Source of the DNA: Anthoceros angustus
Taxonomy: Eukaryota > Plantae > Anthocerotophyta
Reading direction: 5' to 3'
Assembly: GCA_010909165.1 (NCBI GenBank)
Contig: VJWM01000117.1
Coordinates: 806,001 to 870,000, forward strand
DNA: 64,000 nt
Shown here: piece after piece, positions 1 to 64,000 of the stretch
How positions within the stretch are numbered: the stretch's first letter is position 1
Layout: every line of letters begins with the position of its first letter
Translations under genes and position numbers: made by a program
The notes under the pieces: generated by a model
Databases searched by the model: none
The model's input: the letters and a program-made list of their open reading frames with translations, nothing else
Told to the model about the DNA's origin: nothing

Positions 1-1
1 A

Positions 2-1681
2 ATTGCTGAGACCTTGGCTACGACATCCTTTGAGCTGGACGGGGATTGTGGCCTGCTGGCCCTGGCAGCTGAACTGGAAAGACATGGACTACCTATGACC
101 AGCTTGTGGCAACTAATAGAGAAAGACAGCATGACACTTCTGAAGTGCACTCCTGGTGATCTGCGGGAGAGGATTTTGTCCCTGCAGAGGCTGGGAGTTC
201 CAACCCATCATGTGGTGGACGTGTTGCAAGTTTGCCCTAGGGTTCTGAGGACCAATTTAGAAGAAAAGCTGCAACCTTTGCTGCAATGTGTAGAAAAAAT
301 TGGACTGGGTAAGGAGGTCATTGGATCCCTCCTGAGGTATGATCCTGAGGAAGTGATTCGAGACAATGGAAGCAAAGCATCTGACAATATCCAGTTTCTC
401 TGGGACGTGGGGGTGTCCACGTTGCAGATCTCGAAAACATTACAAAGCCACCCACAATTGGTAGTGAAGGGCCATCTGGCACCCCAGGTGGAGTATCTGC
501 AGACGTTTGGAATTGATATCAAGAGTATTATTGCCTCTAACCCATCCTTTCTTGGCAGTAGTCCTGAGAAGAATCTGCAGCCCAAGATAGAATTCCTGGA
601 GAAAATTGGTGTCCCGAGGAAGAGACTATCTTCAATATTCCAGCGGTGCCCACAAATTCTTGGTCTCAGCATTGCAAAGATTTTGCTACCTAAACTGCAG
701 TTCTTGCGTGACAGAGGGGTGGCTGAAAGTAGTATTGGTTCTGTCATTGACCGTTGCCCACAACTTCTGTATTACAGCATCCAAAAGAACATGATGCCTA
801 AAGTTGCGTACCTAGAGAGCCTAGGTGTAGACATCAAAAGGGTATTTGAAAAGGCCCCAGGCATTATGGAGTTGAGCATTGAAAGTTCTATGGTCCCTAA
901 GGTTGAGTTCCTGTTGTCCATTGGGATTGAGAAACAAGTGGTTGGCAGGATGATTTCATCATGCCCAATTCTTATGTTAAGAAGTGTGGAAGGGTCGTTG
1001 AAGCCAACTTTGGATTTTTTCCGAGGGATAGGGTTGCAGGATGATAAGTTGTGCAGACTGGTGGTTAGCCGACCTCGTGTCTTTACACATGCTGTGGATG
1101 GAAGCCTTGCAGCATTGGTCAAACTCCTGCTGGATTTAGGTTTCCAGGAAGGATCAATTGCTATGGGCAATGGTGTAGCATGCTGTTTCAGCGTTGGTGC
1201 CACTACAGTGAGAGCTCGATACCAGCATCTTTTAAGCTTCGGGTTTTCTAGGTCTGATGTCACATCCTTAGTTATGCGGCAGCCTTCCATTTTCCATGTG
1301 AAGGAGGATTGCATTACAGACAAGATGAATTTTTTCAGGGACATAGGGCTTCCTTTGGCTGCCATAGTCCGCACTCCAGCATTCCTAAGCTACAGTCTTG
1401 AACAGCGAATGAAACCTCGATGGAGAGTGATTCAATGGCTCAAACAGACGGGGCACTTGAAGAGGGACTACTCCTGGGGGACAATTTTTGTGGTGTCGGA
1501 GAAGTCGTTTGCTGAGCAATTTCTGAGTTGTCATCCTGAAGCTAATGCTGTGTTTATAGGCATTTCTGACGAAATCTTGTGTAACCAGTCACCATTCGAT
1601 TGTCTTCACAATTTGCAAATGGAGACAGATCCAGAGGTTGATAGTGATTCCGAGGGTCAAGTTTGCGCAGCTGCAGGATGA
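2..1681 (+). CDS. mTERF family protein (organellar transcription termination factor), 5'-partial
   Basis: Intronless ORF open from the window edge (the track start at 14 is a TTG). Repeated ~35-aa mTERF motifs (CPQILGLSI..LLPKLQFL, CPQLLYYSI..MMPKVAYL) and the typical C-terminal LSYSLEQRMKPR..FAEQFL; stop at 1679-1681. Confidence 0.9.
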   Translation: MAETLATTSFELDGDCGLLALAAELERHGLPMTSLWQLIEKDSMTLLKCTPGDLRERILSLQRLGVPTHHVVDVLQVCPRVLRTNLEEKLQPLLQCVEKIGLGKEVIGSLLRYDPEEVIRDNGSKASDNIQFLWDVGVSTLQISKTLQSHPQLVVKGHLAPQVEYLQTFGIDIKSIIASNPSFLGSSPEKNLQPKIEFLEKIGVPRKRLSSIFQRCPQILGLSIAKILLPKLQFLRDRGVAESSIGSVIDRCPQLLYYSIQKNMMPKVAYLESLGVDIKRVFEKAPGIMELSIESSMVPKVEFLLSIGIEKQVVGRMISSCPILMLRSVEGSLKPTLDFFRGIGLQDDKLCRLVVSRPRVFTHAVDGSLAALVKLLLDLGFQEGSIAMGNGVACCFSVGATTVRARYQHLLSFGFSRSDVTSLVMRQPSIFHVKEDCITDKMNFFRDIGLPLAAIVRTPAFLSYSLEQRMKPRWRVIQWLKQTGHLKRDYSWGTIFVVSEKSFAEQFLSCHPEANAVFIGISDEILCNQSPFDCLHNLQMETDPEVDSDSEGQVCAAAG

Positions 1682-3076
1682 TACTGTTTGATGTTTTAGT
1701 CCACCATGCGAAGCAACTGGTTTTGTTCCGCAAATTATATCGTGAAAGGGAAAAACTCGGATGCAGGCTTTAACGTCGAGATGCCATTTAATACCCAGGT
1801 GACGGTTGTCATAGCCTGCGGAATGCTTATCTGGACTACCCAAGGCTATGTGAGGTTCCCAGACACGGGATGGAAACAGCAGAATATGGCAAAGTCTGGG
1901 GTTCTCAATCTCATGTTCCCAGACAACTTATTTCCGCTAAATCCTCTACCCACTGCGGTATCAAACTCCATCCCTGTGCAACCAGGCTCCGTGGTACAGC
2001 ATGGAGATTTATCAGCTTGCATACACAACTGTTTGGGCACGGAAGTACGCCTGGGCCTGCACTTTGCGCAGCACTTTAGCGACCTGACTTACTAAAGGTC
2101 TGTGCCATTTGTTTTCATCTTGAATCTGGTGACAACCATGGTCTGGAAGCTCACAACCAGGAACCTCCGAACTTGCCTTCCCCAGGGCCCTGTTATTTGC
2201 TACGAACATGAATACTAAAGTTTTGGGTCCCTTGCATGCCACCGTCGGCGGCGTTGGCTGGTTACATGAAGACGAATAAGCTGATCAAATTGTATGATCA
2301 CATTGATGAGTGTGATCACATGGAATAGGAGCACATTAGACATCAAAAACCTGCGCTAGAACTTTCTCTCGGCAATGTCCTGTTCTTTCCTAGGAACAGG
2401 AATACCATAGTTTGTACATCAACATCATGGCACCGTCGGTGGGGTTGGCTGCTTGGATGAAGACTGATAAGTTGCTTTTAAATTCGATGACCATGATGAG
2501 ATGGATGAGTAGCATAAGCTCACAGTCGACTGAGGCTACTTACCCAGACGACAGCGATACCTGGCAGATTTCAGATCGCTTTGCTTTTCTTGAAGAGCAA
2601 GACGTCGTCTCCATTTCCGCAGGATTGATATAACAACCCGATGACATTTTCGGGATTCTCCGACTTGTTTGCTCCTTCCTGGGGTTTGTCAGGGCTAGAC
2701 CGTTTTCACCTCACGCAGTGTGAAGTTTTGCAAGCTTGACCCACACTGGGCATGCCTTCTGGTTTTCTCGTGGCTTAGCATATCACAAGGCCTGCAGCAT
2801 TGACTTCAACCAAATAAGTCAAGCTTCCACATGTTGCCTTGCCAACCCAGTCATAAACAGTGCCAAGTTTTCAAGGTCTTAGACGACACCCTCTGTGCAG
2901 GGGATTCAGCAAATCGAACCTCCTCGAGATGGATGAGGTACGGCGGTCTTCAGGAACGCCATGCTTTTCAACATCGTCAGAGCGCCTTTTTCCCTGCTCC
3001 TGCCCACGACTGCAGGGTCCCTGTCGTCCAGACGTCCGATGCCCCTCCTAGACTGCAGCTGATGTCTACAACAGAT

Positions 3077-5893
3077 TTAGGCACAGCCGTGCTCTATGAT
3101 TTGTATGCTTAACTGTTGCACCATGGCATAAATCTCATCTCGTTGTGGATGTAACATGTCTCCTGCACTGAACATATGCACATCCTTCTCGACGCTAATC
3201 CAACTTCGCCCAGGCTGTTTCTTCACACCGCTGTCTCTCATCATCTGCCGCACTTTCAGTTGGTCGTCTGTCCTACCAGCTGCTGCATATGTATTTGCTA
3301 GCAACACAAAAGCAGCAGAATTCTGGGGTTCCAGCTCAATGATCTGTTTGGCAGCTTGTTCTGCAAGCTCTATATCCCTGTGAATTCTGCAGGCTGCCAG
3401 CAGGGATGTCCACACCTTCACACTTGGTTGGAATTGCATGCCTTTCACAGCCTCATAAGCTTCATCAAGTTGACCTGCTCGGCCTAGAAGGTCTACTAGG
3501 CACGCATAGTGCGCATCCGTGGGGGTGATGCCATGATCAGTGTGCATAGATTTGAAGTATTTAACTCCTCGTTCAATTAGTCCAACACGGCTGCAAGCTG
3601 ACAGCACTCCAACAAACGTGATGTGGTCAGCTGGAACACCTTCTTCCAGTAGTTCTTCAAAAAGGCTCAGAGACTGGTTGCTACAGCCATGCAGGGCATA
3701 GCCAGCAATCATTGTACTCCATGACACTGGATCACGTTTGGACATTCTGTAAAACACAGCACGGGCATCAACTATGCTCCCACACTTGGAATACATGTCA
3801 ATAAGCGCATTCTCAACAAAGGTCTCACAATTCAGTCCACTTCTGGTTATGAGGGTGTGGATCCACCTGCCTTCTGCCAAAGCTCCCATGCTTGCACATC
3901 CATTTAGAACCGCTGCAAATGTAACTAAGTCGGGTTTCACCCCCTCTTGCTGCATCTGCTTGAAGAGATTCATAGCTCGATCACCATACCCATGTTGGAC
4001 ATATCCTTTGATAAGAGCATTCCATGAGACAACATCTCGAACTTGCATGTTGTCAAAAACGTGCTGAGCAGAATCAAGGCTCCCACACTTGGTATACATG
4101 TCAACCAGTGCATTTTGTACGATATCGTCTAATTCTTGCCCACAACGAATGATGTAGGCGTGGACCAGCTGACCATCTTTTAGTGCTCCTAGTCCAGAGC
4201 ATGCATTCAGCACTGAAACGAAGGTGACGAGGTCTGGTTCAACAGCTTCCTGTTGCATTTTCTGGAAAAGCTTAAGAGCTGTTTCCTCATGTCCACTCTG
4301 AGCACACGATGCTATCATTGCATTCCAGGTCACCACACTTTTGCAGGACATGTTGTCAAAAATCAGATGGGCTTCATCAATAACCCCACATTTACCATAC
4401 ATATCCACGAGGGCTGTTTCCAACACAACATCAAAAGCAACTTTACAGCTAATAATGTCCTTGTGGATCCTCCTTCCCATGTCCAGTGCTCTTGCTATGG
4501 CGCATGCTTTCAGGGCACAAACGAAGGTGACTTTGTTTGGCTCCACTGACTTCAGTTGCATCACTTCATACAGGTCAAGGGCCTCTTCGCCAAGCCCAGC
4601 ATGAGCATATGCTGCAACCATAGTTGTCCATGAAACTACATTCTTGGCAGACATGCGATCAAACACTTGACGTGCATCCTGTAGGCTCCCGCACTTTGAA
4701 TACATGTCCACAACTGAGTTGCCAACAAAAACATCTGATTCTAGGCCGCTTCTGATGACAAGATCATGGAGGTGTTTACATTCCTCCAATACCGCCCTGT
4801 TTGTACACACTCTCAACATTGATAGAAAGGTGACCACATTAGGCTTCAATCCACAGCTACACATCTGCTTCAGAAGTTCAAAACCTTCTTCTACGAGCCC
4901 TTGCTCAGCATGTCCTTGTATAATGGCATTCCAGGAAACTACATCTCTCTGCGACATGCCATTGAACACTTCCAGAGCATCCTGCAGGCTTCCACATTTT
5001 GCATACATGTGGACAAGAGCATTGCTCAAAGACGTACAACGGATTGTGCCAGCCTTCCCTATATACTCATGGACCAGCTTGCTCTTTTCCAGATCTCCTA
5101 TAGTGGAGCATGCATTTGCTGCACAAATGAAGGTGACGACATCAGGGGGCTGGCCTATCTGCAGCATTTCTTGAAACAAGCACAGTGCATTAACACCGCC
5201 CCCATGTTGGATGTGCCCAGCGATCATTGTATTCCATGATATTACATCACGCTGTGCCATTTTCTCGAAGTGTTTCTGTGCATCCAGGATGCTACCACAC
5301 TTGACATACATGGCAAGGAGTAAGTTGTCCACCAGAACATCAGGCTTGACCCCATCTTCAAACATCCGAGCATGAACTCGCCTGCCCTCGAACAGACTGG
5401 ACAAATTTGCACATGCATTGATGACGATGGCGTATATGAACTTGTCTACGTTACAGCCCCTTTGGACTCCATGGAATAACTTCAAAGCCTCCGCAGCTTG
5501 ACCGTTATCAGCATACCCCTTCAGAAGTCCAGTCAATGCAAACAGATCCTCCTCGGGCATCTGGCAAAAAACCTCTTGTGCCAGTGCAGGTTGTCCACAA
5601 CTGGCATAGAGTCTTACAAGGTTTCTTCCCAGAGTATTATTCATATCCAACCCAGTGTTGACAATTTGAGCATGCACATGCCTGCCTTCTCCCAAGGCTT
5701 TCCTTCTGATGCATTCCTGCAAAACACAAACGTAGCTATTGGTGGATACCCTGATTCCTCGTTCACACAGGCTATCCAGAAGGATCAATGCTTCCTTCAA
5801 ATGACCACCTTTACAAAGCCGGCTCACGTCCTCTGGATACCTGCGTAGGTAACAACCCGCTGCCAGATCAAGGTGCGGTAACCTGATGAGCAT
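3077..5893 (-). CDS. PLS-class pentatricopeptide repeat protein with E/E+ domain (C-to-U editing factor type, no DYW)
   Basis: Long intronless ORF (track 3077..5920, first ATG at 5893) with P-L-S triplets (DVVSWNAII.G, NALVDMYxKCGSL), E domain (WTSLLAACRIH..LANTYAAAGR) and PG box KKQPGRSWI; ends before a DYW domain. Confidence 0.92.
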   Translation of the reverse strand: MLIRLPHLDLAAGCYLRRYPEDVSRLCKGGHLKEALILLDSLCERGIRVSTNSYVCVLQECIRRKALGEGRHVHAQIVNTGLDMNNTLGRNLVRLYASCGQPALAQEVFCQMPEEDLFALTGLLKGYADNGQAAEALKLFHGVQRGCNVDKFIYAIVINACANLSSLFEGRRVHARMFEDGVKPDVLVDNLLLAMYVKCGSILDAQKHFEKMAQRDVISWNTMIAGHIQHGGGVNALCLFQEMLQIGQPPDVVTFICAANACSTIGDLEKSKLVHEYIGKAGTIRCTSLSNALVHMYAKCGSLQDALEVFNGMSQRDVVSWNAIIQGHAEQGLVEEGFELLKQMCSCGLKPNVVTFLSMLRVCTNRAVLEECKHLHDLVIRSGLESDVFVGNSVVDMYSKCGSLQDARQVFDRMSAKNVVSWTTMVAAYAHAGLGEEALDLYEVMQLKSVEPNKVTFVCALKACAIARALDMGRRIHKDIISCKVAFDVVLETALVDMYGKCGVIDEAHLIFDNMSCKSVVTWNAMIASCAQSGHEETALKLFQKMQQEAVEPDLVTFVSVLNACSGLGALKDGQLVHAYIIRCGQELDDIVQNALVDMYTKCGSLDSAQHVFDNMQVRDVVSWNALIKGYVQHGYGDRAMNLFKQMQQEGVKPDLVTFAAVLNGCASMGALAEGRWIHTLITRSGLNCETFVENALIDMYSKCGSIVDARAVFYRMSKRDPVSWSTMIAGYALHGCSNQSLSLFEELLEEGVPADHITFVGVLSACSRVGLIERGVKYFKSMHTDHGITPTDAHYACLVDLLGRAGQLDEAYEAVKGMQFQPSVKVWTSLLAACRIHRDIELAEQAAKQIIELEPQNSAAFVLLANTYAAAGRTDDQLKVRQMMRDSGVKKQPGRSWISVEKDVHMFSAGDMLHPQRDEIYAMVQQLSIQIIEHGCA

Positions 5894-6337
5894 AGCAGAG
5901 AATACTACAGCATTGACCACTAATGCACACTAACCTCCTGCAACCCTGTGACAAAGTATACTGACATCCACTTGATTGCGGCATTGCATCTAGCTCTGCT
6001 TGCAGCCCCTCCTTTGACTGCTCGTGCTTAAAGTCTGGATACCTGGGATCATGCTGGACGGGTACGGATCAAACCCACAGAGCCAAGAGACACCAATGGA
6101 AGCCTTTCAGTAACCTAGGGCAGCCCTGTACCTTGTTAGACCCCTTGTCCCACCGCTGCAAAAGACCCGACAAGAATTCCTGACACGTAGCGTCCATATG
6201 CTTGAATGCACCTTCAATCCACCACAACAAACAGCCATGAATTCAGTAAGGAAGTCACAAGCTGCACATCATAAAGAGCAGCAAAGCCTCTGCCAAATCC
6301 TACCCTCAGCTGCAATTGTTTTAGTGAAAATCCGTTT

Positions 6338-6610
6338 GTTTTCAGAGATATGGGGATTCTTCTGGCTGCCATGGAGCATTCCTGAGCTTCAGTCTAGAAC
6401 AGCGAATGAAACCTCGTTGCAGTGTGGTCCAAAAATCGACGGGCCACGTGAAGAGGGACTACTCCTGGGGGGCAATTTTTGCTGAGCGATTTCTGAGGTG
6501 TCGTCCTGATGAAGCTCATGCAGTATTCTGGGCATTTTTAACGATACCTTTTACAACCAGTCAACGTTCGATCACCTTAACAATTTGGAAATGGAGGCAG
6601 ATGCAGGAAG
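6338..6610 (+). pseudogene. Degenerate copy of the mTERF 3' end
   Basis: Colinear nucleotide similarity to 1331-1635 (GAACAGCGAATGAAACCTCG, GAAGAGGGACTACTCCTGGGGG, TTTGCTGAGC) with several short deletions and frameshifts. Confidence 0.8.
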
Positions 6611-7434
6611 ATGTTTCAATGTTGCCAACAAGAGCTGTGACTCCTGGTTCTGTCGCCCGTAGTATGGTGGTTTTGTTGCTCGTATTACAGAGATTGAGGG
6701 AGACGCTCTCAGATGCAGCCTGCAGGTCATTGACGAAGGAGGTTCACCTTTAGTTTGTCACTCGCAAAATCTATCTGCAGTATCTACGTGAAGATCCAGT
6801 TCAGTTCTGCCACTACGGGAGAACTTCCAGGAAAACGAATTTTCGCAGGCGAAAGTCCTGAGGCTCGCGGGAGGTGAACCATGAGCACGCCAGACGGGGC
6901 TTCTGAACCCAACCACGACCATGGAGCCTGGACCTGGCCTTGGGGCATTGTCAGGGTCTACTGGGTGGCGGCACGATAGCTTTAGAGATGCATATGTTGG
7001 TCAATTAAGAAATGCAGATCTAGCCTTACACTTTTCGACAACCAATCAGATTTCTACTGTGTTGCCCGTCCTGCCTGGCTATAATGCTGTGATATCATGT
7101 CTAGCAAATGACTAGGTTCTTCTTGTTGGTCTCACATCCGTCTTTGATGTTGAGCTGAATCCAACATTATTCATGCCAGGACATGACATCATGTACTGGC
7201 ACAATGATAAACATCTGATTCTCATCTCTTTTAATATACAAGTAGCCCGCCGAGAATAATGAGCAGCTATCTGGTAACACACCCAATATCCCACCTGGAG
7301 GCATGCAAAGGCCTGAGAGATGTGAGATACACAATCCTACAAAGTTGTAAAACCACAACACACACATTGGAGCTGCAGCAGCATACCTTCCAGCCATCTG
7401 GCGAGGAGTTTCGATGCTGCCTGAATGTTGCAGA

Positions 7435-10400
7435 TCAATCATCTTCCTCATTTTGAGGAACTTGATGATTTAGTTTTTGAGCTCGATACATGTCAGCCAC
7501 CTGTAAAGACAATAGTACAAGCTGTATAAGATATGCCAGAATTGGAAGACAGATCTAAACAAGCACTGATTCAATACCTGCTCAGCAGTTGTTGCTTGAT
7601 CTGGATTTTTATCTTCACGAACACGCAGCAACCGAGGAAATCGCAAGGAGATCCCCTAGAAGATCAAACCTGCGGTTGTCAACAGTCATGAAAGAAGCAA
7701 AAGTGCTTGATGTGACATGCCACACTGTGTAAGGTGTACTACCTTATTAGGATCGACGATGCCAGCAGCTGCTCGATGAACTGGACTGATACTTAAATCT
7801 GCTGCCTTCACTTCCCAAACCTGCATCAACAAACATATGCTACTACATTATTTCAAGAAAACACTTCTGCAGCTGGATGCATAATTGATCTGTTACACAC
7901 CTCTGACGGTTCAAACCAAACATCCACAGGTAGAGTCTCCCCATAACGAAAGTAGGACTGCAAAAGGGGAAAAAATGCATGAGTGATATTTCAGGACATG
8001 CCGCAACTTAGAATCTCATGTATAAGCCTCCAGCCATTACACACACCTTCGGTTTAGGGATCACTTGCTTTTTAAGACTTGAAGATCGCTCTTGGAGTAC
8101 AGCTTCGCTGAAGCCAGTTCCTAAGGCCCAACAAGCAAGATCGTGAAGCAGGAGTACATAGAATGGGCCCACCTGATGCTAGAAAACAGCTATCCGAGTT
8201 GCCAAAGAGATCCTAACAGTAGAACGCATCACTGTAACTGGACCAATAAACACAACACCATTCCACAGGGCACTGACCTATCTTGCAGATGCTCTGAAAC
8301 TCTTCCTTCTCCTCACAATAACAAGCCAGCAGAAATGCTCCATAGAATCCTAAGCCAGACAGTAACATCAGATTCCACCAGACAGTTTCCAGATACCTAG
8401 CGCTGAGATATTGGTGAAGTAGATAAGAAGTGCCACAGAAAGGCAGAAATCAAAATATAAGCACCAACAATCAAGTGATTGTTGAAGCACAACCGCGTAC
8501 CAGTTCGTTTCCCTCGTCCATGGAAGGCTCCAATAGGTACAAGATCTAGTGAATCGCCAATGCTACAGCATAGTCCAAGAGTTGCCACTGAAGGGTGAGT
8601 CTCCAGATAACTAACATCATGAAACAGTCTGCGACCTGCACATATACCTGTCCATGTAATCCTTCTTTAACTTCAGCCACTTCTGTGAGCGCTTAGATGG
8701 TTCATAAGTTGCATCTTTGTCCAAAGTCTTCACAATCAGTCCCTCACAACTAGAAGCCGGACCAAAACGGTTATTGCAAGCAGAGAGAGTGAAGGGACAC
8801 GAGGAAAGGCTTTACTTACATACTTCGGGTTTGAACACTTACCAGTGATTGACTGCATCATCGAGGAACAGTTGTATTTCATCAAGCTCATTACTACATG
8901 TCGCTACTGCAAATTGAAATCTCCCTGGAATCTCTTGAAATGAGTTGTAAAGTAACTACACAGCACTCAGTCACAACTCTGTGGTTGGAAGGATGCAACA
9001 GCTTTTTCACAAGAAAAAAAACTTTTTAACAGCTTTTTAACAATATGCAATGTGGTCAGATACCTCTCGTCGAACACTGAGTTGTTCTTGCAGGAGCTCC
9101 CTGCCGTTAAGGTATAATAAGTCAAAGGCAAACACGCATATTTGGACTTTGATGTCCTCAACAATAACCCCTTTTCTAGCTCTGGTGCTCAGAATCTGCA
9201 TCAGACCAGTCCTTTACATGAGAACCAGATTACACTAGTAGCAAAAAGGTGTGGCTGAGTCAGGCCAAAGGTTCAGATATCGATACCTGGAAAGGTAAAA
9301 TCTTGTTTTTCTCTCGATCATATGCCACAACTTCAGAGTCTAGCACAAAGGAGGTCACCTCTGGTTTCTTGAAGCTGACAGTAGCATTACACCATCAATT
9401 GATAGCAACACATGGCCAGAGAACCATGGTAACCAGAGAGAAGGGAGCACATTTGAGCACCTGTTTACAGAAGCCACTATATCTGGAAACTTCCCAGTGT
9501 TTCGTTCTGCATTCCTGCTGTAGATTTCCACTGAACCATCTTCTAGGAAGTGGATCTGCAGATAATGGAATAATACAAAGGGTTAGCTCCAGGAGAAAGA
9601 GGGACTCTAGTTGATAAGCAATCGTCTGCTGAAATAAACTTCACGCAGTAGTTCCTCGTGGCTCACATGCACGTGACAAGAAATACCTGTGCCCGTTCTC
9701 CATCATACTTGTACTCGCAAGTGAACAAGGTTCCCTGGAATTTATCAAGTATTTCAGACACACCCTTCGTAGGTTTGGCCAGCATTGGCCCGATCGGCAC
9801 TCCCAGGGTGAACCTGCAAACATCAGGTAGCTTTTGGATTCCCACATCCAAAAGGGCAGGAACAATTCTGTCGTATATTGGCAGGACAGAGTAAGTTTGC
9901 TTCATTATTTGAACAGCCTGCTGACAATACAATGCAAACACTTAGAGCTGGGGTAGAACAAAAGCTGAAAAGATTAGACGACTCTTGAGGTAAAACAGGG
10001 CCTGGATTGGCTAACTCCAAAATAGGAGTTCGAGACACTGGTCAAGCAGGCAATGCTGTGACGAGCTATGGATCAGGGGAACCGACCTCCTCAATCCGAC
10101 TGGCTAATTGTGCAGCCGGAACTCGAGGCTGCTCCGACAGAACAGCCGACTGAGCCAATGCAGCTAAGACGGTCTGCTCTGCCAATCCTATTCTGGTCTT
10201 TCCCTGGAGTCACAACCACGGCCCCAGGCTGTTGTTAAGGAACATGCACACTATACTTGTGTGTGCCTGAAAGGCCCTGAAAGAGGCTGCTAGGAACGGA
10301 AACACCAACCTGAAGTAGGCGGATCAAATACTGAGGTTCGCAGTCAGTGGCTGCCACAATCAGAGACTTGATTTTAGCTCTCTTCTTATCCTGGCTCTCT

Positions 10401-11548
10401 TTCCCACTTTCCTGGAAGACATTTCAGAGCTCCAAGTGGGAATACGAAACTTCACTACTCATGCACAGATGCTCTGAGATAGTTCCAAATAACTTAAAGC
10501 TTGCATGAAGGGCCTGAAGAACCTGAGTTCATGGTACAGTGTCAACGGCTTGCCTTGGCAATGACCCGGAACATCTCCAAAACCTTCACACAGGTCAGAG
10601 GAACAGGCCTGGACATCAACCGCTGCATAGACCGATTGGCTTTGGCCACGAGACCAAGATCTCCGAGCCCCTGCGAATAGCCAACTCCAACTCATAAATA
10701 CAACTTCCTTTTCACCGAAATCTCCAGACAGCAAAGACGACGTCGCCTCCACCTTCAGCTGCGACTTGATATGCTCATCCTTCTTCCCGAACGTCTCCGC
10801 CAGACATTTGATGATAGCAGCATCACCAATCCCTAGCTCTAACCCCTCGTGCGCAGGCGCAATTCTATTCGCCGCGAGGTAAACCACCGCCAGCAGATCG
10901 CTCGGCTCGGACGCAATGACTGTGCGAAAGACATTGCTCAAAATCTCCGTCATCGCCAGCCTCCCCGACTCATTGGCGATCACTGCCATGCGACACATCA
11001 GTCACAGACTTGTCGACCAGCAAACAAACTGTTTGGAATCCCATCCCCGGCTCCGAGAACGTACATTCGAAGGCTTTGGCAAGGAACAGAAACGGCACTC
11101 GATCCCCCTGCTTCCAGAAAGCCGCTGCGGCGGGATCGAAGTCGTGCTGCTTCTTCAGCAGCTCCTCCACAGCAGTGTCAGCGCTGGATTGCTGCTTCTC
11201 CCCCGCATCCTGGCTTTTCTCCGCCTCCTTGTCCTTGTCTTTCTCCTTCTCCTTGTCTTTGTCCTTGTGCGAGGCCGGGGCGCGGCCTCCTCTGGCCTGC
11301 GCCCGTGCGGCCTGCATCAGCATGTCCTGCACCGTGCGCCCCGCCATGGCGCCGCGCAACAGGCGCAGGCGCGGGGGAAGATGGAAGCGGAGGTGCTGCG
11401 CCGGGAGCTGGGGCAGGAACTGGGTATGCGTTAGGGCTCGGTCGTGGAGGCGAGTGAGAGTGGAGCAGCCATGGCCGACGATCTCCCAGAAGGGCCTGTG
11501 GTGCGGCAGGGCCGGGAACCACGACGACCCGCCCCGGAGTGTGCACAT
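7435..11548 (-). CDS. LIG1: DNA ligase 1 (multi-exon)
   Basis: Exon translations [49 protein letters not shown], active-site [11 protein letters not shown] (K at ~9708-9710), [36 protein letters not shown]; last exon [13 protein letters not shown] ends at 7435; GT-AG introns. In-frame ATGs at 11548 and 11347. Confidence 0.93.
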
Positions 11549-12117
11549 TTGGCGGGAACTAGCAACAGAAGAAGAAGAATTTTATTTGAGTCCACTAAGG
11601 CGGATTTCCGTCATGGACTTGGTACTTAACAACTTGTACCATGGTGTGCCTAAGCTACTTGCACCAAGGGCATCCACTCCCTTTAGGGACCCATCAAAGT
11701 ACCCATCTAAGCTCAGGATGCTTAATCACGGCGTTCTTATAAATGTGTGTCCATTTGGCCTAAGCCATTTGGCAACAAGGTTCCTTTCATCTCCCATCAG
11801 TTGATCCTCCCCCAAGACATTTTCGGGGAGGATCAAACCTTCCATGTTCCAGAGAATTGTTCGTTAATTAAACTATGGATATTTTATTGCGCTATGCTCG
11901 TTTATAATACTTTACTATATCATTATACTTTATTTTGTTCATCATGATATTTAGACAAGGTAGGAGTATTATAGATGCATGGAGGGATATATCCATAGAT
12001 TTAATGTTTTTGAAATTCTTGTATATGATGGGATGGCCCATATGAATACGGGATCAATTAGTTTATTTAACTGGTTATCTAATCATTTGATTGATTGTCA
12101 TAGGTGTAATGGCAAAA

Positions 12118-12315
12118 GGCAATCCACAAGGCGGCGACAACAAGTGATGCATCTTCCTCTTCCTCCGTTGTGTATAGTCCATTTATTCTGCTTGCATGTG
12201 ATAGTATTGGCATAATAGGTGAACTTAGGCAGGGGGCTTAGTTACTCCTTTTTACCTCGACTCTGGGGTCTCCCCTTGTTGTCCTATGCTGGATAGGCTC
12301 TCCCCATCATTTTTG
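12118..12315 (+). mobile_element. Short 3' remnant of an RLE/CRE-like non-LTR retrotransposon
   Basis: Nucleotide similarity to 25440-25640 (CTTCCTCTTCCTCC ... GCTGGATAG..TCCCCATC.TTTTT); translates IHKAATTSDASSSSSVVYSPFIL, matching the C-terminus of the other two copies. Confidence 0.55.
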
Positions 12316-15300
12316 TTTTTAAATTGTAAAAAAAATTGTATATTTTATTGTTAAATATTTATGTATTCAATAAACGGCATACATAACTTTTCATCCATTA
12401 AGATATATAGATTGTTTAATATTTTATATTATAACAATAACTCGTAAAACTATTTTTCCCTAGTGTTGGTGCTGAAAATTAAAACTAAAACTAAAAAATC
12501 AAGATACTTTAAAATCAAAGTAAAGTTAGTAAAACTTGCTTAGGGTAGGCTTGAAGTACCTATGTAATAGGTTAAGAAGCCCTAGAGAAAGAGTTCTTCA
12601 CACTTCATTTGCTTGGAATGACGCAATCAGGAGTCTGTGGGGACCTAGAGTCGTTCATGAAAAGGCCCCGGGGCAATGTGGCAATCAGGAGTCTATGGGG
12701 ACCTAGGGTGCGAAGCTAGAAGGAAACCTCGCCTTGTGTTGAGAGCTAGTCTAAGAGTCGTTGTTGAAAGACGAGGCCCCAATGAAGAGCTAGTTTTGCG
12801 ATTGTCCTAGGGCTGCGAGGCTAGAAGGAAGCATCGCCTTGTGTTGAGAGCTAATCTAAGAGTCATTCTTAAAGACGAGGGCCCCCGGGCAATGAAGAGC
12901 TAGTCTATGTTGAGAGCTAATCTAAGAGTTGTTCTTGAAAGACGAGGGCCCCGGGGCAATGAAGAGCTAGTCTGCAGTTGTCCTTGGGCCCTAGGGCAAT
13001 GAAGAGCTATGAAGAGCTAGTCTGCGAGGCTAGAAGGAAGCCTCGCCTTGTGTTGAGAGCTAATCTTGTGTTGAGAGCTAATCTAAGAGTCGTTCTTGAA
13101 AGGCAGGCCACAGGGCAATGAAGAGCTAGTCCGAGGTTGCCCTTGGGCCCCTAGGACAATGAAGAGCTAGTGCAGTTGTCCTTGAGAGACAACAGTGCAC
13201 TGTTGTAAATATGTAGGACAATGAAGAGCTAGTGCGGTTGTCCTTGGGCCCTAGGGCAATGAAGAGCTATGAAGAGCTAGTCTCAGGCTAGAAGGAAGCC
13301 TCGCCTTGTGTTGAGAGCTAATCTTGTGTTGAGAGCTAATCTAAGAGTCGTTCTTGAAAGACAGGCCACGGGGCAATGAAGAGCTAGTCCGAGGTTGCCC
13401 TTGGGCCCCTAGGACAATGAAGGCTAGTCCGCAGTTGTCCTTGAGAGACAACAGTGCGTCAGAAATATGTAGGACAATGAAGAGCTAGTCTCAGTTGTCC
13501 TTGAGAGATAACATGCTAGTTAGCGTAAATCGTAGTGTAGTTTTAAGGTTGTTTTAAATTGTAAAAAAATTGTATATTTTATTGTTAAATATTTTATGTA
13601 TTCAATAAACGGCATACATAACTTTTCATCCATTAAGATATATAGATTGTTTAATATTTTATATTATAACAATAACTCGTGAAACTATTTTTCCCTAGTG
13701 TTGGTGCTGAAAATTAAAACTAAAACTAAAAATCAAGATACTTTAAAATCAAAGTAAAGTTAGTAAAACTTGCTTAGGTAGGTAGGCTTGAAGTACCTAT
13801 GTAATAGGTTAAAGCCCTAGAGAAAGAGTTCTTCACACTTCATTTGCTTGGAATGACGCAATCAGAGTCCGTGGGGACCTAGAGTCGTTCATGAAAAGGC
13901 CCCGTGGCAATGTGGCAATCAGGAGTCTATGGGGACCTAGGGTGCGAAGCTAGAAGGAAACCTCGCCTTGTGTTGAGAGCTAGTCTAAGAGTCGTTGTTG
14001 AAAGACGAGGCCCCGGCAATGAAGAGCTAGTTTTGCGATTGTCCTAGGGCTGCGAGGCTAGAAGGAAGCATCGCCTTGTGTTGAGAGCTAATCTAAGAGT
14101 CATTCTTAAAGACGAGGGCCCCGCAATGAAGAGCTAGTCATGTTGAGAGCTAATCTAAGAGTTGTTCTTGAAAGACGAGGGCCCCGGGGCAATGAAGAGC
14201 TAGTCTGCAGTTGTCCTTGGGCCCTAGGGCAATGAAGAGCTATGAAGAGCTAGTCTCAGGCTAGAAGGAAGCCTCGCCTTGTGTTGAGAGCTAATCTTGT
14301 GTTGAGAGCTAATCTAAGAGTCGTTCTTGAAAGGCAGGCCACAGGGCAATGAAGAGCTAGTCGAGGTTGCCCTTGGGCCCCTAGGACAATGAAGAGCTAG
14401 TCTGCGGTTGTCCTTGAGAGACAACAGTGCGTGGCGTAAATATGTAGGACAATGAAGAGCTAGTCTGCAGTTGTCCTTGAGAGATAACATGCTAGTTAGC
14501 GCTGTAAATCTGTAGTGTAGTTTTAAGGTTGTTTTGTAACAGTTGTCCCTAGAAGACAAATGGCTACTTGGAGGTGTCGTTTTGCTTCTGGTGTACAAGG
14601 GTTGTCTGCTATGTAGTTTTGAGGCTGTTGTGAAACGGTTGTCCTTAGAAAACATATGGCTACTCAGAGGTGTAGTTTTGCATCTGGTGTATAAGGGTTG
14701 TCTGGCGTTCTAGTGTGTAAGGGTTGTTTGGTGTTCTGGTGTTTAAGGGTTGTCTGGCTTGTAAGGGTTTTCTTGTGTGCAAGGGTTTTCCGCATAAGGG
14801 TTATCTAATGTGTAAGGTTTGTTTGGTGTGCAAGGGTTTTCTGCTTCTACTATATCAGGGTTGTCTAAGTACGTGCAAGGGTTGTCGAGAGTACAAGGGT
14901 TGTCGAGAGGGACAGTTCTCCGATTGATGTATAAGAGTTGTCCTTAAAAAGACTACGGGCTATCTAAAGGTGTAGTTCAGACGACATCTGGTGAGTTGGT
15001 TCTTTTGTATGTCTGTCGGACCATGATTGAACTACGCGAAAATGGTTATGACCTGTGCTCTTTGGCTCACCTGCTCAATCATGGGTAACCACCCAACACT
15101 AGGCTTGAAGTACCTATGTAATAGGTTAAGAAGCCCTAGAGAAAGAGTTCTTCACACTTCATTTGCTTGGAATGACGCAATCAGGAGTCTGTGGGGACCT
15201 AGAGTCGTTCATGAAAAGGCCGGCAATGTGGCAATGTGAGTCTATGGGGACCTAGGGTTAGAAGGAAACCTCGCCTTGTGTTGAGAGCTAGTCTAAGAGT

Positions 15301-16375
15301 CGTTGTTGAAAGACGAGGGCCCCGGGGCAATGAAGAGCTAGTTTGCAGTTGTCCTAGGGCCTGCGAGGCTAGAAGGAAGCATCGCCTTGTGTTGAGAGCT
15401 AATCTAAGAGTCATTCTTAAAGACGAGGGCCCCCGGGCAATGAAGAGCTAGTCTATGTTGAGAGCTAATCTAAGAGTTGTTCTTGAAAGACGAGGGCCCC
15501 GGGGCAATGAAGAGCTAGTCTGCAGTTGTCCTTGGGCCCTAGGGCAATGAAGAGCTATGAAGAGCTAGTCTGCGAGGCTAGAAGGAAGCCTCGCCTTGTG
15601 TTGAGAGCTAATCTTGTGTTGAGAGCTAATCTAAGAGTCGTTCTTGAAAGACAGGGCCCTGGGGCAATGAAGAGCTAGTCTGAGGTTGCCCTTGGGCCCC
15701 TAGGACAATGAAGAGCTAGTCTGCAGTTGTCCTTGAGAGACAACAGGGTACGTAGCGCTGTAAATATGTAGGACAATGAAGAGCTAGTCTGCAGTTGTCC
15801 TTGAGAGATAACATGCTAGTTAGCGCTGTAAATCTGTAGTGTAGTTTTAAGGTTGTTTTGTAACAGTTGTCCCTAGAAGACAAATGGCTACTTGGAGGTG
15901 TCGCTTGCTCGTGTACAAGGGTTGTCTATGTAGTTTTTGAGGTCATAGAAACTGGTCCTAGAAAACATATGGCTACTCGAGGTGTAGTTTTGCATCCGTG
16001 TATAAGGGTTGTCTCGCTCTAGTGTGGGGTTGTTTTGTTCGTGTTTAAGGGTTGTCTCGCTTGTAAGGGTTTTCTTGTGTGCAAGGGTTTTCCATAAGGG
16101 TTATCTAATGTAAGGTTGTTTGGTGCAAGGGTTTTACGCTACTATATCGTGGTTGTCTGCACGGGTTGTCGAGAGTACAAGGTTGTCGAGGGACAGTCCG
16201 ATTGATGTATAAGAGTTGTCCTTAAAAGACTACGGGCTATCTAAAGGTGTAGTTCGGGACGACATCCGTGAGTTGGTTCTTTTGTATGTCCGGACCATGA
16301 TTGAACCACGAAAAAAAGACTGTGCTCTTTGGCTCACCTGCTCAATCATGGGTAACCACCCAACACTAGGCTTCT
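12316..16375. repeat. Higher-order minisatellite/satellite block (three ~1.2-1.5-kb copies built from GCAATGAAGAGCTAG and TGTGTTGAGAGCTAATCTAAGAG subunits)
   Basis: AT-rich leader repeated at 12316 and 13551; core TAGGCTTGAAGTACCTATGTAATAGG restarts at ~12546, ~13783 and ~15100; the 14500-15100 AAGGGTTGTCT tract is repeated at 15830-16370. Confidence 0.9.
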
Positions 16376-17377
16376 GAGTGCGTTTCTGAGTGCTTAGCAG
16401 ACATAGCTGTAGGCTCCCAAGTATGTACATAGCTAGTCAATTCTTCAAGCAGACGAGATACTTCTTTCACACTTCATCAGCGTCGGATATGGCAGTCATG
16501 AGGCTATGGAACCGAGAGTGCAGGTAAGAATGGAGCCTTCCCTTGTGTTCAAAGCTTAGGAGGAGAGGATTGTGTGGGGGAGTCTAGCTACTGCAGAGAT
16601 GGGTAGCACTGGCGAGGTAGGAAGGGAGCCTTGCCTTATGTTCAAAGCTTAGGAGGAGAGATTGTATGGGGAAGTCTAGCTAGGTGCATCGATGGGTAGC
16701 ACTCTCTCCATCTCCAACTGCAGGAGCTACTTGGAAGTGTAGTTTGGCGTTTGATGCGTAAGAGCTGTTCTTTTTTTGTGTGCGTGCCTAACCATGATTG
16801 AACTAAGCGGAAATGGTCATTACTTGTGCCTTCCGCTCACCTGCTCAATCATGCATAGACACGTAAGCAATAAAAGCACAGCCCATCACGCATCAAACGC
16901 AACACTAGGCTTCGAAGTACCTAGCAAACATAGTTTTTGAGTGCATGGCTAACCATGATTGAACCGAGCCCCAAATGGTTATTCATTATTTGTGCCTATT
17001 GCTCACCTGCACAATCATGCATAGGTACCAAACGTTACACTAGCATTCCAAGTACCTAGTAAACATAACTTTATCTTCCAAGCAGGTAGCCATCTTACGA
17101 AGGATGACTCGTAGACCACTTCCCTCGGGGAAGACGACCAGTTCTGTCCAATATTATTCTTTATTGTAAGGTATTATTTTTCACTACTAATAATGAAAAG
17201 TGCAGTAAGGTGTTACAGAGGCTCGCCCATCTAAGCTAATCTTCTCTTCCCAAGTTCTCATACATACATACGGACCACATTTCAAAATGTAGGGTGATTT
17301 TCGAAAAAGTTCTCATACGAGTGAGTCTACATACCACAGAGTAGAGTGTACGTAGCTACTAAAAGGTATGTACGTAG

Positions 17378-18757
17378 TCACTTTGGTTTGAAAGTGTCAC
17401 CAAGATAATATTTCTTGACGTTGGTGTCATCGTAGAGCACATGTGGTTCCCCAGATGCCATGACCTGGCCTTGGTGCACCATGTAGGCACGATTGCAGAT
17501 TCTCAACGTCTCAGTCACCTGCACAGCACATCAGAGTGGGCTCACAAAGAGCACTTCCGACGTCCAGCATGATGAACAAACAACAGGACCAGGAGCTGGC
17601 ATACATTGTGGTCGGTGATGAGAATCCCCATTCCCTTGACATCACGGAGCCGCTGGAGTTGCCGCTGCATCTCGCTGACACCAATGGGATCAACCTGCAA
17701 GCATGAAAGACTGCCATGATAGAGAAGATGGGCAGAAAGCAGGGCCACAATGCTGCAGGCAAGATACCCCTGGTTACCCCAGCAAAAGGCTCGTCCAGCA
17801 GGAGTATCTTGGGGGGGCCTCCTGCACAGTTAGATGCCAACACCCGAGCTAGCTCCTGCACAGTTGTGGCGGTAAGTGTGGTCAGCATGGGCATCAGCAT
17901 CGCTCGGTGGCAGTGAATGAAAGAGTACCTGCAACTTACTGCCCTACGACGTTCTCCTCCAGACAGGCTTCTCCCATGGGTCTTGTGAACATGCTGGAGG
18001 CAGCATTCTGCCAGCAAGTCCTGTTAGAGGCCAGGCCCACGAGCAGAATGTACCTTACGTCGAACACACCCACAGAAGGGATGGTGTGGTACCCGAGACA
18101 TACGAGAAGGAAACTCACCTGCAGCCGTTGCTCATGCTCGTCTGGAGGCACACCGGTTTCTTGCAGAATGAGCAGGATGTTGTCACGGACTGAGAGCCCC
18201 TTGAACACGCTGGATTCCTGTAGAAACAGAGTGTGGGCTCGTCTGAGTCACCTTGGCCGGCAAAGGTGATGAGCACATGGCAAACCTGGTGGTGGTGATA
18301 GTGACGGCATACCATGGCAGGCATGGCATACCTGCGGCATGTAGCCTATTCCCAACTGGGCTCGTCGCTGCAAAGAGAGATCGGTGATGTCCAGAGCCTC
18401 CCATAACACTCTGCCTCTGGTGGGTCGGTCTCTGCCCACCAGCATGTTGAAGGTGGTGCTCTTGCCAGCTCCATTCGGGCCTACGAGCCCTACCTGACAG
18501 ACAGAAGCCCAGTCGGCTGCCAGTCAAGCTGCTGCTAACAAGCGATGGGTATGGCCATGGCAAGGGGAATGGTAATGCGACGGGCAACGGGACCGTGAGG
18601 AATCGTGACTGCGGCAATGTCTTACCACTTCACCTTGCTTCACCGCAATCGAGACGCGATCCACTACGATTCTGTCGCCAAAAGCCTTGCTCACCTCCTC
18701 CATCCGCAGTCCAGCGCCATCAGCTATTGGGCTGCTGGGAATCAGAGTCTGCAGCAT
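17378..18757 (-). CDS. lptB: LptB-like ABC ATPase (LPS/lipid export ATPase, cyanobacterial type), 7 exons, ~260 aa
   Basis: Exons 18757-18626, 18493-18332, 18217-18119, 18020-17940, 17855-17778, 17694-17605, 17518-17378 splice in frame through six GT-AG introns. Walker A GPNGAGKST, Q-loop GIGYMPQE, LSGGERRR, LLLDEPFAGVDP, ITDHNVTETL, C-terminal KKYYLGDTF. True start codon uncertain. Confidence 0.85.
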
Positions 18758-19430
18758 ACTTGAAGCAGGATGCCAGGCGGCGGTGTTGGGGCTGGAATTC
18801 CTGCATGCAGGGGACCACAACAATGATCAAGCGTGGCGGGGGCCAGAAGATCGTGTCAAGGCTGCTTCCAAGCAGACCCAGACATTTCTCATCTCTGCGG
18901 GCTCCGGTGGCCGAGAACCGCACAATAGGCGGTGAGTGTGCTGCCTTGTGGTGAGTGCTTCATGCTTTGCAGTCGTTTTTCTCGTCTCGGAATCTGATGG
19001 GTAGGAAGCTGGATTGCAGTGGAGCCGAGTCAGCGGGACGCGCTGTGGCGAAAATTCGTGGCCAACCCTACGCTGTGGTGGGACACCAGGTCGAACAAGG
19101 TATGCAGAGCTTGCCGTGCAACCTGGTGGAAGAGACGGGCTGGGCAGCGGTGGGCCTGATTTTTTGCCACCCTTGCAGCGCAGCCGCAGTTATCCTGACT
19201 TCGTGCACAGCGCAACCAGAGAGGCCTTGTGGGTCGATTCCCAACCTGCGTGGGTGGAGGAGGTTCGATCAGCAAAGATTTTGTCCGACCAAGCTGGATT
19301 TGTTGGCTCTCAGGATTCTGAAAGGTGACCCACTTTCCCATCCGCTTTCTGCATGTTTTGGTGATGGTAAACGTGTCTGGCAGCATGGTGTGGCTGCTAA
19401 AGTGTGTGAGGTTACCTTTCTTTCCTTTTG

Positions 19431-21302
19431 ATGACCACGGCCTCAAATCTTTGCAGGGTGGCATGGTGTGAGGCTCCTCTGGAGCTCGGAAGCTGGACCA
19501 AGCTCTGCGAGCAGGGGCATCTGAGGGAGGCAGTTGATGCATTGGACCTCCTAGTGCAACGGGTGTCGTTCGTTCCAGCATCTCTCTTCTACAATGTGCT
19601 CAAGGGGTGCATTGCAAGAAAGGATTTGGTGTCCGGCAGGCACGTCCATGCACTGTCGCTTAAATGTGGACATGAGTCCAACACATTTCTGGCCAACCAC
19701 TTCATCCGCATGTATTCCTCTCATGGGAGGTTGCAGGAGGCGATGCAGGTGTTTCACAAGCTGGCTGCACCGAATACCTTCACATGGTCCTTTGTCATCT
19801 TGGCACATGCAGAACATGGGCAGCCTGGTCGAGCCATAGAGCTGTACCATCAGATGATGCAGACGTCGAGTCTGAAGCCGGACAATCATGTATTCTCGGC
19901 AGTCCTGAAGGCATGTGTAGGTGCTGCGGATCTGGCAGCTGGCAAGCTCGTTCACGCTGATGTTCTAGGGAATGGGACGGAGCCGAATGTTTTCGTCTCC
20001 AACTGTCTGGTGGACATGTATGCAAAATGTGGCAGCTTAGTGGATGCTCGCCGCGTGTTTGATAGCTTGCCCACGAGAGATGTGGTGACATGGAATGCAA
20101 TGATATCTGGGTACACCCAGCATGGGCTTGGTCAGGAAGCCCTTGCCCTTTATGCCAGTATGCAAGATGAAGGTGTCACCGCTGCCACAAATTTCACTTA
20201 CTCGTGCCTTCTGAAAGCATGTGCGAGCGTTGGTGCATTGCAGCAGGGGAAGCAGCTTCACTTCCAAATCCAGGAAAGGGGGCTGGAAGGGGATGTGGTG
20301 GTGGGCAACAGCCTGGTGGACATGTACTCCAAATGTGGGAGCCTGGACGATGCTCGGAGAGTGTTCGACAGACTGCCCAGAAAAGATGTGGTCACTTGGA
20401 ATGCTTTGCTGAATGGCTACGGCCAGCACAATGCAGGCCAAATGGCAGTCAAGTGTTTCAGAGAAATGCAACAGCATGGGGTCGGGCCTGACGATGCCAC
20501 TTTCATCTGTCTGCTGGTGGCGTGCAGTCACCAGGGGCTGGTGACACAGGGTCAGCAGTATTTCCGAATGATGGTGGAAGACCATGGCATCACTCCTGCT
20601 GCCTGTCACTACAACTGCATGGTGGATGTTCTTGCGCGGGCAGGCCACCTGGACGAGGCCGAAAAGCTGCTGCTGGGTGTCCCATTCAACACGACTGTAG
20701 CAGGGTGGACATCCTTGCTAACTGCCTGCAGAAGCCACGGGGACGTCGACCGTGGCAGACGGTGCTTCGACCGCCTCATCCTACTGGAACCTCAGTATGC
20801 AGGTGCTTACGTCCTCATGTTGAACATCTATGCTAATGCTGGCAGGTGGCAAGACGTGGACAGCATCGAGAACCTGAGAAAGCTCACAGGTGCCTGCAAG
20901 AAGCCTGCTAGGGCCTGGATCGAGGTGGGGAGCAAGGTCCATGCATTCGTCGTGGGTGAAGAGAGGGACGACCTTTCCTCCAGACTGAAGAGTGCGAATC
21001 TGCAGCTGAAAGAGGAGGGAGGCCATGTCCCACATACAGACCTCGTGCTCAGGCCTGTGCCCGAGCAAGAGAAGGAAGATGCCCTGTGTGGACATGCCGA
21101 GAAGCTTGCTTTGGCATTTGGGCTGCTCAACACTGCTGATGGCACACCTTTGCTGGTAACGAAGAATCTTCGAATGTGTGATGACTGTCACAGTGGAACC
21201 AAGATCATGTCCCGGGTCGAGAAGCGTGAGATCATAGTGCGAGATGCTCACCGTGTTCATCGCTTTGTAGAAGGATGCTGTTCCTGTGGCGATGGCCACT
21301 AG
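19431..21302 (+). CDS. PLS-class PPR protein with DYW:KP deaminase-like domain (candidate U-to-C RNA editing factor)
   Basis: PLS repeats, E domain, KKPARAWIEV (KPAxA in place of the PG box), HAEKLA zinc motif, KNLRMCDDCH, ends CSCGDGH*. An upstream exon probably exists (donor ~19325, acceptor ~19456). Confidence 0.9.
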   Translation: MTTASNLCRVAWCEAPLELGSWTKLCEQGHLREAVDALDLLVQRVSFVPASLFYNVLKGCIARKDLVSGRHVHALSLKCGHESNTFLANHFIRMYSSHGRLQEAMQVFHKLAAPNTFTWSFVILAHAEHGQPGRAIELYHQMMQTSSLKPDNHVFSAVLKACVGAADLAAGKLVHADVLGNGTEPNVFVSNCLVDMYAKCGSLVDARRVFDSLPTRDVVTWNAMISGYTQHGLGQEALALYASMQDEGVTAATNFTYSCLLKACASVGALQQGKQLHFQIQERGLEGDVVVGNSLVDMYSKCGSLDDARRVFDRLPRKDVVTWNALLNGYGQHNAGQMAVKCFREMQQHGVGPDDATFICLLVACSHQGLVTQGQQYFRMMVEDHGITPAACHYNCMVDVLARAGHLDEAEKLLLGVPFNTTVAGWTSLLTACRSHGDVDRGRRCFDRLILLEPQYAGAYVLMLNIYANAGRWQDVDSIENLRKLTGACKKPARAWIEVGSKVHAFVVGEERDDLSSRLKSANLQLKEEGGHVPHTDLVLRPVPEQEKEDALCGHAEKLALAFGLLNTADGTPLLVTKNLRMCDDCHSGTKIMSRVEKREIIVRDAHRVHRFVEGCCSCGDGH

Positions 21303-21381
21303 CAATGTGAGCATGAACCTCACATTGCTCTTGCTGCTGCAAATCTTGCATCTTCGACAAGCTCAAGAGTTGTCGAACGTT

Positions 21382-21493
21382 GACTGTGGAACCAAGATCT
21401 TGTCTCTAGTTGAGAAACGTGATCATAGTGCGGGATGCACGCCGGGTTCTTGGCTTTGTAGAAGCATGCTGTTCCAGTGGCGATGGCCACTAC
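21382..21493 (+). repeat. Tandem degenerate duplication of the last ~120 bp of the DYW:KP coding sequence
   Basis: GACTGTGGAACCAAGATC..GATCATAGTGCG..GTGGCGATGGCCACTA matches 21183-21301. Confidence 0.8.
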
Positions 21494-21511
21494 TATGTTC
21501 CATGTTCTATG

Positions 21512-21666
21512 TTTAGGGTTTAGGGTTTAGGGTTTAGGGTTTAGGGTTTAGGGTTTAGGGTTTAGGGTTTAGGGTTTAGGGTTTAGGGTTTAGGGTTTAG
21601 GGTTTAGGGTTTAGGGTTTAGGGTTTAGGGTTTAGGGTTTAGGGTTTTAGGGTTTAGGGTTTAGGG
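21512..21666 (+). repeat. Interstitial telomeric repeat (TTTAGGG)22
   Basis: 22 units, one TTTTAGGG variant; non-telomeric sequence on both sides. Confidence 0.97.
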
Positions 21667-21689
21667 TTCTATGGCCACTACACGACAGT

Positions 21690-22190
21690 GTCTATGAGCA
21701 CGTTATCCTCAACCCCCAAGTTGGGCGGCGAAAGGCTACGCGACGTCCAAGGTCCACAAGTACTCTCTTATGTAGAACGACCACACTTTTATCCCCTTGC
21801 TTTCAAAACTCACATGGCTATGGGTTAGGACTCTCGAAGTTCCTTAAGGCCTGTGCTAAGGCTTACCACGATCGCAGGAATGGGGTTGGTCTCCCCCTTT
21901 CTTGTATTGTGTCTTTCTTCATGCAACGGGTGTCCATCGCCCTGTACAGGGCGTTGGCGAATACGGTATACAGAACGATGACTTGCGCAGGGGAGGCGGC
22001 TTCTTCGTCGGCGGTGGTAGGTAGGCCCTTTCTTATTCCCGATCACGATATTCTTAGGGCGGTAGGTAGTTTTGAGACGATCGCGGGAGTTAGTCCCCTT
22101 TGGCCTGGTGCCCTTTGTTGGGTTGACCCCTTTTTTTTCGGTGTAGGTGGTGTTTTTTCCATCTCTTTTCTTTCTACATAAAGTCTCCCC
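21690..22190 (+). mobile_element. 5'-truncated RLE/CRE-like non-LTR retrotransposon 3' end
   Basis: Frameshifted translation WAAKGYATSKVHKYS..HTFIPLAF.TH.AMG..KFLKACAKAY..FFMQRVSIALYRALANTVYR, resembling the AA..A..K..KY / F.P.AFET.G / QR.S.ALQR tail of restriction-like-endonuclease elements; T-rich 3' end. Confidence 0.6.
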
Positions 22191-24143
22191 CAATTCTTTG
22201 AGCAATTTGCTCTTCACATTTGTCTAGTGAGACACAAATGTTTTTTGTCTGATCTGAACTTTTTACCTGAATAACCAAGAGTGTAGCAGTAGTGTTTGAG
22301 TCATTTCAATACGTGATCGATCTCCTAACACAAGGTGTTTAATAACACAGGTTTGTGAGACCATTCCAGTACAACAGATGCCCAAGGCAGCTACCGGTGT
22401 CCTCACACCCTGTCATCCCGGAAGTGAACTCGGAGGTGTTGCAAGTTCGGCCTTCGGATCAAGACGTAGTGAGCCCCTTGCCCCCTTGGTTGAAATAGGG
22501 CTGAGAATTCTTTGGATGGTGGTTCATTGGTTAGGGGTTGTTTGTAGGACACTTGTTCGATGTGAGAACGAGTGGAGTATTGAAAAGCACAGCGATAAAA
22601 AGAAGCACGTATTTATTCTTTTGAGGCTTTAATATTTGATAGATCAATAAATAAGAAAGTAGGTTCGTATGGTGGACACGAAAATTGTAATCATGAGGGT
22701 GTTTACTTGTAGCACAATTGTGCCATGGGAGCAAGTGGTGTTATTGGAAAGCTCTTACACAAACGAGTATGTAGAGTTAGAAAATGAAAGTCATGTCTCA
22801 AACTTAGAAGTTGCACATTTCAGTGTTGTATTGATAATGTTGCAGTCTATTCACATCAAAGATGCTAAGATGACAATGGTGCTCAACCTCCACTTACAAG
22901 AACGTTGGATGTGTACCTTACCTCTCCTAAACCTAGAGGGGCCTCAAGTTAGTTTAGTGTGGTTAAAAGAAAGCCTCAAAAGGGGTCAGTCCCTGTTGCT
23001 TAGGGGTAGGGTGGTTTTCCATGCATGAGACCATACAGTACAAAACTTGCGTCACCTCAATTTACTTCACGCAACATGGTTTTAGTACTACTTTGTTGCT
23101 AAAAAGGATATTGAAACAATATTAAATTGATTTAGTTGTGTTTTTAGTAATACTTTGTTGTTGTTGCAATCAATTCACTATTGTCTCTATCTTCTTTTCA
23201 GCAATAAAGTAGTGTTAAAAACGATATGTCATCTAAATAGATTGAAATATCATCAATACAATACTAAAACATACAACTTTCTAAGTTCAAGATGCATTCA
23301 CGGAATCATTGCAAAAATCTTTGTTGCCCCGAGTCTTGTTCGATAATGACTTCATCTCCGAACAAGACTCTGGCCATCCTTCAAGCGTCCCGTGAGCTGC
23401 ATAATGCTTTTTCCGGTCTTCTCAAACACCTATCGCTTTTTAGTAAAAAAGATGACACCGTTCGTGACTATGACTCAAAGTTATCTTTCAATTTCCTTGG
23501 CTAGCAGGTGGTTCTTGTGGAAGATTGTGAATTTCGATAAAACTAAGAAGATAAAAGCTAACCTTCTATCTTGCAGATACAATCCTATTCTGTTAGATAC
23601 CTAGAATGCAAAATCTAATACCATCAAACGGCTGTCATACATCCAGGCATCTCGTCACACTCTCATATGACCTTGTTGTCGACCGACATTACCTTTCTGA
23701 AGTATATGAAGACTTGCAGCTTGTTTGTGGAAAAAAGCCCTGCAACTTGTTTCTAAAATAATATGGGTACATAGATCTAACCCTTACACCCTTCCCGCTT
23801 CGAAAGCACAAGCTGTGATACAGTCTCTAAATTTCTACCAAGGTGCTACTAAGGGGCATTATGTTCAGTTGTCCCTCCTCCGCCACGACTTCTAGTTATC
23901 TTCATTTTGTCTTCTTTAACAATCATATAAACAATTTGTTTGCTGCAAAGCCACAGAAACAAAAGTAAAATACTCTTGGGTGTCGGATTTCAAGGGATAA
24001 GGGAGGAGTGGACAACAATGGGTATGTTATCAATCAATTTGATTTCGCTATCTGTTCAAAACTCGAGGTTGGTTGGCACCTCATCCAAGTACTGATCCGA
24101 CCCAAGGATGCTTAACTGTGGAGTTCTTGTGTCCGAGCTATCT

Positions 24144-25250
<1,107 letters not shown>

Positions 25251-25269
25251 CTTCAGCCACATGGAGGCT

Positions 25270-25648
25270 TTGGCATACGGACATATGGGGCAATGGCTAC
25301 GGACTTCGATCAATTTCTCAAGTCCTGCCAAATCCTACCATGCCCGCAGGCACGGCACGGGGTTGTCTCTTTCTTATTTCACAGCTTACTTCAGATAGCG
25401 AGTCTCCATTGCCCTTCAAAGGGCCCTCTCGACGGCCATCCTTCACAAGGTGGCGATGGTAAGTGACGCTTCTTCCTCTTCCTCCATCATTTGCAGACCA
25501 TTTGTTCTTCCTGCATATGATGTTCTAGGAGTAGTAGGTAACTTTAGGTAAGGAGCTTAGTCGCCCTTTTTCACCTTGACCCCCGAGGTCCACCTTCATT
25601 GTCCCGTGCTGGATAGATTTTTCCCCATCGTTTTTTCCTCAATAAAAC
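25270..25648 (+). mobile_element. Second 5'-truncated RLE/CRE-like 3' end
   Basis: TYGAMATDFDQFLKSC.KSYHARRHG..YFR*RVSIALQRALSTAILHKVAMVSDASSSSSIICRPF, followed by a T-run and AATAAA; homologous to 21690-22190 and 12118-12315. Confidence 0.65.
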
Positions 25649-26994
25649 ACAATCTTATGATATATGATAATGAACGGATTCAGGTAGAGATATCGCAAAG
25701 TCTTGGTCCTAATGCTTGTATGTCATCCATGAAGAAGAGTGAGATTATTTCCCTCGGTAGCATCTTCAGGCACGCGGGAATGCTGCAAAGCGAAAATCAC
25801 ATTCCGTGTTTAGTTCTTCAAACCAATAAATATTGAAAGTATTTATATTTTTTATATTGATCGGCCCTCTAGGATGCCGGCATCCCCGAGGACCACCACC
25901 GTGGTGATTCTTCTCCTTCCAGTATCGTGGTGGTCCTCGCGTAGTATGTAGGTAGTAGCCACTACAGTACCTTTACTTAATAGAAATAAAAATACTTGGA
26001 GTAAAAATACACAGACCACTATGACATTCCTTTACTTGAAAAATTAAATCTTGCCCTTATGAATTTACTCGACGGAGTCCGGCGCGCCCATAAAGGCAAC
26101 ACAGTGAGAAAACAGCGCTGGAGAAAACAGGGCATCCGTGGGAAGACACTTGGAGGGCATGCAATCAGCCAGAAGCTCTGGCTGTGTCGCATGATGCTCG
26201 AGTCTTTGCAGCCATCCAGGCTAGGGCACGATGCCGTGTAAGTGCTAGATTCCTGCCGGATGAACGCGAATTCTGGCTAAGTGAGTGAGATTGCAGCTCT
26301 TGAGGTGAGTTGAGAGTAATCGATGAAACACAACCAGTTTTGTTGAAGGCCGTGAAACTGGCCTAAAATCTTATGTATGTAGGCAGCGTTTCAATGTCTT
26401 CTGCTCTTAAGCATGATTTCTGGGTGCTAATGACACAAAATCAGTCCTTCCAACTTGTATCCCGAAATGTTCAATTCCAGCATTGTGTAGAAGCATCGGG
26501 AGCGGGCGGCGCACATGGTGGCCAGTTCTCATGGAGCAATCAGGACATTTCCTGGAAGCTTTGGGTTTGAACTGTTTCTTATCATAAGTTCGATGCATGT
26601 ATGTTGTTTCAGTCTTGGGTGGCATGAATTCACAGAGTCATCATAAGAGCTGCGAGGTAGCCAACGTGTCTGATCGGCCGCTTGAGAGGCATGTGCTTGG
26701 TGACGATTGCAGGCCATTGATTCCTGCTGTAGTGGCCGGCCCTTGATCCTTGATGATATCTGTGACAGAGAGTGGAGGTGGCTGTGATCCAAATCCTTCT
26801 AAACTAGTTGATGCTTGAAAACTTGCGGCAAAGTGCGAGTTGGGTGTAACGATCTAATCAGTGCACTTCACAGTCTGCTTTCAAATGAAGTTCTCAGGTC
26901 ATCCGAACAGAAAGATGTGCGGCGGTGCATTGCGGCGAGGGGCGCTTCGCCTAAAATCCGTGAAGAAACACGGAAGGTGATGTGGTCTTTGGCG

Positions 26995-27475
26995 GCACTG
27001 GTGGTCATGTACTCCAAATGTGGGAGCCTGGATGATGGTCGGAGAGTTTTCATATGTCTGCTGGTGGTGCAAAGTCACCAGGGGGCTGGTGATTCACAGT
27101 CAGCAGTATTTCCGACTGATGGTGGAAGACCATGGCATCACTCCTGCTGCCTGTGCCGGCCGTGGACAGCATTGGGAGCCTGCGAAACCTCACGGGCGCC
27201 TGCAAGAAGCCTTCTAGACTTCGAATACGCGCTCAGGCCTGTGCTTGAGCAGGGGAAGCAAGCTGCCTCACGTGGGTATGCTGAAAAGCTTGCTTTCGCA
27301 TTTGGGCTGCTGGCACATCTTAGCTTGTTACTAAAAGAATCATGGGACGTACGATGACTGTCACAGTGGGACCAATATCGTGTCTCGGGTTGAGAAACGT
27401 GAGATCATAGTGCGAGATGCACACCGTGTTCATCCCCTTGTAAAAGGACGCTGTTCCTGTGGCGATGGCCACTAG
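26995..27475 (+). pseudogene. Heavily deleted DYW:KP PPR paralogue (copy B)
   Basis: Patches match 20310-21302 (ATGTACTCCAAATGTGGGAGCCTGGA, GATGGTGGAAGACCATGGCATCACTCCTGCTGCCTGT, CTGTTCCTGTGGCGATGGCCACTAG); the 3' flank to ~27580 is also shared. Confidence 0.85.
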
Positions 27476-27990
27476 GCTGGTCTTGTTCCATGGAACAATG
27501 TGAGCATGCAGCTCACATCGCTCTTGTTCTTGCTGCTGCAAATCTTGCACCTTGGACAAGCTCAGGAGGAGTTGTCGCAAGTCGACTGATTTCAGATGTA
27601 CACATCATCTACTTCATGCCAGGAATTTGAATCACGTCAAGGCTCTCTGGTCCATCTAACCTAAGCATGCCACATTCACCCACTCTTCTTCACATGTGAG
27701 ATGAGTCCTGGGTGCCAAAAATGCCGAAACGAAAGCAGCCTACATATACATACATAGGTATACGACCATCTAATCTTGGATCAGGAAAAGAGGCGCGGGG
27801 ACTGTCTGGTGGGAGCGGCGTCTCGAGTATCTTGGAGAAGAAGAAGAAGAAGAAGAGAGCAATCAGAGACTGGCATTGCGCATTGGAGGCAAAGGCAGGC
27901 AGGCTCCAGGAAGCGGATTGAGAGGAGGCGATCCGGATTTTTCAAAGATGGCATCTCGCACGCGCCAGAAGTAACACTGCCTCGCTCGCC

Positions 27991-29332
27991 ATGCCCAAAT
28001 TCGAAGTGCAGGCATTGCAAGTCCGACCCTCGGATCAAGCCTTGGTAAGGCACAAGCCGCCGATTGGGGCGAAGTTTTGGGCAAGGAGGAAGGCGCCGCC
28101 CACCGGGTCGAGAGCTCGTGGAAACGCCGAGGCGAGGTGGAGATGGAACGGGTGGCGTCCGTCGACCCATGACGGGCAGGTCAGGGCGCTCCATCTCCCT
28201 GACGATGAGGTTGGAGGCGCCTCCTACACGAGCGGGGGGACGACGCAACGGGATTCCGTTGTACATGAAGGGATGTTCGTGCATCCGGCCTCGGCGAGAG
28301 CGAGCAATGGTTGGAAAATCAGCAAGCTGAAGTGTCCGGTCCACCGAGCCATGGCAAGGATACTCGTTGGGCTTCTTGCACGCAAAAAGGACAATTATCT
28401 TTCTACCTGCTTGGCAGGGTTTTTAGGGAAGATTGTGAAGGGAGAGATGATTGATTGGGGGACTACAATGTGGGATATGGTAAGTGAACGTAAGAATTTG
28501 GAAAAGAGTTATCAAGAAGGCGTCTCATATGTCGGCCTTCCTTGTACATCTATACTACGGAAATGAAGTTTTGAAGCCGGAGGAAGAGGAGGATGCACTT
28601 TTTGAAGTAAGAATGATGGAAGAGGAGACCGACGAGGATGCCTCATATTACTATGAGGAGCATGAGCAAAGAGAAGGAGAGGGAGAAGACTGCTACACGA
28701 AAGTGGGTTCCGAGGCCCCTACAATGGTGTCCCCTAAACTAGAAGAGCTTGACAATGTGCCCTCGAAGGATGAGGTCATGAGAGCTGTTATGTTGATGGA
28801 TCATTGGAACGATCCTTCTACACAGCGTATCCTGCTGACTATTCCCAGGCTTCTACGAACCCTGGAGCAAGATGAGTTGGAGTTGGACAGGCTGAAGAAA
28901 AAGTCTCACTCCTGGACATGTGCCTTAGCTGCGCGAAATGTAGAAGCGGAGCAAGGTCGTTTGCAGGAAATGAAGGAGCTGAGAGAACAAGTGAAGAAAC
29001 TTCAATGTTGTATGATGAATTTGAAGACCAAGTTATCTCTCCAAATGAAGCAGAATGAAGAATTGAGTTCCAGATTGCATGAAGAAGCAACACAATCCTT
29101 GATATTTCTGGTGGAGAGGGATGAAGCAAAAGCTCAAAACCCAATGGGGCCTGAGTGGAAGACGTTCTCCAAGAAGCTAATCCCTCAAATTGTGTTGATG
29201 AAGGACACACTAAAAGATTTACACGGGAAGCATATTCAAGAAATGAGGGAATGCTTTGCTATGATTGTGGAGGGTCACTCTTCGCGTGATGCTGAAGCTA
29301 AGAACATGAACCTGGGTGCCAATCGCGGATGA
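27991..29332 (+). other. Frameshifted ORF of unknown, probably transposon-associated protein, interrupted by the gypsy element; possible continuation at 40096-40324
   Basis: Overlapping ORFs 27991-28566 and 28484-29332 (NGWKISKLKC..IDWG..SAFLVHLY, acidic tract, coiled coil) end at the left LTR; an acidic open frame resumes right after the right LTR. Confidence 0.4.
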
Positions 29333-29342
29333 GTCAAAATCT

Positions 29343-30561
29343 TGTCGCGCGACTTTTCGATGGCCGGCCGGCCGCAAATCCGTGTCGTTGTAGGAAGAGT
29401 CCGTTCCCAAGGGAATGATAGGCTCCGTTTACCGCGTTTGAGTGATTCCTACCGTCCTTAGCGCTCGTTCGACCTCAACACACACATACTCCTAACTACT
29501 CACAAGCGTTCACCGTCTGAGGCCCGGTATGGCCAAGCGTTTAAGGACTCGTTCAGCGTCGTATCGTTCCACGTCCTCACGATCGATCCTTTTCCTCCTC
29601 ACGCTACACTCCTCGGTCTTAGAAAAGACGCCGGGTTACCTGACTCCGGATCCCTCAAAATCGTTCACGGAGCCTCTCCGTCCGGGCTCTGCGCCCTCCG
29701 GAGTTCCTCGGCTCAGCGTTCAGTCCGCGGTGCGGGGCACGGCGGCTCGGGCGAACACGTCACCGATCACCCTTCCACGCACACACCACAACGCTAGTCC
29801 GCCACGGGACCTTGATCAATCTCCCGGGTAGCCGTTGCACCCGGTGACTCGGGACTCACGTTAGCAAGAAGACTCACAAAGGTCTGCAAGAACGCGGCAT
29901 CAACACCAAGAGAAAGATGATTTACTAAGACCTCGGCCCTCTTATCTGCGCCCAAGGCGGCGTCTTTATTACACCCCAATTACGGTGATAGCCGGTATAC
30001 CTAATCGACCGCCTACCATCCTATTTCCTCCCCTATCTCCATCTAGGTGGGAAGGTCCCGGCCCGCCTCGGATGGGTGGTCCAATCCCGTCGGCGGTTGT
30101 GGCGCGCAATCGGATGATCCGTGAGGCGGGCCCTCCTCTCCGGAATCCTGTCGGGGTTGGGCTGGCGGTGCGACCGCGGTTACCACGGCGTCATCCTCCT
30201 GCCTCCCCCACAGGTCCTTGTGGGGTGGGGCCACTATCTCACTCCCCTAAGCGTAAGTCGAAGGGGCTCCTCCTTCTTGCCCAGTCCAGGCCTCGAGGTC
30301 ACTGTCGACTCCCGAACTTGTCCCTCTGAGTAGGTGCTAGGTCGGACCTTGCTCTCGGGTCCGGACTGTGTTCCGGACTTATCCGGACTCTCCGGTAGTC
30401 CAGGAGCTTGCCATAGTGGTCAGGGTCCGTTGTTCACTCGGGGTATACTCCGAGCCTCGTCGGCGCTACCCCAATTTATTCCTCCTTTTAGCCTTATTTA
30501 TCCTTCAATCCTAAAAAGCGAAACCCTACTTATTTCTTAACTCCCGAGTGCATAGCCCACA
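29343..30561 (-). repeat. 3' LTR (TG...CA)
   Basis: TGTCGCGCGACTTTTC ... GTGCATAGCCCACA; colinear with 38853-40095. Confidence 0.85.
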
Positions 30562-33500
30562 TACTCCCTTCTCATCATTGGCGTCTCGCCAACACTAAGC
30601 ATGATACTTCTTCACCCGTTCACGTGGGCAGCGACTCTCCATCTAGGCATCGTGGGACGGACCCGTTGTCATATACTTGCACCACTTAGTGCGGACCCAT
30701 CCATCTCGGTGAAGTTTGCACGGAAAATGCATGTAACGACTATCATAAAGGAGGCGGGTCCCCTTTACATACTCACGATTCGCGATCGTGCCAAATCTTT
30801 TGGTTTTGCACTGCATCTTGGTGAGCTTCTTCCTCCTCTGTGTCTTGAACAAACCCCAAGAGTCGCTCGATGGCTTTCCTCTTGTCGGTCTCCTTCCATC
30901 ATTACTCGAAAAGTGGGCACTTCAAACTCTCGGCATTACGGAGAGTGTCGTAGGTCAAGTAAGGGGTCCGTTGTGTGGTCACCTTCTCTGCTGTCGGGCA
31001 TACAGTGCGGATGGCGACTTGGTATCGATCATGGGCGTAGTTCATGTGAGTTTATTCGAGATCCTGCGGATGAGCCCATTTGTCTTCTCTGTCGACCCAT
31101 TGGCCTTAGGATTGTAGGGTGCCGTCTTGCGATGATTGATGCGAAATACTCCGTCATGGCGGCCACCACATCATTAAGGAAATGGGTTCCCCTATCACTT
31201 ACCAAGCTACGGCGGACATCCGTGCGGGTTATGATGTTCTCGTGAATTTAGTATTTTGCGAGTCCGTTCTTGTCGCCACCGCCTCTACCCACAGTGCGAT
31301 GGTCCGTTGCCACGGGATGTATCTCCTTTGTGTGTGTCTTGTCGTGGGGTATAGGTCCAACAAAGTCAATACCCCACTTTTGAAGGTGCGGTGCCAATAT
31401 CGGTACTAGCGGCCTTTGTCGTCGGGGTTGGCTTTCCGATCCGACAAGCATCACACTTCTTCTAAGCGGTGGGTGTCCCCATACATTGTTGGCCACCGGT
31501 ATCCGCTTCAAAATCTTTTGGTGGTGACTGTCTTTGCGTAGTGTCCTCCCCAATCCTTCGTGCATTGAGCTCCTGTCTCTGCGGTTGCAAGTACCTTCGT
31601 TCTACTCCGTCCGGCCCTAATTTGAACACACACCGTTGTACATTACGAAGGGTCGAGCATAGTGCACGAATGCCTCCCTCATCACAGTGATTTTGAGCTC
31701 CATTCCCAGTACGCTCCATTTCTTCGTGGGTCGGACGGCGCGGACCCTCCCTTCTCAACACTAAGGCTGCGATTCTCGTAGCTTGGGGTTGGGTCGGTGG
31801 GCTCCTCCGGTTGTACTTTTCTGCGGCAACCAATGTCTCATCCAGGAGCGCATCTTCACGATCTCTCAACACCGCCTGTTTTCAATCGTGGAAATCGCAT
31901 TTTGGTCTTGCCTCCCTTGTCTTGTTTCCACTTGACGTGAACTCCTGCGGCAACAATATCCACCTTGCTATCCGTCCGGACGGTCCGTCTTATTCACCGG
32001 ATGCTTGGTAAAGTGGTCTACATAGAACACAAACTCAGGTAGCGGTAGTGTCGAATTTCTTGGCATATACCATACCCGGTGCTTGGCTCTGTAGTTGTGT
32101 ATTTTCGTTCGCGTGGGTGGTACGTCCGGTAGTATACGGATAATCCCTTGTCGTCCTTGGCTCGGCACTACTCCGATAGCAAAAGCGGACACGTCTACAT
32201 ACACATGAAATTTCTTGCTCGAGTCCGGTCCTCTTAGAACCGGTGCGCTTACCAAGGTGTTACATAAATCCGAAGGCCTCCTCTCGCTCCACGGACCGGT
32301 CCAAACCTCCTCCTTCCGGATTACATCAACTTAGCGCCCTCTTATAAAGTCCTTAATAAACCGTGGTAGTATCCCACCATTCGAAACCTCTCGGCTCCTT
32401 TAGGTTCGTCGGTGGTGGAGGCGGATGACCGGACCTTGTCTGGTCCACCTCGATTCCAGCAGCACCGATGTCGACAAGATTCCTCCGTCATTCCAAAGTA
32501 GCATTTCTCGGGTGTAGGCTCAATTGAGTCTCCGGCGCTCAAGCACCTTCTTAGATGTCCAAGGTGTTTGTCCTCCCCATGCACACAAAATCATCCGGGA
32601 ATATCTCCATGAAGTCCCTCGAGTCACGGAAGGCGTTGGTCACCATCGCATGAGCGACCACAGCGCTCGGTCATCCCAAAGGCACTTCTCTTGTAGGCAA
32701 GCGTACCCCACTCGTAGTGAAGGTCGTCTTGTCGGTCAAACTCCCTTAGGTGCAATTGGTTATATCCAGGTAGCCATCCGGAAGGAGTAAGTAGTCCGTC
32801 CACCTCGATTCCCCGCCGACACCCGATGTCCCAAGATTCCCTCCGTCATTCCAAAGTAGCATTTCTCGGTGTAGGCTCAATTGAGTCTCCCAGCGCCCAA
32901 GCACCTTCTTAGATGCCCAAGGTGTTTGTCCCGCCTCCCCATGCACACAAAATCATCCAGAATATCTCCATGAAGTCCTCGAAGTCACTAAGACGTTGGT
33001 CACCATACGCATGAACGACCTCGGCCCCGGCCATCCCAAAGGCACTTCTCTTGTAGGCAAACGCACACTCAGAGTGAAGGTCGCCTTGTCCCAAATCAAT
33101 TTAGGTGCAATTGGTTGTATCCGAGTAGCCATCCAGAAGGAGTAGTCCGTCCGCCCACCTTGTCCAAAATGTCGTCTGAATGGCATCGGAAGTGGTCCTT
33201 CTCGTTCTTGAGCTTCCTCAATCTTGGCATACCGAATTTGTCTGGTGTTTCTTGGGAACCACCACAATCGGCGCGACCCACTCATTTGACGATGGGGAAA
33301 ATGATGTCTGCCTCCGGTACTTATCAAGGACCTCCTTCACCTTGATCGAATACTTGGGGTTGAGCTTGTATTGTCGGATTGATTTGGCACGCTCCGGCTT
33401 CAAATCGATCTTATGCTCTCCCACTTCTTGAATGCCCTTCATGTCCGTGACCTTGAAGGCGAACACCTCATAAAACTCCCCAGCGGTAGTCCTTCCTTGG

Positions 33501-33946
33501 TCCGGAGGCATGCCTTTCTTAAACTTGAGAATTTGCTGGCGGACCTCCACTTCTTCCACGTCGTCCGGGTTCACCGTCTCCGTTCCGTCTTTGCCTCGCT
33601 GCGTCAAACCCCTCGTCCTCCTCTCGGGATCGTCCTCTCGCATCCCCATTCTGAAGAGCTCGTCGGAGGTGAATCGTGTTACTCCTTGATGTCCGCTTTT
33701 CCTTGGTCCGACTCTTGTTGTCTCCCCTTGTCTTTGGTCCGACCTCCTCTTCACTTCCTTCCTCCGGCCCGTTGTGGCGTTTACTCGAAAACAATCAACC
33801 ACTTCCGCCAAAGGCATCCATGATAGTCCATCTCCTCCTCGGACCGGCGGATCTTGGCGAAAAGTCGCCTCCTCGGAACTATCTTGTTCGTCGCTGGAGT
33901 CCTCCGAGGTATACCCGCCGGTAGTGCTCACGGTTTCCCACAATAG

Positions 33947-36900
33947 GTGTCCTTGCTCCGGTGATAGCAACCCTCCCTTCTCGCACCTTAGGGTCCCAGT
34001 CCGGCTTGAAGTGAATCTCCTTCCTTCCAAAGTGTAGCTTTATGCAGGCCAACCCGACCATGGCAGCAACACCTCATACCCTAATGGTCCGGCGGTTTGA
34101 TCACAACAAAATCCGGTTTGTAGGGTGCGGCTATGGTGGCCAAGACTCGGTTAACTCCCGCGGATCTCTTCTTGACATATACGCCATTCTCGAGTCTTCG
34201 TTGAGGTTGAAGGATGTGAAGCCCAATTTTTGGTCGGTGATGAGGTTGACTCGGACCCGTGTCCAGCAGTACATCCTTGATGATACATCCAATCTCCACT
34301 TGTACCACTGGCCACAGGTCGTATGGGACACCACCCTCACTTCCATGCTACCCTTCACGGCTTTGGTGCTCCGGTGGGTTTCCCTAACGGCCCCGGCGGA
34401 CCTCTTGTCGGTATTTGGGTTATCCCTCGGTGTCGAAAGGACACAGGTCTGCTGATTCATCATCGGTCGCCACATTAAAGGCGAGGCTTCTACCCCAATC
34501 GAGGATCCTGCTGCTGCGTCCTCATCCTCTCCCGGTCACTTGTTACGGTATTCTCCGGATGCTTGCGCATTTCCTCCTGCAACATCTCGGTCACCTCCGG
34601 ACTACGTCCGGTGGAAGCTAACGTCGCCGTCGCGGGAGGCCGTTCCTTCTCCACATCTGCCGGAGAACTTCCTTGGGTAATCCCTCGGCTGTCTGCCTCC
34701 TTCATCGGTCGGATCCTCTGCTGGTATTTGGTTTGATTGCCTTCCTCGGCGTCGTGGCCTTCCTCGATCTTGTTCTTCTTCAATGGCGCCTTTCTCGTCG
34801 CTCCTTCCTTGACTCTGAGTAGACACCTCAAGATTTCCACGACTCCTTCCTTCGACACCCCACCGTACCTTCTTGTTCTTTTCCATCTCGCGTACCTCAG
34901 GAATCTCTTCCCTCCATGGAGCATCTTGACTTGCCGTGCAGTGCAGTCTTAGGAGGTGGCGTTGGTGGTCGGGGTTCTCCGCTTGGTGTGGCATATCGTG
35001 TCCTTGCTCCGGTGATAGCAACCCTCCCTTCTCGCACCTTAGGGTCCCGTCCACCGGCTTGAAGTGAATCTCCTTCCTTCCAAAGTGTAGCTTTATGCAG
35101 GCCAACCCATGGCCGCCACACCTCATACCCTAATGGTCCGGCGGTTTGATCACAACAAAATCCGGTTTGTAGGGTGCGGCTATGGTGGCCAAGACTCGGT
35201 TAACTCCCGCGGATCTCTTCTTGACATATACGCCATTCTCGAGTCTTCGTTGAGGTTGAAGGATGTGAAGCCCAATTTTTGGTCGGTGATGAGGTTGACT
35301 CGGACCCGTGTCCAGCAGTACATCCTTGATGATACATCCAATCTCCACTTGTACCACTGGCCACAGGTCGTATGGGACACCACCCTCACTTCCATGCTAC
35401 CCTTCACGGCTTTGGTGCTCCGGTGGGTTTCCCTAACGGCCCGGCGGACCTCTTGTCGGTATTTGGGTTATCCCTCGGTGTCGAAAGGACACAGGTCTGC
35501 GATTCATCATCGGTCGCCACATTAAAGGCGAGGCTTCTACCCCAATCGAGGATCCTGCTGCTGCGTCCTCATCCTCTCCCGGTCACTTGTTACGGTATTC
35601 TCCGGATGCTTGCGCATTTCCTCCTGCAACATCTCGGTCACCTCCGGACTACGTCCGGTGGAAGCTAACGTCGCCGTCGCGGGAGGCCGTTCCTTCTCCA
35701 CATCTGCCGGAGAACTTCCTTGGGTAATCCCTCGGCTGTCTGCCTCCTTCATCGGTCGGATCCTCTGCTGGTATTTGGTTTGATTGCCTTCCTCGGCGTC
35801 GTGGCCTTCCTCGATCTTGTTCTTCTTCAATGGCGCCTTTCTCGTCGCTCCTTCCTTGACTCTGAGTAGACACCTCAAGATTTCCACGACTCCTTCCTTC
35901 GACACCCCACCTTCTTGTTCTTTTCCATCTCGCGTACCTCAGGAATCTCTTCCCTCCATGGAGCATCTTGACTTGCCGTGCAGTGCAGTCTTAGGAGGTG
36001 GCGTTGGTGGTCGGGGTTCTCCGCTTGGTGTGGCATATCGTGTCCTTGCTCCGGTGATAGCAACCTCCTTCTCGCACCTTAGGGTCCCGGTCCACCGGCT
36101 TGAATCTCCTTCCTTCCAAAGTGTAGCTTTATGCAGGCCAACCCGACCATGGCCGCAACACCTCATACCCTAATGGTCCGGCGGTTTGATCACAACAAAA
36201 TCCGGTTTGTAGGGTGCGGCTATGGTGGCCAAGACTCGGTTAACTCCCGCGGATCTCTTCTTGACATATACGCCATTCTCGAGTCTTCGTTGAGGTTGAA
36301 GGATGTGAAGCCCAATTTTCGTGCGTGGCTTGTGATGAGGTTGACTCGGACCCGTGTCCAGCAGTACATCCTTGATGATACATCCAATCTCCACTTGTAC
36401 CTGGCGCCCACAGGTCGTATGGGACACCACCCTCACTTCCTGTGCTACCCTTCACGGCTTTGGTGCTCGCTGGGTTTCCCTAACCCAGCGGACCTCTTGC
36501 GGTATTTGGGTTATCCCTCGGTATCGAAAGGACACAAGGTCTGCGATTCATCATCGGTCGCCACATTAAAGGCGAGGCTTCTACCCCAATCGAGGATCCT
36601 GCTGCTGCGTCCTCATCCTCTCCCGGTCACTTGGTATTCTCCGGATGCTTGCGCATTTCCTCCTGCAACATCTCGGTCACCTCGGACTACGTCCGGTGGA
36701 AACTGCGTCGCCGTCGCGGGAGGCACCGTTCCTTCTCCATCTGCAGGAGAACTTCCTTGGGTAATCCCTCGGCGAGCTGCCCGCCCTCCTTCATCGGTCG
36801 GATCCTCTGCTGGTATTTGGTTTGATTGCCTTCCTCGGCGTCGTGGCCTTCCTCGATCTTGTTCTTCTTCAATGGCGCCTTTCTCGTCGCTCCTTCCTTG

Positions 36901-37075
36901 ACTCAGTAGACACCTCAAGATTTCCCGACTCCCTTCCTTTCGACACCCCACCTTCTTGTTCTTTTCCATCTCGCGTACCTCAGGAATCTCTTCCCTCCAT
37001 GGAGCATCTTGCCGTCTGTGCAGTCTTAGGAGGTGGCGTTGGTGGTCGGGGTTCTCCGCTTGGTGTGGCATATCG
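33947..37075. repeat. Tandem triplication (~1.04-kb unit) of the gag-end/protease region
   Basis: Unit start TGTCCTTGCTCCGGTGATAGCAACC at ~33948, ~34999 and ~36041; near-identical ORFs recur in the track. Confidence 0.9.
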
Positions 37076-38852
37076 TCTGCGTCCTTGTGCGGGGTTGGGA
37101 CATAGCGTCTCTTGCATATGCCCGGCCTTGCGATCGCCACCACGGCTCGAAGTCCCCATTACCACCTCGTTGAGTGCGGACAGCGTTGGAGTAATGGCGA
37201 GATTCCGCGGTTCCAGCGGACCACGGCCGTCGGAGGATACGAAGGGCTCCCATGCGGTCTTTGCATCGGTGGGGCTCGTTGTATTGACGGACCTCCGGTT
37301 GGCGGATACATGGTTTTGGGATATCGCGGCCCGGAGGGCTTCACATGCACGATAGGCCTCTTCCCATTGCTCCTCGGCCTCCTCCTCGTATTCGTAGTCC
37401 ACTTGATGCCGGCCTTGAGGCGGTTGGACTTCGAATGGCCGTGTTCTTGGCACGGCACACGATCGTTCGCACCGTGGTCGGTGTTTTCCGCGCTCTCGGT
37501 CCTTAACACAGTTTATCGCGGGTCCTCTACTCTCTTTATCACTTTTCCGGTCCTCCGCGGACTGCTACCTCCTTTGAGGGAGTCGGGTCCGGAGCTTCTC
37601 GGACGGTCTTGGTGTCACCACCTCCTTCTTACCACTTCTTTTTAGCGGGGCCTTCTTGCTCTTCTTCTTGCGGGGATACTCTTCCTCGCTAGAGACCTCC
37701 GTCTCTTCTTGGACGGCTGCTCCTCCTCAAGACACCTCGATTGGTCTTCCTCCTCCTCGAAGACTCTTCCTCCTCGAGTCGAACCCGTTTCTTCTTCTTC
37801 TTCTTGCCTCCTTGAGCGGATTTCTTTATCCTCGATGTAGCGATTCCTCGTAGTTTTCGGCGCTCGACCGCCTTGCCCACGTCCTTCTCGGCGGCGGGGC
37901 GTGCACAGCCATGGGTTTGGCTAGGCCGCGAACCACCGCCACGCTTGCATCGTGGTATGGGTTGGATCGATCCTCGGGCATAGAACCGCTCGATGTCTGA
38001 GCCCGGCTTCTCCTTCTTCCTCGCTTGATTTTCCAACTTTGATAATACATACCCCTCACGGTCGATCCTCGAAACCGTTCTAAGAAGGCATTTTCAAAGC
38101 TTCAAGCGAGGCGGGTGGGGCATTCTCCGTGGTCGGTACTTTCTCCGATACCATTGAGCGTTGTCCTCGGAGAACCCCTTGGAAAATTTGGATGAGTGGC
38201 GTCGACTCCCTCTCCGTTGAAGTTGGCTTTGGACATGAAGTCCTCCACAAAGGTCTCGCATCCGCTCCTTCTTCCCTCGATTTTCCAACTTTGATAATAC
38301 ATACCCCTCACGGTGATCCTCTCGAAACCGTTCTAAGAAGGCATTTTCAAAGCTTCAAGCGAGGCGGGTGGGGCATTCTCCGGTGGTCGGTACTTTCTCC
38401 GATACCATTGGTATGTCCTCGGAGAACCCCTTGGAAAAGCTGGATGAAATGGCGTCGACTCCCTCTCCGTTGAAGTTGGCTTTGGAGTCCTCCACAAAGG
38501 TCTCGCATCCGCTCCTTCTTCCCTCCGAATATGGAGTCGCTTGTTTGGTCGAGGTAGGGGCCATGGCTGCCATCGATGGGTTAGGCGTGGGTCCTACCTT
38601 CTTCCGTTGGCGTCCCTTGTACCCGTACTCGTCTTGGTCCGACAATTCGACCACGTTCTCCCTCCTCGATCGGTGCTCTCTCGTTGGGTTTGGCGTCTCT
38701 CTCTCACGGCTCGGAGAGCACGCGAGTGACCACGTCCGATCCTCCCGGCGGTTCACTCTTGGCCGTCGCTCGGCCTCACGCATTCACTTACCTTCTCTTC
38801 CTAAGGGGCGCACTGCGGCACCAGACCGATTTCATTCCCGGCAGCGCCAAAA

Positions 38853-40095
38853 TGTGGCGGACTTTTCTTGATGGCGGTAGGCGCACAATCCGTGTCGTTG
38901 TAGGAAGAAGTCCGTTCCCAAAGGGAATGATAGGCCCGTTCTGCGTTTGGTGATTCTACCGTCCAGCGCTCGTTCGGTCTCAACACACACACACATACTC
39001 CTAACTACTCTGGCGTTCACTACAGGCCGGTATGGCCAAGCGTTTAAGACCCGTTCGCGTCCGTATCGTTCATCATCCTCACGCATCGTCCTTTCCTCTC
39101 TCCCTCACGCTACACTCTTGATCTTAGAAAAGGCCGAGTTCTGATCCGGACCTCCTCGTCGTTCGCGGGCCTCTCGTCCGGGCTCTACACGCCCTCGGAG
39201 TTCCTCCGGCTCACACGTTCGATCCGTTCGGTCGGACGCGGCTCGGACGAGCACGGTCACCACCTTCCCCGCACACACCACAGCGTTAAGTCCGTCACGG
39301 GACCTTGATCAATCTCCCGGGGTGCATGCGCTCGGTGACTCGGGACTCACGTTAGCAAGAAGACTCACAAAGTGCGCAGCAGCGGCATCAACACCAAGAA
39401 AGATGCTTTACTAGGCTCGGCCCCTCTTATCTGCGCCCAAGGCGGCGTCTTTATTACACCCCTATTACGGTGATAGCCATTTCGGTATACCCTAATCGAC
39501 CACCTACCATCCTATTTCCTCCCCTATCTCCTTCCTTGTAGTGGGAAGGTCACAGGCCCGCCTCGGGATGGGTGGTCAATCCCGTCAGCGGTTGTGGCGC
39601 GCACCCAATCGGATGATCCGTGGCGGGGCCCCTCCTCTCCGGAATCACATCGGGTTGGGCTGGCGGCGATCGACAGCCGTTACCACGTCATCCTCCCAGC
39701 CTCCCCACAGGTCCTTGGCCGGTGGGGCCACCTATCTGCTCCCCTAAGCGTAAGTCGAAGGGGCTCCTCCCTTGCCTTGATCCAGGTCCTCGAGTCTGTC
39801 TCGACTCACGAACTTGAGTCGGCTTATTCCCGAGTCCGTGGCTGGTCCGACCTTGTCTGGGGTGGGACCTCGGGGTCGGACTTATTGGGGTCGGACTTGA
39901 GTTCGGACTTATCCCGTGGTCCGGGCTTGCCATAGTGGTGGGGTCCGTTGTTCACTCGGTCCGGAGTATACTCGAGCCTCGTCCGAAGCGCTACCCCAAT
40001 TTATTCCTCCTTTTCCGCCTTATTTATCCTTCAATCCTAAAAAAAACAGAAACCCTACTTATTTCTTAACTCCCCAGGGAAGTGCATAGCCCACA
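38853..40095 (-). repeat. 5' LTR (TG...CA)
   Basis: TGTGGCGGACTTTTC ... GTGCATAGCCCACA; adjacent to the PBS. Confidence 0.85.
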
Positions 40096-40814
40096 AGTAC
40101 CCAATGGTGCGAGTGACACAGGAAAGACACCTCTTGAGTATGAGAAGTTGCGTGTTCCTAAGGGAGCAGCGAATCCACCTTCCGGAGGGTTGGAGGAGTG
40201 TGATGAGGCGCACATTGTGGCCAAGGTGCACGACTGTAAGAAGGGAAAGGAGATTGAAGCACAACCACATGAGGATATTGTAAGTTGTGAGGATACATCT
40301 ACCTCCTGTGAAGAATGTGAGTGAGCAAGAAAGGTGCGGATGCCCTTTGCATCTATAGTGGCAACTAAGCCGGCCCAAGCACATGGGAGTTCCTAAAATG
40401 ATTCTGAGATGAGGAAAAGGGTTGTGCCACCATATTTAAGCGTTCAAGTTGGGAGAGAAAAATTCTGCGTTCCATATCAAAGGAAACAAATTGGCTCGAG
40501 GTGGTGGATCAAGCTAGGCTTGAAAAAGTATAACACAGGTGCATTTGGGACAGAGTGTAGAAGCCAAGGATGAGAAATGAGGCCAAGACCTAGACTCTCT
40601 GGTCTTGACATTAGAATAAGCTAGGATAGGATTATCTGAGTTTTGATTAGATGAAAGTCATCATGATGGCACAAATTTTATTTTTTATTTTATATATTAT
40701 TATATTTTTAAATTATAATAATATACAATTATACATAAATTCGACAGCGCTGCATGATAGACTAGTTCAGAAATATGGGTCATTCAATCTTTCTAGTTAT
40801 GATATTTTAGGTCC

Positions 40815-41545
40815 GTAGACCACGGCGGAAGAAGGAGGACACCACGGTGGTCCGTCGGCCCACCGTGGTCCCCGACCCCGGGTCCCCGACGGACCCCGGG
40901 TCCCCGACGGACCCCGGGTGCGGTCCGGCGGTCCGTCGGGTTCCCGGCGGACCAGCGGGTCCCAGCGGACCACCGGGCGGACCAGCGGGTCCCCGGCGGA
41001 CCACCGGGCGGACCAGCGGGTCCCCGGCGGACCACCGGGCGGACCAGCGGGTCCCCGGCGGACCACCGGGCGGACCGGGTCCCCGGCGGACCACCGGGCG
41101 GACCACCGGGTCCCCGACGGACCCCGGGTCCGGCGGACCACCGGGTACCGACGGACCCCGGGTACGCGGTCCGGCGGTACCGGGGGGTCGACCGCTGGTC
41201 CGCCCGGTGGTCCGCCGGGGACCCGCTGGTCCGTTCAGGCGGGTACCCGCCGGACCCCAGGTCCCCGGTGGTCCGCCGGACCGTGGCCGCCGATGGTCGA
41301 CCACCTTTCTCCTTCCGCCGGGCGGCCACGGTGGGCCCCACCTCCTTCCGCCCGCCGGCCACGGTGGTCCTTTCTTCCTCCGCCTGGCGGTCCGTCCGCT
41401 GTCCGATGGTCCGGCCGAGCTCCATCCACTTGTCCGACGGTCCGACGGAGCTCCGTCCAGTTGTCCGACGGTCCGGCGGAGCTCCGTCCAGTTGTCCGAC
41501 GATCCGGCGGAGCTCCGTCCGACTATCCGACGGAGGGCCGTCTGC
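40815..41545. repeat. GC-rich minisatellite with two different 31-bp units and an internal inversion
   Basis: GGACCACCGGGCGGACCAGCGGGTCCCCGGC tandem at ~40950-41110 with its reverse complement at ~41193-41233; TTGTCCGACGGTCCGGCGGAGCTCCGTCCAG x3 at 41430-41522. Confidence 0.9.
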
Positions 41546-42555
41546 TGTGTCCGCGGTGGGGTAGCTTCTTTGTTTTCACGCTTGGGAGATTCACGGTTAG
41601 AAGGAGATAGCTGGTCATGGATTGTGGAAGTTACTGAATGTTTCCTGGGCCTATGTCTGCTTCACGTGGTTGCTCAAGTGTGACGTGCTTTGCATTTTAC
41701 AGTGGCGTGTGCCTGATAGATACTCCTAGGTCTGTTTGTTGTTGTGCTGCTAAACAGATTCATTGCAGCCCGCAGCGGAAGAACCATCTGCTGTTGTCAC
41801 TGCTTCTCCGATTGACTTGCCTTTTTTTGCATGTCCTCTTCATGGTTGTGGTGGAGTGAAGCTAGATGTGGCAGGTTCCATGTAGTAGCAACGGCTTCAC
41901 GGCAGTATCTGCCTCGTCCTGACAACATGCCGGTAGGTCAAGCACAAGGTGTCAATGCTAACTGCCCTGGCCATTCCAAGTTATTTCTGCTTTGACCTGT
42001 GAAACGCTTGACAAGCAACCTCACTTCAGGTGTGTAAAGATGATTAGCACACCCCCTCCCGGTGCACCGGTCTTGAACCAGATTGTGTGCTGTGTGCATT
42101 CGATGGGAGTGGATGACTTATTTTTTGTCACCAGAGCGGGAGGCTCTGATAAGTGTGCGAGGGTGAGTTAGTACATCACAGCTTCGCATTTCCACTCTTC
42201 TGGTTTGGGTGGTGTTTCTAGTGCTGTGGCGTATTAGGCTTGGGTGGAGACTGATATCCTGGCCCAGAAGGGACTATGCAGGTATGGAAGGCATCCACAG
42301 ACGGCAACTCATTCCATGAGCTGGGCAGGCTTGACGGTCAACTCAGCAGAGTCAATTCCAAGCTCAGAAAACATTGCAAATGAGTCACGTAGTTATAGTG
42401 CATCAATAATGCAAGGTTTTCTGAGCTTTGATTGACTCTGCTTAGTTGTTGCAATCATGGAGTACTACTGGGTTTGCTGTGTGTTGTTGGACAGAATACT
42501 CCACGATGCTTCATTTTTGGCTGCAGTTCTGAGGGATGATTTTGTCCTGGGATGT

Positions 42556-43615
42556 CAGGATTCTGAAAGGTGGCCCGCTTTCCCATCCGCTTTCTGCATG
42601 TGGTGCTGATGATGAAGGTGTCTGGCAGCATGGCGTATGAGGTTTCCTTTCTTTGCTTTTGATGACCATGGCCTCAAATCTTGCAGGGTGGCTTGTTGTG
42701 AGGCTCCTCTAGAGCTCGGAAGCTGGACCAAGCTCTGTGAGCAGGGGGCATGAGGGAGGCAGTTGATGCATTGGACCTGCTGGTGCAACGGGTTTTGTTT
42801 GTTCCACCATGTCTCTTCTACAATGTGCTTAACAGGTGCACCGCAAGGAAGGATTTGGTGCTCGGCAGGCACGTCCATGCACTGTTTCCTAAATGTGGAC
42901 ATGAGTCCAACACATTTCTGGCCAACCACTTCATTCCTCTCATGGGAGGTTGCAGGAGGCGATGCAGGTGTTTCACAAGCTGGCATGTGGAAGCCGAATG
43001 TGTTGGTCTCCAACTGTCTGGTAGGTGTGTATTCAAAATGTGGAAGCCTATTTGATGCTCGCCGCGAGTTTGAAAGCTTGCCCACGAGAGATGTGGTGAT
43101 ATGGAATGCAATGATCTCTGGGTACACCCAACATCGGCTTGGTTAGGAAGCTCTTGTTCTTTATGCCAGCATGCAAGACGCCACTGCCGCCACAAATTTC
43201 ACTTACTCGTGCCTCCTGAAAGCGTGTGCGAGCGTTGGTGAATGCAGCAGGAAAGCAACTTCACTTCCGAATCCAGGAAGCAGCCTGAAAGGTGATTTGG
43301 TCTCCGGGACTGAAGAGTGCAAATTTGCAGTTCCAAAAGGACGGAGGCCATGGTCCCACATACAGACCTTGAAAAACTTGCTTTGCCATTTGGGCCACCA
43401 GACACTGCAGATAGCACACCTTGGCTCGTCACTGAACGAATCTTCGAATGTGTGATGGAACCACGATGTCTCGGGTTGAGAAACGTGAGATGATAGTGCG
43501 AGATGCACACCATGCTTATGAGCATGTTTATCGCTTTGTCGTGAATTCACGACCTGGGACCACCACCCTCAATCGGACAATCGTGGAAGGATGCTGCTCT
43601 TGTGGCGATGGCCAC
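42556..43615 (+). pseudogene. Deleted DYW:KP PPR paralogue (copy C); additional 3'-end echoes to ~44055
   Basis: Colinear with 19312-21300 including the putative intron; LREAVDALDLLVQRV, LPTRDVVIWNAMISGY, KREMIVRDAH..GCCSCGDGH; many deletions and stops. Confidence 0.88.
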
Positions 43616-45299
43616 GAGGCTTGTCTTGCTCCGTTGAACGAGCTGAAGTGTCTTCTTGTCTTTTCGGGCCCTCCCCCCCCCTCAAATCTATGCTTCGCGC
43701 TTCCGGGGGGGCTGAATTCAAAGAAAGGAAGAAAAACGGAATTATGCTAATTGGAACTATTCGACGAGTCGTGTGTCAGCTGGACACGAGACCGTCGCGT
43801 CGGTTGTCTCCTTCCCTTTGTGGCAGACAGCGCCACAATGGCCGCAGGAACAATGTGAGCACGGAAGCCCGCGGCTCGATTGTGACGAGCGCTGGCCACT
43901 CTTCACCTACGCGGCTCTGGCCTGCCACTGCTGGAACGCGCAAGCAGCTCTATCGTGTTATGTGATTGTTCCTTGCTTTTCCGACAGAGGAGGGAGCGTG
44001 TAGCTCACGATTCTCAGCTGTTGCTGCTGCAAGCATCTTGGACAAGCTCAGGAGTTGTCGGAAGCGCAGGAAATTGGATGTGGCCTGCTCTGCCGGCCTG
44101 CTTTTGCCAAGAACTTGGTTACGGACAGTTACGGTTGCAGGAGCGGTGTGGTGGAATGCTCGGATAGACATTACGCTTCCGGGCTAGGTTTTGGTTTCCA
44201 TGTGTTCTCAGTCTTTGAATGTCTGTGCTCCACCCTGTGGCTTCCGCTCTGATGCCGCATCCGCACCTCACAAGTCATTCGGGAGTTAAACGAGTGCAGT
44301 TCTGATTGTCTTTGTGGCCTGTCTGTTCCAAGTGATTCCTCAGGATCTTTGTGGTGAGAGTTGCGGGGTGTAGCTCAGGGACTGTGGTGTACTGATGGTC
44401 GAGTGGTCGCGAGCGATTCCGGTGTAGACACTGGTTCTTGTTCTGATTCGGTCAGAGAGGGATTTGTCGTGCGTGCATGTCTAAAATTATGTTTCCTTCG
44501 CACCTGGTGAGGTAGGTAGGCCTTGGCTTGGCATTTGGATCGGTTTTTTCGGTGGCTGGCTCTTTCGTCCCTAGCAATGGAGCTGAGCGGAATTTCTCGG
44601 GCTCAGCTCCCTCGGTGCAGGACTTATGTTATTCCAGCTGGCACTGAAGTAGGGGTACCTTTTGTGGCAAAGCATACAGGAAACATATGCAAAGTCGGCC
44701 CTCATAGAAACTCATTTGAAAAACATATATGAGGACCACCAGCACGCGCGAGACGACAAGGCTCCTCCCGCTTTGTACGTATTCTTCTGCCTTCAAATGT
44801 TCAAGGATTCAGAGTTACGCTTCTATAATGTCCGAGTCCTTGTCACTTATTTGTGGTCACAACGATAGTATTTGGGTTATAGATCCATCGTCGAGCTGAT
44901 TATGAAGTTCTGGGAGCATATTGAAGTTGTTTGCTCACGCTGACTCCATCTTTATTCAGAAAACTTACAACAGAACCGGGTTCAGACCCATGAGCCTTGA
45001 TCAAGAATGACAGATGGGACAGAAGGAGCTCTCGAGCACTCTGAGGTGGTTCTGCAAAAGCACAGGGCTTAGCCGCTGACTGATGTCCGTTGCACACATT
45101 ACTTCATGCTAGGAATCTGAATCACGTGTCGACTCACTGGTCCATCTAACCTAAGCATGTTAATTTTACCCACATTTGCTCTTCACATCTGTCTACTGAA
45201 TTTGAAGAGTCATGTTCACCATGGAGTAGTAGGAGGTGAGTCGTTTCGATACTTGATCCCATCTTCTAACACAGTGTGTTGATAACACAGGTCTGTGAA

Positions 45300-46664
45300 G
45301 CCATTCCAGTGCAAAAGCGCCCAAGGCAGTAACGGTAACTTTTCCTTTGGAGGCTGTGCCAACAATTTCAGGTTACCTTCCTGTTAGCGACTCCAGCAGG
45401 TCCCAACTTTTCTACGTTTTCTATGAAGCAACAGATCCTCGGACCTCTCTTGTGGATGCCCCTCTCTTGCTCTGGCTTAATGGAGGCCCTGGGTGTTCAA
45501 GCCTTATTGGTTGCTTCTATGAACTTGGGCCATGGCGGTTTAGTAGAACCGGAAGTTTGCACCACAATGAATGGGCCTGGAATAACAGGTGTGTCTGGCT
45601 GTCAAGACCGTTTTTTCGTTGTCGCCTGCTCGTTCTTCTATAACTTCATGGCTGATATGCTGGTCAAGTGGTTCCTTACTGACTGCTCCATCACATTTGC
45701 AAGCGTTGCAGGTATGGAGTGCTATTTGTCGACAGTCCTGTTGGGACAGGTTTCAGCATTGCATCTTCTGATGATGATGTCCCAAAGGATCAGCATACTG
45801 TAGCAGCCCATCTCCACCATGCGCTGTCTTCCTTTATCGCTGAAAATCCTTCATTTGAGCTGAGACCCCTTTTTTGGCCGGAGAAAGCTATGCCGGGAAG
45901 TATGTCCCGTCTCTTGCTCATTATCTGATAAACCATCCACAGCCTAAGAATCGGCACAATGTTGGCGCCCAACTTATGGGAATAGTTGTTGGAAATGGGT
46001 TGACGCATCCACGGAGTCAGGTGATTTTGATGTCCTCTCTTCTTCTATTAAGTAGCCCTCTGAATGGCCGTCTTCACTTCTCTGTCACCCTAGTGGCAGT
46101 GTTCACGTCTATGATTCGGATTGCAGGTACAATCCCATTCAGATGTTGCTTACTGTTTCGGTCTACTTGATCAGCCACAAAAGCACAGTGCCAAAGTATG
46201 GCTGAAGAGGTTGTAGCCCTAATTGACAGGTAGATAAATCTTTCCATGGCTCTTCACGTCAAGCTCTGCGTGAATGTTGGGAACCCGCACATAAACTCCT
46301 GTTGAGCACGTGCCTGTTTCACCTTTTCCAGGGAGAGTGGCTGAAAGCCCATGAAGCCCGAACTGCACTCGTTCAGTGGATAGAGGAAACAAGTGGGATA
46401 GCAACACTACTGGATGTCCGTCGGCTAACAAAATACCATCATTTGGAGGTAAGTTTGATATCCAGCAATATGCTGTTCTACCCAGTTGTCATAGCAGGTG
46501 AAGTTTTGTTGAATATTGTTTACTGTTTTGGCCCTTATCACAGGATGGCAGCGAGTACTTGGCGAAGTTTCTTAATGAAGCCAACGTGAAGACCCCTTTT
46601 GAAAGCTGATCCTGCAGTAACGTGGGTCAGCTGTAAACAATCCATTCGTAGCTTGATGGCTGAG
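45300..46664 (+). pseudogene. Serine carboxypeptidase-like (S10) gene, 3'-truncated and frameshifted
   Basis: SGYLPV..LFYVFYEA..WLNGGPGCSS..FYELGPW, LFVDSPVGTGFS, catalytic AGESYAGKY (1-nt shift just before it), GNGLTHP; GT-AG introns; cut off by Roco sequence after the donor at ~46665, so the catalytic Asp/His exons are absent. Confidence 0.85.
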
Positions 46665-46726
46665 GTTAGTCTTCCTGTCATGCGATCTGTCTGGGCTGTG
46701 CATTTTGGATGGGTGTGTACTCACAT

Positions 46727-46809
46727 CACGCCCGAATCATGGTGGTGCGGAGAGTGGTCCTCCCTTTGGCAGGGAAGACCACTCTCCGCACCACCATGAT
46801 TCGGGCGTG
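46727..46809. repeat. Perfect 33-bp inverted repeat (fold-back of the Roco P-loop coding sequence)
   Basis: CACGCCCGAATCATGGTGGTGCGGAGAGTGGTC (46727-46759) and its exact reverse complement (46777-46809); a further 5 bp stem and 5-nt loop lie inside. Confidence 0.95.
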
Positions 46810-48668
46810 GAAACGACAGATAGCCGCATCAAAGTTCCAGCTCGGCCAAGTTCGACTGAAGGGAAAAATGTGTCATGCTCGGAGATGGATGTCTTCCGGC
46901 ACCGGTACCGGTACCGGTACCAGAACGGAAGGCATAGAAATCGAGGTGTTGCGCAACGACCGTGATATGCAAGTTACCATCTGGGATCTGGCTGGACAGG
47001 CTCAGTACCGAGCTCTGCAAGACTACCTCTTTCGGGGTACCCGAGGTATGCAACCGATTGAGTGCTGTTTTGACTGCCTGCGTAGCCCAACATCCAGCTC
47101 AACCGATTGTGAGGAAACAAACAGAAACTTCAAACTCTGTTCCAAAAGGAGCTGCCGAGTTTCCAGAAACTTGGTGGGGTTCAAGATAGGGGGGAATGAT
47201 TGGAAGCCATTCTTGCGTATTTGCGTGATGTGGGTAGTATCATCTGTTTCCAAGATATAGATGTTGTGGTGATAAATCCACACTGTATCAGTCACAATTT
47301 TTTAGGGCGACTCATTCAGCTTCTAACCAGAGCATGTCTCCCGTCTACTAGTAGTTTGTCGCATTCCTCAGATGGATTTGTTGCAAGGATGGATTTCTCA
47401 AAGGCACGCAAGCGGAGGGGATTGAAAGGCAACATCTGGTATCATTGATGACCACTCTCAAGTTATGCTACGAAGAGGATCGGACTCGACGTGTCGGATT
47501 CTTTGTTCTCCTCACCTTGGACGACGGTAATGGTAACGCTCTTCATGGGAGACGACAGTTGACCCGGAGAACTGATGATACAGCAAGCAATTACAACTAC
47601 CTCGGAAGGAGGTTACAGTGCCTTGACAAGACGAAGACGTTCCTTGGTCCAGGCTTTTTTCCTAGATTCCGAGTACGATAACTACCAACATGTCTTTGTT
47701 TTAATGGTATGTGTGTCTTCAACCTGTTTATTGACACTCTGGAGGTTTGCATATTGCAGGTCTGCCTCCGAAAGGACTTGTTTACTGGACGCCATGGCAT
47801 GCAACCTCATCAGTATTGTATCGAACGCAACCTCATCAACTTCTTGTGTGATGGTGTGGTTGTGTTTTTGGAAAGCAGTGGGGATATCGGAGAGGAAACC
47901 GGAGACATCGGTGACCATATTGATATTCTGGTGAGGTCATCCAAGAGCAGAGATGAAACTATCCAGTTTCTCAAGGAACATGTGGTTGCAAAGCTGAAAT
48001 CTTTTTGTGCTTCCCCTGAAGGCAGCCCGGGAATCGAGCTTGTGGAAGGAATTATCAGGACCGAGTGTGTCGAAAACCTCACACTCTGTATCTACCGGCA
48101 TAACCAGTCAGTGCTAATGCAGGATTTGCTCAGGCGTGGTTTTGCATACCAACAAGACTGTACAGGGGAGATTTTCTCCTCATTGGATGTGGCCGACTTC
48201 AGATGGTCGTGAACAGAATGTCCTGAAGCCTTTTTGGAGAATGCCTTTGAGGGAGTAAAGAGCTCTTAAGTGCTGGTGAAGTCTTGGATGTCTTGCAAAA
48301 GCGACGAATAGATCTCCTTCAAACCAATCTCCAACATAGATGCAGCTGCAGAGCAAGTGCTGCCTACAGAGAAAGTGGTGCGCGCACAACAAGACATTCC
48401 AGTTCAAAGGTCTTGGTTTGCCTACCTACGACGTACTATATCCCTCCCTGGAACTACTCACTCGGAGATGGCGGATCAACTGTTGGAAACCATCAACCAA
48501 GGGATAAGACGGTTGAAGCATAACGTGAAAATATGGTGGAGACAGAGGTGAAAGCAGTGGGAGTCAAAGTGGATAGAATTGGCGAGACTTTGCAACGTAT
48601 CCAACGTGAGATCAGCGATATGAAGACCTGGCAAGAAGATACTCTACAATTCTTGCTTTCTAAGATGC
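46760..48668 (+). pseudogene. TORNADO1-like Roco (Roc-COR) paralogue, 5'- and 3'-truncated with internal deletions
   Basis: PLAGKTTLRTTM, TEGIEIE, WDLAGQ, YLRDVGSIICFQD..INPH, YLGRRLQC, EGIIRTECVENL; colinear with 58380-60690. Confidence 0.85.
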
Positions 48669-50529
48669 ACTTTACTACCTTCATTGACAAGTTCTCCAAC
48701 TCACTTCCTCGGCTGTAACGAAAATTCATGAACCGACAAGAAATATTTAGGCTACACAATTGATGGCAGTTGTCCATGTGGGGATCAGCTTTGGGAGCTT
48801 GTGGACAAGGGGTCGGGCTTCCTTGATCCGGAGGCAGTGGGAACTGGCACGCTTCAGCCTATGTCTGGGGTCGAATGGGAACCGTGCTCTCTGTACGGAT
48901 GCTCTTCGTCTTCGCATGGCATAGGAATCTATCTAAACTGACATCAGTCGTGGTGGTGAGGAAATGTGTACGGAATTCAGGCAACATGTAGCCCGAATTC
49001 GACCTTTCCTGGAAGGCTCACTTGCTTCACCCACACGAATAGACTGCTTCTACCCTTTCTTCACCCATACGATTAGACTGCTTCAACCCTTCCTTCACCC
49101 ATGCACGATTCTGCAGGCATCGGTGAACTGCCTGGAGAAAGACAGTTGGAATGACAAGGCCAAACTCTATATATGGAGGATGCGAAGTGGAGGTGGATCA
49201 GGCCCTTAGCAATCAATGGAGCAAAGCTATTGCTCTTCCTGGCCAAGACTGGACTACATGCGACTGCCCTCCTCGGCACCCACCAAATACACAGGCACGC
49301 CTTCCAGCTGCCACAGACATTCGTAAGGCCCAATTAGGTCCAGAGCAGTGAAGCCCTGGAACACAGGGATGCCGATGCTTGCCACCTTCACACTGTCGCC
49401 CATCGCATTGCTCTTGGAACAGCTGCAGCCTGGATGGAAGTTGGGAAGAACTGAAATGGGATTTGAAAGGCGTGGAATGGAGTGGAATGGATAGCCCTGG
49501 TAGCCAGGCTATATGGCCACACGCCTGCCTGGGGGATGGATACTATAGCCTTATGCTTTGATGGAGTCACATCCTGACGAAGTCATATCCTTGCGAAGTC
49601 CCATCCCGAAGAAGCATCCCTGATTGACGTGTTCCAGAGAAGGACACAGGCAGGTGGCCCAGCCTTGCATTATTGCTGGACATTGACGAGTTCAGTCATC
49701 ACTGCGTACATCACAGCCCGCCAGTTCGCACTCTCTCGTTCCTTGCAAGTACTTGTCAGGCCAGTGCCAGCTTGCTTTCAAGCTCACCTGTTGTGGACGG
49801 CATCTCCGTCATGGGCGCAAGTCTGTGAATACCGAATTTTAAACTATGTTTTAGAAACGTGATGCTTTCTCCAGGGCACGCAAGAAAACGTGCATGATAT
49901 CGTCAACATGTGCCGGGCAATGACTCTTGATGCCTACCCAACCTTGACAAAGCTGTCATTCCTATGGCCCCTTGACAGTTTCTTATCACCTGTTCAAATC
50001 TTGCCCAGGTAGAGAAGACTTCAAACCACCTCAGCCTCCCACGTGAATGGAGCTTCCTTAGTGTCTTCCAGTGCCATCCCCGTACTGCCCGGTATGCTGC
50101 AGGTTAGTTATCATTAAGGAAGTAGACCTAATTGTTGGAAGCATTTTTGAACATTGACGTTAGGTTAGCTGAATGTTTGAAGACATGAGATTGGCAGTTC
50201 ATAAACGACGAGGGTAGAGGCATAGGGAGGTGTGTAGGATACTCTCTGCCCACATACACGATGACAACGACTAATTTCAAGCCGTATTACATCTTGAAAA
50301 GTAGAATGGTAATGGAAAATACCTTAGTTTTGTTTGATAATAATTTGGTAATAGGCTTGGTAATAGTTCGCATGGGCGATTTGTTAAGACATTGGATAGG
50401 GATAGATCCACAACAGGCAAGCCTAGATGAAAGGCTGTGTCAAGTGTTTTCCAAAACGAGCCACCGAGCAAGTAGAACCTAGAGACTAGGTGCTGGGAAG
50501 TGGAGGACTAGGTGCTGGGAGGAGAAGCA

Positions 50530-50715
50530 GAAGGAATTCCTCCTACCGTGTCCGGCAAGAAATCCTGATCGAGTCTTTGCAGACTTTTCAAACGAGCTCA
50601 ATGTGCGAAATGAAGCCCTGAGCAGGATCTCCTCCAGATGGGGCTTTCCCAGAGCAGGATCCCCTCCCCCTGTCACAAGTTTAGGGTTTATAATATACCA
50701 CAGTTGGACGACCCG
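50530..50715. repeat. Dispersed repeat, second copy at ~53570-53740
   Basis: Shared GGAATTCCT..CCTACCGTGTCC, AGAGCAGGA, GTCACAA.TTTAGGGTTTAT..TACCACA.GTTGGACGACC. Confidence 0.6.
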
Positions 50716-50789
50716 AAGGCTTTCCCCCCTTTGTTGGCGCTGGCATCCTGGAGGAGTTTCTCAAGGAACATGTGATTGTAAAGTTGAAA

Positions 50790-51808
50790 TCTTTTTGTGC
50801 TTCCCCTGACGGCAGTCGCACCACCGTCAGGAGAAGCACAAAACGCTCTCAGTTCTGCAACGCTCTCAGGAGAAAATCGATTGTTTGGTCTTACTCGATT
50901 ACCCATACCAGACCTCATCAAAATATCAACACGATCATCGACGTCCCCTGTGTCCTCTCCAAATCCTGCAAATGCCGAAGTTAGGCTGCAACACACGACG
51001 TTTTAGTTGCTCCCGTCAGAAATTGCACCTTATGCAGTTGGAATCTGTCGGCCATTTGATCCCTTAGCAACGGCTGCAAAAGATTCTTCAGAGCAATCCA
51101 TGCCTCTTGCACGGGAGTGTTCTGGCTCGCAGCTGGTCAAAGGCCGCAGCGAGAGAAACCGGTCCATCCAAGCTGGTGGAAGGGTCGGGAACCGCATTCC
51201 CAATGCCGGCAGCCACATGTAGGCCAGCTTTCACTAGGAAAACCAAAACCTTGATACCTATGATTGCTATGGGCCTGATCCACTTCCACTTCGCATCCTC
51301 CAATGTCAAGTCGAATCCAGTTTGGCCCTGCACGATGGGATTCCCAAAGATGTTTTCGCACATGAAATGGAGCTTAGCCGCTTTGCCCACACGCACCCCT
51401 GCAATCAACCTCTGTGCTAGATCCACGTCTGCAGTGGTGATGTAGGGACGTCTGGGTATCTGACTGCTTTCTAATTCTGCAGAGAAATTCATAATCTCAT
51501 CCATCTTAGAAAGCAAGAATTGTTGAGTAGCTTCCTGCCCAGCCTTGATAGCGCTAATCTCATGTTGGATAAGTTGCAAAGTCTCGCCAATTCTATCCAC
51601 TTTGACTCCCACTGCTTTCACCTCTGTCTCCACCATTTTCACGTTCTGCTTCAAATCTCTTATCCCTTGATTGATGGTTTGCAACAGTTGCTCCCCCATC
51701 TCCGAGTGAGTTGTTCCAGGGAGGGATATAGTACCCACGCTGACAAACCGAGACGTTTGAACTGGTGCGTCTTGTTGTGCGAGCACCCTTTTCTCTGTAG
51801 GCAGGACT
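50790..51808 (-). pseudogene. Inverted Roco C-terminal fragments (coiled coil + TRN1-like tail)
   Basis: ORF 51088-51786 nearly identical to 60490-61130 (LLQTINQGIRDLK..IPRRPYITTADV..KLHFMCENIFGN); 50790-50985 carries DDRVDILMRS..LRAFCASPDG. Confidence 0.85.
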
Positions 51809-51809
51809 T

Positions 51810-52548
51810 GGAGTTGAACTTATGGAAGGGATCATCAGGAGTGAGTGTGTAGAGAACCTCACACCCAGTATCAATCAGTTCTAACAGTTTGATGAAGTGC
51901 CTTCTTGAGAATCAGAAAAGCTTTCCAGGGCAGATTTCCTCCGGCTTGGATGTTCCCGATTATCAATGGTTCTGGCCAGCGAGGCCTGAAGCCCATCTAC
52001 CCAGTGCCTTTGAGGAAGCCAGGGACCTCTTCAGGATGTTTTGCAAGAGTGGCGGACAAGTCTATCCCTCCGTGTAACAAGTGACCCTTTTATTGGAAGA
52101 AAACGTTACTCGCAGCAATCGCCTCAGTGCAGAAGCTACTATATGGTAACGAAAGCGTGGAAGCAGGCAATCGGAGCGGTTGCGCAATGACTGTAAGCAT
52201 GGAAGAAGACAGACCTGGAGGAGCGGTAGAGGGCGACGTGAAGCTCTTCTCCAGACCTTCAAAGTTTAAAACTGATGTTGTGGTGAACGATCCTAAGGAT
52301 CTCACAGCAGAAGCAGTTGTGGAGACGAAGCTTTCAGGGATGTCGAGAAAGGCACAAACTTTATCATAGCTTTGATGGAAGCCATCATTGAGGGCTCTCA
52401 AACGGAAGATGTGCTGAGCATTCTAGCAATCGTGATTGGCAAGATCACGAACATGGAGGGCGTGCACAAAACCGGAGCAGGATACGAGAAGAAATTCCTG
52501 TGTCCCGAGTTGCGGAGCACACTAACTAGAATGCTACACTGGTCTTAA
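51810..52548 (+). pseudogene. Roco COR-distal segment followed by a caspase-like domain (p20 start + p10), internally deleted
   Basis: GVELMEGIIRSECVENLTP..SAFEEARDL..QDVLQEWRTSL (Roco), then RSGCAMTVSMEEDRPGGAVEGDVKLF..DVVVNDPKDLTAEAVVET, then an open frame 52330-52548: AFRDVEKGTNFIIALMEAIIEGSQTEDVLSILAIVIGKITN..LCPELRSTLTRMLHWS*. Confidence 0.7.
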
Positions 52549-53009
52549 CCATTCCATGCTCCTCACATGCCTGGCCAGCGTAAGTAGGGTGCGGCCAGGG
52601 TCTACCGTAATTAACCAACCTGTAATGCCTTCAATCAAGTGTCAGATATCGTCTTCAGCGACACACTGTTGGTGCATCAAACTGCTTGTGATAGGGTCTT
52701 CTCACTTCTCCTTTTCTACGCATTCCTGTTTGGCAAAGAGAGACGTCTCACAGCGTCCTTGTTTGGATGAACAGATGATGGCTCATAAAGGCTATGGGTA
52801 GGGAGGGCAGAACGTGCGTGTTTGTACAGCTGCAGCGGTTGGTTTCAAGAAGCAAGTCCAGATTGGCGGTCTTCTGGTTCACTGATTTTACATCCTTTGT
52901 AGACCGCCAGGATGTATTTTTCATCTTCCCGACCAGGCAAAGCTGGGACAGGATGTCCTTCACTCAAATCGCGTCTGCAGCTCCTGCCTTCATGTCACAA
53001 ATGGCTTCT

Positions 53010-53190
53010 CTTCGACGTCTCAGCCCTGGACGGTTGTCGGTGCCTCGACAAGCATTAATGATAAAACATAAAACACCTTTGGCTTGTCTGCCGCAAAACT
53101 GTGTCCAGTGATGGACCCATCAGTGGAAACAGTTACATCTCTGGCAAACAAGCCAAAGGTGTTTGTCATTATTGCTTTCGAGATCGCTAT
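53010..53190. pseudogene. Caspase-like active-site fragment in fold-back arrangement (copy 1)
   Basis: Minus strand DKPKVF..IINACRGTD (NACRG at 53056-53042); plus strand TSLANKPKVFVIIAF at 53135-53180. Confidence 0.65.
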
Positions 53191-54244
53191 CTCCATCCAA
53201 TACCGGTGCGGCAGCTCGAACCCTGTATCTCTTGACAAGTACGGCTGATAAATTTCACCAACCACAAATCTATCCTGTCCAGGCAGAAGAGTATACATCA
53301 GGGAGGATACATGGGGGCTCAGTTTCAGGGGCTCTTAAGACACCAGATTACGGTGACACCAGATCACGGTCAGACTGGGTTGGAAATAGATCTGCTGTCT
53401 GTTTTGGTTTGTGCAGTGAGCAGTGAGCAGTGAGCAGTGAGCGTGGGAGTTGGCAAGTCCTCGAAGGGAGTTACAGCCAGACATGGGTTCATTGGAACTC
53501 CAAGTCCATTGTAACTTGAGTCCTTGACCGGAGCTATGCAATGGCATCATGTGGAAATGAAGAGATACAAGAGGAATTCCTAAGGCGTCCTACCGTGTCC
53601 AGTAGGCAATCCCGTCTTCGACAAGCCGAACGTGCGGAGGAAGAGATCTTATCTAGAGCAGGACCCTTTCCACTGGGAGCCCTTAGCGGACGCCAGTCAC
53701 AAATTTAGGGTTTATTTTACCACAAGTTGGACGACCGGACTGGCTTTCCTCTACTACTTAGGTGGAATCGTGGACGCTGGCAACGCTTTCCATGCCAGTG
53801 GGTCTCGGAGGAGGAGCTTTTCCCGGTCTTGTGGGTTTCCAAGTCTGGTCACCCTCGGCACTCGCGCTTTGTGCCCTTCCCTGCGTCCGGAGCTAGGATG
53901 GCATGTGGTTGGTTAGACTGGCCGCCGGGCTTTTTGGGGATGCTGGGTATGAGCTGCTGCGCTGTTTTGCAACACACCTAGGTGTGCTCGTCTTTCCTGC
54001 TCGTACAACTTGCAATTGCTAGCAAGCTTCAAGGAGTGTAGGACATAGTGTAATGCTCTTGAGACGTGTGCTTGAACATGCTGAAGAAGGGCAGCTGTAC
54101 GTAGAGTGAATGTTCCAGAGATGTAGAGAGCTTCCTCTTGACTGCAGCATTAGGGTTATCAGCCGTACTTGTGAAGAGATGCAGGGTTCGAGCTGCCGCA
54201 CATCGAGAAAGCGATCTCGAAAGAAATGATGACAAACACCTTTG

Positions 54245-54595
54245 TCGAAAGCAATGATGACAAACACCTTTGGCTTGTTTGCCAGAGATGTACATAACTG
54301 TTTCCACTGATGGGTCTATCACTGGACACAGTTTTGCGGCAGACAAGCCAAAGGTGTTTTGTTTTATCATTAATGCTTGTCGAGGCACCGACAACTGCCA
54401 AGGGCTAAGACGTCGAAGAAACGAAGCAATCTCGTCAGCAAGAGAGCTGGGAAGGTTCGACCCCTGCTTTCTGTGAGTGACTGTCTCGTCGTTTTCTCAA
54501 CCAGTCATGGGAGAAGTATGTTTCAGAGATGCCGAGAAAGGCACAAATTTATCCTCGCTTTGGTGGAAGCCATCGTTGAGGCCTCTCTAGTTGGC
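54245..54595 (+). pseudogene. Caspase-like fragment: catalytic Cys motif, linker and p10 start (copy 2)
   Basis: DKPKVFCFIINACRG (NACRG at 54372-54386), ~30-codon linker, SDCLVVFSTSHG(E)VCFRDAEKGT.FILALVEAIVE with two compensating frameshifts; homologous to 52330-52395. Confidence 0.72.
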
Positions 54596-55379
54596 AGATT
54601 GTGGAGGACAGCGGCTCCAAGCTGATGTGTTTTGTAGCTGGCAGTTTGATTAGCACGTATGGGAAGTCCAGCAGCACGGTTGATGCACAGCCGGTGTTTG
54701 ACACTGTCATCGGAAAGCACTGATCGCAGGCTGCACCTGTGAAGCGCACAAAAAGGGTGGTTTTTCAGGTGTTAGCTCGTGGAGGGTAGGAAGGAAAGAA
54801 CGTGTGAGTGGCAGGGCTGTAGGTGCTTGAGCTGCTCGAAGCAAGTCCAGATTTTCGGTCCTCTGCTTGAATGATTTCTAGATCTTTTGCACACTGTCAG
54901 GATGTGTGTGTTCCATCTTCCCGACCGGGCAAAGCTGGGAAAGGATGTCATCACTGAATGGCGTCTGAGGCCCTGCAGGATACACTAGACAACGCGGAAA
55001 ATCGCTCACGGCCATCTCCGATATCCAACTAACTGAGATTTTGCTTTCTTCGAAGGTGAGGAAGGGAAGGTGTGTTTCTATCCTTTCTATCCAGGGTGAT
55101 TTGGTTGTGGAGAGCGTCAGCAAATGCATAAAATTGTCAAGCTCGAAGGGGCTGCAGCCTACACAGACAAGTGCATTTCCCTTGACACTTGAGCCTCCCT
55201 TGACACTTGAGCCACGTGCGCTTAGATCGGTACTTAGATGGGGTGCCTGAAGGGAGTGGATGCCCTTGGTGCAAATAGCTTAGGCACACCAAGGTACAAG
55301 TTGTTAAGTACCATGACGGAAATCCAGTCTTTGGTGGAGTTAAATACAATTCTTCTTCTTCTTCCTGTGGGTCCTCTTG

Positions 55380-55635
55380 CTCACGGGACAGAGCAGAGCC
55401 GCGGACTCGCCTTCCTGCGCCACGAAGAACTGTTGCTGTAGCGGGATTGCAGCTCCACGAAGAATTGGCGAGGCAGGAGGGAGTTCACAGCAGGTCCCAC
55501 GTTGAAGTCGATGATGTGCGGCGACGTCAGGTCCTGGATCACCACGATGGTGCGCTGTCTGACTCCACAGGCTCCGCAGCGCCCCTGATGTGGCTGCAGG
55601 CTCGGTTGTCGTCACCACCCGCTGCGATGCTCCAG
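55380..55635 (-). pseudogene. TPM-domain (thylakoid lumen TL15/Psb32-like) gene fragment
   Basis: RVVT..GALRSLWS..RTIVVIQDLTSPHIIDFNVGPAVNSLLPRQFFVELQSRYSN.FFVAQEGESAALL with frameshifts; recognised from remembered family pattern only. Confidence 0.5.
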
Positions 55636-56024
55636 CTGCTTCCAGGCAGTCTGTTAAATAATACCTTGCGAGCATCGTCCAGACTGTCACACTTCCGAAA
55701 GCGTGGCTTTTGCAGAAAATAAATTGTGAGAGCAACAGCAGCACCAACTTGCTCAATAGATTGCCGAACCCCACTGTGTAGAAACCATTAACCTGGTCAA
55801 ATATAGCAAGAGCATCTCCCTTGACACTTCAGCCACGTGTGCCATTGTGCAGCTGAAGGATTTTCTCACCTGGTCGACACATCCATGGCCTTCTGGAAAG
55901 GTGCAGGATTACCCGCAGATATTAACTTGACTATCGTCTGTGAATGCAGCGAAACGAGAGGTGCTCACATGAGCCATCAGAAGGTTGATTACTTAGCTTC
56001 ACCCAACCTCAACTTTTAAGTTTC

Positions 56025-56343
56025 CGTCTGTCCATGGGAAGTTTCTGCGTGGGGCCTATCTGGGCTGAAGGCCGCGGGATGTGGTGTGGCCTGGAGGAGC
56101 TCAGCACCTGGCTGGCTCATTCCATTCTAGCACTTCGCTGCAGAGCAGAGCATGGCGGAAGAGCATGAGGCGGAGGATTGGCGCGCGCTGCCGGTTAAGC
56201 TGCAGCAGCTGCTGCTAGATCTGGGCCGGAATGCCGTGTCCCATCTACCCTTCCAGCTGATTGGAAGGGTAGATGGCGGCTACTGGCTGCAAAATGAAGA
56301 GTATGGCGGCTACTTCACTAGGCGAATCCGTGGTGATGAGGGA
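56025..56343 (+). pseudogene. Direct duplicate of the Roco 5' region and N-terminus
   Basis: Near-identical to 56898-57200 (MAEEHEAEDWRALPVKLQQLL), then diverges into unrelated sequence. Confidence 0.85.
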
Positions 56344-57037
56344 GGCGTCCAGATTGTCACACTTCCGACGCATGGCCACCAGACAGGAGCCGATAAACTA
56401 ATCATCATTCTCGGATATAGTTATGAACCATCGATGTCAAGGACGTCCATATTCAGCAACAACAACAGCAGCAACTTTGTGCAAGTCCACTGGAAATCTA
56501 CTGCAAAGGGTCCCTCCGACTGAATTTGGGAGAAAACAGTACTCATACCCTGCCATTCACTTGTGGAGAAACAGCATGGGTTATATCCGCAATATCATTG
56601 CACTTCCCTTCCCCATACGCCGACTTTGGAGAGCGTGTTGTTCCCTTTCACAGGCTGCCAGACCCTGATGAGCTTAGATTCATGAAAGATCATGTTATCG
56701 AAAATTACAAGTAAAGGGTTTCTAGGCTGGATCCAGTTTCCATGGACACCCAACCCAACCCAACCCAGCCCATCATTCATCACAGGGACCGTGCACGGAG
56801 CCGTTTCCCGTTCCGTTCCGGTGTCCCGATGATCTCATGACCGGACAAATTCCATTCCATTTACTTATTTTAGCATGTTTAAGTTTGGCCAGTTTCGCCG
56901 TCCATGTGGGAAGTTTCGCTGCGTGGGGCCTGCCTGCCTGCCAGGGCTGAAGGCCGCGGGATGTGGTGTGGCCTGGAGGAGCTCAGCACCTGGCTGGCCC
57001 TCATTCCATTCTAGCACTTCGCATAGCAGAGCAGAGC

Positions 57038-60000
57038 ATGGCGGAAGAGCATGAGGCGGAGGATTGGCGCGCGCTGCCGGTTAAGCTGCAGCAGCTGCTG
57101 CGAGATCTGGGCCGGAATGCCTTGTCCCGTCTACCCTGGTCGCTGCATCATGAAGAGTATGGCCGCTACTTCAGTGGGCAAATCCGTGGTGATGAGGGAA
57201 GGCACTGGCGAGTGCGCAAGCGGGTGTTGACAGCCATTGCCAACTGCCGCAGGCTCGCGTCCATCGTGATTGACCACAGGTGGGCCATCGGCTTGGATCG
57301 GGAGGATGAAGTGTCGGTTCTGTTGGGGGGCCTGGCGTCCAACCCTTCCTGGATTCTGATGGCTGTGAAGGTTTTGGAAGGCAGGCGGCTTGCGAGGCTC
57401 TGGGCCAGCTTGTTGCATCCAGTCGCAGCTTACGAACACTTCAGCACCGAAGTTGGGCTTGATGCCGCGGACTGGGTGCCCTGGCCAAAGGCTTCAACAA
57501 GGATTCTGTCCTGGAGTTTGGTCTTAGACGGGAACGAGGTGGGAGGTGCTGAAGGGGCACAGCACCTGGCCCGCATTCTGGCCACGGCTCCCCGTCTCAA
57601 GGATCTGTCACTGAAAGACATCGGCATGGATGTGGCGGGAGCCCAGTGTATTGCAAATGCTCTTCCGCTCTGTGCCACGCTCCGGTATCTGGCGTTGGAT
57701 GATGGCGTTGCATTGCGGGGTCCCATTCCCGGCGGCCTCGGGCCCATGGGCACTGTGCTCAAACTTGCTTTCACCCGCGCGGATGAGGATGAGAATGCCT
57801 CCATCTCTGGCGTCACAGCTTCTTTGGATATCTCGAAGGATGGGGAGGCAGGCCTGGCAGACGCCCTGGCCGGAATGCTGCGCACCAACGATCGTATCGA
57901 GAGCTTGTCACACCACTCCATATGCTCTCATCCACGGCCTGGACGGGTTACGCCACAACTCCACCATATCTGAACTTCGTCTCCGGGACTCAGGCCATCA
58001 GCTGCGACGGATGTGTGGATGCGCCTTGTCCAGTTGCTCCCGGAATGCAAAGCACTGCGTGTCCTGGACTTGATCGCTGGGCCACGCCTCGTTCAAGAAA
58101 GAGTTGCTGAGATCCTTGGAGGGCAACGCATCTCTGAAAAGCTCGACATTTCTTCTGGGACGCCCTGGATCATGACATGTTTAGAGACTTGATGAACTGT
58201 ATTCAAGTCAACAAGACGTTACGGAGATCAACATCAGGGACAACATGGGAAGCGGAAGGAAAGGACGCAATCATCAATGCAGCCTTGGCAGGCAATGCCA
58301 CTCAAGAGGCTTACTGGCCTTTGCTCGTGGGCAGGCAAGGGCCTGTGATGCCCAAGGCTGGGCGCCTCTTCCTGTGCGGTGCCCTTTGGCAGGAAGACCA
58401 CTCTCCGCACCACCATGATTCGCGCATGGAGACGACACAGCCGCATCACTCAAGTTCCAGCTCAGCCAAGTTCCAGCTCGACTGAAGGGAAAAATATTTC
58501 GTGCTTGGCGACGGATGGCTTCCGTCACCGGTACCAGAACGGAAGGCATAGAAATCGAGGTGTTGCGCAACGACCATGATATGCAAGTTACCATGTGGGA
58601 TCTGGCTGGACAAGCTCACTACCGAGCTCTGCAAGACTACCTTTTCCGACCTTCAACCAAGCATGTGTCTTCCTGTTTGCGTTCAGCCCATTTGATGATC
58701 GGAAACGGAAACCTCCCCAACTGCATCCGCCTAATCTGCGTGATAACCTGCAGGACAGGTTCAGAAGGAGCTTGGCGTACTGGCTTAGGTTCATCAACTC
58801 CAATTGTCGCAACGTGGGCTCTACTTTGCCTCAAATATTTGTGGTGGCAACTCATGTGGATAAGATGAAGCGTTCTGATGCTCAAGCTCTACCGGATCTC
58901 CTACAACCCGTTCTGACACAGTTGGCCACCGAGTTTCAGCAGGTTGTTCACGTGCAAACAACACCACTCTTCTCCATGGACGCTCGATCTGCCAAGAGTG
59001 TGAAGCCCTTGCTGGACGCACTCATGGAATCGTTTCGAGCTCTATTTGCAACTAGACTGTTTTGGGTACCCGAGGTATGCAACCGATTGAGTGCTGATTT
59101 GACTGCCTGGGTATCCCAACATCCAGCTCAACCGATGGTGAGGAAACACCAACTTCAAACTTTGTTCCAAACCGAGCTGAAGAGTCTCCACGAAGGTGGG
59201 GTTCAAGCTGAGGGGGAACGATTGGAAGCCATTCTTGCCTATTTGCATGATGTGGGCAGTATCATCTGTTTTCAAGATACAGATGTTGTGGTGATAAATC
59301 CACACTGGATCAGTCACAATTTTTTAGGGCGACTCATTCACCTTCTAACCAGCATGTCTCCTAGAGGTTTGTCGCATTCCTCAGATGGATTTGTTGCTCA
59401 AAGTCTGCTTCATTCCACCTTGGATGAGATTCTCAGAGGCACACAAACGGAGGGGATTGAAAGGCAACATCTGGTATCATTGATGACCACTCTCAACTTA
59501 TGCTATGAAGAGGATGGGACTCGAGGTGTCGGATTCTTTGTTCCGTTCACCTTGGACGACGGTAAAGGTGACGCTCTTCCTGGTAGACGAAAGTTGAACT
59601 GGGAAACTGCTGATACAGCAAGCAATTACAACTACCTCGGAAGGAGGTTACAGTGCCTTGACAAGACGAAGACGTTTCTTGGTCCAGGCTTTTTCCTAGA
59701 TTCCAAGTACGATAACTACCAACATGTCTTTGTTTTGATGGTGTGTGTCTTCAACCTGTTTACTGACATTGTGGAGGTTTGCGTATTGCAGGTCTGCCTT
59801 CGAAAGGATTTGTTAACCGGATTCCATGGCATGCAACCTCATCAATATCGTATTGAACGCAACCTCATCAACTTTTGTGTGATGGTATGGTTGTGTTTTG
59901 GAAAGCAGTGGGGATATCGGAGAGGACACCGGAGACATCGGTGACCATATTGATATTCTGGTGAGGTCATCCAAGAGCAAAGATGAAACTATCGAGTTTC

Positions 60001-61304
60001 TCAAGGAACATGTGATTGCAAAGTTGAAATCTTTTGTGCTTCCCTGAAGGCAGTCCGGGAGTCGAGCTTGTGGAAGGAATTATCAGGACCGAGTGTGTCG
60101 AAAACCTCACACTCTGTATCTACCGGCATAACCAGTCAGTGCTAACGCAGGATTTGCTCAAGTGTGTTTTGCAGACCAACAAGACTGTACAGGGAGATTT
60201 TCTCCTCAATGGATCTGGCCGACTTCAAATGGTGGTGGCCAGAATGTCCTGAAGCCTCTTTGAGAGTGCCTTTGAGGGAGCTGATGAGCTCTTAAGTACT
60301 GGTGAAGTCTTGGATGTCTTGCAAAGGCGACGAACAGGTCTCCTTCAAACCATATCCAACATAGATGCAGCTGTAGAGGAAGTCCTGCCTACAGAGAAGG
60401 GTGCTCGCACAACAAGACGCACCAGTTCAAACGTCTCGGTTTGTCAGCATCCGACGTACTATATCCCTCCCTGGAACAACTCACTCGGAGATGGGGAGCA
60501 ACTGTTGCAAACCATCAATCAAGGGATAAGAGATTTGAAGCACACCGTGAAAATGGTGGAGACAGAGGTGAAAGCAGTGGGTGTCAAAGTGGATAGAATT
60601 GGCAAGACTTTGCAACTTATCCAACATGAGATGAGCGCTATCAAGACTAGGCAGGAAGCTACTGAACAATTCTTGCTTGCTAAGATGGATGAGATTATGA
60701 ATTTCTCTGCAGAATTAGAACGCAGTCAGATACCCAGACGTCCCTACATCACCACTGCAGACGTGGGTTTAGCACAGAGATTGATTGCAGGGGTGCGTGT
60801 GGGCAAAGCGGCTAAGCTGCACTTCATGTGCGAAAACATCTTTGGGAATCACATCGTGGAGGGCCAAACTGGATTTGACTTGACATTGGAGGATGCGAAG
60901 TGGAAGTGGATCAGGCCCTTAGCAATCAACGGTATCAAGGTTTTGGTTTTCCTGGCTGGCCTACATGTGGCTGCCGGCATTGGGAATGCGGTTCCCGACC
61001 CTTCACCAGCTTGGATGGAGCGCTGTATCTCACTGCGGCCTCTCTGGACGCAGCCTGTCCCATTTAAATCTGGACCTGACAGGTCCATCGCTGGAGCCAG
61101 AACATTCCCGTGCAAGAGGCATGGATTGCTCTGAAGAATCTGTTGCAGCCGTTGCTGAGGGATCAAATGGCTGACAAATTCCAACTGCACAAGGTGCAAT
61201 ATCGGAAACGGCAGGATGGAGGACGAGGAGTGGCATGGGTTTGCGAACGGTGTATGCGGAGGGAATTAGACAAGTCTATCAGCCGCTCTGACGGGAGCAA
61301 CTAG
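57038..61304 (+). pseudogene. TORNADO1-like LRR-Roc-COR (Roco) gene, near full length with many frameshifts (pseudogene or poor consensus)
   Basis: RNI-type LRRs (LVLDGNEVG..GAQHLARIL, LKDLSLKDIGMDVAGAQCIANAL); Roc G1 LFLCGA.LAGKTT, G2 TEGIE, G3 WDLAGQ, G4 VATHVD; COR YLHDVGSII..INPHWIS; intron ~59707-59791; coiled coil; TRN1-like KLHFMCE..HIVEGQTG and VAWVCERC tail. Confidence 0.85.
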
Positions 61305-61779
61305 AACGTCGTGTGTTGCAGCCTAACTTTGGCATTTGCAGGATGACTCTAGGAGCCATCTGCATCATGTGATTGGATAATGGTAGGTAGACAGGCATTA
61401 GACTGTAGAGCCTAATCCTGCTGTATCTTACATCACTCTTTGCGAAATCCCACCTTTGTCGAATTCGTCCCTTTTGGTTGTTCAAGCCTCTGACTCTTCC
61501 AGAACTGTGGAGGGCCCTGGTTGGTGAAGGAGGGATCCTCCAGAGTGAGCATGCATCAGTGGCCAGGAATGACATCGTGCCCTGCACCTTGGAGTAATGA
61601 CTAACACAAATTTGATCTGTGCATCTGTAGATTTTAGGTACCAACGTCTTGGGAAGAACAGCCAACCTGAGCTGGGACAAGCTGCCAAGACTTGGAAATG
61701 GCGAAACTTTCTGGTGCAGGTCCTTACTCCTTCAGGTAGTCGGTCTTACAGGCAGCAATTGTTCACTACTCATGGTAAG

Positions 61780-62720
61780 ACTTGCCTTGCCAAGGTTTGC
61801 AAGTTACTGATGCCATCGTGTGTCCGGAACGCACTTGGTGAAAATACAGGTGTCACATGTACTGCCAGGATAGCAGGATATGCCCAGCAGGGGCATGGGC
61901 CCACGAACCCTTGGTCTCTATGGTGCGATAAAGGTTAGGCATGGATGTTCGCGCCTCCTGCAAAGGAGGACACCATATATCTGGAGACGGCGATGCAACC
62001 TATGTGCAGACTAGAGAGCAAGCAACGTGTTTGTGGCCAGCACTGGTAACGGAGATGGTATGCTAGAGACATTATGTAGCACTGTTTGCAGCAAACCTAT
62101 GAGCTCGTCACACGGCGTGTTCTCGATTGCGTTTCTCAGCCAGTTGTGGGATATGGAGCTATTGCATTATAGATAGTTCCGGTACCGGTGACATGTTTCG
62201 TGCTTCAGGCCTCGTAGATCGTTTGAATTGATAAATTGTCAAATGTGCAGAGAAACGACATACCTGCAAGTTCACAGGTTTTGAAATTGGGGTGCTAGCA
62301 AGCTGGAGGTTATACTCATGGTGGACCTCCTGCTCCTGCAATTGGGATTTTGCAGCTGGACTCTGGAGGCCTTCTTTCCCAGGCTTTAGAAAATCCTGCT
62401 GTCAGGAGAGATCATGGTTCTCCACAATCTCTGGCAGTTCACTCAAGTTTGCTTTAGACATGTCCAAAGGGTAACCAATACACATGCACGGACTTGTGAA
62501 AGCAGTGCGTCCAAGGTGAGATACCGATTGCAAATCACCTCTTCAATGTCCACTGGCTCACTCGGCTAGCAAGAGACATTGCCTGAAGAGACATCCGTCA
62601 TCTGGATGCACCAGGCTACACCCGCCATGAAGGAGACAGTAAAGTGGACTTTGAGTTGGTCCAGAGAATGAAACAGGATGGCTTGCAACCAGCCGGTATC
62701 GCATTCCTTAGTGTACTGAC
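61780..62720 (+). pseudogene. Highly degraded PPR fragments
   Basis: VTCTARIAGYAQQGHG (~61850-61900) and ELVQRMKQDGLQPAGIAFLSVL (~62653-62718). Confidence 0.45.
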
Positions 62721-63077
62721 TGAGGCGGATGCTAGGATGGCGGCAGGAGTTAGGATGGCGGCAGGTGCACGGCCGGATTTTTGATCAAGGAAGGACGATT
62801 TCTCTGCCTAAGTCTGTTTCCTTCAGGAGTCCTGCGGGTGCCCCAGGGAAACTGTCGTGACCTGGCGGGACCCTGTCTACTCAGTTTACAGGGTCCAGCC
62901 CTGAAACTGATCCCTGATGTATCCACTTCTGGCTGGGTAGGATAGATTTTTGGTTTGTGAATGTTCTAGTGATGTCGTGAGCTTCCTCTGGACTGCAGAA
63001 TTAGGATCAGCAGCTGTACGTGTCATGAGATGGCAGGGTTTGAGCTGCTGCACGGTACTGTACGAAGAAAGTGATCC

Positions 63078-63222
63078 CGAAAACATTACTGACAAACACC
63101 TTTGGCTTGTTCGCAGATACGTAACTACATTCACTGACGGAGGCATCACTGAATACAGTAATCTGCAAACAAGCCGAAGGTGGTTTATCATTAATGCTTG
63201 TCGAGGTGACCTTGTCACAAGT
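63078..63222 (+). pseudogene. Caspase-like active-site fragment in fold-back arrangement (copy 3)
   Basis: NL(A)NKPKV.FIINACRGD with compensating 1-nt indels (NACRG at 63193-63207); the opposite arm reads SANKPKVFV on the minus strand. Confidence 0.65.
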
Positions 63223-63225
63223 GGG

Positions 63226-64000
<775 letters not shown>

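Follow-up and report, generated by a model that had tools for sequence, protein, structure and literature searches.

The Roco gene cluster

The window, by which we mean the whole stretch of 64,000 nucleotides analyzed here, is plant nuclear DNA with mTERF-like and PPR genes, one of which has E and DYW domains. At 19428-21302 lies a KP-type PPR-E-DYW gene that ends in DGH, and a decayed paralog of it is found at 42555-43750. Hornworts and ferns are the plants in which such factors have been linked to U-to-C editing, and an editing factor of this type would fit a hornwort. Trinucleotide simple repeats occupy about 600 bases at 24043-24700. A decayed cluster of Roco genes spans 46.7 to 63.3 kb, and it is within this cluster that the segment of interest is located, at 51810-52548 on the plus strand. 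The neighboring Roco gene that serves as the reference for its layout (56951-61206, plus strand) consists of Roc, COR, a coiled coil, and a tail, with frame breaks, and is 89% identical over 1.6 kb to a second Roco copy at 46762-49268. In the neighbor, Pfam recognizes both Roc (E 0.0014) and COR-A (E 6e-10), and a bacterial Roco structure (3dpt) is matched with an E of 2e-5. The frame at 56951-57970 is repeat-like in appearance, with no Pfam match, and the tail of these neighbors presumably resembles the C-terminus of TRN1.

The segment itself is a pseudogene from which no protease is made: its 5' half is missing, at least four frame breaks interrupt it, and it lacks the catalytic His and Cys. 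Neither the N-terminal LRR nor the Roc-COR tandem is present. What is left of these parts is one piece with homology to the end portion of the neighbors' COR region, and no single open frame runs from COR into an intact caspase. We aligned contigs of four short-read runs, from its own organism (organism A) and from a second one (organism B), to 51500-54700, and these contigs confirm its frame breaks.

Plus-strand COR homology begins exactly at 51810, and the junction letters place the break at 51809/51810. On the other side of the break, at 51016-51809 on the minus strand, lies an inverted Roco tail (the coiled coil and tail of a TORNADO1-type neighbor), which is 89% identical to 60380-61206. 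This third copy of the tail ends at the relic's break and is context only, lying outside the caspase gene. Further upstream, 50754-51020 holds a COR piece that is 93% like the neighbors and self-folding at 50785-50851, followed by reversed COR and tail pieces; it forms a chain of template-switch-like joints, and on the Roco coordinate scale position 50817 is collinear with 51810.

The COR-region piece of the relic (51810-52070) is 72-74% identical to the Roco neighbors, which are 94% identical to each other, and it differs from them by two small frame-shifting deletions, near 51880 and 52034. Its homology to the neighbors through 52070 is significant, with none of 1000 shuffles scoring equal or better. 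Given the difference between 72-74% and 94% identity, the piece comes from a different, diverged Roco subfamily and was therefore not acquired from the neighbors. Over the linker that follows (52071-52168), which has a frame break near 52123, the homology is weak: it is borderline at 52071-52150 (54 of 1000 shuffles), fades at about 52145-52150, and is absent beyond 52150. The point of loss coincides with the start of the neighbors' coiled coil, which bears out the claim of the earlier note that this copy changes to caspase-like sequence where the others enter the coiled coil. The same note had described the piece as a homologous segment of distal COR. The homology stands, while the label "distal COR" is positional only, because no piece tested had a Pfam match to COR-B.

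The caspase-type domain and its deletion

The caspase small subunit (p10), with a pocket arginine codon at 52336 and the stop, occupies 52324-52548 on the plus strand. It is contained in an open frame of 83 codons from stop to stop (52297-52545), which ends in HWS ahead of the stop at 52546-52548. The match of this frame to Pfam C14 is weak (E 0.035) and covers positions 170-232 of the 233 in the profile. Against a profile built from 120 animal caspases the frame scores 25.1 bits, compared to a maximum of 5.7 in 3000 shuffles, and it reaches 95% in hhalign (E 3.2e-8). With profiles made from animal caspases only, it ranks first of the 2388 frames in the window (E 1e-7 and 1e-6). It aligns to caspase-3 over 72 residues with 26% identity and no gap, and its Atlas neighbors are eukaryotic caspase clusters at 0.93. 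A single-sequence structure model of p10 alone had a pLDDT of 58.6 and no Foldseek match. On the strength of the profiles and alignments, we identify the last 74 codons as an animal-type caspase small subunit, register included, in agreement with the original reading of a missed 72-residue frame as p10.

The start of the large subunit (p20) is assigned to 52169-52318 from its position and motifs, namely the first strand, an Arg at 52211, and DLT. Taken alone, this piece scores no better than shuffles (387/2000) and reaches 0.1% in hhalign, and the read-through of the p20 start, joined by placing an X at each of two frame breaks and scored by a local script only, is likewise no better than shuffles (277/3000). 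Comparing the p20 piece in Atlas, and single pieces with the PDB by phmmer, was uninformative. The paralog ends at the p20 start, translated by hand, read KRRGLAM and GLAMIMSM. Two organism-B paralog contigs have 4 extra bases at 52227, suggesting that the earlier reading EGDVKLF is out of frame. The proposal that caspase sequence begins here thus fits by place and by short motifs, is not upheld statistically, and appears to lose EGDVKLF as one of its motifs.

Some 42 codons separate the pocket arginine codon at 52211 from the one at 52336, whereas the two arginines of animal caspases are 139-148 residues apart. About 100 codons are therefore gone, and with them the inter-subunit linker, the Cys of NACRG, and the catalytic His, and the junction of this internal deletion lies at 52318-52323, where a DNA contig covering 52050-52384 bridges it ungapped. 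Of the two arginines, that of p10 is supported by alignment and that of p20 at 52211 by motif only, in a piece that is itself non-significant. Downstream of the stop, the 3' flank (52549-52987, plus strand) is common to a second caspase relic and to the organism-B paralogs; 52796-52987 is 76% identical to 54784-54976, and paralog contigs cover 52320-52735 and 52621-52784.

The second caspase relic (54245-54590, plus strand) supplies most of the parts missing from the first, the His region excepted. A hairpin copy containing NACRG comes first, then a linker, then the beginning of p10, DCLVVFSTSHG, followed by FRD, with frame breaks along the way; within it, the NACRG copy runs via the linker into the p10 start and body at 54340-54590, and 54510-54587 is 85% identical to 52321-52399. 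It matches caspase profiles with E-values of 3e-4 and 6e-3. The catalytic Cys motif (Q/N)ACRG, deleted in the first relic, is present in three nearby paralogous relics, all of which keep FIINACRG (3 matches where 0 are expected). No catalytic His-Gly in its proper context was found in 44-64 kb of the window. We considered DCLVVFSTSHG at 54479 as a catalytic His motif and rejected it, since its downstream context (FRD, GT.FI) is that of p10; the SHG at 54503 is the p10 start, and organism B reads SPG there.

Metacaspases have an acidic pocket and a D.CHSG-type motif. When the motifs were compared by eye, neither feature was seen in our pieces, which instead read NACRG, and p10 aligns ungapped to caspase. 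These observations support a small subunit that is, as far as its motifs tell, of the caspase rather than the metacaspase type. Whether such a domain would cut is a separate matter. It might be a caspase-fold adaptor or decoy in a genuine Roco fusion family, comparable to cFLIP or to inactive bacterial effector caspases, as could be argued from the His motif being in no piece, from the Asn that replaces the usual Gln before ACRG, and from the inactivity of about 70% of the caspase domains that occupy one effector slot in bacteria. However, the pieces retain the Cys motif and, as far as motifs tell for p20, the two pocket arginines, and many invertebrate caspases combine NACRG with an intact His motif, and we consider a non-cutting role improbable.

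Paralogs, hairpins, and the probable family

The relic is reproduced in the short reads. An organism-A DNA contig (X1) covers 52050-52384 with 2 differences and no gap, and a contig from the same sample (X2) covers 51810-52384 with 7 differences and 1 gap. Since these contigs reproduce the junctions, the order COR-linker-caspase, the deletion, and the breaks after 52050 are genuine, and the relic is real. The recurrence of the deletion, together with the short spacing of the pocket arginines, substantiates the earlier description of a deleted relic without His and Cys. Upstream of 51810, 57 bases of the X2 contig differ from the window; the inversion joint is thus unconfirmed, and it may be peculiar to one strain or due to assembly. 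Between the window and the organism-A run that matches it best there are also fixed differences of about 1% (at 52330, 52460, 52515, and 51841), which reflect either another strain or consensus errors in the window.

Could the whole structure be an artefact of assembly or of contaminating animal DNA? The absence of the 51810 joint from X2, whose first 57 bases differ, would fit the former, and the fact that the best protein matches are animal would fit the latter. Assembly error was rejected as the cause of the deletion, since the short-read contigs carry it along with the relic's other internal junctions. Animal contamination was rejected as well, in view of the plant PPR-DYW genes in the window, the identity to animal caspases of just 26%, and the many paralogs in two organisms. 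We therefore regard an artefact as very improbable.

Paralogs of the relic preserve parts of what it has lost. Contigs from organism A retain the p10 start deleted in the relic, with loose ends before 52333 that read FSTSHGQQS when translated by hand. From organism B, contigs cover the COR piece at 51866-52031 with about 20 differences in 166, and others match the linker. Of these, which have loose ends at 52124 and at 52181, the ones ending at 52181 extend into the first strand of the caspase, reading GLAMIMSM. A joint from 53170 to 54455 connects the KPKVF arm with the start of p10, which is undeleted and reads DCLVVFSTSP, and a joint from 54511 to 52331 connects that start with the body of p10, while a 688-base contig has 156 additional bases upstream of the deletion point. 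No single contig spanning COR to caspase was seen among the organism-B contigs.

The order of the pieces, the caspase-type p10, and the deletion are thus directly visible in the relic, and the paralogs retain the p10 start that it lacks. Because the paralog contigs keep this start and organism B has the same COR subtype, a Roco-caspase family is likely. In principle, a stand-alone or otherwise fused caspase-type gene could have been joined to a stray COR fragment by a local accident, in which case the domain would be real and the fusion not a family trait. The cluster does contain many template-switch-like joints, one of them just 360 bases upstream at 51810, the linker homology is weak, and no intact fusion was retrieved. 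Such an accident would, however, have to explain a COR piece unlike those of the neighbors, the relatives of the COR piece, linker, and caspase start in organism B, and a change-over that falls at a domain boundary, and we give it a low probability. The joining of COR to caspase is most likely a family trait rather than a single-locus event.

Taken together, 51810-52548 is probably the 3' end of one member, now dead and internally deleted, of a multi-copy LRR-Roc-COR-caspase family of plants. This family would be built on a Roco chassis of the TORNADO1 type, with a domain of the caspase type replacing the coiled coil and tail of the sister genes. Against the family reading stand the heavily rearranged surroundings, with their fold-backs and inversions, and the lack of an intact gene or protein in any collection searched, the catalytic His region never having been seen. 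The earlier proposal of a family fusion with an intact parent is accordingly sustained for the join, by the diverged COR subtype and the contigs, and not for the intact frame, of which no example was retrieved.

In the search for such a parent, phmmer with p10 against 1.84 billion representatives returned one spurious bacterial repeat protein, and word searches with the Roc-COR frame and p10 gave no match. Only animal caspases were found among the named matches of a scaffolded caspase alignment search, and scans of metagenomes, genomes, and viruses yielded invertebrate NACRG caspases or chance matches, none of them resembling the window pieces. Given the limits of length and word sharing, these blanks do not prove absence. 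Loci L007-L054 (JAAUXW and JAAUYA contigs) represent a large invertebrate caspase expansion in which NACRG replaces QACRG.

Every NACRG copy in the window forms an arm of a fold-back hairpin, and the hairpins consist of DNA that encodes the caspase active site (KPKVF...IINACRG). Copy 1 is found at 53045-53185 on the minus strand (z -11.0), copy 2 at 54245-54385 on the plus strand (z -8.4), and copy 3, with the same NACRG arm, at 63065-63206 on the plus strand (z -6.0). A 22-base block starting with U and antisense to the KPKVF codons is invariant in the three hairpins, and letters resembling the hairpin loop are present in organism B too. The hairpins may be small-RNA genes that arose through inverted duplication and target the family, or else repair scars. 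Elsewhere in the cluster, where the first Roco copy of the window begins, a Roco P-loop piece is covered by a near-perfect fold-back of 36 pairs (46727-46809, z -14.5). Right after hairpin copy 3, 63230-63533 is a broken, intron-poor piece that resembles methionine aminopeptidase 2.

A present role for the relics can be imagined on this basis, in which the cluster is kept as a small-RNA locus whose hairpin-derived miRNA or siRNA, from caspase and P-loop DNA, restrain the Roco-caspase family. This concerns what the relics do now and is compatible with the Roco-caspase family as their origin. Three hairpins with z-values of -6 to -11, an invariant arm despite diverging loops and flanks, and the loop-like letters in organism B all speak for it. 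However, no Rfam family was found at threshold for the hairpins, and fold-backs also form as repair scars, of which the cluster has several. We consider a small-RNA locus rather doubtful.

A possible receptor-protease and its known relatives

The intact parent may have been a sensor, switch, and protease in one protein. Leucine-rich repeats would sense a ligand, and the nucleotide cycle of Roc would switch the COR dimer. The caspase domain starts about 33 codons after the last clearly COR-homologous block, so a COR dimer would pair two caspase domains. Initiator caspases are activated by dimerization, and the two tethered domains might be brought together and activated in the same way. With both pocket arginines kept, as the motifs suggest, cleavage after Asp would be expected, unlike in metacaspases. 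A role in a defence or cell-death pathway is suggested by the expansion and decay of the cluster and by the bacterial systems. Roco proteins do dimerize, via the C-terminal half of COR (PMC4104024; PMC6337361), as the earlier note stated, but a GTP-driven order of events does not follow: a bacterial Roco homologue is a dimer with GDP or empty and a monomer with GTP (PMC5714945). A sequence of GTP, then dimer, then activity can thus not be assumed, and if the plant protein resembled the bacterial one, it would be dimeric when empty or bound to GDP, with activity possibly following hydrolysis instead of GTP loading. We put this mechanism forward tentatively, with slightly less than even confidence.

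The relic copy is dead, and its value is that of a witness to the family. A caspase-type domain that bears a putative Asp-pocket signature, occurs in many copies in two sets of plant data, and is placed on a dimer-switching GTPase allows a direct test of the statement that plants have no caspases, and the Roco-caspase family is a candidate receptor-protease in early-diverging plants. It is conceivable, though we lean against it, that a non-seed land plant, probably a hornwort, has an expanded set of single-protein LRR-Roc-COR switches for immunity or cell death carrying active, Asp-specific caspases of the animal type, restrained by a microRNA derived from the active site. If true, such a family of active plant caspases would overturn the view that plants have no true caspases. 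That view is current: a 2026 review describes plants as being without true caspase orthologues (PMC13272413), and in a survey that compared the N-terminal domains of NLRs between plant lineages, caspase comes up solely in connection with animal CARD domains (PMC11218826). In the papers searched, which cover little of the subscription literature, there is no description of a plant TORNADO1-type Roco with an animal-type caspase.

The layout as such is not new, contrary to the claim that LRR-Roco-caspase proteins are undescribed. In bacterial LRR-AP-GTPase(Roc)-COR conflict proteins, caspase is among at least 24 C-terminal effectors found after COR (Kaur et al. 2021, PMC8195603), and one genome can have several LRR-Roc-COR paralogs with differing effectors (PMC8195603). 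The domain order is the same here, with caspase in the variable slot after COR, whereas the chassis is of the land-plant TORNADO1 type and the p10 matches animal caspases. The TORNADO1 chassis may thus once have offered a slot for exchangeable effectors, as the bacterial Roco proteins do. TORNADO1 itself, with which the neighbors share Roc and COR-A, is a developmental gene without a protease, in contrast to the expanded and decaying cluster with a swapped C-terminus described here.

Among eukaryotes, brown algal and other SAR ROCO proteins of group 3 are LRR-ROC-COR proteins that end in a peptidase and are candidate immune receptors (PMC11378527). They are likewise Roco-proteases, but their peptidase is IPR009003 and not caspase. 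We take IPR009003 to be the trypsin-like clan. Plant metacaspases belong to the same C14 clan as caspases and also have p20 and p10 parts, so the distinction between the two rests on motifs and on the Arg-lined pocket. The p20/p10 division by which the earlier note set caspases apart does therefore not separate the two. Metacaspases cut after Arg or Lys (PMC13272413), and none of their distinguishing features was seen in the relic pieces. Finally, the pieces share with animal caspases such as caspase-3 and -7 the p10 register, the pocket arginines (that of p20 by motif only), (Q/N)ACRG, and the PK.F motif, but differ from them in the identity of about 26%, in having a Roco module instead of a death-fold prodomain, and, in the relic itself, in the loss of the catalytic His and Cys.
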